A DNA stretch of 64,000 nucleotides from a virus: positions 7,286 through 71,285 of IMG/VR virus record IMGVR_UViG_3300044761_000059; one strand, 5' to 3'. This document shows, piece by piece, positions 1 through 64,000 of this stretch. The notes under the pieces are model-generated. The model was not told the DNA's origin and ran no database searches. It saw only the letters and a list, made by a program, of their open reading frames with translations. Positions within the stretch are counted from its first letter, which is position 1. The number at the start of each line of letters is the position of its first letter. Made by a program: the position numbers and the translations under genes.

Positions 1-54
1 CAATTTCAGCGAGAGGATCCGCAACCCCCGGAGTTCGACCGCTAGGCCCGCCAC
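1..54 (-). CDS. 5' start of the next virion morphogenesis gene (runs off the window)
   Basis: GTG at 54 preceded by GGAGGAG; reads VAGLAVELRGLRILSLKL with no stop before the window edge; position after a gp36-like gene. Confidence 0.4.
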   Translation of the reverse strand, partial: MAGLAVELRGLRILSLKL

Positions 55-62
55 CGCTCCTC

Positions 63-548
63 CTACCGGAAGACGTCCTTGTCTTCCTCGTCCCGCTCCC
101 GATCCGGGTCGATCCGCGTCTGCACGAGGTCCCGCACGCCGAAGGTCGGCCGATAGAGGTCCGTGGATGACCACGGGGTCGTGGTGATCAGGTTCGCCTC
201 GAGCCGCGTCCCGTCCGAAGCGGTCAGGGTCCCCGAACCGCTCACGATCGGTTCGAGCATGTCCGTGACCTCGTCGAACCAACCCTGCACCCACTCGCTG
301 GTGTTCTCCTTCTCCTGGGAGAAGAACCGCTTGAGGAGCCGAGCGACGGCGAGGGTCTCCGTGGCGTCCTTCAGGATCGGCGGCTTTCCCGACACCGGGA
401 CCGTGTACCGCCCGGAGAGGAGAGCGTTGATCCTCGCCTCGGATCTTCCGAGGTAGCTCTCCACCAGCACGCTGGTGATGATGCTGATGGAGCCGATCCT
501 CGGGTAGAGCTCGAAGACGCCCCCGACGGTCCCGTAGTCTGGCGGCAT
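63..548 (-). CDS. Mu gp36-like (DUF1320) head-tail connector protein
   Basis: YGTV..V N-terminus and 'AEARINALLSGRYTVPV...PPILKD' pattern typical of Mu gp36/DUF1320; located downstream of head genes. Confidence 0.75.
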   Translation of the reverse strand: MPPDYGTVGGVFELYPRIGSISIITSVLVESYLGRSEARINALLSGRYTVPVSGKPPILKDATETLAVARLLKRFFSQEKENTSEWVQGWFDEVTDMLEPIVSGSGTLTASDGTRLEANLITTTPWSSTDLYRPTFGVRDLVQTRIDPDRERDEEDKDVFR

Positions 549-557
549 CGCTTCCCC

Positions 558-860
558 CTACGGCAGCCTGGTCTTCTCGACCCGGAAGGTGCCTCGATCC
601 ACGAAAGGGTATACGCTGCCCGAGATTGTCTTGTTGGCGGCGAATTCGTAGAGATACACGCCGAGGGACTGGGGCATGGTGAAGAGCCCGTAGAACGCCA
701 GGCTACCGCTCGCCAGCGCCGTCCCGGTCTGTATGACGGTCTTGGAGAAGGGTTCCGTGATGGAGAAGGCCGGCGCGGCGTCCGGAGCGACCAGCGACTC
801 CCACGTGAACTGGATCGTGTCCCCCTGCTCGAACGTCGGCATCATGGCTGGTTCCTCCAC
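558..860 (-). CDS. small beta-rich virion/adaptor protein
   Basis: FEQGDTIQFTW...GVYLYEF Ig-like pattern; structural gene context. Confidence 0.5.
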   Translation of the reverse strand: MEEPAMMPTFEQGDTIQFTWESLVAPDAAPAFSITEPFSKTVIQTGTALASGSLAFYGLFTMPQSLGVYLYEFAANKTISGSVYPFVDRGTFRVEKTRLP

Positions 861-3367
861 CCGATGGTGCGGACGAAGGGGGTTTGGGTCCGGTCCCCAG
901 TGGCCCGGCCGAGGGGATCCCGGAAGCGGACGTCGTGATTGCGACCCAGCGGGTCCACCAGTGCGATCCTGATCCCCGTCAGGATCCGAATGATGGTCTC
1001 GAACAGCGTGGCGATCACCGAGTCGACCAGGGAGATCGGCGCCCGGACGATCATCTCCTGGACCTTCCGCACCGCGTCTGCCAGGGGGACGACATCCGCG
1101 ATCAGACGCATTCTGACCGCCGTGGCAGCAGTCGTGTCCATGGTGCTGATCAGGTCCGCGATCGCCCGTAGCCGGAGCGCCTCCTTGCTGATCTCCCCCA
1201 GGAGCTCCACCTGCTCCCGGAGGTGAAGGTGTCGGTCCAGGAGGTAGGTGTCTGCCAGACCCGCCGAGACCCGCACCACCATCTCCTGCTCCCGTCGGTA
1301 GACGTCTGTGAGCAGCAGGGCGTCCTGGACCAGCCGGGTGATCACCTGGGCCGCGCCCTCGCTGATCCGTTCGGCCGTGAAAAGATCCGAGAGGAGGAGC
1401 GCATCCAGGATCTGGCGGCGCCGGTCTGCCGTGACCACGCTGGCGTCGCTGACAAGCACCGTCTCCGCCAACAGGCGCGCCGTATCTACGACCCGACGCT
1501 GGGCATCCGAAAGGAGCAGGGCGTCCTGGAGCCGGGCCTGCCGTTCCGCCTGCTGGAGGGTCTGGTCGGCGAGGAGCAGCCGGTCGAGGATGCTCGCGGC
1601 CCGGTCGGCCTGCTGGCGGGTCTGGTCGCTCACGAGCATGGCGTCCAGGATGGCCCGGACCCGGGCCGCCTCCTGGCGAAGCTGGTCGCTTAGGAGCAGA
1701 GGCTCCCGGAGGTGAAGATGCCGGTCCTGTTGGGGGGCGTCCGCCATTAGAATTCCGTCCTGGACGAGGCGAAAGTGGACGACGGCGGCCTCGGAGACGA
1801 ACGTCGCGGTAAAGAGGTCTTCCAGGAGCAGCCGGTCCGCCACGGGCCGAGGGTAGACCTGGCTTGCCGTGGTGTTGAAGTTGTCGAAGAACGGAGCGCC
1901 CGGGTTGGCCGTGACGTCAAGTGCGACGCCGGCGATGATCTCGAATCGGATGGCGGTGATGTCGAATGTCCTCGCAGCGGTCTTTCGCTGCGTCCAGGTC
2001 ACCCCATCGAGCGACGTCTCGAACCGGAGGGTGTCATCCCCCGTGTCGTGCCGGATCCGCCAATGGTGATGGATCGCGGGATCGAACGCTAAGGTCGTAA
2101 CCGTAAAGGGGTTCCCGCGCTCGAAGGCGATGATCTGGCCCAAGACATAGATGGCTGCGTAAAGGGTGGTGCTCGTCCCCAGGAGGAGCACGGTCTGGAT
2201 CGAGTCGGCGCCTGTTGCGGCGCGGCGGCCTGTCTCCACGACTTCGACGCGCACATGGCTGCCTGTCAGGTTGTAGAGGCCGACGGAACTGTACCCGTTG
2301 AAGCCGATCTCCGTGCCCGAGAGCGTGATCCGCACCTGCTGGTTAGTTTCGGCGACGGCGTGTGCGGGATTGAAGGTCCCCTGGTACCAGATGGTCCCGT
2401 TCTCGTTCCACTTGGCCACGTCCCGGGAGTTGTCGTTGAAGTTGTCGCTGAAACCTTCCGCGGCTGTGAGGGGACTCTTTTGCGTGAAGAGGTCGGAGAG
2501 GAGGAGCGCGTCCTGGATCAGGCGCGCGAAGACGCCCCCGAATATCTTCTCGGCGGTGAAAGCGTCGGAGAGGAGGAGCGCGTCCGCGATGAGCCGAGCG
2601 ACGTCGACGGTCCTCCGTTGGGCGTCCGAGAGGAGAAGCGTGTCCAGGATCTTCCGGGGCCGGTCCGCCAGCTGCCGCGCTTGTTCCGAGAGAAGCAGGG
2701 CGTCCTGGATCAGGCGCGTCACCGTTGCCGCCCCAGCTTCCTTCACCGCGATGGCGACGACGCCAGCCTCGTTGACCGAATTGGTCCAGTTGATGTTTAC
2801 GGTACCGCCGGTCGAATTACTGGTCCGGCGGCACCAATTGCAGGAAGCGTTGCCGAAGTCGTGCTCCAGGATCGTCGTATAGTCGGCTCCGTCGTCTATG
2901 TTGGCAGGGTTGTTCTCGCCGCTGTGCATCGCACCAGCGATGAAACATTCCACGCCAGCCCCCGTGATCAGATCCACATCGGGGGCGCTATCTGAAGCGG
3001 AGTCCAGAGTGGCTGTGTCCTCAACCGCCGTGTCCGCCGCTGCGGTCACGGTGATGGCGACTGCCCGTTTGCTTGTTGCCCCGCTCACGGTCACCAGGAC
3101 CGTCTGGGCCCCGGTGGGAATCCCGGATCCGAGGAAGTAGGCGTAGAGAGACCCGTCCTCCGTCCCATTCACATGGAGAATGGCATCTGCCCGGGTCATC
3201 AAAACCCCGCCATACTCCACGGAAGTGATGTCGTCTGTCGCGCCTCCGGCCTCGTCCTGGACGATGAGAACGATCACGCCTCTGGGTGTTCCGACTGGCG
3301 TATGCGTCCAGGAGAGGTTCCCCGTCCCGGCGGCTACGTTGCTGTCGGCGTCAAAGGCGATCGCCAT
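842..3367 (-). CDS. large virion fibre/whisker-like protein with D(A/T)LLLSD repeats and a ConA/lectin-like domain
   Basis: 841 aa; many ~20-aa-spaced 'DALLLSD' repeats flanking an FSDNFNDNS...beta-sandwich insert. Confidence 0.65.
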   Translation of the reverse strand: MAIAFDADSNVAAGTGNLSWTHTPVGTPRGVIVLIVQDEAGGATDDITSVEYGGVLMTRADAILHVNGTEDGSLYAYFLGSGIPTGAQTVLVTVSGATSKRAVAITVTAAADTAVEDTATLDSASDSAPDVDLITGAGVECFIAGAMHSGENNPANIDDGADYTTILEHDFGNASCNWCRRTSNSTGGTVNINWTNSVNEAGVVAIAVKEAGAATVTRLIQDALLLSEQARQLADRPRKILDTLLLSDAQRRTVDVARLIADALLLSDAFTAEKIFGGVFARLIQDALLLSDLFTQKSPLTAAEGFSDNFNDNSRDVAKWNENGTIWYQGTFNPAHAVAETNQQVRITLSGTEIGFNGYSSVGLYNLTGSHVRVEVVETGRRAATGADSIQTVLLLGTSTTLYAAIYVLGQIIAFERGNPFTVTTLAFDPAIHHHWRIRHDTGDDTLRFETSLDGVTWTQRKTAARTFDITAIRFEIIAGVALDVTANPGAPFFDNFNTTASQVYPRPVADRLLLEDLFTATFVSEAAVVHFRLVQDGILMADAPQQDRHLHLREPLLLSDQLRQEAARVRAILDAMLVSDQTRQQADRAASILDRLLLADQTLQQAERQARLQDALLLSDAQRRVVDTARLLAETVLVSDASVVTADRRRQILDALLLSDLFTAERISEGAAQVITRLVQDALLLTDVYRREQEMVVRVSAGLADTYLLDRHLHLREQVELLGEISKEALRLRAIADLISTMDTTAATAVRMRLIADVVPLADAVRKVQEMIVRAPISLVDSVIATLFETIIRILTGIRIALVDPLGRNHDVRFRDPLGRATGDRTQTPFVRTIGWRNQP

Positions 3368-3435
3368 TAGTCTGCCCCACGGTCCACAGCGTGGCCTCTT
3401 GGACTTCTGGAGGATTTGGCCAGTGCGGTTCGGTT

Positions 3436-3957
3436 CTATCGGCTGCCGACGGTCGTCTCCACCTGCAGCTTCAGGAAGTCCGAGTTGGCCAAGACCACGG
3501 TGGAGAGCGCGGCCCGCTGCATCATCACGCCGGTCCCCGACCCGGAGGCGTTGAAGACCCCCGCCTCGGCGATCACGACGGAAGTGATCCCATCGGACCC
3601 GCCCCCGAAGGTGTTGACCGTGATCCAGATGTTGCCGGCGCGGGAGGTGGAGTCGAAGAGCCGGCGGAGGACCTCCCCAGGCAGGGTGGTCTGGTTGATT
3701 GTGGCCACAGTGGTGGACGTCCCGATCGCGCAGTGGGTCATCGTGGAGTTGGCGCCGATGGCCCTGGACCCGATCCGGTCCGCCAGGTAGTCCATCCCGG
3801 TTGTGACGACGAGGTTGCCTTCCTCCACCTCGCTCGGGGGGAAGTACCCGCCGGCGGGGTTCGCTCGGGTGATCTCCTTGCGCCAGATGCCCTTCAGTAG
3901 GATCTGCGGCGGGCTGATCGGCTGGCCCACCAAGCTCTCACCGAGAAACTCCTTCAT
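3436..3957 (-). CDS. virion structural protein (tail-collar/fibre N-terminal-like)
   Basis: 'NLVVTTG...AIGTSTT...EAGVFNA' motifs common in phage structural proteins. Confidence 0.65.
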   Translation of the reverse strand: MKEFLGESLVGQPISPPQILLKGIWRKEITRANPAGGYFPPSEVEEGNLVVTTGMDYLADRIGSRAIGANSTMTHCAIGTSTTVATINQTTLPGEVLRRLFDSTSRAGNIWITVNTFGGGSDGITSVVIAEAGVFNASGSGTGVMMQRAALSTVVLANSDFLKLQVETTVGSR

Positions 3958-3994
3958 CGCAGTTCCCTCAAGCCACGCGGGCATCGGGGCGCGG

Positions 3995-4249
3995 TTAGGA
4001 CCGCGGGTCGTGTCGGTCTGGCCGGTAGTCCCCGGTCCGGATCGTCACCGAGCTCTTCATCATCGTCGGCCCGGTGCGGATGATCAGCCCTCCCCACTTG
4101 CAGCGTCGGCAGGTGAACTTCGCCACCCCGAAGAGGTACTCCCCCAGCACGGTGTTGCACTGGGGGCACCGGACGGTATGGGCCTCGATCAGATACGGGA
4201 ACTTCAGCGCCTCGGCGGTCATACTGGCGAAGACCTGTTCGTCCTGCAT
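3995..4249 (-). CDS. Mu Com-like zinc-ribbon regulator
   Basis: VRCPQCNTVLGE...KFTCRRCK matches the Com-type Cys4 knuckle. Confidence 0.6.
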   Translation of the reverse strand: MQDEQVFASMTAEALKFPYLIEAHTVRCPQCNTVLGEYLFGVAKFTCRRCKWGGLIIRTGPTMMKSSVTIRTGDYRPDRHDPRS

Positions 4250-7156
4250 CTACACGTACCGCCCCGTGAAGGGATCCACCAGCGCCCGGGTCTGGCTCTG
4301 GAGGACCTTCTGCCAGTTCTCCACGGACGAGAACCGCGCGCGCATGACCTCCCCCGTATTCGCCGCCCCGCTGGGCCCGGCGCCTGCTGCCCACGCCGCC
4401 TCGAACCCACGGTTCAGGATCCGGAGGGCCTCCGAGTAGTAGTCCAGCCCGTCCCGCGCGTAGAGGGTCATGTCCCCGATGAACTCCTTCTCAAAGAGGG
4501 CCACGGCCTCCTCGCAGTGGGCCAGGACCTCCGCGGTGATCCGGCCCCCGCTCTGCTCCAGCTTGTAGCGGGACAGGTGGATGAGGTCCCGGAGCCAGAG
4601 GAACTTCCCGAGGGTCCGCTCCGGGTAGGCCCGTCGGTCCGCGACCATGAGCCCGATGTTGCGGGCGAACTTCTTCCGCCGGACCTCCTCGACCAGGTAC
4701 CCGTCGTGCGCGATGTCCAGGTCGCTCAGGAGGAGGCAGGGCGTCACGCTGTGGTTGATCGCGGTCTCCGGGTGCTCGTGGATCTTCCCGAAGAAGCGGA
4801 TCCCGAGCCCGTTCCGGAAGACCCGGATCGGCAGATCCGGCTTGAAGGCGTTCGGGGGCACGGCCGAGAAGTGGTGCTGCCGGACGCCGTAGCCGTTGTA
4901 GCAGTTCCGCCGGAGGTACTTCGCCAGGTTGTTGGGGCGGAGGAGCTCCTCGTCCGTGTCCAGCCACAGGATCCAGTCGCAGCCGGCCGCCTGGACAGAG
5001 GTGTTGCGCGGGCCCTCGAAGCCGAAAGGCTCATGGGCGACCTCCGCGAAGTGCTCGGAGGGCATGGCCTTGCCGCAGGGCAGGCACCAGTGGGGCGGCC
5101 GCTCCTCCAGGATCTTCGCGCCGAAGGCCCGGGCGAGCTCGATCGTCCGATCCGTAGACCCCTGATCCACCACGATAATCTCGTCGGCCAGTTCCCGGAC
5201 GCTCTGGAGCGCCCGGATGAAGAGGGCCTCCGAGTTGAAGGTGATGAAGCAGGCCGAGAGGGTCTGCCGCTTCAGGGACGGCTTCGCCGCGGGGAGCGCC
5301 GGCGTCCAGGCGTGGAGGGCCTCCAACCATTCGGGCCGCCAGTGCCGGCGGTGGATCTCCGCCCAGGAGAGGGCCGCCTCGGGGTCGGCGAGCATGGCCT
5401 CGCGCTGGGCGTGCTGGCCCTCCTCGTCCAGGAGGGTGGCGGTCAGGCAGTCGACGTAGACCGCGTGGTCCCCGGCCCGCACGCCGTGGCGGACGGTGTC
5501 CCGGAGGGCCATGGTCGGGACGACGACCGGGATCGCCCCGAGGCGCTGCGCCTTCACGGCCACCAGGCAGAAGCGCTCCCCCCCGGTGCAGGGGTACGCC
5601 CAGACGGCCGCCTCGAGGTAGGGCGTGGGGTCGTCCGGGAGGCCCCCCGGCCGCAGCGTGATCCCGGGCTGGGCGAGCCGCTGGAGGAGGTCCCCCTTCC
5701 ACCGGGCCGCCTCGAGGTTCCCCGCGGTGATCTGGTCGAAGAGCCACCAGTCGTGCCAGACGTGCAGCTCGGCGTCCGGGACCCGCTCCCGGATCTCCGC
5801 CCAGTGGTCCAGGAGGAAGGCCAGGCCGCGGTCCGGGGAGCTCGCGTAGACCATCCGGTGCGGCGGCCGCCAGGGGTCCCGCGTGGCCGCCAGGATCCCG
5901 TCCGGGACGCCGAAGGGGACCGTGGCCACCTTCTCCTCCTGCAACCCGGGGTTGAGTTTCCTCAACTCGTGGTTGTGCCAGGGGGAGATGGCCATGATCC
6001 GGTGGATCCGCTCGAGGCGGGTCGGCGTGAGGTCCTCGGGGCCGTTCGGGTCGGCCGTCCAGTAGAGCACCCGCCGGGCCGCGATCGGGCGGTCCAGGGC
6101 CTGGGGCCACTTGACCACCACCACGACGTCCCGGGGCTCGTCCGGCCGGAAGGCCGCGTGGGGGAGGTACCGGACCGGGCCGGGGGGGGCCGGGGCCCCC
6201 TCGGGGGGGTTGTGGAAGACCTCGACCTCATGCCCGGCCCCGGCCAGGGTCCGGGCCAGCTCAATGACTCCCTCCTCGCTCCCCCGGAAGGTCCGGGGAT
6301 CCTCGGGGGTCCAGCCGGTCCCGACCGGGTTCACGACGAAGGCCGTCCGGGGGCGCCGGTAGCACAGGACCCGCTCCCGGTGGGCGCCGGCGTCCAGGAT
6401 CTCGTGGCCGTCCACCGCCCGCTCCCCCAGGAGACCCAGGACGTCCTCCTCGGCCAGACAGCGGAGGTGCTCCCGGGCCTCATGGGCGTTCCCCTCATGG
6501 GGCACCGGGCTGGCTGGGGTGGTCAGGTAGACGCGGCCGCCTGGCGCCAGGTGGCGCTCGGCCGCGGCCAGCGCGGCACTGGGATCCAGGACGTGCTCCA
6601 GAACTTCCATCAGGAGCACCGCGTCAAAGACCTCCCCGATCCCGAAGTCCTCCAGGAGGCTCGACACGAAGGCCGCCTGGATCCCCAGGGTCTCCGCGCT
6701 CCTGGCGGCGTGGGCCATGGCCTCCCGGTCCACGTCCACGCCCATGCCGGTGGCCCCGAAGGCGTGGCAGAGGTTCAGGAGGGCGAACCCGTCGAAGCAG
6801 CCCAGGTCCAGGATCCGGGCCGGGGGCTTGGCCGCCATCCAGGTCCGGATCCTGGCCAGCCGCGGGATCTGCTCGTGCCGCCGGGGGATCGCCTCGGCGG
6901 GGAGGTGGACCCGGCGGTGACCCTGGTAGAAGGCTCTGTAGGCCTCCGGGCTGGCGGTGTGGGCCAGCCAGTCCTCCAGCTCCAGCTCCAGGCCCTCCAG
7001 GCCGGGGAGGGAGGGTTCCGTGGCCCTGAGCCCCGCCAGGGCCGTCCTGGCGGCCAGTGGCTGGTCGGCCCAAAGGAGGGCCCGGATCTCGGCAAGCCTG
7101 GGATCCTGGAGGGTCTCGGGGAGGTAGGAGTGAACCAGCGTGTGTGGATCAGGCAT
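4250..7156 (-). CDS. three-domain fusion: class I SAM methyltransferase + GT4 glycosyltransferase + GT2 glycosyltransferase
   Basis: ILDLGCFDG and EVLEHV (MTase); GSEEGV, YASSPDRGL, ERFCLVAVKAQ (GT-B/GT4); IIVVDQGSTDRT, WILWLDTDE, GKIHE (GT-A/GT2). Confidence 0.9.
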   Translation of the reverse strand: MPDPHTLVHSYLPETLQDPRLAEIRALLWADQPLAARTALAGLRATEPSLPGLEGLELELEDWLAHTASPEAYRAFYQGHRRVHLPAEAIPRRHEQIPRLARIRTWMAAKPPARILDLGCFDGFALLNLCHAFGATGMGVDVDREAMAHAARSAETLGIQAAFVSSLLEDFGIGEVFDAVLLMEVLEHVLDPSAALAAAERHLAPGGRVYLTTPASPVPHEGNAHEAREHLRCLAEEDVLGLLGERAVDGHEILDAGAHRERVLCYRRPRTAFVVNPVGTGWTPEDPRTFRGSEEGVIELARTLAGAGHEVEVFHNPPEGAPAPPGPVRYLPHAAFRPDEPRDVVVVVKWPQALDRPIAARRVLYWTADPNGPEDLTPTRLERIHRIMAISPWHNHELRKLNPGLQEEKVATVPFGVPDGILAATRDPWRPPHRMVYASSPDRGLAFLLDHWAEIRERVPDAELHVWHDWWLFDQITAGNLEAARWKGDLLQRLAQPGITLRPGGLPDDPTPYLEAAVWAYPCTGGERFCLVAVKAQRLGAIPVVVPTMALRDTVRHGVRAGDHAVYVDCLTATLLDEEGQHAQREAMLADPEAALSWAEIHRRHWRPEWLEALHAWTPALPAAKPSLKRQTLSACFITFNSEALFIRALQSVRELADEIIVVDQGSTDRTIELARAFGAKILEERPPHWCLPCGKAMPSEHFAEVAHEPFGFEGPRNTSVQAAGCDWILWLDTDEELLRPNNLAKYLRRNCYNGYGVRQHHFSAVPPNAFKPDLPIRVFRNGLGIRFFGKIHEHPETAINHSVTPCLLLSDLDIAHDGYLVEEVRRKKFARNIGLMVADRRAYPERTLGKFLWLRDLIHLSRYKLEQSGGRITAEVLAHCEEAVALFEKEFIGDMTLYARDGLDYYSEALRILNRGFEAAWAAGAGPSGAANTGEVMRARFSSVENWQKVLQSQTRALVDPFTGRYV

Positions 7157-8363
7157 GCGCCAGCGCCTCCTCCTTGACCAGGCCCCCCACCAGGGCCTCC
7201 CATTCCGCCGCCACCCCATCCCAGTCCAGGGCCTTGGCGGCTTCCATGCCGGCCCGGGACGCCGCCGCCCAGGCCTCCGGGTCCCGGAGCAGGCGCAGGC
7301 AGGCTCGCACGAAGACCTCCTGGTAGTACGGGCTCCGGGCGCCCTTCTGCGGATCGAAGAGCTCCATCCCTGGCATCCGCCAGGAGCCGTCCGCCTGGGC
7401 CACGGCGCCGCCCACGCCGAGCTCCTTGAGCGCCTTCCCGGGCTCAGACGGGTGGCCGACCAGGACGCCGGCCCCGGGGGAGACGGTCTCCGTCAGGGCC
7501 GCCAGGTCCGAGGCGACAATCGGGAGGCCGACCGCCATGCACTCCATCGCCGTGATGCAGCTGATCTCCTCGAAGTCCGTCGGGTAGATGTAGAGGGCGG
7601 CGGTCTTGTAGAGCTTGTAGAGGTCCTGCTTGCTCAACGGCCCCAGGTGCCGCACCCGGCCGGCGAAACGGTCGATCAGGCGCTGGCACTTGTCGTAGAG
7701 GGGCCGGAGGAAGTCCGGGTAGTTGGCGTAGCCCGCGAGGTACAGGCGCAGTTCCGGGTCCTCCCGCAGGAGCCGCGGGAAGGTGTCCTCGAGCAGGATG
7801 TCCATCCCCCGCTCGGGGCGCGCGGTGAAGACCAGCGCCTTCATGTCCCGGGTGCCCTCCGGCGGCCCGGGCGCCGCCTCGAGCATCCGGAGGTCGATCC
7901 CGTTCCGGGTCACGTGGAGGGCGCTGTCCGGCAAGCCGTAGACGTTCTGGTACTGGCGCTTCATGAACTGAGAGAGGACCATGACCCGGTCACACGCCCA
8001 GAGGATCCCCCGCATGGGGTCGGCCGTGCGCTTCAGTGCCAGGTCGTGGACCCAGAGGAGCCGGACCGGGGCGGCGATCGGGAGGGTCAGCGGATGGGGG
8101 ACGCGCTGGACGACCGCGACGTCGTGGGTGACATTGGTGGTCCACTCGATGTAGTGCTGGATCCCGTGGTACCGGACCCCGTCGTAGGCGGCCTCCTTGT
8201 CCGTCCGGCAGAAGAGGTGGACCTCGTGGCCCCGGGCGACCAGCGCCCGAGCCAGGTGGAGCCCAGCGGTCTCGGATCCGCCGAGGGACTTCAGCTCGGG
8301 GGCGGCGCCGTCGAAACTCATGCCATCTACGAAAAATGTCCAGCGTAGGCGCTCAGGGTTCAC
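7149..8363 (-). CDS. GT4-family glycosyltransferase
   Basis: LGGSETA, VTRNGID, RPERGMD, YPTDFEEISCITAMECMAVGLP; GTG start overlaps upstream stop (GTGA). Confidence 0.9.
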   Translation of the reverse strand: MNPERLRWTFFVDGMSFDGAAPELKSLGGSETAGLHLARALVARGHEVHLFCRTDKEAAYDGVRYHGIQHYIEWTTNVTHDVAVVQRVPHPLTLPIAAPVRLLWVHDLALKRTADPMRGILWACDRVMVLSQFMKRQYQNVYGLPDSALHVTRNGIDLRMLEAAPGPPEGTRDMKALVFTARPERGMDILLEDTFPRLLREDPELRLYLAGYANYPDFLRPLYDKCQRLIDRFAGRVRHLGPLSKQDLYKLYKTAALYIYPTDFEEISCITAMECMAVGLPIVASDLAALTETVSPGAGVLVGHPSEPGKALKELGVGGAVAQADGSWRMPGMELFDPQKGARSPYYQEVFVRACLRLLRDPEAWAAASRAGMEAAKALDWDGVAAEWEALVGGLVKEEALAHA

Positions 8364-8809
8364 GCGATGTTTTTGGCGGCCACAAGGGCACTTCTTTCCC
8401 GCTCGTGCGGGCATTCGCCGTAGAAGCCGATCGCCATGTTGCAGTTGTGGCAGAGCACTCGGAAGATCGGGGGGAAGCCGTTCCGAATCGCCCAGCGGTA
8501 AGCCCTGGCTCCGCCACGGCCCACTCCAGACGAGCGCCGATGCTCATTGCCGTTCCCGTCGATATGGTCAAGGGCGAGGAATTCGAGCCGATCTTCGCCG
8601 CAGCATCGGCACGCGGGGGCGCCGCCGGAGTAATGGCTTAGGACGCGAAGCCTCATCCGTTGATAGGTCGCCGGGCCGTAAACCTCCCGGGTCATCTGCG
8701 CCGTGCAGTCCTTGCACCAAGAGTAGCGCCCGTCCCTGGATCGCGTGACCGGCACCGGGTAGAAGTCGCCCATCGGTTTCTCGGTCTTGCAATGGGCGCA
8801 TCTCTTCAT
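8360..8809 (-). CDS. HNH (EndoVII-like) endonuclease with N-terminal Zn finger
   Basis: MKRCAHCK...WCKDC, CRCCGE...LALDHIDG...RVLCHNCN. Confidence 0.85.
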   Translation of the reverse strand: MKRCAHCKTEKPMGDFYPVPVTRSRDGRYSWCKDCTAQMTREVYGPATYQRMRLRVLSHYSGGAPACRCCGEDRLEFLALDHIDGNGNEHRRSSGVGRGGARAYRWAIRNGFPPIFRVLCHNCNMAIGFYGECPHERERSALVAAKNIA

Positions 8810-9612
8810 CGCACCCTTGCCTCCTCCCATCCCCCCAGGTCCCGGTCCTTGAAGGCCATGTAGGCCTCCCGGGGCAGTTCCGGGTGCCGGGCCAGGACCG
8901 CGGGGCTGTCCCGCCACTTCTCGCGGAATCGGGCCCCGTCGCGCAGCTCGACCTCCGTGTCCTGCCCGGCGTCCCCGTCGGCCCGCCGGCTCTGCTTGTC
9001 CAGGTGGCACGTCCGGATCCCCTTGACCACCGCGGGCTCCAGCAGGGGATCCCCGGCGGCCGCGATCCGGAGGCGCTCCACGTAGTCCGTGTCCCCAAAG
9101 CAGACGTAGAAGCGCGGGTCGAACCATCCGACCGCCTCCCGCAGCCGCGGCCAGTCCATCAGCCAGCAGCTCCCGTTGTACCCGGTCTCGAGGGAGACGG
9201 GCGTCGCGCCCTGCGTGGCCAGCGCCGCGACCTGGCCGAGCCCGGTGACGGTCTCCGGGCCGAGGAAGGCCATCCGGGTCCGCCGCTGCACCTCCACGAG
9301 GAGGGGCAGGACCGCGACCCCGAGGAGGACGTCCGCGGTGAGCACCAGGACCAGCTCGGATCGGCTCAGGGCCAGGCCCCGGTTCACCGAGCACCAGACC
9401 CCGACGTTCCGGTCGTGCCGGATCACCTGGTGGCGGGGCATCTGCTGGGCGACCGCGAGAATCTCCGGGATGCGCGGGTCGGTCGAGCGGTTGTCCAGGA
9501 GCACGGTCGACGCCACGAGCTTGTCTCGGCAGCCGAAGGCCCAGTAATGGGCCAAGCAGAGCCAGAGACTCTCTGGGGCGTTCCGCGTCGGGATCAGGAC
9601 GTCGATCATCAT
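8806..9612 (-). CDS. GT2-family glycosyltransferase
   Basis: IDVLIPTRN, LLDNRSTD, NVGVWCSVNRGL, VGWFDPRFYVCFGDTDY. Confidence 0.85.
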   Translation of the reverse strand: MMIDVLIPTRNAPESLWLCLAHYWAFGCRDKLVASTVLLDNRSTDPRIPEILAVAQQMPRHQVIRHDRNVGVWCSVNRGLALSRSELVLVLTADVLLGVAVLPLLVEVQRRTRMAFLGPETVTGLGQVAALATQGATPVSLETGYNGSCWLMDWPRLREAVGWFDPRFYVCFGDTDYVERLRIAAAGDPLLEPAVVKGIRTCHLDKQSRRADGDAGQDTEVELRDGARFREKWRDSPAVLARHPELPREAYMAFKDRDLGGWEEARVR

Positions 9613-9738
9613 CCACGCTTCCTTCTGCGCGTTCCCCACGACCACAGGTTCCGCAGCCACCACCGGCGGTACGAGAAGGCGTGCCATTCTGCGGCGTGGC
9701 CGAAGGCTTGGCAGCGGTCGCACCAGATGGTCACGGCC

Positions 9739-9942
9739 TCACCCCCTCCAGCGGTGGTCGCAGTCCAAGCACTCCAGGTCGATCAGCTCGGTCCGGAGGG
9801 AGACCCCAGGAAGGACGCTGCGCCTGTTGTCCTCCCGGGCGACGCTCACCATCAGGTTCAGGCTCGCGTCAAGCTCGCGCTCGTCCACCACGAACACCGT
9901 CACGTGGTCCCCCCCGCAGCGCGGGCAGGACTCCCACCTCAC
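9739..9942 (-). CDS. small zinc-ribbon protein
   Basis: CPRC...CLDC; GTGA overlap with the upstream gene. Confidence 0.55.
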   Translation of the reverse strand: MRWESCPRCGGDHVTVFVVDERELDASLNLMVSVAREDNRRSVLPGVSLRTELIDLECLDCDHRWRG

Positions 9943-10748
9943 GACGCGCCCACCACCTGGGCGACTTTTCCCAGCCGCTCCGGATCCGGTGGCTCGTGCC
10001 GGTACTCGAGCGTCGGGTGCTCCCGCCGCCAGAGGAGTTCTGCAGCCGGCTTGAGCAGCTCCGGGGGCATGACCATCTCCGCCATGTCCCCATAGTCCTG
10101 CAGGAGGATCGCCGCTTCCCGGACCCGCTGGGCCGTGAAGACGCCCTCGTCGTAGTAGGCGTTCCCCTCCCCCCAGCGGTCCCGGTCCTTCTGCTGCCAG
10201 GGCGGCTTGTCGTCCCGGAGGAAGGGTTCCTTGCTGTGCCGGACCGTGGCGCCCCCGCAGAGTACCAGCCGGTACCCGGCCGCCCGGCACTGGAGGCACA
10301 TGGCCAGGTCGTCCAGGAAGGTGATCCGCGGGTCGCACCGGGGTTCCCACGCGAGGTTGTAGAGCATGCAGAACCCGAAGAGGTTCGGGGCCTCGATGAT
10401 CCGGCCCTTCGCCTGGGGGTTTAGGATGGTCGCCCCGTCCTTGCTCTCCAGTGGGTTCACGATCCCGGCCCCGTCCACATGGAGGGCGGTGTTGACCAGC
10501 GCCTTCAGCCACCCCGCCTGGATGATTTCCGTGTCATCCTCCAGGACGCAGCAGAAGGGGGCGTTCCGCAAGCGGGCGGACACGAAGAGGCGCTGACGCT
10601 TCTCGGTCTTGGTGAATTCCTCCCCGATCTCGAACTGCATCACGGCCGGGATCCCCGGGTCCACCTTGGTGAGCGACTCGACCAGGCGCTTCAGGAGGGG
10701 GTTCCGGTCGGGGCCGTGCCGGGAGACCGCGCCGACGAGGACGTGCAT
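9939..10748 (-). CDS. GT2-like glycosyltransferase
   Basis: CVLEDDTE (DxD), FLDDLAMCLQCRAAGY...VRH. Confidence 0.75.
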   Translation of the reverse strand: MHVLVGAVSRHGPDRNPLLKRLVESLTKVDPGIPAVMQFEIGEEFTKTEKRQRLFVSARLRNAPFCCVLEDDTEIIQAGWLKALVNTALHVDGAGIVNPLESKDGATILNPQAKGRIIEAPNLFGFCMLYNLAWEPRCDPRITFLDDLAMCLQCRAAGYRLVLCGGATVRHSKEPFLRDDKPPWQQKDRDRWGEGNAYYDEGVFTAQRVREAAILLQDYGDMAEMVMPPELLKPAAELLWRREHPTLEYRHEPPDPERLGKVAQVVGAS

Positions 10749-11416
10749 CAGAAGACCTCCGTGAGGACGCTCTCGGCCGGGATCTCCATGGTGGCGAAGA
10801 GCGCGACCTCGATCGCGGTGATCAGCCGGGCGGCGTCCCCGGGCGGGCAATGGACCGTGAAGTGCGAACTGCCGAGCAGGCGGAAGCCCTTCCGGCCCTC
10901 GAAGGGCGGGTTGTCGTGCCGGACGACGACGGCGTGCGGCTTCGCGTAGCGGATGTCGGCGGGCCCGTCGCAGAAGAGGAGATCGGCGAGGTCGCCCTCG
11001 AGCGCGGGGCCGAGCTCGGAGGCCTCGCCGCGCCAGTAGTGGAGATTCGACAACTCCATCCGCTCCGAAAGCGATAGGACCGCCGCCCAGCCGGCGTCTT
11101 TCGTCCCCCCCTCACTGTAATCGTCGATCGAGTAGACCGCGGCCTCGGGTGCCCCGCCGGCGAGCCAGAGCGCGGAGTACCCGGTCCCCGAATACATCTC
11201 CACGATCACCTCGGGCCGGAGCTCGCGCGCGAGCGCGTAGAGGGCCACGCCCTCGGCCTTGAAGATGGAGATCGGCGACCCGAAGCCGGGGACCACGTAG
11301 CGGGGGCCCATCCAGGGCTGCCGCCCGGGGAGCTCCCGGGGATGCTCCTCCCGCGCCACGAGGATCCCCTCCACGGCCCTGTCCACCCGCTCCATGAAGG
11401 CCAGGAGGTCCTTCAC
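10748..11416 (-). CDS. class I SAM methyltransferase (Methyltransf_24-like)
   Basis: VIVEMYSGTGYSALW, YSIDDY, DLLFCDG. Confidence 0.75.
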   Translation of the reverse strand: MKDLLAFMERVDRAVEGILVAREEHPRELPGRQPWMGPRYVVPGFGSPISIFKAEGVALYALARELRPEVIVEMYSGTGYSALWLAGGAPEAAVYSIDDYSEGGTKDAGWAAVLSLSERMELSNLHYWRGEASELGPALEGDLADLLFCDGPADIRYAKPHAVVVRHDNPPFEGRKGFRLLGSSHFTVHCPPGDAARLITAIEVALFATMEIPAESVLTEVF

Positions 11417-12162
11417 ACTCGCTCCACAGCCCACGGCGCCCGGATCGCGCCCTCCTGGACCGCCGTCAACATGCCGCCGAAGGCCTCGACGTCCTCCGGC
11501 GTCCCGAGACCGTAGAAGCACTCGGCCTCGACGGCCTTGACCTTCGCCTGGTACCGCTCGATCAGCTCGTTGTAGCTGGGTGCCAGGTAGAACTCCCCCT
11601 TCGTCCGGTGGTTCTGGGCGATCAGGATGCAGCAGGCGTCCACCAGGTCCTGGGCGCGCCGCCACCAGTAAAAGCCGACGGTGGCCTGGTTGGAGATCGC
11701 CTGCTTCTCCCGGACCTCAGTCACCCATCCATCCACCTCGCGGACGTAGCTCCAGCGCTCCCCCTCGCCGCGGAAGGTGAGGATGTACCCGTCCCACCGC
11801 TCCGCGAGCGCCTGCTCCTGCAGCGCCTCCAGGTCCGCCTGGAACCACTGATCGGCGTTCATCACGGCCACGGGCTCCTCCGGCGGGAGGGCAAGCGCTA
11901 CGGCCAGCACGGTGCAGGCCGCTCCCTGGGTCGGCCCCGGGAGGAAGCTGAAGCGCGCGGTGCCCGGCCGCGGGAAGAAGCGCTCGACCAGAAGCCGGTG
12001 CTCGTCCAGCGCCACGGGATGGATCTGCCACCAAGGAGGGACCGGCTCCAGCGCCCACTCGATCATGGACTTGCCGCCGATCCGGATGAACGGCTTCGGG
12101 GTCGTGTAGCCCGCCTCGCGGAAGCGTTTGCCAGCGCCGGCCATGGGGATGATCAGGTGCAT
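11413..12162 (-). CDS. nucleotidyltransferase (BcbE/NTP-transferase-like)
   Basis: IIPMAGAGKRF...PKPFI, TQGAACT, EVREKQAISNQATVGFY, GEFYLAP, GLGTPED. Confidence 0.85.
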   Translation of the reverse strand: MHLIIPMAGAGKRFREAGYTTPKPFIRIGGKSMIEWALEPVPPWWQIHPVALDEHRLLVERFFPRPGTARFSFLPGPTQGAACTVLAVALALPPEEPVAVMNADQWFQADLEALQEQALAERWDGYILTFRGEGERWSYVREVDGWVTEVREKQAISNQATVGFYWWRRAQDLVDACCILIAQNHRTKGEFYLAPSYNELIERYQAKVKAVEAECFYGLGTPEDVEAFGGMLTAVQEGAIRAPWAVERV

Positions 12163-12795
12163 TCAGGCTCCCCTCCCTGCGGGCAGCCCCTCCATGATGG
12201 CCGGCAGGAGGGCCCGCGTGACCTCCCACGGCCCGGTCACGGCGATCAGCCGGCACCCCGCGGCGAGCGCCGCCTGCTGCCCCGGGGGCGAGTCCTCCAC
12301 GACGGTCATCAGGAGCGGGTCCACCCCCAGGCGCGCCGCCGCCACCTGGTAGATCTCCGGGTGGGGCTTCGGCCGTCGGACGTCCTCGTTCGAGAGGACG
12401 AACTCCACGAAGGGGAAGATGCCCGCCAGGTCCACCATCAGCTCCACGCTCTGCCGGACCGCGTTGCTGCAGACGCACATCCGGACCCCGGCCCCTTTCA
12501 GGCCCCGGAGGAGCGCCACCTTCTCCGGGTCGGGCTTGCAGGCCCCGAGGATCGCCTCCAGGGTGAACCGCTGCTTTTCGGCCGCAATCCCGGGCACGTC
12601 CTCCTCCCGGATCCGCCGGGCCTTCACCAGCGCGGCCAGCTTCACCCGGGTCGGGAGGCCCTTCGCCCAGGCCACGTGCTCCTCCATGCTGATCGTGGTC
12701 CCCCGCGGCTGCAGGGCCCGGTTCAGCGCGATCCGGTGGGGGGCGTCCATGTCCACCAGCACCCCGTCCAGGTCCCATGCGAGGTGCTGGGTCAC
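12163..12795 (-). CDS. HAD-superfamily phosphatase
   Basis: WDLDGVLVD, CSNA, KPHPEIY, VVEDSPPG. Confidence 0.9.
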   Translation of the reverse strand: MTQHLAWDLDGVLVDMDAPHRIALNRALQPRGTTISMEEHVAWAKGLPTRVKLAALVKARRIREEDVPGIAAEKQRFTLEAILGACKPDPEKVALLRGLKGAGVRMCVCSNAVRQSVELMVDLAGIFPFVEFVLSNEDVRRPKPHPEIYQVAAARLGVDPLLMTVVEDSPPGQQAALAAGCRLIAVTGPWEVTRALLPAIMEGLPAGRGA

Positions 12796-12796
12796 T

Positions 12797-13135
12797 TCAC
12801 GACTCCCCCTCGAGGGGCGGCCTCCGCGCCTTGATGGCCCGCACCACGTCCCGATCCGTGGGCGCGGTCTTCCCCGCGGGGGCGTGCTCGCATGGCCAGC
12901 AGAACCTCCCGCGGTTCGCCTCTCGCAGCCGGCATCCGCAGCGGTCGCACCGTCCAGGGATCCTGGGCGGCGGCGGCGGCTGCTTCGGAGCCGGCCCCGG
13001 CGTCGTCCGCCGGGACTTCAGGGGCGTGTCGATCGGCCGGTCGAGGCGCGCCCGCTGGTAGTGTCCCGAACAGAGGCCCGTCAGGTACTGCTTGCGCGGG
13101 CATCCACCCGGGACTGGGGCCTTGCACGGCTTCAC
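12797..13135 (-). CDS. small Cys/Zn-rich hypothetical protein
   Basis: C..PGC...GLCSGHYQR and CDRC...CWPC motifs. Confidence 0.5.
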   Translation of the reverse strand: MKPCKAPVPGGCPRKQYLTGLCSGHYQRARLDRPIDTPLKSRRTTPGPAPKQPPPPPRIPGRCDRCGCRLREANRGRFCWPCEHAPAGKTAPTDRDVVRAIKARRPPLEGES

Positions 13136-13144
13136 CCTCGCCGC

Positions 13145-13948
13145 TCACGGGCCCGGCCGCCGGCGTGCGTGGACCCACAGCCACCCATCCGGCCGCCCGC
13201 GCTCGCGCCGATCCCAGGACACTGCCGTCGTATCCATCTCCGTCCGCCAGACCTTCTGCTGGGCGAAGCCGACCAGGGGGAGGTAGGCCCCGATCTCTTC
13301 CTCATTGCAGACGACGTCCCCCGGCCCGGCGTAGGAGCTCGGGTCCCCCCGTTCGAACCATCGGACGTGCTTCCCTGAGTCGTCCGCGTTCAGTTGGACC
13401 AGCAGCCGGCCTTCCGGCCGGAGCACCCGGGCGAACTCCTGGAAGTAGCGGTGCCGGACGGGGAAGAACTGGAGGTGCTGCAGGGCGATCGTGGAGACCA
13501 CCGCGTCGAAGGACTCGGGCGGGAAGGGCAGGCTTCCGTCGCCGGGGATGGCCACGAAGGTCGCCCCCGGCACGATCTGGGTCGCCCGGGCCAGGGCGAT
13601 CCGGCTCACGTCCACCCCGACAACGTGCCCAGCCTTCCCGATGTCGGAGTCCACGGTATGCAGGGCGAGTGCTGTGATCCGGCCGATACCGCAGGCGAAG
13701 TCGAGCACTCGGTCCCCGAACCTAAGCTCGTGGAGGGCCGGCTGGACCACCAGGTGGTGGAGCGCCATTTGTCCCGGCAAGTTCCCGACTAGGTTCTCCG
13801 TCGGGATGGCCTCGCAGTACTCCCGGCAGGCGCGTGCGTAGCCCTGGATCTCCGCGTCGGTCGTCCTGGCGAGCAGGTCCACCTGGTCGGCGGTCACGGC
13901 CATAGCGTTCCGGGCCATCATCCTCTCGGCCACCTCCTCCAGCCTCAT
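13145..13948 (-). CDS. class I SAM methyltransferase
   Basis: VLDFACGIGR, GVDVS, LPFPPESFDAV, ARVLRPEG. Confidence 0.85.
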   Translation of the reverse strand: MRLEEVAERMMARNAMAVTADQVDLLARTTDAEIQGYARACREYCEAIPTENLVGNLPGQMALHHLVVQPALHELRFGDRVLDFACGIGRITALALHTVDSDIGKAGHVVGVDVSRIALARATQIVPGATFVAIPGDGSLPFPPESFDAVVSTIALQHLQFFPVRHRYFQEFARVLRPEGRLLVQLNADDSGKHVRWFERGDPSSYAGPGDVVCNEEEIGAYLPLVGFAQQKVWRTEMDTTAVSWDRRERGRPDGWLWVHARRRPGP

Positions 13949-14556
13949 GGGCGCCTCGTCCACCAGAGCTGGTCGGGGCCCAGTTCCGGCATGGGCCAGC
14001 GGAGCGCGGTCAGCACCGCCCCCACGGCCTCCTGGACCTCCCCGATGCCCCAGTTGTGCCCGCAGAGGATCCCCCGGGGCTTCACGATGGCGTGCCAGGC
14101 GGCCACGTCGGCGGCCACGGCCGCCCGGGAATGGTCGGCGTCCAGGAAGACCAGATCGGCCGAGAGCTCGGCCATCGCCTGGGCCGCCTCGAGGCTACGC
14201 CCCTGGACGGCCACGATCCGACCACCCAGGGCTATGGTCGCCCGGGCCACCTGGTGGGCGTAGCAGTCGAGGGTCCCCTCCCGCTTCCCCCCGATCCGGC
14301 CCAGCTGGCCCCCCTCCTGGACCCAGCGGTCGCTGGCCCGGAAGGTGTCCACGGCCAGGACGGTCGGCCCGGCCATGGCCATGGCGCACGCGGTCCACCC
14401 GCACCAGGCCCCGACGTCCACGCAGAGCCCCGTGTCGCTGATCTCCAGCGCCCGGGCGTGCAGCCAGGCTGCGGTCTCCGACCCGCTCAACCGGCGCTCC
14501 TCCGGGAAGAGGGCCTGGAGGAGTTCCAGAGCGGTCGCTTGGGCCGGCTGGATCAT
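13945..14556 (-). CDS. Methyltransf_24-family SAM methyltransferase
   Basis: VDVGAWCG, AVDTF, DLVFLDADHS, VKPRGILCGH. Confidence 0.85.
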   Translation of the reverse strand: MIQPAQATALELLQALFPEERRLSGSETAAWLHARALEISDTGLCVDVGAWCGWTACAMAMAGPTVLAVDTFRASDRWVQEGGQLGRIGGKREGTLDCYAHQVARATIALGGRIVAVQGRSLEAAQAMAELSADLVFLDADHSRAAVAADVAAWHAIVKPRGILCGHNWGIGEVQEAVGAVLTALRWPMPELGPDQLWWTRRP

Positions 14557-15245
14557 GGCCCCCACCATGGGTCCACGGGTTCCAGGGCGCCGCCGCCCTG
14601 CAGGGCCTCCAGGAGGTGCGGGAAGTCGGTGCAGATCCCGTCGGCTTCCCCCCACGCCTTCCAGAGCCCCAGGTCCAGGGGCCGCCCGTGTAGCTCCGGG
14701 CTCACCACGTAGGCGGACTTTCCGGCGGCGTGGACGGTCCGGATCGTGTCGGCCGTGACCCAGTCCCGCTCGAAGGCGTCCAGCCAGACGCCCTGGCCGA
14801 TCGCGGACAGGGCGAGGTACAGGGGCTCGTCCTCCCGGTCAGAGGCCCGCGTCATGATCCCGGGGCACTCGATATTCACCATGTACTTGCCCGTGTCCAT
14901 CGGCCCGCAGTCGGTCCCCTCGAGCATCAGCTCATGATCGAAAACGACGGAACGGTCAGCCATCCCGTGCCTCCGAATGAACTCCACGAGAGGTTCTGCT
15001 GCGCTGACAATCTTCAGGTTCCACGCCAGGAGGGGCGCCGTGAAGAGCGAGGTCATCTCCGCGCTCAGGAGCAGGGTCGGGTCCCCTGGTTCGTGCTGGA
15101 TCACGAGGTCCTTGCCTCCCCAGAGGCGGATGTCGAGCTCGATCCCGTAGCCCGCCTTCACCGCGGCCCAGAAGGCGTTCGAGTTGTTCTGGTGCTTCGT
15201 CTCCGGCCACCAGAGCCCGCGGTGCGCGATCGGGAGCGGAGACAT
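14553..15245 (-). CDS. glycerophosphodiester phosphodiesterase/PI-PLC-like protein
   Basis: IAHRG, GIELDIR, VSPELHGR, GICTDFP. Confidence 0.8.
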   Translation of the reverse strand: MSPLPIAHRGLWWPETKHQNNSNAFWAAVKAGYGIELDIRLWGGKDLVIQHEPGDPTLLLSAEMTSLFTAPLLAWNLKIVSAAEPLVEFIRRHGMADRSVVFDHELMLEGTDCGPMDTGKYMVNIECPGIMTRASDREDEPLYLALSAIGQGVWLDAFERDWVTADTIRTVHAAGKSAYVVSPELHGRPLDLGLWKAWGEADGICTDFPHLLEALQGGGALEPVDPWWGP

Positions 15246-15412
15246 GCGGTTTCCTCTTAGCGTCTGCCGGGCCCACGGGCGGGACCGTAGGCCGGGACCA
15301 CCCGCGGGGGATCCGGCAGACCCTGCTGGCCCGGCGGGCAGACCTGAAGGCCAGGGCACCCCGGCGGACCGGCAGGCTTGTTGGCTTGCGAACTGGCTAG
15401 TCGGTTAGCTAA

Positions 15413-16420
15413 CTAGCCCGTGGTCACCGACGCAAGAATCGTGGCGAGCTTGTTCGACACGATCTTTTCGTCCTGGTAGTACCCGACCTCCATCATCTCG
15501 CCCTTGAGCACCTTGTCGTACCCGAGGTCCTCCACGGCCATGTCCGGGATCCCCGGCCGGCGCCACCGGAAGGAGTAGCCGTAGGCCGGCGTTTCCTTCG
15601 ACGCCCGCTCCGGGGAGTAGTACACGAGCACGTGCGGCCCCCAGATGTCCGCCAGGGTCATGGAGAGCCCCTCGGCGGCGGTGTTCCGCATGACCCCGCC
15701 GATGTCGACGGAGCTGAAGTCGAAGAGCTGACCGACCTGGGGCAAGGTCACTAAGCCGGCTCCGGCCCCTCCACCGGCGGCCGGGAAGAGGAGCGTTCTG
15801 ACGTTCGCGTTCCGGCGGAAGTCCTTCCACGCCTTCCAGCCGAAGACTGCCCGGTTCGGCCGGTACCCGGTGACGTCGCGCACCCGCTCGATCGCCAGGT
15901 CGATGTCCTTGATCGGGTCGGCGTTGGTCCGGTCATTCCAGGTGCTGCTCACCAGCGCGAAGGTGTTCACGTTGCTGGTGTTGACCACGATCCCCGCCAC
16001 CCGGTTCTCCCAGTCCAGGTTGAGCAGGTCCTTCAGGAAGCGGGACTTGTTCTCCCGCAGGGCCAGCACCTCGTCCGCGTTCACCGCGTCCTCGAGGCTG
16101 ACCCCGGTGGCCAGCGCGTAGTTGCGGCAGAAGAAGGTCGCGCTGGCGACGTTCAGGTCCACCCGCTTGGCGGCGGTCAGCGGGGCGCGAACCGTGTTCG
16201 GGATCCGCCAGAGGTCTCCCTGCGTGAACTCGAAGTACAGATCGGACTGCTTCCCGACCGGCACCTCCGGGAAGATCCGGTCGGCGATGAACCCGCCGGG
16301 CCGGTAGTTGATCAGGATGTTGCTGAGCGGGCCGTCGATGTGCAGGTCCCGCCCCGTCGCGTCGTACCGGCGCAGCTCGGTGATCGAGCCGTCCGGGTTC
16401 ACGAGCTTCACGACTCGCAT
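15413..16420 (-). CDS. major capsid protein
   Basis: 335 aa; FIADRIFPEVPVGKQS, DPIKDI...G.RPN pattern of phage capsid proteins; follows protease and decoration genes. Confidence 0.85.
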   Translation of the reverse strand: MRVVKLVNPDGSITELRRYDATGRDLHIDGPLSNILINYRPGGFIADRIFPEVPVGKQSDLYFEFTQGDLWRIPNTVRAPLTAAKRVDLNVASATFFCRNYALATGVSLEDAVNADEVLALRENKSRFLKDLLNLDWENRVAGIVVNTSNVNTFALVSSTWNDRTNADPIKDIDLAIERVRDVTGYRPNRAVFGWKAWKDFRRNANVRTLLFPAAGGGAGAGLVTLPQVGQLFDFSSVDIGGVMRNTAAEGLSMTLADIWGPHVLVYYSPERASKETPAYGYSFRWRRPGIPDMAVEDLGYDKVLKGEMMEVGYYQDEKIVSNKLATILASVTTG

Positions 16421-16458
16421 CGCTCAGGTCCCTTATCGGCACTCGGCCAGACGGCGGT

Positions 16459-16875
16459 TCAGGCGCTCGCCACCATCGTCGGGTGCGGGAAGGCGTGGAT
16501 CGTGGCGATCCCGCCGGATCCCACGGTCACCAGGCTCTGGGCCACCAGCTTGGTGAGCGAGCCCTGGTTCGTCCACAGGGAGGCGTTGAACGTCCCCTTG
16601 TTCCCCTTGATGAAGAACCCCGACTGCACCGTCAGGTAGTCCCCCGGGGCGACGGCGTTGCCCACACGGCCCTTGGTCACCCCGTGGAACGTGAGGGTGC
16701 AGTGGTCGTCGAGCTTGTGCTTTCCCTCCACCACGCCGATGTAGTTGTCGCCGGCGACGTTCGCCAGCACGACCTCGCCGTTGGCGTCAATCGCCACCGG
16801 CGCGTACTGGGCCGCACTCAGGTCGGCGCCAGCCACCAGCGCGTGGGGCAGGGCGATGATCCCCTTCTCGGCCAT
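16459..16875 (-). CDS. capsid cement/decoration protein (DUF2190-like)
   Basis: AGADLSAAQY...IGVV...G.TK..G..V..GD.L pattern; between scaffold and capsid genes. Confidence 0.7.
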   Translation of the reverse strand: MAEKGIIALPHALVAGADLSAAQYAPVAIDANGEVVLANVAGDNYIGVVEGKHKLDDHCTLTFHGVTKGRVGNAVAPGDYLTVQSGFFIKGNKGTFNASLWTNQGSLTKLVAQSLVTVGSGGIATIHAFPHPTMVASA

Positions 16876-16928
16876 GTCTGGGTCCTATGGCGCCACTTCG
16901 GGCAGTATCAGACGGTCGGGCTGAGCGC

Positions 16929-18839
16929 CTAGCGCCCCGCCAGTGCGTACCGCTCCTTGAGGTCCTGATCGGCGGCCATGATCGCCTCGAACGCCGCCTT
17001 GTACTCCATCTTCGTCGGGCCGCCGTGTTCGTTCTGGTACTTGACCACCTTCCGGTGGACGTCCGCCTTGATGTCCGCGGTGTCCTCGGCGCCCTCCGCG
17101 TGTCCGCTGCCCTCGCCGCGGGTGAGTTCCTTCTCCACGAACTGCCCCTGCACCGGCAGCTTCCCGTAGAACGCCATGCGGGCCTCGAGCTGCGTCTGCT
17201 TGATGTCCTTCCCCTCGAGCTGGAAGGTGATCACCTTGGCGTCGTCGCAGTGCTCGAGGTCTCGGGTTACCTCCCCGGCCATCGCCGGGACGATCCGCTT
17301 CTGGCGGACCAGGTCCGCCACGAACGTCTTGATCCGGTCGCTCCTGCGGTCCGCCCGGATCTTCCGGTTCTCTTCCTGGAGTTCGGTGAGCTGCTGCTTG
17401 AGGGCTGGCAGCTCCATCGTGAGGGCGGACTCGTTGGCGCGCTGGCTGGTGAGCTTGGTCTCCAGCTCCGTGACCTTGGCCTTCAACTCCGCGATCTCCT
17501 TGTCCTTGGGCTCCATCTCACGTGCCCCTTCACCCACTGGGGGATGGGCAGCGCCGGCGGCGCCGGCCGTTTTGCCATGGGCCTTCGCCCCCTGGCCTTC
17601 CGATTCCTTGCTCTCCAGGTACCCGTTGTCGAAGCACCACGTCTTCAGCGAGTTGCACATCGCCCCAGGCTCGTCGGCCGCCTGCCCGACACTCGACTCC
17701 ATGCACCGGGTCCGGAACCCCTCCCCCGGGCTGAACTTCGTGCAGAGCCCCTCGCTGAAGCCGGCGTAGAGCTTGGTCGCCGGGTCGTAGGTGACCTTCA
17801 GGGCCCGGATCCCCGCGAAGGCCATCTTCTCCGCGCACGCCGGGCAGGCGCGGGCCACCGCCTCCCGGCTCATCCAGAGCACGAGCCGCTCGTCCTGGCC
17901 GTAGCCCCCCTTCTTGGCCTTGATCGCCGCCTCCTGGGCCTGGGCCTCGCCCTCGGTCGGGTGGCAGCCCAGGGTCTCCCCGCTCCCCTGGGCGATCAGG
18001 CACCACTTGTCGCCACGCTTCTCGATCGTGTAAGTCCGTGGCGCCTTCTTCTTCTTGCCGCGGGCCGCCTCCGCCTCGCCCTCCTCGACGCCGCCCGGGA
18101 AGAGATACGCCTCCCGCGCCTCGTACAGGTCGCAGATGCCTTCAGCCGCGATCTCCCCGTGGACCAGGGTGCAGGCCCCGACGGCCCCGAGCTCGGCGTT
18201 GCCCAGGTAGAAGCGGCAGGTCCCGCACCGCTCGAGGGTGCCGTCCGAGAGCCGGTAGGCGACGTCCTCCTTGCGCTTCAGCTGCAGGCCGCCCCAAGCC
18301 TCGCCCATGTAGGTGCGGAACTCGTGGCCTGCCTCGTCCTTGCCCTTCGCCTCGAGGCCGAGCTTCTTGTAGAGCGCCTCGATCCCGGCCAGGTCCGTGA
18401 CGGCCGGGATCTCGGCCCCCAGGAGCGAGACCGCCTTGAGCACCCGGGGGAAAACGTCCTTGCCCTTCTGGAAGTTCCAATAAATCTCGGCGCTCACCCG
18501 GCGGTAGGCGCCCTTCTTGATGAGGTCGGCCAGCCGCTTGGGCACCTCCATGAAGTCGGCCAGGAGCTTCTTCCCTTGGACCCGGAGGTTCCGCACCCAC
18601 CCGAAGGCCGGCATCCCCTCCTTCTTCAGGAGCGCGGCCGTGTCGTCGTCCTCCATGTGCCCGAGCTTGAGCGGCGCCTCGAAGCCGACCTTGTCGGCGG
18701 CGCCGACCATCTGCTCGAGGTCGGCCACGTCGTAGGTGTCGCCGTTGTGGACGCCGGTGGCGAACACCTCGATCCCCAGGATCTCGACGGTCTCCTTCGC
18801 CTTGTAGAGCCTGACCTTCCCCGCCGCCGCGTTCCCCAT
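16929..18839 (-). CDS. Mu gpI-like prohead protease/scaffold polyprotein with inserted Cys-rich domains
   Basis: PLKLGH, PAFGWV, YRRVSAEI, LKAVSLLGAEIPAV protease motifs; C-terminal coiled-coil scaffold. Confidence 0.85.
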   Translation of the reverse strand: MGNAAAGKVRLYKAKETVEILGIEVFATGVHNGDTYDVADLEQMVGAADKVGFEAPLKLGHMEDDDTAALLKKEGMPAFGWVRNLRVQGKKLLADFMEVPKRLADLIKKGAYRRVSAEIYWNFQKGKDVFPRVLKAVSLLGAEIPAVTDLAGIEALYKKLGLEAKGKDEAGHEFRTYMGEAWGGLQLKRKEDVAYRLSDGTLERCGTCRFYLGNAELGAVGACTLVHGEIAAEGICDLYEAREAYLFPGGVEEGEAEAARGKKKKAPRTYTIEKRGDKWCLIAQGSGETLGCHPTEGEAQAQEAAIKAKKGGYGQDERLVLWMSREAVARACPACAEKMAFAGIRALKVTYDPATKLYAGFSEGLCTKFSPGEGFRTRCMESSVGQAADEPGAMCNSLKTWCFDNGYLESKESEGQGAKAHGKTAGAAGAAHPPVGEGAREMEPKDKEIAELKAKVTELETKLTSQRANESALTMELPALKQQLTELQEENRKIRADRRSDRIKTFVADLVRQKRIVPAMAGEVTRDLEHCDDAKVITFQLEGKDIKQTQLEARMAFYGKLPVQGQFVEKELTRGEGSGHAEGAEDTADIKADVHRKVVKYQNEHGGPTKMEYKAAFEAIMAADQDLKERYALAGR

Positions 18840-18855
18840 CGTCGAACCCCCGCGA

Positions 18856-19014
18856 CTAGCGCATGAACTCGAGCAGCTCCTCGACCGTCGTGCAGACCTT
18901 GACCTGGTCTCCCCGGCTGGCCACTGCCCGCATCTCGAAGGCCTCGTGGGGGCAGAAGGTCAGCCGGTATGTGTCGTCGTAGGTGGTCCCGCAGGCCTCG
19001 CAGATGACCGTCAT
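18856..19014 (-). CDS. small Zn-binding hypothetical protein
   Basis: CEAC...CPH; ATGA overlap. Confidence 0.5.
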   Translation of the reverse strand: MTVICEACGTTYDDTYRLTFCPHEAFEMRAVASRGDQVKVCTTVEELLEFMR

Positions 19015-19340
19015 AGCTTCCCCGTGATGTCCTCCGCCATGCGGATCCCGCACTGGGTACAGAACGGCGGGCCGTTCAGCGCGACGTCCTCGACACGGAT
19101 TTCCCGGGTAATCCCCGGGTGGCCGTAGCACATGTAGACCTTCTTCTTCGGGGGCGCCGGCGCTTCGGTCCGGGTGACCTCCACCTGGACGGCATCGCCC
19201 ACGGGGACCGCTGATCCTGCCGTGTTTTGGGCCGGCGCCACCACACTCCCGCTCTGGGGCGGGCTTCCCTGGTCCGTCTCCGCTGGCTGGTACCCCCCCT
19301 TCGGCCGTACCCCCCGTCCCTCTCTGCGTGGGCTGCCCAT
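19011..19340 (-). CDS. hypothetical protein with C-terminal Zn ribbon
   Basis: YMCYGHP...CTQCG; GGAGAGG-type RBS. Confidence 0.5.
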   Translation of the reverse strand: MGSPRREGRGVRPKGGYQPAETDQGSPPQSGSVVAPAQNTAGSAVPVGDAVQVEVTRTEAPAPPKKKVYMCYGHPGITREIRVEDVALNGPPFCTQCGIRMAEDITGKL

Positions 19341-19354
19341 GGTTCCCCTCCTCC

Positions 19355-19855
19355 CTACCCCGATCCCTTCGGATCCTGATCCCCCCGTTCCACGGCTCTG
19401 TGGGCCTCCACCATCGCCTGCATCGTCCGCGTGAAGTGCCCGGCCTGGGCGACCACCTGCTCGGCCTCCTGGCGCGCGCGCTCCTCCGCGACCCCCAGGT
19501 GGAGGATCCGGTCGAGCCGCTCCCGGTAGGCGTCGTCCGGCGCCAGCATCTCCACCCCCAGGATGTCCCGGTGCCGGAGGACCTCAATGTGGGGCGCCCG
19601 AACCGCGCGGGGCCCGCCCGGGCTCACCCACGGCCCCTGGTGGGAGAAGACCCCGCCGCTGCCAAAGGCCCATGGGATCACGAACTGCCGGAGGAAGGTC
19701 GCGGCCTCGTCCTCCCTCGGCACGAAGCAGATCGGCGTGCGCCGCCCGTAGATGCTGATGTAGAGCACGAATCGGCCGGCCGCCAGCGCGCCCGCCTCGG
19801 TCTGCGCCCGCCGACGTCGATCTTTCCAGGCCCACCACCGCTCTTGGATCGTCAT
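19355..19855 (-). CDS. hypothetical protein
   Basis: ORF with AAGGAGG RBS, tiles the operon. Confidence 0.55.
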   Translation of the reverse strand: MTIQERWWAWKDRRRRAQTEAGALAAGRFVLYISIYGRRTPICFVPREDEAATFLRQFVIPWAFGSGGVFSHQGPWVSPGGPRAVRAPHIEVLRHRDILGVEMLAPDDAYRERLDRILHLGVAEERARQEAEQVVAQAGHFTRTMQAMVEAHRAVERGDQDPKGSG

Positions 19856-19864
19856 GGGGCCTCC

Positions 19865-20641
19865 TTACGGACACTGGCACGGAGGCGGAGGCGCTGGCGC
19901 AGGCGGTGGCGCGCATGATTGGCAAATCTGGTCGGGCGCGATCGTGATGGCGTCGAGGTAGAGGGTCATGTTCCGGTCCGCGACCGTGCCCGGCGCGGTG
20001 TAGACGCCGCCCCACATCGTGTCCACCTTCACGGAGAGGTCGGTGCGAAACGCGAAGTTGCCCCGGTTGAAGATCAGGGCGTTGTTGAGCCACCCTTGGA
20101 CGATCCCGTTCGCCTGCCCCGGTGTGTTCAGCTTCACCCGGAACTCGAAGGCGTACCACTGGTTTCGCTGCAGCGCGTAGCCCCAGGGGATGAGTTCCCC
20201 GCCCGGGTTGCCGAGATGGTGGATGCGGAAACCGACCCCCGCGGAGGAGTTGCTATACATATACACGGCCCATCCCTGGCCGGCGTAGCCTGGTAGGCTT
20301 GCGAGATAATCGCGCGCCGGGCTGCTCGTCCAGGAGTTGTCGAACCAGGCGTAGAAGCGAAGCCAGGCCTCGTCGGGCGGGGCGTAGCCCTTGGCGGCGA
20401 ACCTCCAGATGACGGCCGCACCATCGTCTTCGCCGAGCGGTACCCGAACCTGGAGCTGATGGCCCGAGTTCGGAATGTGCGTGGTGATCGTCATGTTCTC
20501 CGGATACTCGAACGACGTCCAGTTGGCCTGCCAGGCCGCCGATTCGAACCCCTCGTTGAGCAGGATCGTCGCCGCCTCGGCACGAATGGCAATCAGGAGC
20601 CCGAGGAAGATCAGCATTCTCATAGTGGCCCTGATGGTCAT
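19865..20641 (-). CDS. secreted polysaccharide lyase-like (PL14-type jelly roll) protein
   Basis: N-terminal signal peptide (LIFLGLLIAIRAEA); EAWLRFYAWF...LPG...NQWYAFEFRVKLNTPGQANGIVQGWLN...YLDAI. Confidence 0.65.
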   Translation of the reverse strand: MTIRATMRMLIFLGLLIAIRAEAATILLNEGFESAAWQANWTSFEYPENMTITTHIPNSGHQLQVRVPLGEDDGAAVIWRFAAKGYAPPDEAWLRFYAWFDNSWTSSPARDYLASLPGYAGQGWAVYMYSNSSAGVGFRIHHLGNPGGELIPWGYALQRNQWYAFEFRVKLNTPGQANGIVQGWLNNALIFNRGNFAFRTDLSVKVDTMWGGVYTAPGTVADRNMTLYLDAITIAPDQICQSCAPPPAPAPPPPCQCP

Positions 20642-20780
20642 TGTCCGTCCCCCCTTTTCACTCCAGCCGCACCTTCCCGACCACATTGCCCTTGTCGTCC
20701 ACGATCTGCAGGCTATAGACCACTGGGGCTGGGATTGGAGCGGGCTCCGGAGCTGGTTCCGGATCGGGCAACTAGCGCCA

Positions 20781-21485
20781 TTAGAACTCCCCCGTCCGCC
20801 GGGCTCGCCCGGCCTTCTCCCATTTGGTCATGCAGGGCTCGCACAGGGCGATCCCGGACTTCTTCCCGACCCAGAGCTCCTCGGGTGCCACCAACGCCGG
20901 GCAGGCGCTGCAGGTCGCCGTCGGGCCCTCGACCGGCCGGTACTGGGCTGCCAGGCCTTCGTTCGGCCGTTCCCCCGCCAGCCGGATCGCCTCCAGGGCG
21001 CCATTCTCGCCGCCCGTGTAGCTCACCGCTGGTGGCCTCTCCCCCGCCGGCCAGGAGGAGCCTACGATCATCGGCCACAGGGAGCTCAGCGCCACCGGGA
21101 CGACCCCGTCCACGCTCGGCGCCAGCGCCACGCCCACCAGGTAATTCGGCAGGATCCTGTAGCTCGGGGCGATCTCCCGGCAAATGGGGCAGTCCTCGGC
21201 CCGGTGCGGGAGCGCGATCTCCCGAATCACCGTGATTGGTTCCCCCATGTGGACTTGCATGGTCTCTCGGATAGCTTCCACCGGGCAGTGGTCTCCGAAC
21301 CGATCCAGGGTGACGCGCTCCTGTGGCGGGTCCCCCATTCGCTCCAGCCGGCATGGGGCGTTGAAGTGGACCGGCTCGGGCCGCGGGACCAGGTTGCCGG
21401 ACCGACCGGGGCCGGCGCGCTCCAGCCGCATCCCCCGGAAGGCCGCCCGGAGCGCCTCGAGCGAGACCAGCACGTTCGGGGTCAC
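20781..21485 (-). CDS. hypothetical protein with Cys pairs
   Basis: CPIC, CSAC, CEPC; fills the gap after MuF. Confidence 0.5.
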   Translation of the reverse strand: MTPNVLVSLEALRAAFRGMRLERAGPGRSGNLVPRPEPVHFNAPCRLERMGDPPQERVTLDRFGDHCPVEAIRETMQVHMGEPITVIREIALPHRAEDCPICREIAPSYRILPNYLVGVALAPSVDGVVPVALSSLWPMIVGSSWPAGERPPAVSYTGGENGALEAIRLAGERPNEGLAAQYRPVEGPTATCSACPALVAPEELWVGKKSGIALCEPCMTKWEKAGRARRTGEF

Positions 21486-21487
21486 GG

Positions 21488-22486
21488 TCAGAACCCCTTC
21501 TGTTTCAGTTCCAGCGCCCGCCCGATCTGGCCCGCTGTGATGAAGGTCACGGGCCCCTCGTCCTTGGTCACCGGGATCAGGATCGAGCGGCAGTTGAAGT
21601 GGTTCGAGGGCGTCAGCGCGTTGGTGTCCTCGGTGTCCGGGCGGAGGATCTTCCCGTCCAGGAATTCGCACACCGGGGTCTGCCGCCCGTCGATGATCGC
21701 GCTGTAGAGGAACCCGATCACGAAGCCGGAGTCCACCTCCTCGTCCACTCCGTCCTTCAGGCCCTCGTTGTAGGCCTCGTTCACGTTCGTCCGGAGGATG
21801 GTCTCCAGGCGGTAGGGCTGGGCCTGCTCCTCCTTGCCCGGGGCGATCGCCGTCGGGTCCCCCAGGTACTCGTCGAACAGTTCCTTGAGCTCCCGGATGA
21901 CGTCGGTGCTGGGCGTGCCGTTCTTGATCCCGTTGTAGAGGACGTTCCGCGCGCCGTTCAGCAGCCGGTCCTTGAGCACGCCCGTGATGTAGAACGCCTT
22001 CTGTTCGAAGAACGCCAGGGCCTTCTCGGGGGGCAGCCCGGGCACCAGGCGAACCTGCAGGCGCTTCTCCCGGAGCATCCTGCGGCTCTCGCGGTTCCCC
22101 AGGCGGTACCCCTCCCCCAGGATCTCCCGGGCCACGCGCTGCAGCTCCCCCTTGAACTTCAGGTCCAGGTTCCGCACCCAGGTGGGCGTCAGGTCCCCCG
22201 CCTCGAGGCGCTTGCCGACCACGCCCAGGAGGGCCTCCCGCATCCGCTCCAGGACCTCCATCAATCGGGCCTTCCCCTCCCCCTCGAGCTCGTCCTGGCG
22301 CTCCTCGAGCCGGGCGAGGTCGACCTTGCGCTCGTACTCGTTCGGCTCGCGGGTGCGGCTATGAACAGAGATGGCCAGGCTCTTCTGTGCCTGCTTTTGG
22401 TCCTCAATCTCCCCTGCCCCAGGATCCTTCAAGACAAGCAGATCGCCTTCGTCGTAGATGAACCGATCTTGCTTGCCCACGGCCAT
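21488..22486 (-). CDS. MuF / SPP1 gp7-like minor head protein
   Basis: RLETILRTN...AYNEG, YSAIIDGRQTPVC..LDG, P.HFNCRS. Confidence 0.9.
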   Translation of the reverse strand: MAVGKQDRFIYDEGDLLVLKDPGAGEIEDQKQAQKSLAISVHSRTREPNEYERKVDLARLEERQDELEGEGKARLMEVLERMREALLGVVGKRLEAGDLTPTWVRNLDLKFKGELQRVAREILGEGYRLGNRESRRMLREKRLQVRLVPGLPPEKALAFFEQKAFYITGVLKDRLLNGARNVLYNGIKNGTPSTDVIRELKELFDEYLGDPTAIAPGKEEQAQPYRLETILRTNVNEAYNEGLKDGVDEEVDSGFVIGFLYSAIIDGRQTPVCEFLDGKILRPDTEDTNALTPSNHFNCRSILIPVTKDEGPVTFITAGQIGRALELKQKGF

Positions 22487-22490
22487 CCCC

Positions 22491-24527
22491 CTAGATAATC
22501 TCCGCCTCGTAGACCGTTATGACGTGCAGTCCGACCTTTACCCGATGGCGCTTAGTCGTCCGGAACCTTGCCCCGCGCTGGAGCAAAAGCTCGTTTTCGC
22601 TTTCGATTGCGCCGAACTTGCCGGCGATGTGTGCCGCCCGGTAACCCTTCGGAACCTTCAGCTCGAGTACCGCCCCCTTTCCTTCAGGCCCTTGAAGTCC
22701 CGTGAAGATGACGGCATTCCGAAAGCTGGTTGTTGTGCTCATGAACCCCTTATCTTGAAATTCCATGTCCGGCCTGAGTTTCAAGCTTTTGCTGATGCCG
22801 CGATAAACTGTTACAGCTTCTGGCAAGGATGCTTTGTCGAGCGCCTTTGTCAGTCGCTCGATTTCATCGTTGCTCGGCGTCTTTGTTGTTTTTTTGCCTC
22901 GTAGGTGCGCGTTGATATTTGCGTATCCGGCAGACGCATAGTGCGAGACGGCGTCCTTTTCGGTGGCGGTCAGATCCTCCGCCCATTTCTTGCCAGCTTT
23001 TTCAGCCGCAACTGATCCGCCCGTCTCCGTCCATTTTCCCCCCTCGTCCCGGGGCTGGTCCGGATCGAAGTATGCCCGGCTTCGGACCCGGCGGACGAAC
23101 TTGCCGTGGGCGGGGGGCGCCAGGGTCGCCTTGGCCACGGCCGTTGGCTTCCCGTTCCCCTGGGCCGCGGCCGCGCCGGCGCCGTCCTCCTCCTCCTCCT
23201 CCTCCTCGTCCTCCGGCCCGGGCTCCCGCGGCCCAGGCTGGGGCAGCATCGCCTCGAGGCGGTCGCGCTCCGCCTGGATCTCCTCCTCGGTGCGCTCCGG
23301 GAAGTCGGTCATCTCCCGGATGTGGATCTCGTCCTGGGGCGTCGTGTCCACCACGCCGGCGGTCACGGCCTGGAGCCACATGGTGAAGAGGCGGTTCTCG
23401 TCCTCCTCCTGGAGGGGCTTGAACTCGAAGGTCGGGAGCGGCCGCGGGCCGTAGTTGGCGTGGACCAGGCGCCGGATCAGCTGCTGCTGGACGACCTGGC
23501 GGGCGACGTCCTGCTGGATGTCGGTGACCACGATCAGCAGCACGTCGAAGTGCTTCCGGGCCTGGGCGTAGGTCCCGACGTCGGGCTGGGCGGTCACCCC
23601 CAGCTGGGAGGGCATGAGGATCGCGCGGGCGATCCCCGTGTCGGCGGCCTTGATGAGGCGCTCGAGGACGTCCGCGCCCCGGCCCACCGCCTCCTTCAGG
23701 TCCACCTTGAAGCTGTCGGACATGGTCATGCTCGTGTTGGCCTGGATGTTCTCCAGCATGGTCCGGAAGGCCACGATGTCCGCCGCGATCGGGTGCCCGG
23801 CCGGGTAGGTCCCCGTGGCGATCGGGATGGCGAAGCGCTCGGCGTAGATCGCGCTCCACTTGATGAGGTTGTCCTTCAGCCACCACCACTCGTAGGTCTC
23901 CCGGAGGTCACTTTGGCCATACCAATTTCCGAACTCCCGCCGGTAGCCCCAGTGGAGGAACTTCTCCACCGGGTACTTGTTCTCGTCCTGGCGGATCCCG
24001 TCCGGGAGGAGGTTGTCGTGCGGGTCCACGTCGAACCAGAAGCGGTGGGGCTTCCGGGGCTTCAGGGTCCGGAGCCCCCACCAGCCGGCGTAGGGGGCCT
24101 CCTCGATCGTCCGCCAGATGATCTCCGTGATCGAGAAGCCGTAGTCGAGGGCCGTGAGGACCTGCTGGAGGTGGTCGTCCAGGTTGCCGTAGAGGGGCTC
24201 CATGTTCTCGAAGACGTACTCCAGGAACTCGACGACGTCCTCGCCCTCCGGGTCGTCGGGCGCCGGCGTGAGCTCCCAGCCGGGGGAGAGCACCGCGCCC
24301 TTCTTCAGCGCCATCGCCCCCTTGACGGCGTCGTCCCGGCGGATCTTGTCGTACCAGCGCATCCCCCGCCGGGTGATCAGCTCGTCCGGGTTCCACCGGG
24401 TCGGCATCCACCGCCCGAGGAAGCCCGAGTCGTTCCCGGAGATCTCCCCCCGCTGGGGCACGACCTCCAGCGTCTTGGCCCGGTCGTTCCGGCCCGCCAG
24501 GGCTCGCATGAAGTCGGCGCCGATCAT
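22491..24527 (-). CDS. Mu gp29-like (DUF935) portal protein fused to a C-terminal VIP2-like ADP-ribosyltransferase
   Basis: ALDYGFSITEIIW, GNWYGQSDLR, ERFAIP, GTYAQA (DUF935); then INAHLRG, VYRG, GFMSTT, ESENELLL (R-S-E ART). Confidence 0.85.
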   Translation of the reverse strand: MIGADFMRALAGRNDRAKTLEVVPQRGEISGNDSGFLGRWMPTRWNPDELITRRGMRWYDKIRRDDAVKGAMALKKGAVLSPGWELTPAPDDPEGEDVVEFLEYVFENMEPLYGNLDDHLQQVLTALDYGFSITEIIWRTIEEAPYAGWWGLRTLKPRKPHRFWFDVDPHDNLLPDGIRQDENKYPVEKFLHWGYRREFGNWYGQSDLRETYEWWWLKDNLIKWSAIYAERFAIPIATGTYPAGHPIAADIVAFRTMLENIQANTSMTMSDSFKVDLKEAVGRGADVLERLIKAADTGIARAILMPSQLGVTAQPDVGTYAQARKHFDVLLIVVTDIQQDVARQVVQQQLIRRLVHANYGPRPLPTFEFKPLQEEDENRLFTMWLQAVTAGVVDTTPQDEIHIREMTDFPERTEEEIQAERDRLEAMLPQPGPREPGPEDEEEEEEEDGAGAAAAQGNGKPTAVAKATLAPPAHGKFVRRVRSRAYFDPDQPRDEGGKWTETGGSVAAEKAGKKWAEDLTATEKDAVSHYASAGYANINAHLRGKKTTKTPSNDEIERLTKALDKASLPEAVTVYRGISKSLKLRPDMEFQDKGFMSTTTSFRNAVIFTGLQGPEGKGAVLELKVPKGYRAAHIAGKFGAIESENELLLQRGARFRTTKRHRVKVGLHVITVYEAEII

Positions 24528-24712
24528 GCGGCCCCCGCCGGCGACGGGCGCACGTCGATCTGGTGGGCGGCACAGATGAGCGTGTCGCCGAGGAGCCTCC
24601 ATCCCGGGGGCGGGCAAGGGCGGAGAACCTGGCTGAAGAGGTCCACGCGGTAGGTGGCCTCCTGGATCGCTTCACAGTAATCACAACGGTACCGAAGGGT
24701 CTGCTCAATCAT
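24524..24712 (-). CDS. small Zn-finger hypothetical protein
   Basis: CDYC...PPGW...C..H. Confidence 0.55.
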   Translation of the reverse strand: MIEQTLRYRCDYCEAIQEATYRVDLFSQVLRPCPPPGWRLLGDTLICAAHQIDVRPSPAGAA

Positions 24713-24715
24713 GCC

Positions 24716-26089
24716 TCACCCGTGCGGCCCGTGGTGCGCCGCGCGCGCCCCGACCCCCGCCGGCGCGTAGCCCCTCGGGATCCTGGCCCGCAGCGACCAG
24801 GCCAGGGCGCCGGCCACCACCGAGTCCGGCGGGTGGCCGCTCCCGTACAGGTCCTTGTTCGCGCAGTAGCGGTGCTCCTTGTACGGGAAGGCGATCCGCG
24901 GGGCGCGCAGGGCCTTCTTCTCCACGGCCGCCACGTACTCCGTGAAGAGGTCCTGCCGGCCCCGCCCCACCATGATCACGTGCTCGGCCAGGATCTCCTT
25001 CTCCCGGAGGAGGTCCGCCACCACGTTCCCCCCGCCCGTGGCGTCGTGCGCCACCAGCCCCGGGAACCGCTGCGCCCGCACCCCCAGGCGGCTGACCATG
25101 TAGGGCCAGGCCAGCCGCTGCATCCGCTCCCAGGCCACCAGCCGCCAGGGCTCGACGTCCGCCCGGAAGGTGGCGATCACGGTCCAGTGCTGCTCCTTCG
25201 CCCAGTCCGCCCCGGTGGCGTAGAGGGCCAGGGGATCCGGGGGCTCGAACTCGCAGTACTCCCCGTCCCCCCCGTCCCGCTCCCCCAGCGCCGGGTCGAA
25301 GTAGGCCTCCACCAGCTCCGTCAGGAAGGCGCGCCCCTCGGCCGTGGGCTCCTGGAGCTCGTACTCCGTCTCCCACATGCCGGCCGGCACGTCCCGCCGG
25401 ACGCGCTCGACCTCCACCATCGACAGGTACCCGTGGGGCTCGACGGTTTCGCGCCAGCACCACTCGTAGAGGGGCCACCCCTTCTGGGCCACGCGTTTGA
25501 GGACCTCGGTCATGGCCCGGTCCGGGTACTGGTGGGTGGAGCTCAGGACGGTCTGGGCGGGGACCCCGGGCGTGCCCATCGGCTGCCCCAGGGCGGCGTC
25601 CAGGATCCGCAGGTCCATCTCGTCCACCTCGTCCATCCGCAGCCGCTGGGGGTGGGGGCCCCGGGCGGACTTGGTGGACGCCATCAGGGCGGTCGTGCTC
25701 CCGCCGTTCCGCAGCCGGGTCTGCTGGGTGGTCGGCTCCGTGAGCAGCATGTCCACGGGGGCCCCGGGCCACTCCCAGCGCTTCCCGTTCTCCTCGAGGA
25801 CGCGCTTGCTCTGGACGCCCGAGCCCCCCAGCACGGTCACCGCCGCCCCCAGGCCGATGTTCTCCGTCAGGGCCAGGGCCCCGAGCAGCGTCGTCTTGCC
25901 CCCGAAGCCCCGGGAGGCCTTCCAGACCCCCGTGGAGGTCCGGGCGAAGTAGGCGTCGCTGAAGGCCTCGAAGGGCGCCCGGTGGCCTGGACAGACCCGC
26001 TTGCGGGGGATCCGCAGGCCCAGGAGGGTGTAGACGTATTCCCAGAGCTCATCAGGGTCCTGGGGCGGCCGGGCGATCATGTAGGTCAT
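24716..26089 (-). CDS. terL: terminase large subunit
   Basis: SRGFGGKT Walker A, MDEVDE Walker B, GADWA nuclease D, HDATGGG, HPPDSV. Confidence 0.9.
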   Translation of the reverse strand: MTYMIARPPQDPDELWEYVYTLLGLRIPRKRVCPGHRAPFEAFSDAYFARTSTGVWKASRGFGGKTTLLGALALTENIGLGAAVTVLGGSGVQSKRVLEENGKRWEWPGAPVDMLLTEPTTQQTRLRNGGSTTALMASTKSARGPHPQRLRMDEVDEMDLRILDAALGQPMGTPGVPAQTVLSSTHQYPDRAMTEVLKRVAQKGWPLYEWCWRETVEPHGYLSMVEVERVRRDVPAGMWETEYELQEPTAEGRAFLTELVEAYFDPALGERDGGDGEYCEFEPPDPLALYATGADWAKEQHWTVIATFRADVEPWRLVAWERMQRLAWPYMVSRLGVRAQRFPGLVAHDATGGGNVVADLLREKEILAEHVIMVGRGRQDLFTEYVAAVEKKALRAPRIAFPYKEHRYCANKDLYGSGHPPDSVVAGALAWSLRARIPRGYAPAGVGARAAHHGPHG

Positions 26090-26268
26090 GCGTCGCCCTG
26101 CCCTGGGATCGCTGGGAGACGGTCACACGGCCCCCGCACGTTGGCACGCCCCCGCACGCTCGGAGCGACGCTGGAGGCTCGCACGCCCCGGCACGTTGGC
26201 ACGCCCCGGCACGTTTGCACGCCCCGGCACGCTCGGAGCGACGCGAGCACCCTGGAGCGAGCCGTCAT
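26086..26268 (-). CDS. 60-aa ORF with CRGVxT repeats between terS and terL
   Basis: ATGA overlaps at both ends (translational coupling), but encoded by a DNA repeat. Confidence 0.4.
   Translation of the reverse strand: MTARSRVLASLRACRGVQTCRGVPTCRGVRASSVAPSVRGRANVRGPCDRLPAIPGQGDA
26131..26250. repeat. tandem GCACG-rich repeats (18-bp unit GCACGCCCCGGCACGTTG plus duplicated GCACGCTCGGAGCGACGC)
   Basis: directly visible in the sequence. Confidence 0.85.
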
Positions 26269-26864
26269 CCCCCGCCCCCGTCCCCTGGGGCCTTGCCGGC
26301 GCCGTCCCCCCCGTGCCCGTCCCCGCCGGCGGCCGCGAGCGCCGCCTCGCGCGCCTTTTGCAGGCCGGCCATGTACTTGTCCTTCGGCCCGTCCACCACC
26401 ACGATCGTCCCGGCGTGCCTATGGGGGATCGGCCCGCCCCCGGGCCCGGCGTGCTCGACCCGGTAGCGGTACTTCTCGGGCCGGTGGGCGTTGAGCTGCG
26501 CCTGGAGCAACATGTCTGAATACCGCCGGACGACCACCTGCCGCCGCTCTCCGGTGACCGAGTCCGTCTCGTAGCAGAAGGCCCCCTGGTAGACGACTGG
26601 CTCCTCAACCCCGACGATCGCGCGGCGCCGGGCCTCCTGCTCGAGGAGGTCGGTCGCGTCCTCCTGGGCGTCCTTGAAGGCCAGGACATAGGCCGGGTCG
26701 GCCTCGATCCAGCGGTAGTGGGTCATCCGATCCACGCCGGCCACCCGGCACGCCGCGGCGATGGTCGCTACCCTGCGGTAAGCATCGAGGAACGCCCCTT
26801 TTTTTATCCGTGTCGCGGCCTGCCGCGGCTGCTCCCCCTTGGCCTTGCGCTTCCGCCGAGCCAC
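26265..26864 (-). CDS. terS: terminase small subunit (HTH)
   Basis: KGAFLDAY...AACRVAGVDR.THYRW...LEQEARRRA...YSDMLL pattern, upstream of terL. Confidence 0.8.
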   Translation of the reverse strand: MARRKRKAKGEQPRQAATRIKKGAFLDAYRRVATIAAACRVAGVDRMTHYRWIEADPAYVLAFKDAQEDATDLLEQEARRRAIVGVEEPVVYQGAFCYETDSVTGERRQVVVRRYSDMLLQAQLNAHRPEKYRYRVEHAGPGGGPIPHRHAGTIVVVDGPKDKYMAGLQKAREAALAAAGGDGHGGDGAGKAPGDGGGG

Positions 26865-26865
26865 G

Positions 26866-28218
26866 TCAGCCTTCCAGGGCCGGCTTCAGCCCCATGCCTG
26901 CGTTCCGCATCGCCCGGGCCCCGAGCTCCGCGGGTTTCTGCGTGGGGTGGTAAACCGGGCGATCCCGCCCGACGCGCCAGACCGTGCTGGCTTCGGTCGT
27001 CGTATGGAGATAGACGGGCTTGTCGCCCTCGAGCCGGAGCTCCCGGAGCTTCGGCCCCTTGGGCACCTTGGCCGTGATGAAGAGGGCCGAGCCCTTCCCG
27101 TCCCAGACCACGAGCCCGCGGCCGACCAGGACGCTCTGCCCGCCTTCGGCGGGCGGGGCGATCCACCAGGTCGTGTCCTGGGCCTCCTGGCCGTAGAACC
27201 GCGGCCGCTTCCCCGCCCGCGCACAGTAGAAGCAGGGCTCGTGGGCCCAGCGGTAGTCGGAGGTGCCGGCGAGGGGGAGCTCCGGCTTGACCCAGATCAG
27301 GTACTGGAGCTCGCGGACTTCGGCGGCCTTCAGCGCGTAGGAGTACTCGTCCCGGGTGGCGGAGGCGTGCCAGACGTACCAGGCGGCCTTCGGGTCCGCG
27401 TGGGCCGCCATGTTCGTGAAGGCCCGGGTGAGGAAGGCGACGAAGGCGTCGCCCTTGAGGTCGTCGTTCGGCATCGGCCGGTGGTACCCGGAGGCCGAAT
27501 AGTAGTCGACCCCGTAGGGGGGATCGGTGAAGACCATGGCGGCCTTGCGGCCGTCCAGCAGCCGCGGCCAGGCTTTGGGGTCCGTGGAGTCGGCGCACAG
27601 GAGCCGATGGTCCCCCGCCCGCCAGAGCTGGCCCCGCGCCGTTTTCCACTTCTTCTGGAATTCGGCGGCGCGGTCCAGGTGGGCCCCCGGGTCCGGCTGC
27701 GGGGGCTTGTTCTCGAGCCCGGTCAGCCGACGGAGGACGTCGTCCAGGTCCTTCGCCGCGAACCCGGTCCCGGCCAGGTTCCCCGCCTGGTACAGTTCGT
27801 CCAGGAGGGGCACCAAGTCGGCATCCCGCCAGCCCCCCAGGATCGTGAGCTGGTTGTCGGCGAGCAGGTACGCCTCGGCCTCCCCCTCGGAGGGGAACCG
27901 GACCCCCCGGAGGACCGGGACGAGCCACCGCTTCCCGTCCACGCGGATCCGCCCGGGCGGGGCCCCGCCCTGGGCCTGCAGGGCCACCAGGGCATCCAGC
28001 CGACCGTGCCCGGAGACGATCCGCCCCGTCCCCTCGTCCACGAGGATCGGGGCCACGAAGCCGAACCGGGTGAAGCTCTCCCGAATCGCGGGGAGGTTGT
28101 GCTCCTTGGGGTTCCGGGGCCAGCGGTGGAGGGTAGTCAGGTCCACGAACTCGAGGCGGAGGGCGCCGGCGCCATCGGTCGCACGGGCGGGGGACCGCTT
28201 GGTGGTCGCGCTCGGCAT
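26866..28218 (-). CDS. ParB-like N-domain + N4/N6 DNA methyltransferase, C-terminally truncated (no FxGxG)
   Basis: NPKEHN...FGFVAPILVD...GHGR (ParB-N); GDHRLLCADS, FTDPPYG, HPTQKP, followed by a stop 18 codons later. Confidence 0.75.
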   Translation of the reverse strand: MPSATTKRSPARATDGAGALRLEFVDLTTLHRWPRNPKEHNLPAIRESFTRFGFVAPILVDEGTGRIVSGHGRLDALVALQAQGGAPPGRIRVDGKRWLVPVLRGVRFPSEGEAEAYLLADNQLTILGGWRDADLVPLLDELYQAGNLAGTGFAAKDLDDVLRRLTGLENKPPQPDPGAHLDRAAEFQKKWKTARGQLWRAGDHRLLCADSTDPKAWPRLLDGRKAAMVFTDPPYGVDYYSASGYHRPMPNDDLKGDAFVAFLTRAFTNMAAHADPKAAWYVWHASATRDEYSYALKAAEVRELQYLIWVKPELPLAGTSDYRWAHEPCFYCARAGKRPRFYGQEAQDTTWWIAPPAEGGQSVLVGRGLVVWDGKGSALFITAKVPKGPKLRELRLEGDKPVYLHTTTEASTVWRVGRDRPVYHPTQKPAELGARAMRNAGMGLKPALEG

Positions 28219-28333
28219 GCGCCTCCCGGGCGAAGCAAAGGGCCGGCCGGTGGTCGTTCCCACGCGGCCGGCCCACGGTCTGCCCGGGCAAGCGGGCAGG
28301 GGAGGCGGGGGTTGCGCGCTCGTCCTTGTTCGG

Positions 28334-28564
28334 TTACACGGAATTCACGAGTGTGTCAAGGACCTTTTGCGGTTCCAGGATCTCCGTGGCCGTGCTCAGG
28401 AGCCGGAAGAGGCGGTCCCGCTGCTTCTGGAAGTCCGCGGCCCGCCGCCGCTGGTACGCGAATTCGCTCCAGTCGTTCGCCTTGCCGCGCACGCTCGCGC
28501 GGCGCTCGGCGTCGGCGATCGCCCGGTCCAGGTACTCGAGCAGGACGTCGAGCGGGGGGCTCAC
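28334..28564 (-). CDS. hypothetical protein
   Basis: helical ORF tiling the operon. Confidence 0.45.
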   Translation of the reverse strand: MSPPLDVLLEYLDRAIADAERRASVRGKANDWSEFAYQRRRAADFQKQRDRLFRLLSTATEILEPQKVLDTLVNSV

Positions 28565-28728
28565 GGCGCGTCCCCGCGCGGGATCACGACGACCACCCAT
28601 AAGGCGGCCGCCAGCGCGAGACCCGCCCAGGCCGACTGTTGCCAAAAGGCGAAGGCGGTCCCGGCCAGGCTGATCATGACCAGGCAAGCCATGGTCCGGC
28701 CCATGGCGGGGATCCAGGGGGGCGGCAT

Positions 28729-28947
28729 CTACGCCGCCGGGGCGCCGGCCTCCTCGGGGGCCGGCCCAGGGGCTGGTGTGGGATCCGCCGGCGTCGGCTC
28801 CTCCTGGCCGGGCTCGGCGGCCGCGGGTTCGGGGGACGTCGGGACCGGCTCGGGCGCGCCGGGATCCGGGGCGCCGACGGCGCCGGGCGCGAGCATGGTG
28901 GCGCGCTCGGAGTCGAAGGGCCTGCCGCAGCAGCGGTACGGGCTCAT
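28729..28947 (-). CDS. Pro/Ala/Glu-rich hypothetical protein
   Basis: ATGA overlap, AGGAGG RBS. Confidence 0.45.
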   Translation of the reverse strand: MSPYRCCGRPFDSERATMLAPGAVGAPDPGAPEPVPTSPEPAAAEPGQEEPTPADPTPAPGPAPEEAGAPAA

Positions 28948-29507
28948 TCGGGGCCTCCTTTCAGTTTCTCCCAAAAGGACAACTGCGCCAGGTACTGGGT
29001 GAGGTCCTCGCTCGAGGCCACGATGATGTCGGGGATCTCCTGGGCCATCAACCGAATGTCGTAAGGCTTGAACCAGCATCCCTTGCCAGGGTCATCGTTG
29101 TTCCGCTTTTTGGGGATCTCCGAGTGGCGCCAATTGTACTCGCACCACTCCGGAACGCGGACAAGGTACCACGGATCGATCTCCCCCTCGCGGGGATCCT
29201 CAGCTGTGGTGTGCCCATAGAACATGACGTCCGCCCAACCCCGGTGGAATTTCGGGAATTCCGTCTCGCCGCCGGTTTCGCGGTCTATTGTCACCGTTAT
29301 GTCCCACCAGAACGGTTCCCGATAATCCGGAGTCCGGACCCGGCAGGCAACACGGCACTCGCGGCCTTCGAAGAGGATCATGTCCGCCCCGTGCTTCCGG
29401 TCCTCCTCGGGGGAGACCTCCATAAACAGGCGGGGCGCGAAGATTTGCACCATGCGTGGGATCCATCGTCGCTGCCAGGCGTAGGACGTCTCGAACATCG
29501 TCCTCAT
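28944..29507 (-). CDS. putative PD-(D/E)xK-like nuclease next to MT-A70
   Basis: EEDRKHGADMI...VACRVR...TEFPK...D.MFYG; coupled to the methyltransferase gene. Confidence 0.5.
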   Translation of the reverse strand: MRTMFETSYAWQRRWIPRMVQIFAPRLFMEVSPEEDRKHGADMILFEGRECRVACRVRTPDYREPFWWDITVTIDRETGGETEFPKFHRGWADVMFYGHTTAEDPREGEIDPWYLVRVPEWCEYNWRHSEIPKKRNNDDPGKGCWFKPYDIRLMAQEIPDIIVASSEDLTQYLAQLSFWEKLKGGPE

Positions 29508-30454
29508 CGATGCGGCACTCCCCACGGCTCGAAGCCCTCGCGGGCCTCGTCGAACATCGTAAGACGAAGGCGTCCCTCCGGGCCCTCCGGGCTCACCCGT
29601 CGGACGAGGTCGAAGAATTCATCGGGCTTATGGGAATGCCGCTGTTGCGGTGCGCGAAAACTCGTCGGGGTCCCCTTGACCACAGGGGCCAGCGATTTCA
29701 CTTTCCCGAAGAGGATGTGCTCGGTCGTATGGGCCCACCAAAGCGGCTGCGCGGTGGGCTTGATCCATGTCAGCACACATTCGTATCGCACTCCCCAGGC
29801 CCTGAAGAGGCGCAACCCGTAAGGCAGGAAACGGTGTGTGACCCACAGGTAGATGTGGGCTCCGTGGGTGTCCGCCAGCTTGCGGATCGGGAGTTCGCGG
29901 ATCTGCTTGAGGGTCCAGACTGAGTAATCCATCGTGCGCCGCTCGACGGGCCTGCGCTCGTCGAAACCGATCTTGGTCATGGGCCAGGGAGGGTCAATGA
30001 CGATTGTCCGAAAGGGGCCCTTGGGGAATTCGGGAATTCCTTCCACGGCAACCGGCGGGCGAGCCAGTGCATAGAGGTAGCCCAAGGTTATCGACTGGCC
30101 GACGTCGGTCCGCATGGCCACCGCCTCCCGGATCTTCGCTTCGCCGAGGCGGGTGAGGGATTGCCACCGCTGGGCGACGGAGTGGGCGACCTCACTTCGG
30201 CCCAGCGTGGGCCGAAGTCCTAACCCCTCTTTTCCTTGGGCTTTCGGGATCCCGTCCACCAGCTCCCCGCCGCGGACGAGGACGAGGGCGCGGGTGAGGA
30301 CGATGCGATTACGGGTGGGGAGATCGAAGTTGTGAGCCCGGGCCCAGCGCTCGAGTGTGCCCAGCTCCCCATCGGTTGTTTTCACCTCGGGAATCGTCTG
30401 AATCGTGGCGATGCGGCGCTCGGCCCGGCTCAGTACGGCGAGTTTGTTTTTCAC
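29504..30454 (-). CDS. MT-A70 family adenine methyltransferase
   Basis: FRTIVIDPPW, YLWVT, LTWIK, TEHILFG, HSHKPDEF. Confidence 0.9.
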   Translation of the reverse strand: MKNKLAVLSRAERRIATIQTIPEVKTTDGELGTLERWARAHNFDLPTRNRIVLTRALVLVRGGELVDGIPKAQGKEGLGLRPTLGRSEVAHSVAQRWQSLTRLGEAKIREAVAMRTDVGQSITLGYLYALARPPVAVEGIPEFPKGPFRTIVIDPPWPMTKIGFDERRPVERRTMDYSVWTLKQIRELPIRKLADTHGAHIYLWVTHRFLPYGLRLFRAWGVRYECVLTWIKPTAQPLWWAHTTEHILFGKVKSLAPVVKGTPTSFRAPQQRHSHKPDEFFDLVRRVSPEGPEGRLRLTMFDEAREGFEPWGVPHR

Positions 30455-31026
30455 GCGAACGCCTCCCCCGCCGCCCGGGCCGCCTCCGCCGGCCGCCCGA
30501 TCCTTCGCGCGTGCTCCGCGAGGAGCAGCGCCTCCGCCGCCCCGTCGTGGTCTTTCCGCGCTCTCGGCGTCAGCCGCAGGTTCACGCCCGGGAAGAGCCG
30601 CTGCGCCACCAGGACCGCCGCCCCCTTCGCGCTCCCCACGTCCCGGAGCATCGCCTTCTTCCACGTCGCCGGGTGGACGCACGCATAGGGGATCCCGAGG
30701 CCCGTGAGGGCCATCTGCCAGGCCCCGTACCCGAGGCCGTAGTTGAACATGCCGACGGCGCCGCTGGCGCGGGGCTCCCCCCCCGCCTTCGGCCGGGGCG
30801 GGATCGCGCGGGCCAGCTCGAGGGCGCAGAACGCCTCGACCCCGGTCGCCGCCACGGTCGTCGCCTCCTGGAGGAGGTCCCACATGGCGCGGAGGTCCGG
30901 GACCCGGACGGTCCGCTTGCCCCGCCGGATCAGGGTCACCGGCGCCGGCCAGACGCGCGGCGGCTCCCCGGGCGCGAGCCGGGCGACGGCCCCGTGGACG
31001 CCGGGGTCGATCCCGAGGTAGATCAT
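30451..31026 (-). CDS. RuvC-like Holliday junction resolvase
   Basis: YLGIDPG, MFNYG..YG, PATWKK, DHDGAAEALLLA. Confidence 0.85.
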   Translation of the reverse strand: MIYLGIDPGVHGAVARLAPGEPPRVWPAPVTLIRRGKRTVRVPDLRAMWDLLQEATTVAATGVEAFCALELARAIPPRPKAGGEPRASGAVGMFNYGLGYGAWQMALTGLGIPYACVHPATWKKAMLRDVGSAKGAAVLVAQRLFPGVNLRLTPRARKDHDGAAEALLLAEHARRIGRPAEAARAAGEAFA

Positions 31027-31367
31027 GGGCTGACTTTCTCGCCTTCCCCCGGGGCGGTCAGGACGTGGCGCTCGATCCGGTCGAAGCGAACCAGCCAGCC
31101 GCCCTCGAACACTGCGGCGATTGGCCCGTAGCCGTGCGCCGGCCCGGGGTCGTCGATCGTACCGCACCAGCCGTTCAGGATCCCGAGGATCCCGACCCGC
31201 GGTTTGCCGGGGACTTCCTCCGTGTGGCCCACCTGGACTGTCGGGTGCTTGGCGAGGTCCTCATTGCAGGTCACGCGTGCCCGCAAAAGAGCGTCCATAG
31301 CGTTCGGATCAATCGCTACCAGCGAGTTCAGGAAAGCGATCAGGTCGTCCGTCTCGGGGCGGATCAT
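31023..31367 (-). CDS. hypothetical phage protein
   Basis: CNE.LA.HPTVQV...VGILGILNG; coupled ORF. Confidence 0.6.
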   Translation of the reverse strand: MIRPETDDLIAFLNSLVAIDPNAMDALLRARVTCNEDLAKHPTVQVGHTEEVPGKPRVGILGILNGWCGTIDDPGPAHGYGPIAAVFEGGWLVRFDRIERHVLTAPGEGEKVSP

Positions 31368-31804
31368 TGCTTCCCGCCGAGCGGCAGGACCTCCTGGATC
31401 GCCCGGCCGAACGAGACGACGTCGAGGTGCCAGAGCCCGTGGCGTTCCACCACCCCCCGGAATTCCTCCAGATCGTGTCCCTGGATGAACCACCGCGCCT
31501 CCCCGGCCTTGGTGTGCTTCACCGCGCAGTGGCAGAGCTCATGGTCGACCAGCGCGGTCCGCTGCTCGGGGGTCAGCTGGTCCCAGGTCTCCTTCTCGAA
31601 GACCAGGAGGAAGTCCGCCTTGCCGAAGTGTTTCAGGAGCCCGCTGGCCTTCAGGGCCTTGCCGGCCAGCGGCCGTGCGTGCCGGCGCATCGGCCGATCC
31701 GTGAGGAGGTACCGGATCTTCGCCTTCTCCAGGTGCTCGTGGTGCTTCGGAATCAGCGTGCTTGCGATCTCCGCCGCCTCGGGGTGCTCCTTGTAGCCGG
31801 TCAT
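31364..31804 (-). CDS. putative phage metallopeptidase
   Basis: ALVDHELCHC...HDLEEF..VV.RHG. Confidence 0.8.
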   Translation of the reverse strand: MTGYKEHPEAAEIASTLIPKHHEHLEKAKIRYLLTDRPMRRHARPLAGKALKASGLLKHFGKADFLLVFEKETWDQLTPEQRTALVDHELCHCAVKHTKAGEARWFIQGHDLEEFRGVVERHGLWHLDVVSFGRAIQEVLPLGGKQ

Positions 31805-32211
31805 GGGGCCTCCCTTCCGCGCTGCGCCTCGGTGTGCGTCCTGAGCCGATCCGCCAGCCCGGCGTGGGCCGTGATGTCTACGAGGATCCGTATCGCCTGG
31901 ACCAGGCCCCCCACCGGGAACCCGTCCTCGAGCCCGTCCCAGAACTCGACCAGGCGATCGCACGCGACGCCGAGCGGAGTGAGCACCGCCCCCTCCTCCT
32001 GGACCCTCGCCCACCGCTTCGAGGGGCCCCGCAAGAACCGCCACCAGGGCGGCCGGTCCGTGACGCGCTTGAAGCCGCGCCGCGCCAGCTCCCGCTCGAT
32101 CGCGTGCAGATCCATGCCCACCGTGAGGAGGGGGAAGAACTCGAAGTCCGACTCCAGGCTCGCATGGTGGACCAGCAGCTGCTGATCGCTGGCCTCTCGG
32201 ACGGTACTCAT
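31801..32211 (-). CDS. hypothetical protein
   Basis: ATGA-coupled ORF. Confidence 0.5.
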   Translation of the reverse strand: MSTVREASDQQLLVHHASLESDFEFFPLLTVGMDLHAIERELARRGFKRVTDRPPWWRFLRGPSKRWARVQEEGAVLTPLGVACDRLVEFWDGLEDGFPVGGLVQAIRILVDITAHAGLADRLRTHTEAQRGREAP

Positions 32212-32408
32212 CGCCCGCCCTCTCCTTTCGCCGGCATGAACTGGCTGCACGTCGCGCCGTCGTCGGCCTGTTCGAATCGCAGGTACATCCCCAGCGCGCC
32301 GGCGACGCGGACTATCGCGGCCTGGTGATCCGGACAGACGGGCAACGGATCGTGCCCCGGCCAGTAGGCCTTCGCCAGCGCGGGCTTGCCGCAGCGGCCT
32401 TCGCTCAT
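32208..32408 (-). CDS. small Cys-rich hypothetical protein
   Basis: C...WPG...CPDH...C. Confidence 0.5.
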   Translation of the reverse strand: MSEGRCGKPALAKAYWPGHDPLPVCPDHQAAIVRVAGALGMYLRFEQADDGATCSQFMPAKGEGGR

Positions 32409-32626
32409 CGCTTGTCCCTGGCGTCCCGCTCCCGCCACTACGCTCCCGCCGGCGGCGGCGCCGGTTGCGTGGTCGGTTTCACCCCGTGGTCCTTCCGCTT
32501 GGCCTTCTTCTTCGGCTTGGCCATGCTGATCACCCCCCCTCGCGTCATCCCCCGCCCTCGAGCAAGTCCGGCCAGGCGCGATCGCCTTCGAGGTTCAGGT
32601 CCAGCGCCAGCACGGATCACCCCCCC

Positions 32627-33676
32627 TCAGAGAAGTACCCCTTGCCGCGTCCGCTTTCTCGCCATCGCCAGGTACTCCATCTTCAAGTCGAGTCCGATCC
32701 CCGTGCGCCCCAGCTCCTGCGCGACGAGGACGGCGGTGCCGGAGCCGCAGAACGGGTCGAGCACAATGTCGCCCTCTCGGCTCCCGGCCTTCACGCACGG
32801 TTCCACCAGCGCCCTCGGAAACGTGGCGAAGTGAGCCTCGGGGAAGGGCTCCGTGGCGATCTCCCAAACCGTGCGGCGGTTGCGCGTTCCCAGCAGCGCG
32901 AGGGCGTGCCGCGCGGCTACGCTCCGCGCGACACCGTCCTTGCCGTGCGGAGCCTGGCCGACGTGATGCTCGTCCCGGGCGATGGTGTAGCGAGTGTCGA
33001 GGCCCTGTGCCTGCTCCCGGATCCGGCGCGTCCGTTCCTGTTCTTCCTGCGGCTCCTTGATCGCCTCCTGGTCGTAGTAGTAGCGGGCCGCCTTGCTCAA
33101 TAGGAAGAGGTACTCGTGGCTTTTGGTGGGCCGATCCTCCACGCTCTCCGGCATCGGGTTCGGCTTGGACCAGATAATGTCGCTCCGCACCCACCAGCCG
33201 TCGGCCTGGAGGGCGAAGGCGACGCGCCAGGGCATACCCACGAGGTCTTTGGGCTTGAGGCCGATATCGCGCTCGTGCTCGCCTTGGCGTCCAGGGTTGC
33301 CAGAGCCGGGACGGTTGCCGCCGCCGCCTGTAAAGTTTCGGCCCGCGTCATTGCGGCCGAGGGTCGTGCTGCCACCGTACGTGTCCCCCATGTTCAGCCA
33401 AAGCGTCCCGTCCTTCCGTAGTACCCTTCGCACCTCACGGAAAATTTCCACGAGGTGCTGAACGTAGAGCTCGGGCGTGGGCTCGAGGCCGAGGGAGCCG
33501 CGCCAGGCGGGGCAGCGGAGGCAAAGGGCACTCGTCCATCGAGGCCGGCGTTCCTGCCCAGGCGGAGCACCATCGAGCGTAGAGCCCAGAAGGGCCACCT
33601 CCGCGTCGAGAAGCCGCAGCTTCCCAAGTAATCCTCGCAGTTCTGCCACGCCGTCCCTGCTTGGCAGCCGGCTCAT
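32627..33676 (-). CDS. N4/N6 DNA methyltransferase lacking the N-terminal catalytic SPPY motif
   Basis: LGLEPTP...RVLRKDGTLWLNMGD, WSKPNPMPES, HFATFP, VLDPFCGSGT present; no (S/D)PPY upstream. Confidence 0.75.
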   Translation of the reverse strand: MSRLPSRDGVAELRGLLGKLRLLDAEVALLGSTLDGAPPGQERRPRWTSALCLRCPAWRGSLGLEPTPELYVQHLVEIFREVRRVLRKDGTLWLNMGDTYGGSTTLGRNDAGRNFTGGGGNRPGSGNPGRQGEHERDIGLKPKDLVGMPWRVAFALQADGWWVRSDIIWSKPNPMPESVEDRPTKSHEYLFLLSKAARYYYDQEAIKEPQEEQERTRRIREQAQGLDTRYTIARDEHHVGQAPHGKDGVARSVAARHALALLGTRNRRTVWEIATEPFPEAHFATFPRALVEPCVKAGSREGDIVLDPFCGSGTAVLVAQELGRTGIGLDLKMEYLAMARKRTRQGVLL

Positions 33677-33960
33677 GGTTGTCTCCCTCGGAACATCTCC
33701 CGGTCGGGGCAGGTCGTGAAGTGGCTCTCGTAGATTTCGACCGTCCGCTGGGAATGGTGCGGCTCGGTTTTGCCCGGCCGGCGGCCCCGCGCGTGGAGGG
33801 CGACGCCGTCGCGGATCTCGAACCCGCGCACCGACCCGACGCGGTCCTCGACGCAGAGGACCGGGTCGGGGTTCACGGGCGCGCGGCCCCCGTGCTCAGT
33901 CTCCATCCACAAGATCTGCGCCCCGCAGGTGGGGCCGTTGCAGGGGACCGTGGTCCGCAC
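33673..33960 (-). CDS. small Zn-binding phage protein
   Basis: C...CGAQILW..T..G..AP...SHFTTCP. Confidence 0.6.
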   Translation of the reverse strand: MRTTVPCNGPTCGAQILWMETEHGGRAPVNPDPVLCVEDRVGSVRGFEIRDGVALHARGRRPGKTEPHHSQRTVEIYESHFTTCPDREMFRGRQP

Positions 33961-34097
33961 GCCCTACCTCCAGAAGAGCCAGGCGTTGAGCCCGGCCAGG
34001 CCGGCCATGGTCATCGCCCACCAGAATCGCCGTCGGTAGCACATCAGCGCGGCCGTTCCCGCGGCGATGACTCCGGCGGCCAGGTTGAAGGCGGCCA

Positions 34098-34511
34098 TCA
34101 GAACGGCACCCCGACCTGGTGTTCGCGCCGGCAGTCGGGACGGGCGCACGGGCGCCGCGGCCCCAGCTCGCGGAGGCCCTGGACCGCGGCCCAGAGGTCG
34201 TCGGCATCGTGATGCGTCCACACACAGCAATACGGGTACGGGCGGTAGCGGGTGGTGACCCAGCGGTCGAACTCGGCCCGCTCGGGCATCAGCGCGTAGT
34301 CGCGGCCGATGATCACGAACTGCGCGTGCCACCCGCAGTAGGCGGCGTCGCCCTCGTGGCGGCCGCGGCTGATCGCCCCGGGCAGCAGGCACGGCCCGTC
34401 CACGCCCCGCCACGCGCAGGCGATGACGTAGAGGTTCACGGAGCCCGCGGGGGTCGGGGGGAGCGGGACGGCCTTCGCGGCGCCGGGTTCACCGGCCTTT
34501 TTCCTAACCAC
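34098..34511 (-). CDS. hypothetical Cys-rich protein
   Basis: ORF following the replication gene. Confidence 0.45.
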   Translation of the reverse strand: MVRKKAGEPGAAKAVPLPPTPAGSVNLYVIACAWRGVDGPCLLPGAISRGRHEGDAAYCGWHAQFVIIGRDYALMPERAEFDRWVTTRYRPYPYCCVWTHHDADDLWAAVQGLRELGPRRPCARPDCRREHQVGVPF

Positions 34512-35304
34512 GCTGCCTCCGCCCGATCTCGACAGCCTTGTCCAGCCAGTAGCGGATGAACGCCGGCAACCCGCGCGGGGTCGGCCGCTTCGCCGGGTGC
34601 GAGACGATCCAGGCGTCGGCCTTGGCGATCTCCGTCTCGAAGAACAGCCACTCGTACTGGTCGTAGGCCTTCTCGAGCGTGGCCCACAGGTCGGCGTGCC
34701 GGTCCTCCGCGAGGGTCCCCAGGTGCTTCGTCGCCAGGAGCCAGGTCCGGATGTCGGGGTCCACCCCGTTGCCCTTGCCTTTGCCGGCGGCGGCGCCGGC
34801 GCGCGGCTCGCGCGCGTCGGACCCGGCCCCGGCTACGGCCCCGATTACGGCTCCGCTTACGGACCCGGAAGAAGCCGCAGTTTGCGGCAAGTCGCCGCCT
34901 ATCTGCAGCGAGTCGCGGCACTTCGCCGAGGTCTCCGGCTTCCCGCCGCACGGGGGGTCCGGGTATTTGGGTTTGGAGTCGCGCTCGCGCTGGTGGTCGA
35001 CGAAGCTGACCACGTGCCCGTAGAGCCCGTCGTCCCCGGGCACCCGGTAGAGGTGGATCAGCGGCTGCGAGGCGTCGGCGAAGGATTGGGTCCACTCCTC
35101 GATCGTCTTGGCCATCTTCTCGGTGGTCCACCCGCGGGGCCGGCGCTCAAAGAGTTGGGAGAGCAGGACGTCCGGCTCGGCGTCGAACCTGCCGTGGTCG
35201 TCGCAGGTGACGGTCAGGCGCCACCAGGCACGCTCGGCGGCGTCGGAGAGGTTCTTCAGGCTGCGGGAGCGGCGGGCTTTTTCGCGGATCATGCGGTCGG
35301 GCAC
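34504..35304 (-). CDS. phage replication initiator / replisome organiser
   Basis: PDRMIR...SRSL..LS...WRL...DDHGRF N-terminus, FVDHQ, C-terminal FIRYWL; internal 12-bp repeats. Confidence 0.75.
   Translation of the reverse strand: MPDRMIREKARRSRSLKNLSDAAERAWWRLTVTCDDHGRFDAEPDVLLSQLFERRPRGWTTEKMAKTIEEWTQSFADASQPLIHLYRVPGDDGLYGHVVSFVDHQRERDSKPKYPDPPCGGKPETSAKCRDSLQIGGDLPQTAASSGSVSGAVIGAVAGAGSDAREPRAGAAAGKGKGNGVDPDIRTWLLATKHLGTLAEDRHADLWATLEKAYDQYEWLFFETEIAKADAWIVSHPAKRPTPRGLPAFIRYWLDKAVEIGRRQRG
34819..34866. repeat. four 12-bp imperfect tandem repeats, possible replication iterons
   Basis: GGACCCGGCCCC GGCTACGGCCCC GATTACGGCTCC GCTTACGGACCC inside the initiator gene. Confidence 0.5.
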
Positions 35305-35345
35305 GGCGAGAGATCTCCATGCGTGGGAGGGGGGGGTGAAGGATC

Positions 35346-35481
35346 CTCGCGGGGCGGGGGGCGAGCTCGGCATGCGACGGCTCGGCGCGGCACGGCTTGT
35401 CGCAGCGGGAAGGCCAGGGTGGGGAAGGCAGGGCATGTCGCAGCGGGGGGGCTCGGGGCTGGTAGGGGCCGGCCGGTTTGC
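35346..35481. repeat. orphan mini-array of GTCGCA-NN + GGN-NN pentamers
   Basis: GTCGCA at 35399 and 35437 (spacing 38 = 8+5x6); preceded by GGCTC GGCGC GGCAC GGCTT. Confidence 0.8.
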
Positions 35482-35631
35482 ACGGTCAATGTCCTGACGT
35501 GGGCGATAAGAGCGTTCGGGCCAGCGGGGCGCGTCCCAGTCAAGGATTCCCCCGCCGTAAGCCCGGCTGGGAAGCCGGGGGTTAGGCCCGAAGCCGAAGA
35601 GGGCGCTATAAGTGACTGGGCGCGGTCCCCC

Positions 35632-35661
35632 CTTCTACCGTGGCCGGCGGCGCCGAGTCAA
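35632..35661 (-). promoter_or_regulatory. putative sigma70-type promoter
   Basis: TTGACT-N18-TAGAAG directly after a terminator-like structure. Confidence 0.45.
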
Positions 35662-35664
35662 GCG

Positions 35665-35750
35665 GAAAAAAGGGCGGCGCCCCCGGGGAGCCGGTGGCAT
35701 GCCCGAGGCGGCGAACCACGGGGTGCCCCGCGCTGGCCCGGGGGGCCGCC
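35665..35750 (-). terminator. branched GC-rich stem followed by a U-tract
   Basis: GGCGGCCCCCCGGG...CCCGGGGGCGCCGCCC-TTTTTT. Confidence 0.5.
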
Positions 35751-35752
35751 GA

Positions 35753-35983
35753 TCATCGCCATCGCCTCGGTCCCTGTCCCCCTTCCACGCACGCCGGGCA
35801 GGCCCGCATGTTCCGGGTGACGCCGTTGCCATCTCGCAGCGGGGAGTACGCCCGGTCCCCCGACTTCAGCTCCCGGTGGCACCGCGCGGCACAGGGCGCC
35901 GGCTTCCGCAGCGTGCAAGCGGCCCACACCGTCCAGCTCGCGGTTTCCCGGAAGAGTCCCCCGGGCCCGGGCTCGAACCTCAT
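35753..35983 (-). CDS. small Zn-finger protein
   Basis: CARC...CPAC. Confidence 0.5.
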   Translation of the reverse strand: MRFEPGPGGLFRETASWTVWAACTLRKPAPCAARCHRELKSGDRAYSPLRDGNGVTRNMRACPACVEGGQGPRRWR

Positions 35984-36390
35984 TCTTCCAGCCGTCCGCC
36001 CTCTCCGCGCGGATTGATCCAGACGGGCGCGCGGTAGAACGGCTCGCTCAGCCGGCGGGCCTCGGGGCCGCAGTCCTCGCAGACGCCCCGGCCGCTCCCT
36101 GGCGCCGTCATCAGGACGTCCCCGTCCGCCCACTCGTGGCCGCCGCGCTTGCGCCCACAGAGCGCACACGGCAGCCAGAAGTACCCGTGCAGGTGGGCGT
36201 AGGCGGCGTTGAGCCAGCGCGGCCGCCGCGGCAGCCAGGGCGGCGCGCGCCTCCCGTCGGGGTGGCGGTACTGCCGGACCCACGCGCGCCCGTTCCAGTT
36301 GGTCTGCCCGTACAACCGCCACCGCCCGGGCCAGAGCCAGGCGTAGAGCAGGTCGCGCCGGCGGGTGATCGTGGGGCCCTCGGGGCTCAT
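35980..36390 (-). CDS. hypothetical protein with Zn ribbon
   Basis: GYFWLPCALCG...GHEW...CEDC. Confidence 0.5.
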   Translation of the reverse strand: MSPEGPTITRRRDLLYAWLWPGRWRLYGQTNWNGRAWVRQYRHPDGRRAPPWLPRRPRWLNAAYAHLHGYFWLPCALCGRKRGGHEWADGDVLMTAPGSGRGVCEDCGPEARRLSEPFYRAPVWINPRGEGGRLEE

Positions 36391-36406
36391 CACGCTTCCC
36401 TCCTCC

Positions 36407-36694
36407 TCAGTCCCGGTACGCCACACCCGACGGGAGCCCCGGGAAGTGGATCCGCGCCTCCTGCTCCCTGAGCTTGTCGCCGTGCGCGGCCACCCATTCG
36501 GGGTCACTCCCGAGCCCGATGTAGGCGGCGAAGTCGTTCACCTCCCCGACGGTGAGGACCGCCATCAGGTCGCAGCGCATCAGTAGGGGCGGGAGGGTGT
36601 GGTGGCCGAACGCGAACGTCGCCTCGTCCATGGTCTCGAGTGTATGCCCGGGCTGTGCCGGGTAGGACCGCTTGTTGACGCCGACGATCCTCAT
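36407..36694 (-). CDS. hypothetical phage protein
   Basis: DFAAYIG...EWVAAHGDKL.E.EA...FP. Confidence 0.55.
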   Translation of the reverse strand: MRIVGVNKRSYPAQPGHTLETMDEATFAFGHHTLPPLLMRCDLMAVLTVGEVNDFAAYIGLGSDPEWVAAHGDKLREQEARIHFPGLPSGVAYRD

Positions 36695-36833
36695 GGCTTT
36701 CTCTCGGCCAGCACGACAGCGACCGCGTAAGCGAGCGACTCGATGATCTGCCGGTATGCGCCCCCGGTCTGCGTGCCCCAATGCTCGTGCGCGAGGGTGA
36801 CGATACGCTTCTGCAGCTCGTCCACGCGGGGGC

Positions 36834-37151
36834 TCACGATGGCACCCCTGGCGCCTCGTTCGGCGCGACGATGGCCAGCCCCTCGGGCGTGTTGTCCACG
36901 TCGGGGACCTTCAGCTCCTCCGGATGCTCGGCCTGCCAGCGCTCCACGCGCGCGATCAGCAGCCGGATCCCCTCGACCTGCCGCGGGTCGGCCCCGAGCT
37001 GCTGGCAGCGGGTCTGGTAGAAGTGCAGCGTCGGCACGAGGGCCCGGTCGCGTGCCAGGAACACGACGGCATCCATGTGGCTCACCGCGTGCGCGGCCCG
37101 GTGCTCCGTGCAGATGCCCGAGAAGGTGAACTTCCGGTCGATGCGCTCCAT
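36834..37151 (-). CDS. hypothetical phage protein
   Basis: MERIDRKF...VFLARDRAL..TL.FY...KVPD; AAGGAG RBS. Confidence 0.6.
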   Translation of the reverse strand: MERIDRKFTFSGICTEHRAAHAVSHMDAVVFLARDRALVPTLHFYQTRCQQLGADPRQVEGIRLLIARVERWQAEHPEELKVPDVDNTPEGLAIVAPNEAPGVPS

Positions 37152-37162
37152 AGGGGTCTCCT

Positions 37163-37411
37163 TCAGGTCCCGTCCGTTCGGAGGGACTTCGCCAGCTCGT
37201 CCAGCAGGGCCCTGGCGAACGCCCCAAGGGCATCCGCCGGCGGCGTCACGACCAGGCCGTAGAGCGGGTGGGCTTTCGGGAGCCACTTCTCGATCTCCTG
37301 GAGGACCTGCCGGGGGCCGGCGTCTGGCTTCAGCAGCTTCAGCGCGAACCGCCAGTTGTCGATCCGGTGGAGCGCCTCGGGCGCCCCCGCCGGCGGCCAG
37401 CCCGGGATCAT
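37163..37411 (-). CDS. hypothetical protein
   Basis: GAGGAGG RBS, ATGA overlap. Confidence 0.45.
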   Translation of the reverse strand: MIPGWPPAGAPEALHRIDNWRFALKLLKPDAGPRQVLQEIEKWLPKAHPLYGLVVTPPADALGAFARALLDELAKSLRTDGT

Positions 37412-37953
37412 TGTTCCTCCTCCCCGGCGCGGGGGGAGAGGGCGGCCCGGACAATCGCAAGTGATTTTCGGGCCTCGATGCGGTCGCTCTCTTTCTCCGC
37501 GTCAGTTAGCATGGCGTAGGGTGTTGCTGCCTTCCGCGGCCAGTCTGCGGCCTTCTCAGCCGGAGCACGGCTCTGGTACTCCATCCACCTGGCCCATCGC
37601 TCGTGTTCTGCCGCTGCTAACGCCTCCAAAAGTTTTGGCGAGTCCAGTGCCTCCCGCAGCGCCGCGTTCTGCGCTTTCAACTCGTCTCGTTCTGCAAGCA
37701 GGGCGCGGCCAGCAGATGAAATATTGAACAAACTCCACCGCCTGATGGCCGCTTCCGTCATTGCTTCCACTTCTTTTCTGCTGAGAGCCGTAGAGCGCCC
37801 TGGAATCAGAAGAGCCGCGCATTCGACTAGAGCCCCATAAACCCCGCGCATCAGTTCTCCGCACGCCGCGTTCTGCGCTTCGAGGGAGGCGAGGGCGGTC
37901 TCCGTTTCTTGCGCTTGTCCTTCCATTTGCTCAATTAAGACATCGGGCATCAT
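37408..37953 (-). CDS. hypothetical protein with a C-terminal RyR-repeat-like motif
   Basis: LAAAEHERW...PYAMLTDAEKESDR; locally lower GC. Confidence 0.55.
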   Translation of the reverse strand: MMPDVLIEQMEGQAQETETALASLEAQNAACGELMRGVYGALVECAALLIPGRSTALSRKEVEAMTEAAIRRWSLFNISSAGRALLAERDELKAQNAALREALDSPKLLEALAAAEHERWARWMEYQSRAPAEKAADWPRKAATPYAMLTDAEKESDRIEARKSLAIVRAALSPRAGEEEQ

Positions 37954-38167
37954 GTCGCGCCTTATCTGCTAATGAGGCGTTTAGTTCCGCCTCCTCCACC
38001 CGCCGCTGGAGCGTGGCACAGCGCAGGCGCTCGTCATGTACTACGGTTGTGGCCTCGTACAAGTCATCCTGGAGCGCCTGGGCGGCGTGGGTGCAGAGGG
38101 CTGCACCGTAACCAGGATGGCCTTGGCATTGTATGAACTTGGGAAACCTGCACTCCCGCTCGCTCAT
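37931..38167 (-). CDS. hypothetical protein
   Basis: GGAGGAGG RBS. Confidence 0.45.
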   Translation of the reverse strand: MSERECRFPKFIQCQGHPGYGAALCTHAAQALQDDLYEATTVVHDERLRCATLQRRVEEAELNASLADKARHDARCLN

Positions 38168-38181
38168 GGGGCCTCCTCCCT

Positions 38182-38496
38182 CTAATTCTTTTCCGCCCTG
38201 GCCAGCGCCCGGCGCCGCTGCACGATGCGGATGGCCCGGATGGTCACGGCCAGGTCCACGAGGATGCTCACGTCGAGTCCCTTGATCTCCTCCTCCGAAA
38301 GCGGCCGGAGGACCAGGCCCTCCGTGAACGCGAGAATCACCGCACACTCAACGCAGACCGTGAGGTCCCCGGGCTTCGGCCGATCCCCGTGAGTACGGAG
38401 GGCGCTTGCCGCGTTGAAATGGTGCCCGCACCTCGGGCACTCAGCCCCAGGCACCGCGTGCTCATGGTAGATGCCGATGGGATCCTGGTCCGCCAT
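38182..38496 (-). CDS. Zn-ribbon hypothetical protein
   Basis: CPRC...PKPGD.TVCVEC. Confidence 0.6.
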   Translation of the reverse strand: MADQDPIGIYHEHAVPGAECPRCGHHFNAASALRTHGDRPKPGDLTVCVECAVILAFTEGLVLRPLSEEEIKGLDVSILVDLAVTIRAIRIVQRRRALARAEKN

Positions 38497-38677
38497 CCCT
38501 ACTCCACCCGCGGGGCCAGGTGGCGGTTCAGGATGTCCTGGAGGCGCACCGGGAGATGCCGCTTCACGCGGTCGAGGAGCTTGAGGGCCTCGGGGGACTC
38601 GTACCAGTTCGCCGCGGCCAGGTAGGCCGTGGCCACGAGGAGCATCCGCTCGAGGCGGCGGCAACGGGGGCAGCCCG

Positions 38678-38932
38678 TCACTCGCTCAGGAACAGGACCC
38701 GCGTCTCCGGGGTGGTCGGCCATCGCCCCCTCTCCCGCCGGAACGCCCGGCGGAACCGCATGTAGCCCATGAAGCAGAGCCGGCACGCCCAGGGGATCCC
38801 CGCCCGCATCCAGCGCGGGAAGGCGTCGCGGGGCAGGTCCCGTTCGCAGCAGGCGCAGCGGGTCAGGCCGTGCCGCCGGCGCCTGGGCGACCAGATCCAC
38901 AGCCGCCGCCCGTCCGCCGTGAGGCCCTCCAT
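38678..38932 (-). CDS. small Zn-finger protein
   Basis: CACC...CRLC; directly downstream of the RAMP-like gene. Confidence 0.5.
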   Translation of the reverse strand: MEGLTADGRRLWIWSPRRRRHGLTRCACCERDLPRDAFPRWMRAGIPWACRLCFMGYMRFRRAFRRERGRWPTTPETRVLFLSE

Positions 38933-38936
38933 GGGA

Positions 38937-39644
38937 TCACTCCGACTTCGTGAACTTGCCGTAGCCCCGCGGGCGGGCGGCGCCCAGGCCCTGGGCCTCG
39001 GCCATCTCCCACAGGTCCGTCCAGATCTCCTGGGTCAGGATCCGCGTGTCGGGCCACCGGGCGGCGAACTCCAGCTCCCAGGGCAGGAGGTAGTCGTACC
39101 GCCGCAGCACGGAACGGCGCCCGGCCCGGTCCTGCACGGAGCTCCCCCACTCGAGCGTCCCGGTGGGGATGGTGGGCTCCGCGCCGGCGCTCCGCAGGAT
39201 GAGCAGCGGGCTGCCGGGGGCGCCCTGGTGGGCCTGGAGGCCCCGGGTGAGGAGGTCCTTCAGCCCCCTCGTCTTTCTCGACAGGCCGAGGGTCGTCGCG
39301 CAGTCAATGAGCATGCTCGGGATCTGGTGGGCCCCCAGGCAGAGCAGGCCCTCCGGGTTGCGGCGGAAGCCGCAGGAGACCTTCTCCTCGTCCATGAGTT
39401 CGTCGACCTCCTCCCCGACGGCTTCGGCCTGGGCCTCCGCGGCCGCGCCCGTTTCGGGGGGCGCGACTCCCATCGCCGCCAGGTTCTCGGCGACGATCCG
39501 CTCGGGATCACGCCCCAGGGCTTTCGCCTTGAGGCGGACGGCCTTCGAGCTCATCTGCCCGCGAATCAAATCTTCGGTCTTGGGCATTCCGCCGAGGAGT
39601 TCCGTGACGCCGACCAGGACGATCTTCTTCGTGATCCAGTTCAT
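38937..39644 (-). CDS. stand-alone Cas7/RAMP-like protein (Vipr-like), 235 aa
   Basis: AGGAGG RBS near 39651-39656; N-terminal strand IVLVGVTELLGG, F.R..EG.L.L.AHQI..ML, C-terminal glycine-rich loop GLGAARPRGYGKF characteristic of RAMPs. Confidence 0.75.
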   Translation of the reverse strand: MNWITKKIVLVGVTELLGGMPKTEDLIRGQMSSKAVRLKAKALGRDPERIVAENLAAMGVAPPETGAAAEAQAEAVGEEVDELMDEEKVSCGFRRNPEGLLCLGAHQIPSMLIDCATTLGLSRKTRGLKDLLTRGLQAHQGAPGSPLLILRSAGAEPTIPTGTLEWGSSVQDRAGRRSVLRRYDYLLPWELEFAARWPDTRILTQEIWTDLWEMAEAQGLGAARPRGYGKFTKSE

Positions 39645-39660
39645 TGGGATCCTCCTTTTT

Positions 39661-40745
39661 GGTTTGTCGCAGAGGGCAGGCCAGAACAGGCAGGGCTCGT
39701 CGCAATGGGAGGGTTCGGCTCGACGTGGTTTGACGGGGCATGTCGCAGGGGCTTGGCGCGACCGGGCACGGCCGGACAGGACGCGGCTTGTCGCAGTGGC
39801 TCGGCGTGGCGCGGCCAGTCGCAGTGGCGGACCGATGTGGACCGTCGCAGCGGCTCGGGGAGTGCCGGGGTGACCGGGCGTGGCACGTCGCATGGGCGGG
39901 GGAGGGCAGGCTCGATTCGACTCGGCTCGGCTCGTCGCAGCGGCTTGGGGAGACCCGCGGGGGGCGGAGGTGGCGGGGGCCGTCGCGCTGGTGTGGCATG
40001 GCTCGCGCGGGCGGGAGTCGACTCGGCTGGTCGCATGGGGCAGGCGGGGAGGGGCCGGTAGCAGCGGTCGGGCTCGGGTCGGGTCGGACTCGGGGGGGTC
40101 TGGCTCGTCGCAAGGGCTTGGGTGGAGTTGGGGTGGGTCGTCGCAGCGGCTCGGGTTGGGATGGCCTGGCCAGTCGCATGGGTTTGGGCGGGGCGGGGTT
40201 GGGTCGTCGCAGCGGGATGGCGTGGCTCGAGTCGTCGCAGCGGAATGGAGCGCTTCGCGGTGACACGGCTGGTCGCAGCGGGTCGGCTCGGGTCGGGTCG
40301 GCGTGGGTAGTCGCAACGGGAAGGAGCGGCCCGGGAGGGGAGGGTTTGTCGCGGCGATCTGGCAGGGCTCGGCTTGGTCCGGGGCGGCCTGTCGCATCGG
40401 GTTGGAAGGGCTCGGCACGGCATGTCGCAGAGGCTCGGGCTGGCGAGCGTAGGCTTGTCGCATCGGGGCGGGCGGGCTCGGGCCGGGAGGGGCGGGGTAG
40501 TCGCACGGGCTCGGGCAGGCCAGCTGGGGCTTGTCGCAGCGGCAGGGATCGGTCTGGGATGGCTCGTCGCAGCGGCTCGGGCGGGATAGGCTCGACTTGT
40601 CGCATGGGGGCGGGACGGCGCGGGCGCGGACTGTCGCAGCGGCCAGGCTGGGCACGCTCGGGGTCGGCTTGTCGCAAGGGGTCGGCGTGGCCCGGGCGGA
40701 AATGACGGGGCGGGGCTTGGGTGGGGTTGTCGCAACGGGGCGGCA
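39661..40745. repeat. periodic guide-like array: 29 GTCGCA-NN delimiters separated by 4-10 G(G/A)N-NN pentamers (putative non-coding RNA)
   Basis: delimiter spacings counted by hand: 33,43,48,28,26,43,47,48,48,28,49,33,33,33,28,38,38,38,43,33,33,43,33,33,33,34,38,58; 24/28 equal 8+5n. Confidence 0.9.
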
Positions 40746-42560
40746 TCAGGCGCTCCGGTCGGGGAACAATTCGTCCGCCGCCCGGACCTGGCCGGGCGCC
40801 GGGTAGTGGAGGAGGCCCAGAGTGGAGAGCTCGCCGACGACCTTGGCGTAGGCCCCCCCGCCGTGCTCGTAGTGGGCCAGGCGAGCCAGCTCCGCCCGGG
40901 CCACCTCCTCCGGCCAAGCCTTGACCAGGGGCTCCAGGATCCGGAGGTGGCGGGGCTTGAGCTTCGCCCGCCAGATGGCCATGACCCACTCGTGGGTGGG
41001 CGCCCCGGCGAGCTCCAGGGCCCCCACGGCCGCCTGGCCCCGGTCGGTCAGGTTCATGGTGGCCACCGCCGGGTACCGGATCCAGCCGCCCGTGTTGAGC
41101 TCCCCGACGACCTTGGCGAAGGCCCCGCCCCCGGCCGAGTACCCGGTGGCCAGGGCGATCGCCCCCCTGCCGGGCGCCTGGCGGCCCAGGGAGGCAAACA
41201 TGGCCAGGGCCCGGAGGATCTTCATGTGGCGCTCCCCCAGGCCCTCCGGGGGGGGGCTCAGGGGCCCTGGGCGGCCCCCCGGGGGCGACGTGGCCTCCGG
41301 TCGGGGGGACGGGCCGGGGCGTCGCGGCCGCCGGCCCGGGGGCCGCCTGCAGGGCCCTGGGCGCCGTCAGGAAGGGCTTGGGAGGGGTCTCCAGGGGCTC
41401 CAGGGCGCCCTTGGCCCGCTCCAGGTGGGCCACGGCCCTCACGGTGGCCTCGGCCAGCCGTTCCCAGGCTCCCCACAGTTGGCGCAGGGAGGCGTCCCGA
41501 TCCCGGAGCAGCTCCCGGAGCTTCCGCTCGGCCTCGGCCCGGGTCCGCCGGTCGTCGGTCTCGACGTCCGCCAGGGCGTGCTTCGCGGCCGCCTGGCCGG
41601 CCTCCCGGGCCCGGGCCAGTTCGGCCTGGAGGGTGGCCACCTGGCGGCGGAGCTCCCGGGGGTCCTCCGCTCGGGCCCGCTCGATCGTGGCGGCCATCCG
41701 CTTGCGGATCGCCCCGAGGTCCACGTCGGCCAGGGTCGCCGGCGGCCGCTTGCCCTTGACCTCCTTCGGGGTGGCGGCGCTGTCGAAGGTCTCCCGGAGC
41801 CGGAAACGCACCCGCTTCAGGGCCTTCAGCCAGTGGGGCGACCAGACCCAGGCCTCCCCGTCGTCCAGGCCGGGCAGGGATTCCAGGAGCTCGAGGCTCT
41901 GTCCGTGGTGCTCGACCCATCCCTGGATCGCCTTCCGGTCCTGGGGGGAGGTGGTCCGGAGGACCACGAGGGTCTCGATCTGCGTCAGGACGTTCTTTGT
42001 TGAGGGCGGCCGACCGTTGGGTGATCATGGTGATCCCCAGGCCAACGCTGGCGGCCGCGGCGGACGACGTTCTCCCAGGCCCGGACCAGGCGGGCCTGCT
42101 CCCGGAAGGGGCGCTGGGGGGCGTAGTCGTCGGCCTCCTCGAGGAAGAGGTGGAGCGGGTCCTCGTTGCGCCGGTAAAGGCGCTCGGCGAAGTCGATCAG
42201 GAAGCGGGTCTTGTCCCCTTCGCTGAACTCGAACAGGCTCAGGACGCAGGAGAGCCGCTCGTCCACGACCAGGTCGGCGAGCAACTGGCCTCCCGTCCGC
42301 TCGAGGGGGACGTCCCCGTGCTTCCCGCCGAAGACCGGGATCGGGAGGCCGGGGCCCTTCCCGTCGGCCGAGGAGCGCAGTCCCCACCAGGCGTCCACCG
42401 GGTCGATCACCACGAAGGGGAGGCCGGCCCGGTGCATCTCCTCGGCCATCACGACCGCGGTGTTGGTCTTGCCGGCGCCGCGCTTGGCGAGGATCCCGAA
42501 GGTCTGAGTGATGGCGTCGGCCGGGAGGGTGAGGCCCTCGGCGACGTGGAGCTTCCTCAT
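40746..42560 (-). CDS. HerA/FtsK-like (DUF87-type) ATPase with C-terminal winged-helix repeats; three apparent frameshifts
   Basis: AKRGAGKT Walker A, VIDP, LFLEEAD Walker B, RRGR..GLGITMITQR; frame breaks near 42044, 41996 and 41250. Confidence 0.75.
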
Positions 42561-42760
42561 TCCCCTCTCAGCGCCATGAGGACCTGGTTGTGGCCGATCC
42601 CCTCCTCGACGACGAGGGCCTCGAAGGCCTCCTCCCCGTAGGCGGGGGCGTGCCCGTGGCGCTCCCGCTCCATGTTCGCCGCGACCATGCCGAAGGCCCG
42701 GATCAGGGCCCGGGAGACGGCGGCGTGGACGAAGGCAGCGCGGCCGGCTTCGGTCTCCAT
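42557..42760 (-). CDS. small hypothetical protein
   Basis: GMVAANMER...APAYGEEAF; coupled on both sides. Confidence 0.55.
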   Translation of the reverse strand: METEAGRAAFVHAAVSRALIRAFGMVAANMERERHGHAPAYGEEAFEALVVEEGIGHNQVLMALRGE

Positions 42761-44294
42761 CACTTCTTCCCCTTCTTGGCGGCCTTCTTCGGCTTGGCCG
42801 GCTCGCGCTGGAGGGCGGCCGTATCGATCCGGTTACCGCTTCGCCAGCGCCAGGACGTCCTTCTTCCGGTCGTCGTAGCCGCCGATGTCCAGCACCCGGA
42901 CGAGGCTGAGCTCGACGAGGATCCGGCCCGAGCTCGGCCGGCGCCATCTCGCCGAGCTTCTTCTGGGCGATCTGCAGGTGATCCTGGGACCCCGCCGGCC
43001 GGCCCTTCTCCGGGATCCAGCCGTGCCGCCGCATCACGCGGACGCGGTTTTCATGCCAGACCTCCTGCATGTAGGCGGGCGCCACGCGCGAGAGCTCAGC
43101 CAGCCCGAGCGTCGGCGGGACCTTGGCCAGGACCGCGTCCAGAAGCCGGCCCCGGTGCGCGAGCTCCGCCCGGTGCCGGCGGTGGGCCTCCTTCTGGCGG
43201 GCCTTCTCCCGGGGGTTGGGGCCAGGGATCCGGGACATCCCGTGGCCGTGGACCTTACAGCTGGGCTCGGCGCAGATCTTCACCACCTGTCCTCGGCCCT
43301 GGCCGCCCACCACCAGGCCGGCCTTCGCGTGGGCGCAGCCCTTGCCCTTGGCCTCCGTCCACCGCTGCGGGTCCAAGGGCCCCTTCGGGTCCCGCCGGCC
43401 GGTGTACTCCCGGGAGATCTCCACGAAGGCGGTGCCCTTCGCCTTGAGGCCCGCCCGGGCCCGGGCGAGGTGGGCGTCGATCTTCTGGCCGAAGCAGGCC
43501 CGGTCGGTGCAGGTGTCCTTCTTGGCGATGTCGGGGAAGAGGTCCGGGACGAAGCCGGTCCGCTTCGGGCAGGTCGTGCAGGGGCCGGCCGCCGGCACCA
43601 GGGTGGCGTCGTCCTTCTTCCAGGGGGCGGCCGCCAGGTCCAGGTGGACGTTCTCGGCGATCCAGATCCCGAGCTCCCGGACGGTGACGAGGGCCTTCGC
43701 CTGCCCCCGGGGCTTGCGCCACCGCCCTTCCCCCTCGAAGCACTCCTCCAGGGCCTCCTTCTGGTACTTCGGCTGGAGGCGCGCGATCTGGACGGCGTGC
43801 CCCTCCGTGATCGTGTCGGCCCCGAAGGCCTCGGCCGCCTCGGGGACCAGGTCCGCGAGCTTCAGCTTCTGGTAGACGTAGCTCGCCGACTTCTTGACCT
43901 TGTCCGCGATCGCGGGGACGTCGTAGCCGGCCTCCTTCATCAGGCGCCGGTACCCGTCCGCCTCGTCCAGGGGGTGCATGTCCTGGCGGTGGACGTTCTC
44001 CACCAGGCCCATCTCGATGGCCTGCTGGTCCGTGAGCTCCCGCACGCTGCAGGGCACGTCCGGGAGCTTGGCGGCCTTCGCGGCGGCGAGCCGGCGGTGG
44101 CCGAACACGACCTCGAACTTCTTCCCGCCGTCGACCGGCCGGACGAGGAGGGGCTGCAGGACGCCGTGCGTCCGGACGCTGTCGGTCAGCTCCTCGAGGC
44201 GCTTGGGGTCCACCTGGCGGCGGGTGTTGAGCGGGCTCGGGCGCAGGCATTCGACGGGCAGGGGAACGGCGCTGACGGAGACCGCGGTGGCCAT
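42760..44294 (-). CDS. ParB/RepB/Spo0J-family protein (two apparent frameshifts near the C-terminus)
   Basis: PSPLNTR, LQPLLVRP, VFGHRRLAA, ENVHRQDMHPLDEA, HTH; C..CPKRTG...CTDRACF; frame breaks near 42928 and 42834. Confidence 0.85.
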
Positions 44295-44306
44295 GGAGGC
44301 ACTCCT

Positions 44307-44585
44307 TTACTTCAGTCCGAGCTTTCCTCGGAGGTTCTGGATCTTCGCCGCCACTTCGGGGTTGAGGCGTTGCCCGGCCGGCGCCTTGAGCAGACGGTCT
44401 GCCGCGCCGGCGTCCTTCGGCCAGCAACACCGGACACAGGTGACGTTCCCGATCCGGTAGTAGTACTCGCCGCACTTCCCGCAGTGGAGCATCCAGGCCG
44501 TCTCGCCGCCCTTGCGGACGACCATCCGGCCGGGGCAGAGGGTTTTGTCTGGGAGCCCATGATGGCAGGGGATGCTCTTGGCCAC
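44307..44585 (-). CDS. Cys-rich hypothetical protein
   Basis: CPG...CGKC...CVRC. Confidence 0.5.
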   Translation of the reverse strand: MAKSIPCHHGLPDKTLCPGRMVVRKGGETAWMLHCGKCGEYYYRIGNVTCVRCCWPKDAGAADRLLKAPAGQRLNPEVAAKIQNLRGKLGLK

Positions 44586-44599
44586 GTGGGGCTCCTCCT

Positions 44600-44959
44600 T
44601 CAGCCCAGCGGGTTGTCGGCCAGGAACTCGTCCACGGAGTAGTAGACCGGCTGCCCCAGCCGCTGGGCGTTCGCCACGTCCCGGTCGCCCCCGGGGCTGT
44701 GCCCGGGCAGCCGGATCGTGACGTCGCAGTGCTCCTGCCAGGCCTGGTGTAGGGCTATCCAGCCCTCGTAGGGCCTGGGGGCGACCAGGTGCCAGAGGTG
44801 GGTCAGGTGGGGCAGGTAGGGGACGTGGCCGGCATCCAGGATCCTGGCGGCGGCCTGAATGGCAGCCCGGACGTTCTGCGCCGGGTCGCCATGCGTGTAC
44901 GGACCGGCGAGAAAGGCTCGCTTACGGTGGGGGTGTTCGACCCTGCGCTCGCCGCCCAT
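44600..44959 (-). CDS. DUF4406/DUF1937-like nucleoside-deoxyribosyltransferase-fold protein
   Basis: FLAGPYT...NVRAA...GHVPYLPH...CD..IRLPG.SPG. Confidence 0.65.
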   Translation of the reverse strand: MGGERRVEHPHRKRAFLAGPYTHGDPAQNVRAAIQAAARILDAGHVPYLPHLTHLWHLVAPRPYEGWIALHQAWQEHCDVTIRLPGHSPGGDRDVANAQRLGQPVYYSVDEFLADNPLG

Positions 44960-45206
44960 GACGCAGGAGCTCCTTCCAGCGGGGGTGGACCAGCTTGGCC
45001 GCGGGGATCCCCGTGACGCGCTCCCAAGCGCGGGCGCGCTCGGGGCTGGGGTGGGCCAGGCCACGGAAGACCCGGAAGAGGAAGGCGTAGGTGACGCCGA
45101 AGACCCGCTGGCTGTCGCGCCGGTACTGGAAGCCCGGCTCGCGGTCGATCCAGAGTTGGAGGGGATGCCGGTGAGTGGCGCCGAAGACCCGCCTCGTCTT
45201 GGTCAT
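44922..45206 (-). CDS. Cro-like HTH regulator
   Basis: first gene after a promoter; FGVTYAFLFRVFRG...PSPERA..W..VTGIP. Confidence 0.55.
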   Translation of the reverse strand: MTKTRRVFGATHRHPLQLWIDREPGFQYRRDSQRVFGVTYAFLFRVFRGLAHPSPERARAWERVTGIPAAKLVHPRWKELLRHGRRAQGRTPPP

Positions 45207-45216
45207 CGGGCTGGAC

Positions 45217-45243
45217 GTTATACCACCAGTGCAACCCGCGCAA
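45217..45243 (-). promoter_or_regulatory. promoter with extended -10 and shared GGTTGCACTG box
   Basis: TTGCGC-GGGTTGCACTGGTGG-TATAAC; near-identical core at 56106-56133. Confidence 0.65.
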
Positions 45244-45245
45244 GC

Positions 45246-45284
45246 AAAAAAAGGGGGGCGCCGGGTCGCCCCGGTCGCCCCCCT
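45246..45284 (-). terminator. Rho-independent terminator
   Basis: GGGGGGCG..CCGG/CCGG..CGCCCCCC hairpin followed by a T-tract. Confidence 0.8.
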
Positions 45285-45285
45285 G

Positions 45286-45465
45286 TTAGGCCGCCTGGTG
45301 CTTCCGGCCGGGCCGCCGCCCCTGCCGGGCAGCCTGCTTGTCCCGCCTGATCTGTTCCTCGACGGCCCGGATGACGTAGCCCTTGATCGTGGTCAGGGCC
45401 GCCGCCTTGCGGAGCTCGTCGTAGAACTCCTGGGGGACGTCGTGCAGATGCAGGTTGTTCGGCAT
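45286..45465 (-). CDS. ribbon-helix-helix-like DNA-binding protein
   Basis: NLHLHDVPQEFYDELRKAAA...IRAVEE. Confidence 0.55.
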   Translation of the reverse strand: MPNNLHLHDVPQEFYDELRKAAALTTIKGYVIRAVEEQIRRDKQAARQGRRPGRKHQAA

Positions 45466-45860
45466 CACTCGCTCCCTCCCCTCTCCCCTTCCTCGAGGGC
45501 CGCCAGGTGGGCCAGGTTCTCCAGGATCTCGCGGCCGGCGTGGGTGGTCCGCCACTGGCCGAACCAGGCCAGGACCGCGCCGTCGGACATCAACCACTCC
45601 CGGTCCATCTCGGCGACGATCTCCGCCTTGAAGCGCTGGTAGCAGCCGGGGTGGCGGGCGGCCGGCTCGCCCGGCAGGACCGCGATCAGGATCGCGCGGG
45701 CCAGCTCGGCGGGCCCGGAGCCGTGGTAGCCCCAATTGAACCCGGTCGGCGAGTGCCGGGCCTCGTCGGGCTGCAGCGGGGGCAGCGCCAGCACTTGCCC
45801 GTCGAACAGGACCAGGGGGCGGGCCTCCCGCTGGTCGTAGTAGCCGCTGAAGGTTCGCAC
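45465..45860 (-). CDS. DUF6166-like protein
   Basis: HSPTGFNWGYHGSGPAELA...YQRFK. Confidence 0.7.
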   Translation of the reverse strand: MRTFSGYYDQREARPLVLFDGQVLALPPLQPDEARHSPTGFNWGYHGSGPAELARAILIAVLPGEPAARHPGCYQRFKAEIVAEMDREWLMSDGAVLAWFGQWRTTHAGREILENLAHLAALEEGERGGSE

Positions 45861-45888
45861 GTTACGCTCCTCTCACATGCTACCACGG

Positions 45889-46158
45889 TTACCGTGGCAG
45901 CTCAAGTGGCCCGGCGCCGCCGTTCGGGGGCGCCAGGAACCGGCGCAGCCAGAGGCGTGCCCGGTCCACCAGGCCCAGGCGCAGGACCACCCGGGCGCGC
46001 GGGTACATGCCGCGGACGACCCGCTCCGCGATCTCGGCCACGTCAAGCCGGCGAGCCATCGTGTCCCGCAGGCCGGCCTCGCGCACGAACACGGGGACGT
46101 CGAACGTCAGGATCCCCTCGGGGTCGCCCGAGAGGTAGGTGGGCAGGCTCCGGTGCAT
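45889..46158 (-). CDS. hypothetical protein
   Basis: coupled ORF with RBS. Confidence 0.45.
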   Translation of the reverse strand: MHRSLPTYLSGDPEGILTFDVPVFVREAGLRDTMARRLDVAEIAERVVRGMYPRARVVLRLGLVDRARLWLRRFLAPPNGGAGPLELPR

Positions 46159-46376
46159 CAGCTCTCCTCCTCGGCCCCGCCCCGGCTGTTGCCGAGGTAG
46201 GCCACGGTGATCTGGACGACCCGGTGCCGGCGCCCCTTGACGCCGGGCCGGGCCAGGATCTCCCGGAGGGCCCGGGAGACGGCCACGCTCAGGGTCCGCC
46301 CCTCCGCGGTCGCCCGCTGGAAGGAGGCCTTGACCCTGGCCTCGTGGAAGCGGCAGCTGATCGTGTAGCGCCTCAT
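46158..46376 (-). CDS. RHH-like small protein
   Basis: A.AEGRTLS.AVSRALRE. Confidence 0.45.
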   Translation of the reverse strand: MRRYTISCRFHEARVKASFQRATAEGRTLSVAVSRALREILARPGVKGRRHRVVQITVAYLGNSRGGAEEES

Positions 46377-46582
46377 CGGCCCTCCTCGTCCAGGAGCTCC
46401 TCCACCGTCATGGCGTTGTAGCTGAGGATCTCCTCCGCCGTCTCCCCGGTCTCCGCGCCCCACTGTTCGCGCGGGGCGAGCCGGGTGCCGTTCCAGTTGT
46501 AGTCGGCCCCGCAGGTGGGGCAGGTGTTGGTGAACTCGTTACAGTCGAGGTCCTGGCCGCAGCACTGGATGGTCTTGGCCAT
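46373..46582 (-). CDS. small Zn-ribbon protein
   Basis: CPTCGADYN..G.RLAPREQWG.ETGE. Confidence 0.6.
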   Translation of the reverse strand: MAKTIQCCGQDLDCNEFTNTCPTCGADYNWNGTRLAPREQWGAETGETAEEILSYNAMTVEELLDEEGR

Positions 46583-46586
46583 GGGG

Positions 46587-47129
46587 TCACCGCCTCTCCC
46601 CGCGGGCGACCGCTTCGCGCAGCGGCTTCAGCCAGGCCGCGTCAGGCCGGTAGTCGGTCGGCAGGGATTCCAGGTACCCGAGGGCGCCACCGGCCACGGC
46701 GAGCAGCTGTCCGGTCACCGGCTCCGGGATCGGGACCGGCTTCCAGGGGCAGGGCTCGTCGCCGTAGTGGCGGTAAATCCTGGCCCGGTGTTCGGGCCAG
46801 ACCGCCTCGTACTCGGTCCCGCCGACCTCGCCATGGACATCCGCGCCGTCCGCGTAGCAACGGCCCTCGAAGACCTTCTGGGCCTGGTTGATGCTCGGCC
46901 ACACGCGCTTGTCGTCGTTCAGGTGGGCGTGCTCGGTCACGCCCTGAAGGTCCACCACCTGGCCGGGCGCGTACTTCTTCCAGCACGGTGAGCAGGCGAC
47001 TCCCTTCAGGAGGCCGCCGCAGTCAAACCGGAACTCGGCGTCGTACCGCCGGCCTTCGCGGCCGGTGCAGATGTCGCACTCAGCGTGGAACTGGTAGCCC
47101 GGGCCGATCGTGACGATAGTCGCTTTCAT
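46587..47129 (-). CDS. hypothetical protein
   Basis: CDIC...CSPC; GGAGGG RBS. Confidence 0.5.
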   Translation of the reverse strand: MKATIVTIGPGYQFHAECDICTGREGRRYDAEFRFDCGGLLKGVACSPCWKKYAPGQVVDLQGVTEHAHLNDDKRVWPSINQAQKVFEGRCYADGADVHGEVGGTEYEAVWPEHRARIYRHYGDEPCPWKPVPIPEPVTGQLLAVAGGALGYLESLPTDYRPDAAWLKPLREAVARGERR

Positions 47130-47303
47130 GCTCCCTCCCTTTTGTAGGCCGGTCCACGGGGGTACAGCCGCATCAGGATCTTGGCGTGGGTCTCGCATCG
47201 GTACTGTCCCTTGGCCTCGTACAGGGGCCCCCCGCACGGCGCGATCCGGAGGAGGATCCCATCTGGGGCACACTTCTGGGCCATCGGTCACCTCCTTTGT
47301 TTT

Positions 47304-47382
47304 CGCCCTGCCGTCATCAGGCCCCGGGAGGGCGCCCCGGGACGACCGGGCGGGGGCGCGGGCCCCCCGCCGGGGTTTCGGC
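47304..47382 (-). ncRNA. type II hammerhead ribozyme
   Basis: GCC-GAAA-stem III-GUC-stem I-CUGAUGA-C-GGC; loop I CGCCCU complementary to 3' tail AGGGCG (pseudoknot). Confidence 0.85.
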
Positions 47383-47383
47383 T

Positions 47384-48127
47384 CTAGTTGGCGCTCGCCC
47401 GCAGCCCGAACAGGCGCCCGAGCTCCGTGGTCGCCTCGAAGGCCGGCGCCGGCGCCAAGGCCTTGATCGCCCGGGTGAACGCGTTATGCAGGGCGTACTT
47501 GGTCCGGGGCTGGCAGTCCACCATCTCCGGCGTGGGGCTGAAGTAGTTCCGGTGGACGTCGTCGAAGAGCCGGACCGGCACGATCCCCTCGGCAAAGGCG
47601 TCATACGCGAGCTCCTTCGCCTCGAGGGTGGCCAGCTCCTGCTCCTGGAGCAGGCCGATGCCGTCGACCAGGGCCTTGACATGGATCAGGTACCGCTCGA
47701 GCCCGCCGTCGATCTCCGCCCGCAGGTTCAGGCCCGAGGTGTGCTTCCGGCGGAGGGCGATCAGGTCGCCGCTCAGGACCAGGTTGTCGCACACGAACAC
47801 CCGCTGGCCCGCCACCACGGTGATGGCGAACTGCTGGGCGTTCGACGCCCGGAGCCCCATGGCGACCCCGTGCCCCGGCAGCGTCAGGCCGCCGCCATTC
47901 TCGAAGTCCATGGTCCCGAACAGGAGCGCGCCGCCGTGCTGGACGCCGTACTCCTCCCGGGTCAGCCGGAGCCCGGCGGTCTCGGCACGCCGGGCGATGG
48001 TCTCCACCAGCTCAATGTGAGGCACCGGCCGGTGGATCGGGCCCAGGACCGCCGGGGCCGGCAGCTGGGCCAGTTCGGCGCGGGTCATCCGGACCGCGCC
48101 GCGGTGCAGGACGAGCTTGCTGTCCAT
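47384..48127 (-). CDS. DUF932-family protein
   Basis: HRPVPH.ELV, GLRASN, RVFVCDNL..SGD, RRKHTSG, LHNAFT. Confidence 0.75.
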   Translation of the reverse strand: MDSKLVLHRGAVRMTRAELAQLPAPAVLGPIHRPVPHIELVETIARRAETAGLRLTREEYGVQHGGALLFGTMDFENGGGLTLPGHGVAMGLRASNAQQFAITVVAGQRVFVCDNLVLSGDLIALRRKHTSGLNLRAEIDGGLERYLIHVKALVDGIGLLQEQELATLEAKELAYDAFAEGIVPVRLFDDVHRNYFSPTPEMVDCQPRTKYALHNAFTRAIKALAPAPAFEATTELGRLFGLRASAN

Positions 48128-48147
48128 CGCTCCTCCTCCTCCGCCGC

Positions 48148-48522
48148 CTAGGCGGCTCCCGTCTTTGGGGTGAAGATGCGGCCGAGGCTCACCGTCGCCT
48201 GGGGGAACAATTCGGCGACGCGATCCATCGCCCGCTGGTCCCGGCCCCCGATGTGCCAGTCCCGGATCCCCTCGGTCGCCGGGGCCGTAGGCCCGAGGTA
48301 CTTCCGCCCGGTCTTGTAGTTGTAGATGGTCGCCACCGTCGGTTCCGGGAACTCCGCGGTCCCCCCCGGGAACTCGAGGATCCACTCGGCGTCGACCTTG
48401 TAGCCGTCGCCCTTCAGGGGCTCGCCGAGCGTGGCCACGAGGTCGGCGTAGCCGATGTCCAGGTAGGCCAGGAAGCCGGTCCCCGTGGCCCGCGCGGGTT
48501 CCTGCAGCACCTTGAACTCCAT
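48148..48522 (-). CDS. hypothetical early protein
   Basis: Y..LV..LGEP..GDGYKVDAEW...ATIYNYK...WHIGG. Confidence 0.65.
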   Translation of the reverse strand: MEFKVLQEPARATGTGFLAYLDIGYADLVATLGEPLKGDGYKVDAEWILEFPGGTAEFPEPTVATIYNYKTGRKYLGPTAPATEGIRDWHIGGRDQRAMDRVAELFPQATVSLGRIFTPKTGAA

Positions 48523-48537
48523 GGGTCTCCTCCTTGT

Positions 48538-48598
48538 GCCCCGCCTTGCCACGGGGCTTGGGGTTTACGCCCCGGGGATCCCCGGGGTGGCTCGCCTT
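48538..48598 (-). ncRNA. twister-like ribozyme (circularly permuted, P5-type), copy A
   Basis: GGCGA-GCCA-[CCCCGGG/CCCGGGG]-UAAACCCC-[GCCCCG UGGC AA GG CGGGGC]; UGGC:GCCA and GG:CC pseudoknots. Confidence 0.75.
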
Positions 48599-48839
48599 AG
48601 TCGTCCTCGGGCTCATCCGCCCCGTCAGCCTCCTGGGACTGGACGATGGTCACCTGGAACTCGGCCCCGTTCTGGAGCCGGACCACCAGGCCGCGGTTGT
48701 TGGTCAGAACCCCGGCGTCCTCGAAGGTGCTGATCCCGGCGTCGCTCAGTTCTTCGCCCGCGATCCGATCCTGGCTGGACGATGCCGCGACCGCCTCCAG
48801 GACCTCCTGCAGGGTCCGTTCGAACTTGCGCTCGTTCAT
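48597..48839 (-). CDS. hypothetical early protein
   Basis: TFEDAGVLTNNRGLVVR...EFQVTIVQS. Confidence 0.65.
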   Translation of the reverse strand: MNERKFERTLQEVLEAVAASSSQDRIAGEELSDAGISTFEDAGVLTNNRGLVVRLQNGAEFQVTIVQSQEADGADEPEDD

Positions 48840-48849
48840 CGTTCCCTCC

Positions 48850-49239
48850 CTACCCGACCTGGGTCAGCCGGCCGCAGGCCGGGTGGTACCAGCCGTGGCG
48901 CCGACGCTGCTCGAGGCTCGGCTGGAGCCGCTGCGCGACCAGGGTGCGAAGCCCCGTGAAGTCGAAGTACCGCTGCTTGACGTCCGGGGCGCCCTTCGGG
49001 ATCTGGCAGCCGCACCACTTGTCGTCGACGTACTGGTAGGAATCGTCGAACCTGGCGAAGGTCCCGAACAGGGCATCGCACGCTAGGCAATTGTGCAGCT
49101 GGTCGCCTGGGCTCCAGGCGCCCAGCCGGGAATGAATCGCTTTCACCCGGTAGCTGCTGCACGCCGGGCACTTCGGCCGGAGATCCTCGTCCACGTAGGT
49201 CAGGTGGACCGCCGCGACGGCCATGCTTCTCGTGCTCAT
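48850..49239 (-). CDS. Zn-ribbon hypothetical protein
   Basis: CPAC...CLAC...YFDF...RRHGW. Confidence 0.55.
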   Translation of the reverse strand: MSTRSMAVAAVHLTYVDEDLRPKCPACSSYRVKAIHSRLGAWSPGDQLHNCLACDALFGTFARFDDSYQYVDDKWCGCQIPKGAPDVKQRYFDFTGLRTLVAQRLQPSLEQRRRHGWYHPACGRLTQVG

Positions 49240-49517
49240 GACTCGGCCTCCTTGATCGCCGCCCGCAGGGCCGGCTCATAGACGTCCCCGCGCCAGGAGT
49301 TTTCGCCGAAGGCAACGGTGGCTTCCTGGCCGAGGCCAGCCAGCTTGTTCACCGACAGGACCGCCACTTGGCCGGCCTGCTGGAAGACGATCCCGAGCAT
49401 CACGCCCGGGCACTCCGCCGGATCCGCGAACCGCACCGCGTAGAAGGGCGCGCCGCCGACGCCGTTCCGGTGGTGCGCCACCTCGTAGATTCTGAGGTCG
49501 CGTAGCATCTTGGCCAT
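49236..49517 (-). CDS. hypothetical early protein
   Basis: HHRNGVGG.PFYAV.F...NSWRGD. Confidence 0.6.
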   Translation of the reverse strand: MAKMLRDLRIYEVAHHRNGVGGAPFYAVRFADPAECPGVMLGIVFQQAGQVAVLSVNKLAGLGQEATVAFGENSWRGDVYEPALRAAIKEAES

Positions 49518-49529
49518 GGGTCTCCTCCT

Positions 49530-49790
49530 TTATGCCGGTATCGGCAGGTGTGCGAGCAGGTGTACGTGCTTTCCGTGCCGCTGGGCTTCGGCCTCGCTCC
49601 GGAGGAGTTCCTCGAAGCGGCGTGGGCCGATCCACATCCGGTCGAAGGTTTTGTTGACCGGGTTGTACCACTCGATCTCGACGACGCCGCGCACCGTGTC
49701 CTGGCCGGCCACCTTGAACTCGCTGTCGGCGACGATCTTGACCACCTTGTGCCAGCCGGCGATCGCCAGCCGGGCTTCGCTCTTGAGCAT
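49530..49790 (-). CDS. hypothetical early protein
   Basis: AAGGAG RBS. Confidence 0.5.
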   Translation of the reverse strand: MLKSEARLAIAGWHKVVKIVADSEFKVAGQDTVRGVVEIEWYNPVNKTFDRMWIGPRRFEELLRSEAEAQRHGKHVHLLAHLPIPA

Positions 49791-49801
49791 GCCGTTCTCC
49801 T

Positions 49802-50023
49802 TTAGCGGGTGAAGCCCCCGCGGTAGCGCCCGTTCACCACCACCTCGTACTGGGCGCCCTTGGGAATGTTGGTTGTCGCCATCGAGGTGGCCACGCGCAG
49901 GGTCCCGCAGTGGCTCGAGCCGAACCCGCCGCCCTGGGGGTTTCGCGTGAAGAAGTGCCAGGTCGCCCGGTGCTTCTCGAGGGTGACCACCCATCCATCC
50001 GTCTTGTAGACCACCGTGCCCAT
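49802..50023 (-). CDS. hypothetical early protein
   Basis: GGAGGAGG RBS directly after ribozyme copy B. Confidence 0.55.
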   Translation of the reverse strand: MGTVVYKTDGWVVTLEKHRATWHFFTRNPQGGGFGSSHCGTLRVATSMATTNIPKGAQYEVVVNGRYRGGFTR

Positions 50024-50037
50024 CGTTCCTCCTCCGT

Positions 50038-50099
50038 GGGCCGCCTTGCCACGGCCCGTGGGGTTTACCGGGCCCCCCGTCGGGGCCCGTGGCTCGCCT
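50038..50099 (-). ncRNA. twister-like ribozyme, copy B
   Basis: GGCGA-GCCA-[CGGGCCCC/GGGGCCCG]-G-UAAACCCC-[GGGCCG UGGC AA GG CGGCCC]; stems covary relative to copy A. Confidence 0.75.
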
Positions 50100-50187
50100 A
50101 GAAGCTCCGCTTGACCGCGTTCTGCAGCTTCAGCCGGGCGATTGTCCGCCCCGGGAACTGCATCAGCGTTCCGTATGTGAGGCTCAT
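50098..50187 (-). CDS. 29-aa peptide MSLTYGTLMQFPGRTIARLKLQNAVKRSF
   Basis: AAGGAGG RBS, ATG...TAG, between two ribozymes; too short for the supplied ORF track. Confidence 0.55.
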   Translation of the reverse strand: MSLTYGTLMQFPGRTIARLKLQNAVKRSF

Positions 50188-50203
50188 CGGATCCTCCTTC
50201 TCG

Positions 50204-50262
50204 GCTGGCCTTGCCACCAGCGGCGGGGTTTAAGGGAGGCTCGCGCCCCCCCGGCTCACCTT
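50204..50262 (-). ncRNA. twister-like ribozyme, copy C
   Basis: GGUGA-GCCG-[GGGGGGC GCGA GCCUCCC]-U-UAAACCCC-[GCUGG UGGC AA GG CCAGC]. Confidence 0.75.
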
Positions 50263-50532
50263 GTGTGTTGCGTTACCGGCCTGTCGGCCGGGGCCCTCGT
50301 AGGCTCCCCCGTCCCCCGGGCCGTTCCCCCCCGGGCCTCTCCCCTGGCGGGGCGGTACCGGGCTTCGCGGCGCGGGCTCTGGAGGGCCGGGCGCGTTAGG
50401 GATTCGCGGGTGCCAGGCTCCCTTCGGCCTCTCTTATGTGCGCTCCCCGGGGGCTCTCTTTCGCCGTCTTCCCCGGATCCGCTTGTTGGTGGCATCCCCC
50501 CTTCCGGTGTTACTTGTGTGTCTCTAGTTGCA

Positions 50533-50560
50533 AGTATAACGCCTGTTACGCCGTTGTCAA
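50533..50560 (-). promoter_or_regulatory. near-consensus sigma70 early promoter
   Basis: TTGACA-N16-TATACT in an AT-richer intergenic island. Confidence 0.8.
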
Positions 50561-50730
50561 CGGAAAAAGCGCCATCGGCAAGCAGTTTAGTCGGGGTGTT
50601 TATGCGGACTTACGGGGGTGGCCGGCGGGAGGCGCCCCGGGGGGGGCTGGGTGGCCCCCCTGGCGGGGCGGGCTGGGGGCTTCTGCCACGGGGTAGGTAG
50701 CCGGGTTCCTCAAGCCTGGGCGTCTCCGGC

Positions 50731-51024
50731 TCAGAGGCGCCTTGCCAGGAACGAGAGCAGGTGCGTCCTGGGGTTGTCCTCCAGGGCCATCGCCGGGTCC
50801 GCCTGCTCGGCGCGGGCCGGGCAGGCGTCCGGGCCCCACAGGGGATCGAAGTTGAACGGCCACCGGAACCATCGGCCGGTCTTTCGGTTATTCAGGGCAG
50901 CCTCCAGGCCGCCGGCGAGGAGGGCGTCGATCTTGGCCGGGTCCAGGTCCCAGCGGTAGGCGCAGCGGAGATGGCTGTCTCCCGGGATCTCCCGCCGGTA
51001 CCCGCAGCCGCGACAGGGGAGCAT
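50731..51024 (-). CDS. hypothetical protein
   Basis: C..C.YRREIPGDSH..C...WF.WPFNFDP.W...C. Confidence 0.6.
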   Translation of the reverse strand: MLPCRGCGYRREIPGDSHLRCAYRWDLDPAKIDALLAGGLEAALNNRKTGRWFRWPFNFDPLWGPDACPARAEQADPAMALEDNPRTHLLSFLARRL

Positions 51025-52205
51025 CAGAGGATCCTCCCCTGGGCCGGCGGGGGCTCGCCCTGGGCCGGCGGCTTCGCCCGGGCCGCGATGGCGTCCAGGC
51101 GGTCCTTGAAGGCCTGAGCGAGCCGCTTCCGGACGGGCTCCGGCTTGGTCTCGATCGTCGGGTACTGCCGGTCCCACAGCATGTCGACGCCGCCGCCCGT
51201 GACCGCCTTGCCGAGCTCCTCGAGTAGGCCGAGCTCCCACTTGGTGGCCGGGTAGTGGGCCTGGGCCGGCTGCGGTGGGGCTGGTGCTTGGGGCGCCTGG
51301 GCCGGCACTGCGGGCTGGGGGATGGCGGTCGCGGCCGCGGCCTTGGCCGCCTCGGGCGAGTCCTCCTCCACCAGCACGGCGCCCGGCGTGTCGTCCGGCC
51401 CGTCGTCCACCGCCGCCGGCAGGGCGAGGCGCTCGGTCGGGGCGAAGAGGGCCTGGGCGCTCCCCTGGAGCTTGATCATGTCCTCGAGCGTGTAGGGCAG
51501 CCGCGGCTTCAGCAGCCAGTGGACGCTTTTCTTGCCCTCGTACTCGATCTCCTCCGGCTCCCGGGTGAGCACGAACGGGATCAGGACCACCCGGTTGAAC
51601 GGGGGCGTGGAGGCCTTCAGCCAGTCCACGATGCTATTCATGGCGACGATGTTGTTCCAGCTCCCGGTCGTGATCTGGTAGACGCCGCCCATGCTGATCT
51701 TCGGCAGGATGACGAACAGGACGCCCTGGGCCCGGCAGACGCCCTCGTCCACCAAGGGACAGCCGGGGCCCTTCTCCGGATCCCGGCAGCCGATCTCCAC
51801 GAGCGCGTTGTGGTCGGCCTCCTTGGGGATCTCCTGGAGGAGCCGCGCGTTGGCGTCGTCCAGGATCTTGCCGTCCTTCTTCCGGATCCACACCAGGTCG
51901 GCCGCCCGGCGCATGGCCCGCTCCCCGTCCCCGCGGCAGCGGAGGCCCTGCTGCACGTAGGCCTTGTACTGCTGGGTGAAGAACCGGGTCTCGTCGGCGG
52001 GCGGGAACATGACGTCCAGGGACTTCGGCTTCTCCCCGTACTTCTCCTGGACCTCGGGCGGGCAGACGAAGTAGTCGACCTCCTTCGGGTACTCGACCGG
52101 GCCCGTGGGGGTCTGCTTCACCATCTTGATCCCGAGCCGGATCTTCCCGAGGCGGGGCAGCCGGCGGATCTCCGAGAGGCCCTTGATGCGGGGCTGGACG
52201 GGCAT
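51024..52205 (-). CDS. Gp3-like / recombination directionality factor-like protein
   Basis: IKGLSE.RRLPRLGKIRLG...PKEVDYF...CRGDG...GVYQITTGS. Confidence 0.7.
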   Translation of the reverse strand: MPVQPRIKGLSEIRRLPRLGKIRLGIKMVKQTPTGPVEYPKEVDYFVCPPEVQEKYGEKPKSLDVMFPPADETRFFTQQYKAYVQQGLRCRGDGERAMRRAADLVWIRKKDGKILDDANARLLQEIPKEADHNALVEIGCRDPEKGPGCPLVDEGVCRAQGVLFVILPKISMGGVYQITTGSWNNIVAMNSIVDWLKASTPPFNRVVLIPFVLTREPEEIEYEGKKSVHWLLKPRLPYTLEDMIKLQGSAQALFAPTERLALPAAVDDGPDDTPGAVLVEEDSPEAAKAAAATAIPQPAVPAQAPQAPAPPQPAQAHYPATKWELGLLEELGKAVTGGGVDMLWDRQYPTIETKPEPVRKRLAQAFKDRLDAIAARAKPPAQGEPPPAQGRIL

Positions 52206-52215
52206 GGGGTCTCCT

Positions 52216-52488
52216 TTATGCGGTGCGCTCGAAGGGCGCCGGCGCTATGATCCCGAACTCCCCCCGGGTTGTAAAGCGGAGGATCCGGACGGGCTTCTGG
52301 AAGCGGTCCGCGACCTCCTGGGCCAGGGGCATCAGGGAGGCGACCCGCGCCGGATCGGCGCCGACCAAAGGCATCCAGTAACCGGCGTCCGTCGTCGCGC
52401 CGATCCGGATGAAGTGGGCAACGATGCCCTCGTCGTCTGGGCCCGTGTCCTCCACTACGAAAGCGAACATCTCGGTGATCCGCGGCAT
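52216..52488 (-). CDS. hypothetical protein
   Basis: I.EMFAFV..D...DEGI...MPLVGAD..R. Confidence 0.55.
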   Translation of the reverse strand: MPRITEMFAFVVEDTGPDDEGIVAHFIRIGATTDAGYWMPLVGADPARVASLMPLAQEVADRFQKPVRILRFTTRGEFGIIAPAPFERTA

Positions 52489-52763
52489 CAGCCGAGCCCC
52501 TCCTTCCTCAGCGCCGCCTGGAGTACGCCGATCACGGAAACCTGCTGGTGGCAAGCCATGATGCTGATTGTGTTGAGGGCCTTCTCGTATTCCTCCAGGG
52601 GGCCCGCGAGGGTGAGGGCTTCGGCAGGCGAGAGCGAAGGCAGTGCAGCCCTCGCTGCCTTCACTCCATCGGCCACCCGCACCAGGAACATCCCCATGCC
52701 CGGGCTAATGGAGGAGACGCCGTGCTCCGTCAGGTAGGCCGCCGCCTTGGCGATCGCGCTCAT
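52488..52763 (-). CDS. hypothetical protein
   Basis: coupled ORF. Confidence 0.45.
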   Translation of the reverse strand: MSAIAKAAAYLTEHGVSSISPGMGMFLVRVADGVKAARAALPSLSPAEALTLAGPLEEYEKALNTISIMACHQQVSVIGVLQAALRKEGLG

Positions 52764-53017
52764 GGTGAGGTCTCCTCTAAAAACTCGATCTCGTCACATC
52801 CTACCCCTTGAGCCTCGCACCACTCCCGGATGGCGTCGTTCCACTCCTTGCGCTCGCTGGGCGAGAGGAACTTCCAGTTCTCTTTGGATACGATGCGCTC
52901 GGTCTTTTGATAGGCATAGATCACCGCCGGATGGACTCCGGCCTCGCGCATCGCCTTCAGCAGGTGCTGCTCAAAGTCCGCCGCGTCCACGTGGCTCGGT
53001 TGCTTCTTCTTGGCCAT
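52760..53017 (-). CDS. hypothetical protein
   Basis: AMREAGVHPAVIYAYQKT...N...LS..E..EW..A..E. Confidence 0.55.
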   Translation of the reverse strand: MAKKKQPSHVDAADFEQHLLKAMREAGVHPAVIYAYQKTERIVSKENWKFLSPSERKEWNDAIREWCEAQGVGCDEIEFLEETSP

Positions 53018-53335
53018 CTAGCTCTTCCGGTCGGGCTGCTCCCGCTCCGACTGCGCCTGTCTCAGGCGGCCCTTGCGCTGCCGCCGCCGGCTCCGGCGGA
53101 AGCTCTCGAACCACCGGCCCAGGAAGAAAGCCGCCACGAAGGCTCCGACCATCCAGCCCGCGATCTCGATCATGATCCCTCCTCCTTATTGGTGGGCGTG
53201 TCGTCCGTGGAGCGGCATATCGGTTACGACCTGGCATCCCCAGCAGAACCACACGCGCTCCCCGCAGACGTCGCAGAGGGCCAGGTAGCAATCCCCGCTG
53301 CACTCCGCGCACGTCCGGTGGCCCTTCTCAGGCAT

Positions 53336-53665
53336 CTAGCCCTCCCGCACGATCCGGGCCTTGCAGGTCGGGCACTCGAGGACGTCCACTCGAGGGTAGT
53401 GCTCGTGGCCGCTCGGCCGCATGCCGCCTTCCCACTGGTTCAGGAGCGGCCCGGGCTGGCCGTGGAAGACGACTTGCGTGACGCCCACGGCGATCACCCG
53501 CATGGGGCGCTGGAGCGCGACCGGCGGGAACTTCTCCGCGGGGAGATCGCGCCCCGTCGGGTCCTTGACCGAGCAGTAGCGGTTCGCGGCGCCGTAGACC
53601 TGAGCGTCGGGCGCGCCGGCGCCTTTGGTCCCGGGCTGGGCCTCGCAGAGGCAGTAGAGCATCAA
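53336..53665 (-). CDS. Zn-ribbon hypothetical protein
   Basis: LYCLC...ECPTC. Confidence 0.45.
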   Translation of the reverse strand: MMLYCLCEAQPGTKGAGAPDAQVYGAANRYCSVKDPTGRDLPAEKFPPVALQRPMRVIAVGVTQVVFHGQPGPLLNQWEGGMRPSGHEHYPRVDVLECPTCKARIVREG

Positions 53666-53821
53666 GGTGTCCTCCTCCGTGTTTGCTCGAGTAGGGCTCT
53701 CAGGTCCGCGACCAGGTCCTTCACTCGGTCTGGCGGGAAGTCCTTCCACGGGAAGGCCAGCAGCCGATCTTCGGCCCGCTTGACCCGTCGCTCGATCAGC
53801 TCGAGCTCGTCCTCCTCCATG

Positions 53822-54244
53822 TCAGAACGGCACATCGTCGCCCTTCGTCCGATCGGCCGGTGGCTCCGGGGCGGACGGCGGCGCGGCGGTCAGCAGGGCC
53901 ATGTCCCGGGCTGTCCGTTCCCGGATCTCCCGCGCCTCCTCCCGCTTCTCGTAGTCCATCCAGCGGCGCCAGTCGTTCTCGAAGGCCTTCTTGTCCTCGT
54001 AGGGCTTCTTCTCGAACCGCTCGTAGTAGTCGAGCTCCTCCAGGGAGGCGAAGGTTTTCAGCGTGACCGTGACCTCGTCGAAGCCGACCAGGCCCATCAT
54101 CATGGTCTGCGCCGCCCCCCGATCCTGCGTCCGGAGGTCCGTGATACTGCCGAACGTGATCACGTAGAACGGCCGGTCGGCGCTCTCCTCAGCTGCTCGG
54201 GTCCCCCGGACCAGCAAGTCCAGGTCCAGGGTCGGCTTCGCCAT
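53822..54244 (-). CDS. hypothetical protein ending in DDVPF (SSB-like tail)
   Basis: C-terminal GDDVPF; AGGAGG RBS. Confidence 0.5.
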   Translation of the reverse strand: MAKPTLDLDLLVRGTRAAEESADRPFYVITFGSITDLRTQDRGAAQTMMMGLVGFDEVTVTLKTFASLEELDYYERFEKKPYEDKKAFENDWRRWMDYEKREEAREIRERTARDMALLTAAPPSAPEPPADRTKGDDVPF

Positions 54245-55391
54245 CGGCGGCCTCCTTCTTCTTCGCCCGCTTCTCGGGCTTTGGGGTGGGCTTGGTGATC
54301 CGGAGGGTCAGGCTGGGCTTGTTTCGGCGCGTGCGCTCCAGGATCTCCGGGGGTATCTGCTCCTGGTCCACCGACCAGTGGTCCTGCAGGTCCAGCCGGA
54401 TCACGTAGGGGCCGGCGCGGCCGCCGCGGAGGCCAGCAGCCGCGATGTCCCGCACGATCCCGTCCCGGAGTTCTTCCTTGTGCTTCCGGTCCCGGGACTC
54501 GTGGCCGCTCACCTCGAGGTACAGGGCGGCCCGGTCCTCCCACTCCTTGTCCAGCTGCGCGTCCTCGGCCAGGGCGGTGTACTCCTTCTCGTAGCCGTCC
54601 CAGCAGGCCGCGGCCCACCCGCAGTAGCCGCAGGGGTACTCCGTCCCGAGCTCGAAGGGGCGGGCCGGCAAGGTCGCCGCGGCCCGGTACCGTTCGATCT
54701 CGGCGAACTTGGCGATCGCCGCCTGGACGACGCCGGGCATCTTGAAGCCTGGCGCGCTGCGCTCGCCGTCGCTCCGGATGATCTCCTCCACGGTGAGAGT
54801 GTCGCCCCCCGCTTCGTAGTCGCAGAGCAGCTCCATGTACTGCGCCGTGTTCTTGTTCTTGAGGAGGAGGAGCCCCTTGGTGAGCTCCGGCGCGAGCAAC
54901 TGGACGGCGCGCATGTAGATGGCCAGCTGGGTCAGGTTGTCGAGGGGCCAGCCCCCCTTCCAGATGCGATCGTACCCGAAGTGGTTGATCGCCTTGTGTT
55001 CCAGCATGAAGTCGACCCGCGCCAGATCCGTGAGGATCCCGTCGGGGTGGCCGTGGAGGTCCTCGGCCGGCAGCGCCTTCTTGCAGATGTAGCACCACCG
55101 GGTATGCCCCTTCTTCCAGGGCAGGACGGCGGGGAGGCTCACGGCCATCTGCTCTGAATGCAGGGTGAAGGCGGTCTTGCGGATCCAGTCCTTGGTCAGC
55201 TCCTCGTGCCAGGAGGAGTCGTCGAAGATGAGCATGGCCCGGCCGGGGAAGGGCTGCCGGGGGATCCCGGCGGCGTGGTAGGTGAGGGCCCGGATGCACC
55301 GCTCGGGGCCGGCCGAGGATGGACGCTCCGAGTAGTCGGCGGGGGGGCCCTGGAGCTCGGCGGCGATCTTCGGGATGACGTCAGCCAGCAT
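54189..55391 (-). CDS. Cas4-like PD-(D/E)xK exonuclease with Fe-S Cys motif
   Basis: RPSSAG..RC.R, GHPDG, LEHKA, QLAIY, CGYC.....C. Confidence 0.8.
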   Translation of the reverse strand: MLADVIPKIAAELQGPPADYSERPSSAGPERCIRALTYHAAGIPRQPFPGRAMLIFDDSSWHEELTKDWIRKTAFTLHSEQMAVSLPAVLPWKKGHTRWCYICKKALPAEDLHGHPDGILTDLARVDFMLEHKAINHFGYDRIWKGGWPLDNLTQLAIYMRAVQLLAPELTKGLLLLKNKNTAQYMELLCDYEAGGDTLTVEEIIRSDGERSAPGFKMPGVVQAAIAKFAEIERYRAAATLPARPFELGTEYPCGYCGWAAACWDGYEKEYTALAEDAQLDKEWEDRAALYLEVSGHESRDRKHKEELRDGIVRDIAAAGLRGGRAGPYVIRLDLQDHWSVDQEQIPPEILERTRRNKPSLTLRITKPTPKPEKRAKKKEAADGEADPGPGLAGPGDPSS

Positions 55392-55608
55392 GCCCGGCCC
55401 CCTTCCTGGTGACCTGCAGGACGACCTGGTGGGCCTCCTGAACCCGGAGGCCGGCGTAGCAGCGGGGGCAGAGGTCGGCCTCGGCCCTGTCGGCGAGAAC
55501 CTTCTTGCTGTCCGCGCTCATGGGGATGATGGCGATGGCGAACCAGTCGGGGATCTCCCCCTCGCCGACGGGCCTCTCGCAAGCGTCACAGAAGATGCGC
55601 TCGACCAC
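55381..55608 (-). CDS. small Zn-finger protein
   Basis: FCDAC...DLCPRC. Confidence 0.6.
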   Translation of the reverse strand: MVERIFCDACERPVGEGEIPDWFAIAIIPMSADSKKVLADRAEADLCPRCYAGLRVQEAHQVVLQVTRKGAGHAG

Positions 55609-55762
55609 CGGGTCCTCCTTTCTCAGTCCGGCGCCCGCCCAAAGCCGAGCGCCAGGAAGATGGCCAGGCAGAGGAACACGGTCAGGGCCAGCCAGGCCAG
55701 GCCGGCGGGATCCGGCGGTGCCACCGGGGCGCAGGGCCTCCAGAGCGGGCAGGTGGCCCAGC

Positions 55763-55973
55763 TCATCGGAGTTCCTGGCGCCGGCCGCCGCGCGGGCGGC
55801 GGTCCGCCTGGGCGCGGCGCCGCAGTTCCTGGATCCAGCCGTTCAGGGCGAGGGTCGCCTTGCCGGCGTCGAGGAGGTCCAGCTCCTGGGCGCTCGTGTT
55901 CTGCCCGAGGAGCCGCTCCTCGACGTGCAGCCGGCGGCCGTCGTACCAGACCCGGAAGCTGTTGTCGTCCATC
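55763..55973 (-). CDS. hypothetical protein
   Basis: GGAGGAG RBS, MDDNSF start; first gene after the promoter. Confidence 0.45.
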
Positions 55974-56105
55974 GGCTCCTCCGTGAAAGGCCCCCGGGGG
56001 CGAGGGGTCACAACGCCGGGCAAGGCATGGCGGCGCGCCGGCCCAGGCATGGCCGGCGTGAGTGTTCCCCCGGAGGCGTGAGTGGGCGGGGCATCGGCGG
56101 GCAGG

Positions 56106-56133
56106 TTATACCGTCAGTGCAACCGCTGGCAAG
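56106..56133 (-). promoter_or_regulatory. promoter with shared GGTTGCACTG box
   Basis: TTGCCA-GCGGTTGCACTGACGG-TATAAC. Confidence 0.65.
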
Positions 56134-56135
56134 GG

Positions 56136-56184
56136 AAAAATGGGGGCGCCCGGACGGGGTGTCCGGAATCCGGGCGGGCGCCCT
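56136..56184 (-). terminator. terminator after the lysis cassette
   Basis: GGGCGCCCG...CGGGCGCCC stem then ATTTTT. Confidence 0.6.
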
Positions 56185-56192
56185 TGCGGCGT

Positions 56193-56774
56193 CTACTTGG
56201 CCAGAAAATAAATGATCCCGACGCCGATCCCGAAGACCGGCACCAGGAGGGTGAAGCGGTCGATGATCCGGTCGCGCTGGAGCCGCGCGATCTCATCCCC
56301 CCGGACGACGGCGATCGTCCGGTACTCCTCCGCCATCAGCGCCAGCGTGTCCAGGACGCTCATGGTGGCGCCGAGCATCACGTCCCGCTCCTGGACCTGC
56401 GCCTCGAGCACGGGCACCAGCTGGCGGAGGATCCGCTCGGCGGCGAGGTGCTGGGCGAGGGCCTGGGCCGAGACGTCGAAGGCGAAGAAGAGCCCCTCGC
56501 CCTTCCCCATCCGCTGAGGGTCCCCGCGGCAGAGCCAGAGCCCGGGTTGTCCCGGGGCCGGCTTGCACTCCAGCTGGGCGGGCGGGATCCCCTCCTCTAC
56601 CTTCGGGAGCTCGATCGGCTTGGCCGCCTCCCGCATCGTGGCGACGCTCTGGCGCAGCCTGTCGAGCGGCTCCCGGGGCAGGGGCGGCAACGGGGGGAGG
56701 TGCGAGACGCAGCCGATCAGGATGTTAGAAAGAAGGCCAGTGGCGACGTATCTCCGCCAGGACGGCGTCCGCAT
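56193..56774 (-). CDS. putative lipoprotein/spanin (lipobox plus C-terminal TM segment)
   Basis: LLSNILIG-C lipobox-like, Pro-rich stretch, coiled coil, C-terminal hydrophobic helix; in lysis cassette. Confidence 0.5.
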   Translation of the reverse strand: MRTPSWRRYVATGLLSNILIGCVSHLPPLPPLPREPLDRLRQSVATMREAAKPIELPKVEEGIPPAQLECKPAPGQPGLWLCRGDPQRMGKGEGLFFAFDVSAQALAQHLAAERILRQLVPVLEAQVQERDVMLGATMSVLDTLALMAEEYRTIAVVRGDEIARLQRDRIIDRFTLLVPVFGIGVGIIYFLAK

Positions 56775-57111
56775 CCCTTCCCTCCTCCCGGACCTGGTTG
56801 AGCTGGGCCTGGAGTTCGGCCTGCACCATCCGGAGCCTCGCGTCGCGCTCCGCTGCGGCCGCCGCGTCGGCGACCGGCTGGTTGAGCTGCTCCGCCCGCA
56901 GGGTGAGTCGTGCGATCGCGCCCGCCTGGTCCTCGGCGAGCCCGATCTGCCGCAGCCGGCGCTGGCGCGCCAGAAGCACGCTCACTGCGCCGGCTCCGGC
57001 CAGGATCCCGAACCCGGCCAGGGCGTACTTCAGCCAGCCCGGCCGCTTCCAGGCGACCAGGCCGAGCAGGAGCAGGGCGGCCCCGACGAGGACGTAAAGC
57101 GCGGCGTCCAT
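56725..57111 (-). CDS. membrane coiled-coil protein, i-spanin-like
   Basis: two N-terminal TM helices and a coiled coil; overlaps the lipoprotein gene. Confidence 0.5.
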   Translation of the reverse strand: MDAALYVLVGAALLLLGLVAWKRPGWLKYALAGFGILAGAGAVSVLLARQRRLRQIGLAEDQAGAIARLTLRAEQLNQPVADAAAAAERDARLRMVQAELQAQLNQVREEGRDADAVLAEIRRHWPSF

Positions 57112-57494
57112 CAGGCGGCCTCCTTCGGCGGCTCGGGGGGCGCCGGCACCGGGCCCCAGACCCGCTCGAGCACGGCCTTGCCGAACCGCTCGTAGAGCCA
57201 GATGGCGAAGGTGTCGAGGACCAGCGCGTAGATCAGGAGCCGGCGCCAGGGCATCGGCGCCTCGAAGGCCCGGATCACGACGATGGCCCAGCCGAGGTTG
57301 CCGAACCAGCAGAGGAGCCCGTCCCCCAGCGCCTCGAGCCGGTGCCACCGGCGGGGCAGCAGGATCGCGGCGGCGGCGCGGCGCAACCAGTAGGTCCCGA
57401 TCAGCATGGCCACGATGACCAGTGGATTCACGGTCACGTCCGTGAGCGAAATCCCGAAGGCGCCGAGGAAGTCCCGGATCGTCGCGGCGTCCAT
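57111..57494 (-). CDS. putative holin
   Basis: ~3 TM segments, downstream of endolysin. Confidence 0.5.
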   Translation of the reverse strand: MDAATIRDFLGAFGISLTDVTVNPLVIVAMLIGTYWLRRAAAAILLPRRWHRLEALGDGLLCWFGNLGWAIVVIRAFEAPMPWRRLLIYALVLDTFAIWLYERFGKAVLERVWGPVPAPPEPPKEAA

Positions 57495-57496
57495 GC

Positions 57497-57706
57497 TCAC
57501 CCCCGCAGCCACGCCCGGGCCTTCTCCACGAAGGACGTCCGGGCGGCGCCGAGTCCGCCTTCGATGTAGCGGCGCTGTTTGTATGTCACCAGCCCCAGGA
57601 ACCAGAGGCCGGCGCCGGCGATGCCCGCGGCCGGGCCCCGCCATATCCAGAGCCAGCCGATCGCGGCCAGGGCGACCGGCACCACGATCCAGTAGTAGCG
57701 CTTCAT
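57497..57706 (-). CDS. small two-TM membrane protein
   Basis: hydrophobic segments; lysis cassette. Confidence 0.5.
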   Translation of the reverse strand: MKRYYWIVVPVALAAIGWLWIWRGPAAGIAGAGLWFLGLVTYKQRRYIEGGLGAARTSFVEKARAWLRG

Positions 57707-57729
57707 GCGAGCCTCCTCCCATCCGGTAA

Positions 57730-58194
57730 TCAGCCGCCGAGCGCCGCCCGGTAGTCCAGGATCCGGGCGACGTATCCGCTGGTCTCGTCCGGCACCTTCG
57801 CCGGGTCGTACTCCAGGCTCGGCAGCGCCCTCCGGACGTTGCCGATGCCCCAGTTGTAGGCGGCGAGCGCGGTCTCGAGGCGGCCGCCTACCTGGCGGAG
57901 GATCCACGCGAGGTATGCGGCCTGGACCCGGATCCCGTCCTCGGGGTCCCGGGGGTCCAGGAGGACAAGATCCGCCGGCGGGGATTCCTGGACGCCCGGC
58001 GTCCCGTCCCGCCACTCCTCCCAGGTCCGCGCCATGAACTGGGCGATCCCCTTCGCCCCGACCTTGCTCCGGGCGTCGGGATCCAGGTTGCGTCCCGACT
58101 CGGCCTGGGCCTGGGCTTTCAGGAGTCGCCAATCCACCCCGGCTCCTTCGCCGTAGAACTGGAACAGGCTGTCGTACCGTTCGTGGGCTTCCAT
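57730..58194 (-). CDS. SLT-family lytic transglycosylase (endolysin)
   Basis: AQAQAESG...S.VGAKGIAQFM..TW...ALAAYNWG.GNV...ET.GYV. Confidence 0.9.
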   Translation of the reverse strand: MEAHERYDSLFQFYGEGAGVDWRLLKAQAQAESGRNLDPDARSKVGAKGIAQFMARTWEEWRDGTPGVQESPPADLVLLDPRDPEDGIRVQAAYLAWILRQVGGRLETALAAYNWGIGNVRRALPSLEYDPAKVPDETSGYVARILDYRAALGG

Positions 58195-58205
58195 GGTCCC
58201 CTCCC

Positions 58206-58472
58206 CTACCTCGCGCCCGGATGAAAAATGTTTTGGAAGACGGTCCAAAGGGCGAGCAGGACCGCCCAGAGAACTCCGAGCAGCCACATCCCGCCCTTCA
58301 CGGACGCGCGCCAGCCCTCGAGCAGAGAAACTCGGCTCTCGTGGCTGCCCAGCACCGTTTTGATCCCGTCGTACATATTCTCCAGGCGCTTCTCGATCCT
58401 GGCCTGTCCCTCTTTCAGGTGGCCCACGTCCGCCTGGAGCTGTCCGAGTTCGTATTCCTGCCTTTCGGGCAT
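58206..58472 (-). CDS. XhlA-like / holin-associated coiled-coil membrane protein
   Basis: coiled coil, HESRVSLLE, C-terminal TM. Confidence 0.55.
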   Translation of the reverse strand: MPERQEYELGQLQADVGHLKEGQARIEKRLENMYDGIKTVLGSHESRVSLLEGWRASVKGGMWLLGVLWAVLLALWTVFQNIFHPGAR

Positions 58473-58503
58473 TCCCTTCCCCGTCGCACTTGGCGACGCC
58501 CGG

Positions 58504-58929
58504 CTACTTCTTCGGCTCGCCCTGCTTCAGCTGCTCGTCGTACTGCAGGAGCTGCTCGAGCAGGTCCCGGCACTGGTCCCGGATGGCCTTTTCCCCCTTG
58601 GCGCACCTGGGCCCGTAGCGGTCCTCGAGGTTCCAGAGTTGCTGCTGCGTCCGGGTCCGGTCGTCCTTGAGGATCTTCTTCTCCAGCCGGAGCTCGACCA
58701 GGCGCAGATCCCCCGCCTTGGCCACGTACCCGTCGAAGCTGATCCAGCCGCCGATGATGACGGTGAGTGCCGTGATTCCCAGGACCACCTGCCCGGTGAT
58801 GGTCTGGAAGAGGCGCTCGGCCACCCGACCGGCCCACCTTCGCTCCTTCGGGTGCTCCCGGAGTTGGTGGTCCTTCAGCACCCGGCCCGTCGGGGGAGCC
58901 GGCTTGGCGCTGGCTTTCCGCTTCCCCAT
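58504..58929 (-). CDS. single-TM coiled-coil protein
   Basis: TM VLGITALTVIIGGW then a helical domain with two Cys. Confidence 0.5.
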   Translation of the reverse strand: MGKRKASAKPAPPTGRVLKDHQLREHPKERRWAGRVAERLFQTITGQVVLGITALTVIIGGWISFDGYVAKAGDLRLVELRLEKKILKDDRTRTQQQLWNLEDRYGPRCAKGEKAIRDQCRDLLEQLLQYDEQLKQGEPKK

Positions 58930-58940
58930 GGTTCCCCTCC

Positions 58941-61900
58941 TCACGCGCTCCAGACGTGGGTGGTTGGCGCCTTGGTACCCTCCGCCATCTGCCCGACAAC
59001 CCCGACCGCGATCGCCTTGAAGAAGAGCGCCTGCATGGAGTCCTGGACCACGGGCGCGTAGAGGTAGGCGTTCTCCTTCCGGCCCGCCACTACCAGGTCG
59101 CCGTCCAGGAGGATCTCCAGCTCCCGCGGCGGGGTCGCCAGCAGGGAACTCGTCCGCAGCATCCGGAGGTAGTAGCGCGAGCTGGCGTCGCCGATCGTGG
59201 ACCCACCGGAGGAGACGCGGTTGGTCGGGCTCCAATCCCCGGCGGGCTCCACGAAGATCGGCCCGGTCTGGAGCAGGCCGGAGGTCAGGTCGGTGGGTCC
59301 GATGAACCCCGAGAGGACCAGGCTCGCCCAGGTGCCGTCCCCGGTCGAGTATTCGTAGGCCATCGAGACGACGCTGGAGGCATTCCGCTCGAGGAACATT
59401 CCCATCCGAGAGAAGCGGGACGGGCCGCCGAGGTAGACGTAGGTGGAGTTGTCCGCAAAGAAGGGCATGTTGGAGAGCGGGTTCGCGGCGGCCGCCGTCA
59501 GGTCGAGGAGGCTCTGGCTCCCGACGGGCCCCGTCGTGACCACGAAGGCGCCGAGGCTCATCAGGTTGCTGTGGCTGGTGGCCGGCGTCCCGGCCGCCCC
59601 CCGGGTCACGCCCTCGAGCCGGGAGTCGGTGAAGGTGGAGTAGCCCATCTCCTCCGCGCGCACCCGGACGCTTCCGATGTTGGCGAACCCACCCTTGGCG
59701 TTGTAGATCGGGAGGAAGGTCTGCGTCGCCGAGATGAAGGCAAGGTCCCGGTCGTAATCGTAGAGGTCGCCGCCGCGGAAGTCGGCGAAGCCCGAGGCCG
59801 GGAAGCGGCCATCGGCGGGCCGGCTGGTGAAGGACTGGTCGGCGAAGACCTGGAGGAACCCCGAGGCCGGTTGCACAGCGGGGTTCCCCAAGGAGAGGAC
59901 GGCCATCCCTGCGGAGGCCACGTTGCCGACGAGGACCACGCTCGACGGGTTGAAGAGCCGGGCGGCCCAGCCGTCCGGGAGCCCTCGGACCAGGATCGGG
60001 CTATTCACCTCGGGAGGTGGGGCGCTCTTCCACGAGAAGTCGTCCCAGCGCTCCCCCTGGGTGGCGATCCGGTCGCCGCTCCCGATGCCGGCGCGGTAGT
60101 GTGCGATCACGCGCGCCGACGAGAGGGCGGTGTCGTAGATGGCGGCCTCGTCCATCCGCCCCAGGAATCGGTTCCGCCCGGCGCCGCCGGCGCTCTCCTG
60201 GGCGGCCCGGGCCAGCGTCCAGAACTGGGCATTGCTGGAAGGGATGACCGCCTTGCTGGAGCTCTTGCCGTGGAACACGCCGTCCACGAAGAGCGAGATT
60301 TCCGCGGCGTCGTAGGTGCCGACCAGGTGATGCCGCGTCCCGACGGCGAACGCGGAACTGATGAAACTCAGATCCGCGGAGAAGTCCCCGCCCGCATCGA
60401 CGTGCATGGTCAGGAGGGTGCCGGAGGCGTTCAGCTGGAAACCAACCGGGAAGTCGTTCACGGCCGCGGCGAAGTAGCTCCGCTTGCTGATGATCTCCTG
60501 GACGTCCCCGCTGTTCACCGCCTGGGGTACCACCCAGGCTTCGAGGGAGAACATGCTCGGGACGCGGGTCTGGAAGCTCGTGGTGATCCAGCCGCTGTTC
60601 TGGAAGTCGACGGCCCCGTCCCGGTCGCCGTCGAGGAGGCCGGCGGCGCCCCGAGTGGCGCTCCCCTGCAGGGTCCCCTCGCGGGCCGCCACGTGACCGG
60701 CCCAGTCGCCGAACTTCCCCGCGGTCTCACCCAGGCGCCAGTAGGCGATGGGGCTGTCGGCCCGGACAACGTCCGGGTACCCCTTCGCCACGACGACGCG
60801 GGCGACCCCGCCCTCGGCCTGGCCCTGGATCCACGAGTCCACCGCGGACAGAAGTTGGACGCTGTTGAGGCGGGCCGTGAGTGTATAGCTCCGGGCCTCG
60901 AAGCGGAACTCCGTCGCGCTCGCCGGCGTGCTGAAGTAGGTCCCCGAGGCGATGCCGGCGGCGGAGAGCAGGGTGGAGACCTCCCCCGAGGTCACCCGGA
61001 AGATGCCCACCTCGAGGATCGAATGGCTCAGGCTCCGGGTCAGGTACTCCAGGGAGTAGAACTGCCCGTAGGATCCCGCGTCCTGCCACCGGAGCGCCAG
61101 GCCGACGCGCGGCCGGATCCCCAGGCCGTCGCTGTGGAACATGACTCCCTGGACGTCCACGTCGCCGGAGAGGACTTTGCTGTTCGTCCGGGCGGCCGCG
61201 CTGATGGCGGTGGCGTCCCCGCTGGTCGGGTCGCCGCGCTGGAGGGTGTGGCTCTGGACCCTGAAAATGTCCTGGCCCACTTCGACCCAGTCCCCCCCGA
61301 GACTGTCGGCGTTCGTCCGGCTGAAGGCGTCGGTGAAGCCGCTGCCCGGAGGCGCGCTGGGCGCCCCGGTCGTGGGGTGCGTGACGCTCTGGACCTGGCT
61401 GTCCAGGTAGGCGGTGGGGGCGAGCGCGAGCGCGGTCCCGTCCAGTTGGACGAAGTCCCCCCCGGTGCCGCGCCGCCGGTACATGAGGGCGCCGGCGAAG
61501 TTGTCCGCGCTCTGGAGCCGGGTGAACGCCAGCTCCATCACATCCTCGTTGCGGCGCTTGTAGGCGGTGAAGCGGCCCACGTGGTACGGGAGGGCCGCCG
61601 CGTTCAGCGGCTGGGCCAGCGACGGCTGGACCGCGTTCGCCCGGTCGTGGTAGATCGCGGCGTTGTACTCGAGGCAGGTCAACGTCAGCTCGTCGTCCTC
61701 GGCTTCCTCGATCTGGAGGATGCGGAACTTCTTGGCCACCCACGCCGGAACGTCGTGCGAGACCTCGATGACGTCCCCGACCTCAGACTTGAGGGCGGCG
61801 ATCCCCACCCGGAAGCTGCAGGCGTTGGAGCAGTGGATGCTCTGGTCCAGGTAGAACGTGGCCATCCGCTGGGCCTGGGAGGGCCGCTTGATCCCCTGGA

Positions 61901-64000
61901 GCCGGAGGGTCCGCTCCCGGCGCTCCCCCGTGGCGTCAATGTCCCAGTCATCGAAGGCCTCGACAAAGTCGCGCCGGTGGTCGTCGGCTGCGTTGATGTA
62001 TTCGACCCGGACTACGTTGGCGCGGTCGCGGTAGCTCTGCCGCCTCCACTGGAAAGAGTCGGCCACGATGCTGCCCATGCTGAAGGATTGGCTCACCTCC
62101 TCCGTCCGCTCGATCCGGATCTTCACCGTGCCCCCGGCCCAGACCAGGAATCCCCGGAAGGTAGAGAGCATGTCACGGAGGTGGTCCAGCACCGACCGTC
62201 CCTGGTCCAGCACGATGTCGAGGACGAAGCGCTTCTCCAGGGTTCCGTCTGGCGCAGCGATCAGTTCATCGCAGAAGGCGGCGGACTCCTCGAAGCTCGC
62301 CCGCTCGATGCGGCTGATCGGGAGCCCCAGCCCGTACCGTTTCTTCGTGAGGAGGTCCTTGACCTGGATCACGGGGTTTCCCGTGGCGAAAACGGAAGTC
62401 TCGGCCCCGGTCCGGCCGAGGTTCCCGAAGACGTGCACCTGGAAATCATCGAGGCGCCCCGGGTCCGCCTGGGCACCCTTTGCGTCGAAGTACAGGCCGA
62501 CTGTTCCCGCGCTCTGGATCGTGGTATCGGTCACCTGGAGCACGTTCAGGGAGTTGATAAACAGGCTCAGGGTCGATCCGTCCGCCTCGAGCCCGAAACG
62601 GTCCCCCGAAGCGACGCTCCCCGCCGGGAGACCCCCGCTCTTGAGCACGGTGATGGAGTTCAAGGCGGTGGCCATCCCGATCTGCAGGCGGATGCTCCGG
62701 CTCTGGGCCGCTACTCCCGGGCTGTTGACCGTATCGAAGACCCCGATGTAGGCGGCGTGGCTGCTGTTCTGCCCGCGCACCTCCACGCCGCGCCCGGTGA
62801 CAGTACCGGAGGCGGTGAACGCGTTCACTTGGGTCCCCAGGTCGACGAGCCGCACGGAAGCGGAGACCTTAGGGTCGAAGTTCACGGCGCCGGGGACCAG
62901 CCATTCGCGGGCAAAGAATCCTTGGGAGATGAAGGCCACGCTCCCCTGAATCTCCCAGGCATTGCTGGTAGCGTACTGGTGCTGCCAGCGAGACCCGAGG
63001 TCGGTGGCATTGGCCCGATTGAAGTCGTCGGCGAAGGTGGCGGCGTAAGAGCGCGGATTGCCCACGATGCCGGCCATGAAGTCGTCCACGTAGCGCGTGG
63101 CCGTCTGGGAAATCATGCCGGCGAAGCCCACCCCCTGGATCGTCCCGTCGCTCTTGGGCGGGATGACCGGGATGCCGTTGATCTCGGCGGAGATGAGCGA
63201 CTCCGAGACCACCAGGGTCAGGACGTTCCCCGGCTTGAACGCGGCGGCGACGCTGCCCGCGAGGAAGACGTAGGAATTGGCGCCCGTGAAGCGCACCAGG
63301 TGCAGGAGGTGCTTCTCGGGCTCGCCGCTCCCGCCTGGTTGCATGAAGAGGGCGTAGGCCTCCTGCGTGAGCGATTGGACGCGCGCTTCTACGCCCATGA
63401 ACCCCGCCCCGCCGGAGGAGGGGCCCCGCGGCCGGACGGAGACCCGCATGTTCTTCGCCGGGAGGAAGGCGGAGGCCACCACACCGATGCGGGCCCAGTT
63501 CGGCGCCGCGAGCCCCCCTCCCGTCCGGGCCTGGTTCGACGCCACCGACCAGACCCCCGAGAGGCTTCCGTGCTCCCGCCAGTTCTCGCCGAGGCTTCCG
63601 GCGTCCGAGCGGCTGAAGGTGTCCGTGAAGGTCTCGCCCGTCAGGACGACCCCATCCACGATCGCGGTGACGTTCGGGACTCGGTTCGCTCGGCCCAGCC
63701 GGCCGGTGAAGAGGAGGTAGCCGGTGTTCCTGAATGCCGGGGCGTTCGCCCCGAGGGCCCCCACCACCAGGGAATCCGGCCCCTGCGCCGCGTCCCCATC
63801 GTAGACGGTGTAGTTCAGGCCCTCGGTGTCGGTGAAGTCCTCATCGTCCACCTTGACCTGGGTGACGCCGGCGATCTCCCCCTCCGAGAGGGCCATGGCG
63901 AAGTCGGCGTGGTACCAGACCTCGCGGGTCTTCGGCGGGTCGGGGGCGCCCTTCCCCCCCTCCGTCGCCTCGCGCTCGACGATCTCGGTGAAGGTGTTCC
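58941..64000 (-). CDS. tail tip / host-specificity (lambda J / GTA-like) protein with lectin/LamG domains, 5'-partial
   Basis: GGKG...YHADFAMALSEG, PAFRNTGY, NPV...DLLT..RYGLG, SF...A.FCD, AN.V.VEY, EVGDVI; LamG module (YWRLGE...WHH-like, DEAAIY); frame open to the window end. Confidence 0.85.
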   Translation of the reverse strand, partial: NTFTEIVEREATEGGKGAPDPPKTREVWYHADFAMALSEGEIAGVTQVKVDDEDFTDTEGLNYTVYDGDAAQGPDSLVVGALGANAPAFRNTGYLLFTGRLGRANRVPNVTAIVDGVVLTGETFTDTFSRSDAGSLGENWREHGSLSGVWSVASNQARTGGGLAAPNWARIGVVASAFLPAKNMRVSVRPRGPSSGGAGFMGVEARVQSLTQEAYALFMQPGGSGEPEKHLLHLVRFTGANSYVFLAGSVAAAFKPGNVLTLVVSESLISAEINGIPVIPPKSDGTIQGVGFAGMISQTATRYVDDFMAGIVGNPRSYAATFADDFNRANATDLGSRWQHQYATSNAWEIQGSVAFISQGFFAREWLVPGAVNFDPKVSASVRLVDLGTQVNAFTASGTVTGRGVEVRGQNSSHAAYIGVFDTVNSPGVAAQSRSIRLQIGMATALNSITVLKSGGLPAGSVASGDRFGLEADGSTLSLFINSLNVLQVTDTTIQSAGTVGLYFDAKGAQADPGRLDDFQVHVFGNLGRTGAETSVFATGNPVIQVKDLLTKKRYGLGLPISRIERASFEESAAFCDELIAAPDGTLEKRFVLDIVLDQGRSVLDHLRDMLSTFRGFLVWAGGTVKIRIERTEEVSQSFSMGSIVADSFQWRRQSYRDRANVVRVEYINAADDHRRDFVEAFDDWDIDATGERRERTLRLQGIKRPSQAQRMATFYLDQSIHCSNACSFRVGIAALKSEVGDVIEVSHDVPAWVAKKFRILQIEEAEDDELTLTCLEYNAAIYHDRANAVQPSLAQPLNAAALPYHVGRFTAYKRRNEDVMELAFTRLQSADNFAGALMYRRRGTGGDFVQLDGTALALAPTAYLDSQVQSVTHPTTGAPSAPPGSGFTDAFSRTNADSLGGDWVEVGQDIFRVQSHTLQRGDPTSGDATAISAAARTNSKVLSGDVDVQGVMFHSDGLGIRPRVGLALRWQDAGSYGQFYSLEYLTRSLSHSILEVGIFRVTSGEVSTLLSAAGIASGTYFSTPASATEFRFEARSYTLTARLNSVQLLSAVDSWIQGQAEGGVARVVVAKGYPDVVRADSPIAYWRLGETAGKFGDWAGHVAAREGTLQGSATRGAAGLLDGDRDGAVDFQNSGWITTSFQTRVPSMFSLEAWVVPQAVNSGDVQEIISKRSYFAAAVNDFPVGFQLNASGTLLTMHVDAGGDFSADLSFISSAFAVGTRHHLVGTYDAAEISLFVDGVFHGKSSSKAVIPSSNAQFWTLARAAQESAGGAGRNRFLGRMDEAAIYDTALSSARVIAHYRAGIGSGDRIATQGERWDDFSWKSAPPPEVNSPILVRGLPDGWAARLFNPSSVVLVGNVASAGMAVLSLGNPAVQPASGFLQVFADQSFTSRPADGRFPASGFADFRGGDLYDYDRDLAFISATQTFLPIYNAKGGFANIGSVRVRAEEMGYSTFTDSRLEGVTRGAAGTPATSHSNLMSLGAFVVTTGPVGSQSLLDLTAAAANPLSNMPFFADNSTYVYLGGPSRFSRMGMFLERNASSVVSMAYEYSTGDGTWASLVLSGFIGPTDLTSGLLQTGPIFVEPAGDWSPTNRVSSGGSTIGDASSRYYLRMLRTSSLLATPPRELEILLDGDLVVAGRKENAYLYAPVVQDSMQALFFKAIAVGVVGQMAEGTKAPTTHVWSA

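Follow-up and report, generated by a model that had tools for sequence, protein, structure and literature searches.

The locus examined here raises the question of what a 1.1-kb stretch of punctuated pentamers is doing beside a small RAMP-like gene in a virus genome and, if the pentamers encode guides, which strand is the guide and what the guides are aimed at. We put a probability of roughly 85% on the locus being a phage-encoded VIPR (Viral Interference Programmable Repeat) system that belongs to a divergent sub-branch. VIPR is a CRISPR-related system published in 2026, and seven types are distinguished in the text of that paper (10.64898/2026.04.26.720920). The reference used throughout is the type II VIPR of Escherichia phage SUSP1 (Vipr ALH47069.1, PDB 36pp; 10.64898/2026.04.26.720920 and 10.64898/2026.04.26.720927).

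The window, that is, the whole stretch of 64,000 nucleotides that was analysed, comes from an IMG/VR virus record of 71,285 b. It encodes Mu-like portal, MuF, capsid, and tail genes, which identify the source as a phage. The features around the array are as follows.

38937..39644, minus strand: vipr-like gene, 235 aa (P0001), with the C-terminal glycine-rich loop GLGAARPRGYGKF
39650..39657, minus strand: ribosome-binding site AAGGAGGA for the vipr-like gene, lying 8 nt past the last hexamer
39666..40745: putative guide array of 29 hexamer-punctuated units, reading GTCGCR-NN-(GGN-NN)n on the plus strand and YGCGAC-NN-(NCC-NN)n on the gene strand
40746..41225, minus strand: upstream co-directional ORF, 159 aa, its stop codon abutting the array; no family match
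41985..44294, minus strand: ORF with ParB-N, ParB-HTH, and DUF87/HerA-like parts, 769 aa, two genes upstream

A preliminary description, made from the letters alone, had reported 29 GTCGCA-type delimiters filling the gap, an 8+5n periodicity in 24 of 28 intervals, 4 to 10 pentamers per unit with a G(G/A)N head and a variable dinucleotide, and a structure other than CRISPR repeat-spacer. Our recount agrees on each of these points. The pattern GT[CA]GC[AG] occurs 29 times on the plus strand between 39666 and 40729 (26 GTCGCA, 2 GTCGCG, and 1 GTAGCA), against a mean of 4.0 and a maximum of 11 in 1,000 first-order Markov shuffles of the array, and 26 of the 45 GTCGCA copies on the plus strand of the window lie inside it. 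The 28 hexamer intervals measure 33 nt (nine times), 43 and 38 nt (four times each), 48 and 28 nt (three times each), and 58 nt (once), with irregular values of 26, 47, 49, and 34 nt; 24 of them thus equal 8+5n, or 3 mod 5 (binomial P of 1.5e-13 at p=0.2). In each of the four irregular units, an internal indel of 1 to 2 nt can be read from the unit listing. The 24 regular units hold 143 pentamers and give guides of 10 to 22 read bases each. Position 1 of the pentamer is G in 143/143; position 2 is G in 117 and A in 18; position 3 is C in 72, G in 51, T in 11, and A in 9, hence a pyrimidine in 83 and a purine in 60; and positions 4 and 5 are near-uniform.

The only constant element between units is the 6-nt hexamer. 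We found no conserved pairing partners flanking 98 delimiters from six records, and the structured 3' tail of type II is absent. No repeat of at least 20 nt alternating with spacers occurs in the array, and Rfam at E<=1 assigned it no family, giving only two sub-threshold chance matches outside it. The array was also considered as coding sequence, which is ruled out because the period is 5 and the unit lengths are not multiples of 3. Four DNA sequencing runs over the array yielded only fragmented contigs and one low-depth variant contig, with no joints. In the variant contig (run X7), six of nine differing places fell at pentamer positions 4 and 5, and none fell at position 1 or in a hexamer.

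The protein has 19 close and 477 distant homologues. It had no match in Pfam, NCBIfam, or PADLOC, only matches at E>0.1 in PHROGs, none in PDB sequences when searched as a single sequence, and none by tblastn in 50,697 phage records. A profile search of genome contigs for relatives of the close family (A1) and a search of viral contigs for relatives of P0022 both came back empty. The profile of the wider family (A2, 114 sequences) did not detect SUSP1 Vipr in the SUSP1 genome, and profile-profile comparison was therefore needed. By hhalign, A2 aligned with the SUSP1 Vipr family (A4, 35 sequences) with a probability of 96.3% (E of 2e-9, 144 columns, at about 16% identity to SUSP1 Vipr over the aligned columns), and A1 with a probability of 93.5%. 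Against PDB sequences, the A1 profile touched 36pp_D, "SUSP1 Vipr protein," at the G-loop (E of 0.15), and the A2 profile touched G-loops of Csm4 (E of 0.02 to 0.2).

The AlphaFold2 model of the 235-aa protein (pLDDT of 76.7, pTM of 0.68) gave 45 Foldseek matches in the PDB at E<=0.001, with TMq of 0.31 to 0.46 for the top matches listed. Every one of those top matches was a chain from an effector complex of CRISPR type III or type VII (Csm3, type VII Cas7, Csm4, and Cmr); no Vipr entry was among the matches listed, in a PDB copy to 2026-04-08. The earlier proposal of a lone RAMP/Cas7-like gene, with structure prediction and a Foldseek comparison against Cas7 and Csm3 as its check, is therefore upheld, and a Pfam scan of 30 ORFs in the window likewise found no Cas family. 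The predicted fold shares the RRM core, the G-rich loop, and presumably periodic guide-RNA binding with Csm3 and type VII Cas7 (9g9j_D and 9j9e_D1). The locus differs from those CRISPR systems in having neither a repeat-spacer array nor, among the 30 ORFs scanned, a cas gene, in its noncontiguous guide code, and in its period, which is 5 nt rather than 6 nt.

The likeness to VIPR, which the preliminary description had suggested, is now backed by protein homology to the SUSP1 Vipr family, by the pentamer arrays, and by targets found under the 1-nt-skip rule discussed below. Like the SUSP1 system, this one is phage encoded, with a small stand-alone RAMP-like protein that has a G-loop (R224-P225-R226 here correspond to R179-P180-R181) and an array that occupies the space separating vipr from a co-directional gene upstream. 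It also shares the 5-nt lattice with two read bases per unit, the one target base skipped on wobble positions, and rival mobile elements as targets. There are, however, clear differences. SUSP1 has 4 vrRNAs of ~100 nt, each with 9 to 16 GGY/NN repeats and a structured tail of 40 to 60 nt, whereas here 29 units of 4 to 10 repeats are each marked by a hexamer; GGY is found on the gene strand there but on its complement here. We recognised no vap1 homologue.

Some features of the locus count against the VIPR reading. Position 3 is a purine in 60/143 pentamers, although the SUSP1 pocket excludes purines (10.64898/2026.04.26.720927, section 5), so that the window departs from strict GGY and fits the related consensus NNNGG. 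In SUSP1 the two guanines are read by H17, D177, and W178; these residues are replaced here, falling opposite Gly19, Ala222, and Ala223 as we read the hhalign alignment. Finally, a firm target was found for only 1/24 regular guides. The section 20 and fig. S18 legend of the VIPR paper do list the alternative repeats NNNGG, YNNNG, and NNNNG, as well as "staggered" head-to-tail vrRNA arrays (10.64898/2026.04.26.720920). Judging by those passages, the window resembles the former in that two bases of each pentamer are fixed and three are under less constraint, and the latter in that guides adjoin without a spacer, the end of one being the start of the next. The text and legends of that paper make no mention of a GTCGCR hexamer, of 8+5n unit lengths, or of an antisense position. 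It is plausible that the hexamer-punctuated arrays represent a distinct VIPR subtype. TIGR-Tas systems also have periodic arrays, with an 18-nt period and beside a Nop-domain Tas protein (10.64898/2026.10.21.760802, section 2.3); they differ from the 5-nt period, 8+5n units, and RAMP-like protein seen here.

The preliminary description had further staked its reading on homologues being accompanied by periodic arrays, and this holds for most loci and fails for one. Hexamer-punctuated 8+5n arrays with other variable bases adjoin the homologues in records L001 (96% identity), L003 (94%), L002 (63%), and L006 (57%), and the layout of the ribosome-binding site relative to the array is identical in L001 and L002. 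Such arrays also adjoin distant homologues in L021 (A1 profile E of 3e-16), L019, L020/G005, and Microcystis phage Mae-JY09, the last a cultured member of the architecture. The exception is the homologue locus of L007/L008, where up to 1,023 nt of upstream sequence contain no array.

It is also important to ask which strand is the guide. In the window, the GTCGCA/GG strand (plus) is opposite to the vipr-like gene (minus), a point that the preliminary description did not make, and in 9/9 loci of this architecture, Mae-JY09 included, vipr and its flanking genes run antisense to the G-rich strand. The array lies upstream of vipr in six of these loci and downstream in three, with a stop codon at one border and a ribosome-binding site at the opposite one. 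We lean, by a little, toward the gene strand being the guide strand. In its specific form, to which we give an even chance, this reading holds that the guide would be a gene-strand transcript cut from the leader or trailer of the operon mRNA, with a 6-nt YGCGAC tail, and that Vipr would clamp NCC, with its last C invariant, and not GG.

The opposite view, which we rate somewhat short of even, is that the G-rich plus strand is the guide RNA, antisense to vipr, in the form 5'-GTCGCR-NN-(GGN-NN)n, with 8 nt as its 5' handle and the guanines clamped in the canonical way. Guanine recognition would then be kept and the protein chemistry unchanged. The conservation order of the pentamer, G (143/143), G/A (135/143), C>G, and NN, is moreover that of GGY/NN as the VIPR paper's text gives it, and its methods (section 20) name NNNGG repeats as a known alternative (10.64898/2026.04.26.720920). 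G-periodic arrays are also found in SUSP1 and in gut phage records of the same superfamily (L077-L079), but there they lie on the gene strand. The consistently antisense position speaks against the G strand, as it persists whether the array is upstream or downstream of vipr. Because the arrays abut a stop codon and a ribosome-binding site, an antisense promoter would be forced into coding sequence, and into a gene that differs between loci; a scan of 38500-42200 returned 0 sigma-70 promoters and 0 intrinsic terminators. The vipr mRNA must start in or beyond the array, and therefore the C-rich strand is transcribed anyway. GCAAC-like words in the gut phages were tried as a strand marker, on the basis of delimiter homology, and were dropped, as they occur in 4 to 8 copies with inconsistent spacing.

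Whichever strand is read, the variable bases can be compared with possible targets. We scanned 74 guides from six virus records against the same six records with the arrays masked. Under the 1-nt-skip rule there were four matches with at least 16 read bases and at most one mismatch, all in vipr genes, compared with 0.0 such matches in ten shuffles. Readings with no skip, with a skip of 2, or with three read bases (0 or 1 skip) gave 0 such matches and nothing beyond chance, and a skip of 3 or a 3-read/2-skip scheme only re-found the arrays themselves. Naively, 2e-4 matches of 16/16 would be expected in the vipr genes. The skipped bases at both vipr target sites sit on codon position 3; in the text describing SUSP1, guide skips also fall on codon wobble positions (10.64898/2026.04.26.720920). 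The suggestion that the variable dinucleotides spell a gapped code thus found natural targets, under the published 1-nt-skip rule only, and on computational grounds the read-two-skip-one rule appears to operate here. Position 3 of the pentamer does not track the skipped target base (3/7 on L007 and 2/7 on L001). As read from the unit patterns, the units next to unit #1 do not extend its target, and units therefore act singly.

The guide units and target sites concerned are as follows.

39699..39741: guide unit #1, 7 pentamers, 16 read bases; its putative target is codons 20-27 (MPKTEDLI) in the vipr genes of rivals
39565..39587, minus strand: own-gene counterpart of the unit #1 target, 15/16; the mismatch is at Leu26, TTG here and CTN in sister phages
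39583..39611, minus strand: site in the window vipr, codons 12-21, matched 19/20 by the first guide of sister phage L001
39934..39981: guide unit #7, 8 pentamers; a near-identical unit is present in sister phage L001

Unit #1 matches 16/16 read bases in the vipr genes of L001, L003, and L007/L008, and 15/16 in those of L002, L005, and L006 and in its own. The first guide of L001 in turn matches its own vipr at 17/20 and the window vipr at 19/20. Rival phages as targets, an idea already put forward in the preliminary description, are thus found in both directions. The codons for Leu16, Leu17, and Leu26 are CTC CTC TTG in the window, TTG CTC CTC in L001, and CTC TTG CTG in L003. A Leu codon-family switch is one of the few synonymous changes visible to a wobble-skipping code, and by such a switch the window's own vipr probably escapes unit #1, with discrimination resting on a single mismatch.

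Alternatively, unit #1 might be autoregulatory, binding its own vipr to limit Vipr expression. Its own-gene match of 94% does exceed the 80% threshold for target calling given in the VIPR paper's text (10.64898/2026.04.26.720920). We nevertheless consider this improbable, as each of the two reciprocal guides fits the rival better than self, the mismatches to self consist of Leu codon-family switches, and vrRNA-targeting vrRNAs have self-matches below their non-self matches. Rival phages also carry solo vrRNAs against vipr (10.64898/2026.10.15.759431, section 8). Those of VIPR-null SUSP1-like phages resemble the present case in being aimed at early vipr codons and in matching self less well than rivals. 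In the present case, by contrast, the guide against vipr belongs to the array of a phage with a vipr of its own, this vipr would escape by a Leu codon-family switch, and targeting is reciprocal between two sister phages.

Other targets were sparse. The unit #1 pattern has 34 matches in IMG/VR, of which one, in the L001 contig, is real; the other 33, discarded as chance, lack a Vipr homologue, and 32 of them are in contigs of 26 to 52% G+C. Unit #7 has three exact IMG/VR matches (L059-L061), in related contigs and in the same 133-aa ORF with no known function, at AFEPGRVGP, with the skipped bases on wobble positions. This ORF is only a candidate target, because about one such match is expected by chance on a rough estimate. 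Exact IMG/VR scans with two other long guides found nothing, nor did a search with the longest guide against 185,579 species genomes. In Mae-JY09, seven regular guides had no target better than shuffles in the sequences scanned. Besides the one guide with a firm target, then, one of the 24 regular guides has a candidate. The 10 to 12 read bases of guides with 4 or 5 pentamers seem too few for unique targeting in a bacterial genome.

The neighbouring genes add little that is conserved. The preliminary description had placed the stop codon of an ATPase gene at the border of the array, which proved wrong: the ORF that abuts it is the 159-aa one without a family, and the ATPase-like signal (DUF87/HerA) lies in the 769-aa ORF. 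The 159-aa ORF shares 95% identity with the C-terminal end of a 627-aa ORF from the L001 contig. The 769-aa ORF, possibly a DNA-binding accessory of the vap kind, is present in the window and the L001 contig and is not kept in more distant loci. No neighbour genes are common to the other four records, no accessory gene is conserved across the more distant loci, and a scan of 16 neighbours from L002, L067, and L019 found neither a DNA-binding family nor a ParB family. The idea that the array acts as DNA, its 29 directly oriented hexamer copies being centromere- or iteron-like sites for the ParB-like protein encoded two genes upstream and its G-rich filler being low complexity, deserves hardly any credence, as hexamer sites have no need of a strict 5-nt lattice, an invariant G, or hypervariable positions 4 and 5, the arrays travel with the vipr homologue and not with ParB, and, read by the VIPR rule, the variable bases find matches in rival genes.

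Returning to the VIPR reading, we infer RNA expression, hexamer processing, filament assembly, and silencing along the following lines. To judge from its homology to SUSP1 Vipr, the protein would polymerise on the array RNA with a protomer on every five bases, each protomer clamping the fixed part of a pentamer and exposing two variable bases. The read bases would be the dinucleotide after the hexamer plus positions 4 and 5 of every pentamer, and they would pair with double-stranded DNA, skipping every third base, to bring about transcriptional silencing. The hexamer (GTCGCR, or YGCGAC on the gene strand) would add three bases to the lattice and mark unit boundaries. It may thereby take the place of the lengthy structured tail carried by type II vrRNAs, serving either to mark processing or to signal where a filament starts or stops. 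At least one guide would be aimed at conserved N-terminal vipr codons of sister phages, with a sister phage aiming back.

To our knowledge, the VIPR field is only months old, and type II alone is understood mechanistically. The compact format seen here, a hexamer and 4 to 10 pentamers, fits ~28 guides in 1.1 kb; guides of 28 to 58 nt without a structured tail would be simpler to build tools from than 100-nt type II vrRNAs, and because Mae-JY09 is cultured, the branch is open to experiment. The published rule still predicts natural targets at this locus and therefore extends to a branch ~16% identical to SUSP1 Vipr. The strands pose a paradox, in that one departure from the model system must hold, either antisense arrays or a complementary fixed motif. 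If the gene-strand reading is true, a "mirror-image" vrRNA grammar would exist in at least three deep lineages (the window clade, L019, and Mae-JY09), and the fixed-base pocket of Vipr would be re-specifiable without loss of the 2-read/1-skip code. Should the guide be the G strand, this branch would remain unusual, with arrays obligatorily antisense to the operon and promoters buried in coding sequence. In either case, the reciprocal matches bear the signature of an arms race, in which sister phages would aim guides at each other's vipr and escape via Leu codon-family switches.

The array fills the entire gap between two minus-strand features: a 159-aa ORF ends with its stop codon on one side, and the ribosome-binding site (RBS) of the 235-aa vipr ORF lies on the other.

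Array and neighboring genes (window coordinates)
38937-39644, minus strand: 235-aa ORF (vipr), its RBS bordering the array; the protein ends in GLGAARPRGYGKF
39666-40745: array, 29 copies of GT[CA]GC[AG] on the plus strand
40746-41225, minus strand: 159-aa ORF, its stop codon bordering the array
40746-44294, minus strand: ORF trio upstream of the array, 769 aa (ParB-N/HTH/DUF87), 256 aa, and 159 aa

Markov shuffles of the array contained a mean of 4 hexamers versus the 29 observed, and 24 of the 28 hexamer intervals were 28, 33, 38, 43, 48, or 58 nt, i.e., 8+5n (binomial P = 1.5e-13). In the 24 regular units, the hexamer is followed by two bases and then by 4 to 10 pentamers. Pentamer position 1 is G in 143/143 cases, and position 2 is mostly G (117/143) or A (18/143); position 3 is C in 72, G in 51, T in 11, and A in 9, while base use at positions 4 and 5 is near even. 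The periodic GTCGCA array with 8+5n spacing of the preliminary description is thus real. As read from the interval listing, each of the four irregular units has an internal indel of 1 to 2 nt. The layout can be read on two strands, as GTCGCR-NN-(GGN-NN)n on the plus strand or as YGCGAC-NN-(NCC-NN)n on the gene strand. It cannot be coding sequence, because its period is 5 nt and its unit lengths are not divisible by 3. No Rfam family was found for the array, and a scan of its region found no sigma-70-like promoter or intrinsic terminator. In run X7, one low-depth contig departs from window positions 40335-40446 at nine listed sites spread over a pair of neighboring units. Pentamer positions 4-5 account for six of them, position 3 for two, and position 2 for one, with the hexamers unaffected; this hints at an array variant co-existing in the same habitat.

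VIPR systems were first described in a bioRxiv preprint, according to whose text the Vipr protein is akin to CRISPR RAMPs, the guide (vrRNA) consists of 9 to 16 YNNGG repeats and a structured 3' tail, the NN bases recognize double-stranded DNA with one base skipped, and the targets lie in rival phages and satellites (10.64898/2026.04.26.720920). Seven types are distinguished there; alternative repeats (NNNGG, YNNNG, and NNNNG) are also reported, as are vrRNAs that occur singly, in "staggered" arrays, or in arrays separated by ribozymes (10.64898/2026.04.26.720920). The window locus is a real VIPR system of this known kind. What is unusual is its compact, hexamer-punctuated guide format; the passages of VIPR text and legends compared mention neither a GTCGCR hexamer nor arrays antisense to vipr.

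The 235-aa protein had no match in Pfam, NCBIfam, or PADLOC, and a PHROGs search returned only noise. It has 19 close relatives, almost all metagenomic; a search of 1.84 billion cluster representatives yielded 477 relatives at E<=0.001. Against the PDB, the close-family profile (A1) touched the G-loop of 36pp_D, "SUSP1 Vipr protein" (E 0.15), and the profile of 114 wider relatives (A2) touched Csm4 G-loops (E 0.02-0.2). Phage SUSP1 (KT454805.2), in which we located GGY repeats and the vipr gene, served as the reference; its Vipr family comprised 529 proteins at E<=1e-5, of which 35 were aligned (A4). Profile-profile comparison of A2 with A4 covered 144 columns, spanning helix 1 through the G-loop, at a probability of 96.3% (E 2e-9); A1 with A4 gave 93.5%. 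The AlphaFold2 model (pLDDT 76.7, pTM 0.68, residues 61-88 disordered) had 45 Foldseek matches in the PDB at E<=0.001, and the top matches listed were all chains of CRISPR type III or type VII effector complexes (TMq 0.31-0.46): Csm3, type VII Cas7, Csm4, and Cmr. The PDB copy ran to 2026-04-08, and no Vipr entry was among the matches listed. The ESM Atlas contains the protein, and its nearest clusters there are unnamed viral proteins (query-normalized TM 0.69-0.74). Both the RAMP/Cas7-type protein proposed earlier and the resemblance to VIPR are borne out, the first by the A2-A4 homology and the listed Foldseek matches and the second by that homology together with natural targets under the 1-nt-skip rule. 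In our reading of the A2/A4 alignment, R224-P225-R226 align with SUSP1 R179-P180-R181, whereas SUSP1 D177 and W178 correspond to Ala-Ala and H17 to Gly19 of the window protein. In SUSP1, H17, D177, and W178 read the two guanines (10.64898/2026.04.26.720927, section 5).

Periodic arrays also stand beside homologues, as the preliminary description had expected. The same hexamer and 8+5n spacing occur directly upstream of the homologue in five loci, with variable bases that differ between the window and these loci, and in more distant relatives the array lies downstream of the gene (L019, L020/G005, and Microcystis phage Mae-JY09).

Arrays beside homologues
L001 (sister phage, 96% identity): upstream; 20 hexamers, 15/19 intervals regular
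L002 (63% identity): upstream; 9 hexamers, 7/8 intervals regular
L003 (sister phage, 94%), L006 (57%), and L021 (distant relative): upstream
L019: downstream; CGCGAC on the gene strand, 10/13 intervals equal to 3 mod 5
Mae-JY09 (cultured phage), PP395641.1 38492-38853 = L076 3744-4105: downstream; xCGAC words and NCC-NN pentamers on the gene strand

The window and L001 arrays have a single near-identical unit (39934 in the window), which argues for fast turnover of unit content. An IMG/VR scan for the hexamer plus five GG pentamers found five stretches, two of them in the L001 and L002 contigs. Loci L007 and L008, with the same homologue sequence, lacked an array in the upstream sequence available (up to 1,023 nt); their downstream side lies beyond the contig end. 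The Mae-JY09 array sits after the last gene and is followed by a 12-bp hairpin (L076 4131-4160) and then the genome end; 3 of the 66 annotated genes of this phage are on the other strand, and a literature search found no paper naming it.

To read the code, the NN that follows each hexamer and bases 4-5 of each pentamer in the unit were joined with 0 to 3 bases skipped, three-base readings were also included, and all sequences collected were scanned. Outstanding matches appeared under the 1-nt-skip rule only. In a repeat of the test, 74 guides taken from six virus records were run against these same records, which total 257 kb and had their arrays masked. Under the 1-nt-skip rule, four matches reached 16 or more read bases with no more than one mismatch, all in vipr genes, versus 0.0 in ten shuffles and 0 under other rules, which supports the proposed gapped code of variable dinucleotides; the naive expectation of one 16/16 match in vipr genes was 2e-4. 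Skips fall on the wobble base at both vipr target sites, as likewise in the SUSP1 system (10.64898/2026.04.26.720920). For unit #1, the NN after the hexamer agrees with every one of the nine vipr gene copies compared and is therefore read, which makes GTC + (GCR-NN) + (GGN-NN)n the best notation for the unit. Judged from these matches, pentamer position 3 is not read.

Unit #1 (39699-39741) matches 16/16 read bases, on the antisense strand, at vipr codons 20-27 (MPKTEDLI) of L001, L003, and L007/L008, and 15/16 in L002, L005, L006, and the window's own vipr gene. Conversely, the first guide of L001 matches 19/20 at codons 12-21 of the window vipr, 18/20 on L007, and 17/20 on its own gene. The self mismatches are Leu codon-family switches.

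Leu codons 16, 17, and 26 of vipr
Window: CTC CTC TTG
L001: TTG CTC CTC
L003: CTC TTG CTG

Each phage thus has one TTG, each at a different place, where the rivals' guides expect CTN; the sample is small, with 2/5 Leu codon-family switches between the window and L001 falling in the two target sites. These alignments are a clear case of mutual aiming, in which each sister phage has a guide for the other's vipr gene. Phages that lack vipr are described as carrying solo vrRNAs against early vipr codons (10.64898/2026.10.15.759431, section 8), and vrRNA-targeting vrRNAs as having a lower self-match than match to other phages (10.64898/2026.10.15.759431). The targeting between the window phage and L001 is a reciprocal version of this, and both phages have vipr.

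Unit #7 (39934-39981) had three exact IMG/VR matches, all in one homologous, conserved 133-aa ORF of unknown function (1501-1526 of L059-L061, contigs of 39-143 kb with 58% G+C), with the skips on wobble positions. This target is only a candidate, because about one chance match is expected by a rough estimate for so G+C-rich a pattern. The ORF adjoins a gene with an Lcl C-terminal domain. Database scans found no exact target match for units #27 and #8, and 22 of the 24 regular guides had no target in the few scans made for exact matches.

The window covers 64 kb of its source IMG/VR virus record, which has 71,285 b and is an estimated 87% complete. Pfam matches on the window included a Mu-like portal, MuF, a capsid E-like protein, a 1651-aa tail protein, two DNA methylases, glycosyltransferases, and the ParB-N/HTH/DUF87 protein encoded two genes upstream of the array. 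The 30 window ORFs scanned yielded no Cas family. The portal (PF06074; 22491-24617, minus strand) has a C-terminal ADP-ribosyltransferase exoenzyme domain (PF03496, E 4.6e-23), which may be a portal-fused, possibly ejected enzyme. In L001, the counterpart of the 769/256/159-aa ORFs is one 627-aa ORF (L062 (G001) 614-2497), whose C-terminal end shares 95% identity with the 159-aa ORF and whose body shares 43-49% with the 769-aa ORF; one of the two phages would thus have the gene split or else rearranged. The two DNA methyltransferases of the window phage are of the MT-A70 and N6_N4_Mtase families, and a 989-aa methyltransferase-glycosyltransferase fusion adjoins a GT4 glycosyltransferase. These methyltransferase/glycosyltransferase genes (29504-30883, 32627-33676, 4250-7219, and 7149-8414, all minus strand) may have a role in modifying DNA or the surface.

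In SUSP1, the GGY repeats are on the vipr strand, upstream and downstream of the genes. At all nine loci with xCGAC-punctuated arrays (six upstream and three downstream of the gene), the gene and both its neighbors lie on the strand complementary to the G-rich one, and the arrays border stop codons and RBSs. The wider family also has three gut-phage relatives ("Bacteriophage sp." records) with G-rich repeats on the gene strand, and therefore both strand arrangements occur within one protein superfamily.

G-periodic 5-nt arrays, gene strand, with weak GCAAY-like punctuation
L077 (MT835513): 3597-3879
L078 (MT835520): 3657-4096
L079 (MT835477): 2554-2836

We put the probability that the gene strand is the guide RNA at roughly 55%. 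Transcription of vipr or of the next gene would have to run through the array and would yield gene-strand array RNA anyway, and each such guide would end in a constant 3' element, like type II. A guide from the G-rich strand comes close to an even bet, since the order of pentamer conservation is the same as in GGY/NN and guanine clamping need not be reinvented, but it would require an antisense promoter inside different coding sequences in different loci. This is the strand paradox of these arrays: whether the guide is gene strand or G-rich, it departs from the model system.

Follow-up and report, generated by a model that had tools for sequence, protein, structure and literature searches.

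The twister class of self-cleaving ribozymes reportedly goes back to Roth et al. 2014. In prophages, clustered hammerhead ribozymes flank genes and were proposed to divide long RNAs into messages of gene length, and ~2-kb constructs carrying them were cleaved in vitro (Perreault et al. 2011, PMC3088659, in part). For bacterial twister and hammerhead ribozymes, it was proposed that they process polycistronic RNA into pieces that differ in stability or translation, and their purpose was called undefined (PMC6765202, in part). The idea that ribozymes process phage polycistronic RNA is therefore already published, as these two excerpted sources document. In the twister active site, A1 is the general acid and A2 is the second conserved L1 A after the cleavage site (PMC11662667, in part), while the first L1 nucleotide after P2 is the general-base G and the next nucleotide is the A of an A.A pair (PMC5408937 and PMC11662667, in part). 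Twisters tolerate insertions at the L1 base as well as imperfections of P1 and P2 (PMC11662667, in part), a review notes that altering the length of P2 could perturb the active site (PMC5408937, in part), and in the rice twister the T1 and T2 pairs can be replaced by other Watson-Crick pairs with activity kept (PMC5113685, in part).

Here we analysed a window of 64,000 nucleotides of DNA from an uncultured phage, whose minus strand contains three elements that are very probably type-P5-permuted twister self-cleaving ribozymes, predicted to split one early RNA (Table 1). As read from their letters, the predicted structures lack a P5 stem, have a three-pair P2 and carry three pseudoknot pairs flipped from G-C to C-G. 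The sequence, its compatibility with the twister fold, the family membership and the pseudoknot covariation are established here. The layout, arrays of type-P5 twisters in phages, is already known; what is new is this sub-threshold, pseudoknot-flipped sequence type.

Table 1. Features of the operon region in transcription order; scores are against Twister-P5 (RF02684), and U/A marks the predicted cut.
Feature	Positions	Strand	RF02684 score	Remarks
Sigma-70-type promoter, TTGACA-16-TATACT	50560-50533	minus		11/12 consensus letters
GC-rich leader, ~290 nt	50526-50233	minus		transcription start inferred; copy 3 would cut it off
Predicted twister, copy 3	50260-50204	minus	33.7 bits, E 2.8e-4	in 5' leader; GGU, GAGCC, P1 50252-50233 (8 bp), U50232/A50231 A, ACC, CC, P4 (5 bp) with loop UGGCAAGG 50216-50209; P2 3/3
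29-codon gene	50187-50098	minus		between copies 3 and 2; stop UAG overlaps first G of copy 2
Predicted twister, copy 2	50098-50038	minus	26.2 bits, E 0.024	GGC, GAGCC, A + P1 (8 bp), U50067/A50066 A, ACC, CC, P4 (6 bp) with loop 50051-50044
Five small genes (73, 86, 93, 129, 80 codons)	50023-48597	minus		no ribozyme between them
Predicted twister, copy 1	48596-48538	minus	24.4 bits, E 0.067	GGC, GAGCC, A + P1 (7 bp), CG U48567/A48566 A, ACC, CC, P4 (6 bp) with loop 48551-48544
Candidate type II hammerhead, doubtful	47383-47302	minus		between stop codon and RBS

The initial annotation of this DNA had described three copies of a repeated motif, each with a cut site, and all three were recovered on the minus strand with the U/A positions correctly placed. 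In the RNA sense, every copy reads AGG(C/U)GAGCC(A/G), a GC-rich hairpin, UAAACCCC, a stem strand, UGGCAAGG, the second stem strand, AAGGAGG and AUG. The stems had been said to differ in sequence while keeping their pairing, and the descriptor scan agrees, as P1 and P4 vary between the copies and still pair. The elements also lie before a ribosome-binding site as proposed, with a Shine-Dalgarno sequence and then ATG after each of the three, and copies 1 and 2 each start at the preceding gene's stop codon or overlap it. The window contains four matches to the pattern GAGCC-N(14-40)-TAAACCCC, where 0.04 would be expected; this count is reached in 0/100 shuffles. Three of these matches are the twister copies; the fourth (37812-37845, plus strand) has no exact GTGGCAAGG loop word nearby and fails the structural descriptor scan. 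Exact GTGGCAAGG is found in the window at the three copies only, and this 9-mer with one mismatch allowed is not enriched there (21 found, 18.25 expected). When the whole window was scanned by descriptor with the pseudoknot letters left free, the three copies were the only matches. Minimum-energy or centroid folds reproduce the twister secondary structure, and for copy 1 the minimum-energy fold is the twister structure itself. The fold energies are no better than those of shuffled sequences (z -0.9, -1.6 and -0.8), so that stability by itself is no evidence. DNA contigs from four runs differ by one substitution, which lies outside the ribozymes; with zero variation inside them, covariation is unreadable at the population level.

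All three copies show the twister secondary structure in its P5-permuted order, with P2, the internal loop L1 and P1 joined by P4/L4. The order of parts is that of RF02684 (clan CL00120): a P2 strand, GAG.., a closed P1, the U/AA cleavage site, the other P2 strand, two T2 letters, P4/L4 and an open end. The catalytic letters, the loop letters and both pseudoknots are shared with it as well. The cleavage-site U-A-A and the G-A-G of L1 directly after GGY are present in every copy and invariant in an alignment of 38 sequences. G-UGGCAAGG-C, that is, the L4 letters U..CAAG. with the closing G-C pair of P4, is likewise found in 3/3 copies, and these columns are invariant in two alignments, one of them made without the copies of the window. 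Every nucleotide that the excerpts of PMC5408937 and PMC11662667 describe as catalytic or structural is present in the three copies.

The locus differs from RF02684 in its pseudoknots, with T1 reading GCC:GGC in place of GGG:CCC and T2 reading CC:GG in place of GC:GC. In T1, GCC of L1 pairs with GGC of L4, plus the A.A pair, and both partners of two pairs are flipped; in T2, the CC after P2 pairs with GG of L4, and one pair is flipped. These are the sole departures from the consensus in the loop and pseudoknot letters (GAGgG to GAGCC with UCcC to UGGC, and GC to CC with AAGC to AAGG), and in all three G-C to C-G changes both partners have changed. The pseudoknots first proposed for this DNA, UGGC:GCCR and GG:CC, thus correspond to the genuine twister contacts T1 and T2, which carry compensatory flips and covary in relatives from other contigs, except that the loop U lies outside T1, where the pairing is GGC:GCC plus A.A. 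P2 has three positions (GGY/ACC) and not the four Watson-Crick pairs of the consensus, the innermost being C.A in copies 1 and 2. Since a three-pair P2 also occurs in phage copies that score up to 64 bits, it is a trait of a phage subgroup rather than a disqualifier.

The initial annotation had named covariance models as its check, and in an E-value scan of 6 kb, Twister-P5 was found at exactly the three sites, each over model positions 1-58, among five matches in all at E<=10. The other side of this outcome is that the copies, at 24-34 bits, all fall below the Rfam gathering cut-off of 37.6 bits and that the gathering scan of the whole window returned zero twister matches. The E-value scan of the whole window at E<=5 did not list them either, because the filters applied to a short region are laxer. 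A family search of the virus's own genome listed two of the three copies, with the same match as before for copy 3; in its control, weak matches at E<=10 turned up in 13/14 ordinary genomes, so that a weak hit to a covariance model carries little weight by itself. RF02684 scores the flipped pseudoknot letters as mismatches to conserved single-stranded positions. In other viral contigs, canonical copies built in the same way reach 41-64 bits, above the cut-off, whereas only 1/18 scored copies of the flipped type pass it, which implies that standard annotation under-counts phage twisters of this type.

Relatives were gathered with patterns taken from the window, and an element was called structured when it had at least 5 bp in P1, at least 4 bp in P4 and at least two of three pairs in P2. 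In viral contigs, at identical pattern geometry, complementary pseudoknot combinations were structured in 102/129 matches and non-complementary ones in 0/13. The structured fraction was 70/80 among distinct matches with canonical letters, 20/30 among T1-flipped matches and 12/19 among those with both pseudoknots flipped, as in the window; the three non-complementary combinations gave 0/4, 0/4 and 0/5 (T1 broken 0/8, T2 broken 0/5). The flipped type of the window turned up in both viral and metagenome contigs, with 65 distinct elements of its pseudoknot type. The pattern scans yielded 224 distinct structured elements, of which 72 carry pseudoknot letter combinations that were never searched for. 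Both pseudoknots are complementary in 70 of these 72 unselected elements; both variable T1 pairs are kept in 70/72 and T2 in 72/72, or in 62/72 if the 3-bp P2 register alone is allowed. In the 38-sequence alignment, 95.7% of cells are paired against 68.2% in shuffles, none of 500 reaching this value; T1 is 100% paired, with CG, GC and UA pairs at two positions, and T2 93.4%. The alignment without the copies of the window has P1 in two registers. Because the stems served as a filter, their covariation is partly circular, and only two lines of evidence escape this circularity: the pseudoknot letters in the 72 unselected elements and the failure of the broken combinations. The pseudoknot letters covary naturally, which allows the twister fold to be checked independently. 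Of the 224 elements, 154 have a stop codon that starts 0-6 nt before P2, and 200 have an SD-like tetramer after P4. Matches from loose pattern scans were mostly chance (78/367 passed the structure filter, and 2/115 in the genome collection), as were those in L001, L002 and L004.

The closest relative, L276, is 80-89% identical and has a twister copy above the cut-off, at 40.3 bits; in place of the 73-codon gene it has another gene with a twister on either side, and one further twister is present in L276. In L293, five copies lie within 2.3 kb, one of them scoring 45.2 bits; in L384, each of the seven copies has its own pseudoknot letter combination. Text searches of the literature found no description of pseudoknot-flipped type-P5 twisters, and no demonstration of self-cleavage by this type was found in the literature searched.

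The promoter of Table 1 is the only promoter-like site in 46500-51500 (mean of 0.2 in shuffles). The leader downstream of it is very similar to that of L276 over the first 150 bases. It contains a 79-codon reading frame (50495-50256) whose coding reading is unlikely: the seven substitutions fall 3/3/1 on the codon positions and the frame is disrupted by a 2-base indel, and the leader is therefore probably non-coding. L276 has a homologue of the 29-codon gene, a 29-residue reading frame that differs from it at few positions. Pfam and PHROG gave zero matches for ten operon proteins, the 29-codon gene and the five small genes included. A reading of the hairpins as terminators was rejected, as the minus strand of the operon region contains no terminator-like site and no U-tract terminator.

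From these features we propose that the promoter would give one long early RNA in which each element folds co-transcriptionally into P2/L1/P1 and P4/L4. L4 would then dock on L1 through T1 (GGC:GCC plus A.A) and on the CC after P2 through T2 (GG:CC), and the docked RNA would cut itself between U and A at the three sites, leaving 5'-OH and 2',3'-cyclic phosphate ends. The predicted products are the ~290-nt leader, a 165-nt message for the 29-residue peptide, a 1.5-kb five-gene message (A50066-U48567) and a downstream message. Upstream pieces would end in the GC-rich P1 hairpin with the cyclic phosphate, and downstream pieces would begin 5'-OH-AAACCCC, followed by the P4 hairpin and, 4-10 nt on, the ribosome-binding site. 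Such cutting may affect the stability or translation of the pieces.

A role of the twisters beyond cistron separation, combining three effects, is rather unlikely when taken as a whole. Copy 3 would free the conserved ~290-nt leader with a 3' hairpin cap as an autonomous RNA, for example an early-infection regulator or decoy; the two ribozymes that flank the 29-codon gene would yield a very short, end-protected message dosed apart from the operon; and the pseudoknot letters would be interchangeable 'codes', varied between neighbours, that might stop cross-docking on one transcript. The last idea was suggested by the seven combinations of L384.

The initial annotation had also counted a hammerhead as a fourth ribozyme, which our results weaken. 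The candidate scores 18.8 bits against RF02276, where the gathering score is 37. It has the core letters (CUGAUGA...GAAA...UH/) and stems I and III; stem II reads 3 bp with an extra C, and the hammerhead fold reaches -41.2 kcal/mol against a minimum of -51.3 kcal/mol. In addition, the core is altered in L276, which has CUGAACGA where the window has CUGAUGAC.

This apparent decay of the adjacent candidate in L276 could suggest that the three twisters are themselves relics that fold yet no longer cut and act only as hairpins between cistrons, stalling exonucleases or spacing ribosomes. Their scores below the Rfam cut-off would fit such relics, as would two features of copies 1 and 2, the C.A mismatch beside the active site and the additional unpaired bases (A and CG) around P1. 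We nevertheless regard decay as unlikely, given that the catalytic nucleotides are all intact in 3/3 copies and that pseudoknot complementarity, relevant to the active fold only, is kept. The same irregularities moreover recur in many family members, with GGC/ACC in 8 and GGU/CCC in 38 of the 224 elements and the extra A or CG around P1 likewise repeated, and P1/P2 imperfections and L1-base insertions are tolerated (PMC11662667, in part).

The exchanged twister-flanked gene and extra twister of L276, together with the five copies within 2.3 kb of L293, would also be expected if the repeats were mainly boundaries for gene-cassette swapping by phage recombination, with RNA activity secondary. 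However, the copies have just ~25 scattered invariant letters in common and differ in their stems, which makes a poor recombination substrate, and recombination sites need no compensated pseudoknots, fixed strand or position between stop codon and RBS; we consider this very unlikely. It is hardly credible that the elements are an unrelated leader or processing motif recognized by a protein, a host RNase or phage factor, and resemble twisters by chance. Ordinary genomes do often give weak covariance-model matches, but here all three copies match the full model length with the exact catalytic letters and compensated T1 and T2, and they form a continuum with the above-cut-off copies of the closest relatives, L276 and L293. 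The hairpins of 7-8 bp and a minus strand free of U-tract terminators also speak against it. Twisters that process the early RNA thus remain our preferred reading.

In the early mRNA of phage T7, protein-dependent intercistronic cuts by RNase III in long duplexes leave hairpin-ended messages. The locus described here would share the intercistronic cuts and hairpin-ended early messages and differs in its hairpins of 7-8 bp and the presence of a ribozyme core. Engineered ribozyme insulators, of which RiboJ is an example, offer another comparison. As in engineered insulators and polycistronic expression (PMC9872166, in part), a ribozyme just 5' of the RBS would separate cistrons and define 5' ends, although those are synthetic constructs and this is a natural phage operon. 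The role of bacterial and phage twisters is still speculative in reviews, and this operon could serve as a compact natural test case: a single strong promoter precedes three predicted twisters, and the sizes of the fragments can be foretold. It resembles the ribozymes of PMC6765202 (in part) in its proximity to phage genes and is known from sequence alone. As in the prophage hammerheads (PMC3088659, in part), several predicted self-cleaving ribozymes lie between genes of one phage transcript, but here they belong to another class and stand at the promoter-proximal head of the operon, where the first is predicted to remove the leader.

In the RNA sense, all three twister-like copies in the window share a 5' part of GGY, GAGCC, an optional A, a GC-rich hairpin (P1) and an optional CG, and a 3' part of UAA, ACC, CC, a 3-4 nt linker and a 5-6 bp stem (P4) that closes loop L4, UGGCAAGG in 3/3 copies. 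The cut sites predicted in the initial annotation coincide exactly with the U/A of UAA in each copy, and its placement of the elements before a ribosome-binding site (RBS) also held, as AAGGAGG and an ATG are located 4-10 nt 3' of P4 in every copy. For the combined motif GAGCC-N-TAAACCCC, the window has four matches versus 0.04 expected, three of them being the copies. The remaining match, at 37812-37845 (+), was taken as chance because no exact GTGGCAAGG loop word lies nearby and the site failed the structural descriptor scan. With the pseudoknot letters left free, a descriptor scan of the whole window found no additional copy.

Positions of the elements and neighboring features in the window
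Feature	Position	Strand	Remark
Promoter TTGACA-16-TATACT	50560-50533	minus	strong; 11/12 consensus letters
Leader upstream of copy 3	50233-50526	minus	
Copy 3	50260-50204	minus	intergenic, common motif plan
29-codon gene	50098-50187	minus	twister on both sides
Copy 2	50098-50038	minus	intergenic, common motif plan
Copy 1	48596-48538	minus	intergenic, common motif plan
Candidate type II hammerhead	47383-47302	minus	between stop codon and RBS

Passages of two sources (PMC5408937, PMC11662667) describe what twister needs: an N/A-A cleavage loop whose A1 is the general acid and whose A2 is essential; a general-base G directly after stem P2, followed by the A of an A.A pair; a pseudoknot T1 of three Watson-Crick pairs between loops L1 and L4; a pseudoknot T2 of two pairs between the post-P2 dinucleotide and L4; and a U...A pair plus a closing G-C pair in L4/P4. 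By sequence comparison, all of these were found in 3/3 window copies, including T1 and T2 complementarity, so the earlier claim that both pseudoknots can form is borne out. Their letters are GAGCC / CC / UGGCAAGG versus GAGgG / GC / UCcCAAGC in the Rfam consensus, which flips G-C to C-G on both partners in two T1 pairs and one T2 pair. In rice twister, single T1/T2 pairs were swappable for other Watson-Crick pairs with activity retained, according to a passage of PMC5113685. The short P2, with three positions rather than four and an innermost C.A pair in copies 1 and 2, counts against the twister reading, and P2 length may matter in twister according to part of a review (PMC5408937). A three-pair P2 is also present in phage copies that score up to 64 bits.

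At the Rfam gathering thresholds, there was no match anywhere in the window, and an E-value scan of all 64 kb listed no twister. Speed filters conceal sub-threshold ribozymes in long inputs; a 6-kb scan with laxer filters gave five matches at E≤10, three of which are Twister-P5 (RF02684) exactly at the three sites, each spanning model positions 1-58 (33.7, 26.2 and 24.4 bits; cut-off 37.6). The covariance-model match proposed as a check in the initial annotation is thus present at 3/3 sites, below the gathering cut-off. We attribute the low scores to the covariance model being blind to pseudoknots, so that the six flipped letters are counted as errors. A family search on the virus's own genome recovers two of the three Twister-P5 matches; weak matches at E≤10 also appeared in 13 of 14 ordinary control genomes, and a weak match alone is therefore insufficient. 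With RF02684, scores are 41-64 bits for canonical copies from other viral contigs, while the window's type ranges from unlisted to 40.3 bits, with 1/18 copies above the cut-off (three from the window, four each from contigs L276 and L293, and seven from independent contigs). The same three sites have E-values of 2.8e-4 to 0.067 in the 6-kb scan and are unlisted in the 64-kb scan.

The pseudoknots themselves were searched for in viral contigs with six patterns of identical geometry, differing only in pseudoknot letters and passed through a single structure filter. Structured matches made up 70 of 80 distinct matches for the canonical letters, 20/30 with T1 flipped and 12/19 with both flipped (the window's type), versus 0/4, 0/4 and 0/5 for three non-complementary combinations. 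One "broken"-pattern match, in contig L371, proved to be a genuine twister when read in a different register, where T2 alone is flipped. When the pseudoknot letters were left unconstrained, a descriptor yielded 224 distinct structured elements across all fetched loci, 72 of which carry letter combinations that were never searched and are therefore unselected on these letters. Both variable T1 pairs are complementary in 70 of these 72, and T2 is kept in 72/72 (62/72 when P2 is restricted to the three-pair register). In a 38-sequence alignment, 95.7% of P2, T1, T2 and P4 cells pair versus 68.2% in shuffles (0/500 reach 95.7%), and T1 is paired in 38/38, two of its positions showing three pair types. 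The stem covariation is partly circular because the stems formed part of the structure filter; the pseudoknot complementarity is free of this circularity.

Of the 224 elements, 223 have a U immediately before the cut and 200 have an SD-like tetramer after P4. In 154, a stop codon starts 0-6 nt ahead of P2; the most frequent arrangement, found in 67, is a UAG whose G is also part of P2. Fetched loci hold up to 14 copies, the number found in L453. In some viral contigs (L384, L398, L420), the five to seven twisters present all differ in pseudoknot combination (seven in the seven copies of L384); L454 and L459 use one combination throughout.

Loose pattern scans gave at least 367 matches, at least 78 of which pass the structure filter, with 68 unique cores among the matches listed. 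Also among the matches listed, the passes were 64/130 in metagenome contigs, 7/117 in viral contigs and 2/115 in genome contigs (L144 and L202; ~185,000 species genomes scanned), and five came from the window's own record. The window's type seems to be mostly restricted to unbinned DNA that is probably viral. L276, the closest relative, and L293 share 75-89% identity with the window across this region and have four copies each of its type. At L276 2631-3017, another gene (~81 codons) lies between two twisters, versus a 73-codon gene and a single twister at window 50098-49791; gene cassettes therefore appear to have been exchanged at ribozyme boundaries.

The window belongs to a 71-kb virus record (estimated 87% complete); genes in the element region lie on the minus strand, and the promoter position places copy 3 within a ~330 nt leader. 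Copy 2 follows the 29-codon gene (MSLTYGTLMQFPGRTIARLKLQNAVKRSF), whose counterpart at L276 2542-2631 is conserved with four substitutions, and copy 1 follows five further small genes; ten operon proteins compared with Pfam and PHROGs had no match. Self-cleavage would yield a ~290 nt leader, a 165-nt monocistronic message (A50231-U50067) for a 29-residue peptide, a 1.5-kb message of five genes (A50066-U48567) and the downstream RNA. Upstream products would carry the P1 hairpin and a cyclic phosphate at their 3' end, while downstream products would have a 5'-OH end followed by the P4 hairpin and the RBS. As expected from bacterial mRNA decay in general, such ends would slow exonucleases and 5'-end-dependent RNases. 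The DNA contigs compared held no informative variation at the locus. The leader differs from L276 by a handful of changes in 240 bases, while identity elsewhere is 80-89%; substitutions in its 79-codon open frame are not concentrated at third codon positions (3/3/1), and a 2-base indel relative to L276 interrupts the frame. The leader resembles a conserved non-coding RNA, which the putative ribozyme would release.

The hammerhead counted in the initial annotation as a fourth self-cleaving RNA is possible but not established. The core letters CUGAUGA, GAAA and GUC (cut after C) are present and stems I and III are good, but stem II has three pairs plus an extra C, the covariance-model score reaches 18.8 bits versus a cut-off of 37, and the hammerhead fold lies 10 kcal/mol above the minimum-energy fold. 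In L276 (89% identical, ~5580-5665), CUGAACGA stands where the window has CUGAUGAC, replacing the CUGAUGA core between nearly identical flanks.

Hammerhead clusters flanking phage genes, proposed to cut long transcripts into messages, were described in 2011 (passages of PMC3088659), and the same idea was restated for twister in reviews (parts of PMC6765202). Arrays of type-P5 twisters among phage genes were also seen here in other viral contigs; the kind is therefore already known. The window adds an unannotated instance of the type with both pseudoknots flipped, mostly below the Rfam cut-off, a type that may already be within the alignments of Roth et al. 2014. Like the phage hammerhead clusters, as far as they are described in those passages of PMC3088659, the putative self-cleaving RNAs of the window are clustered among phage genes.
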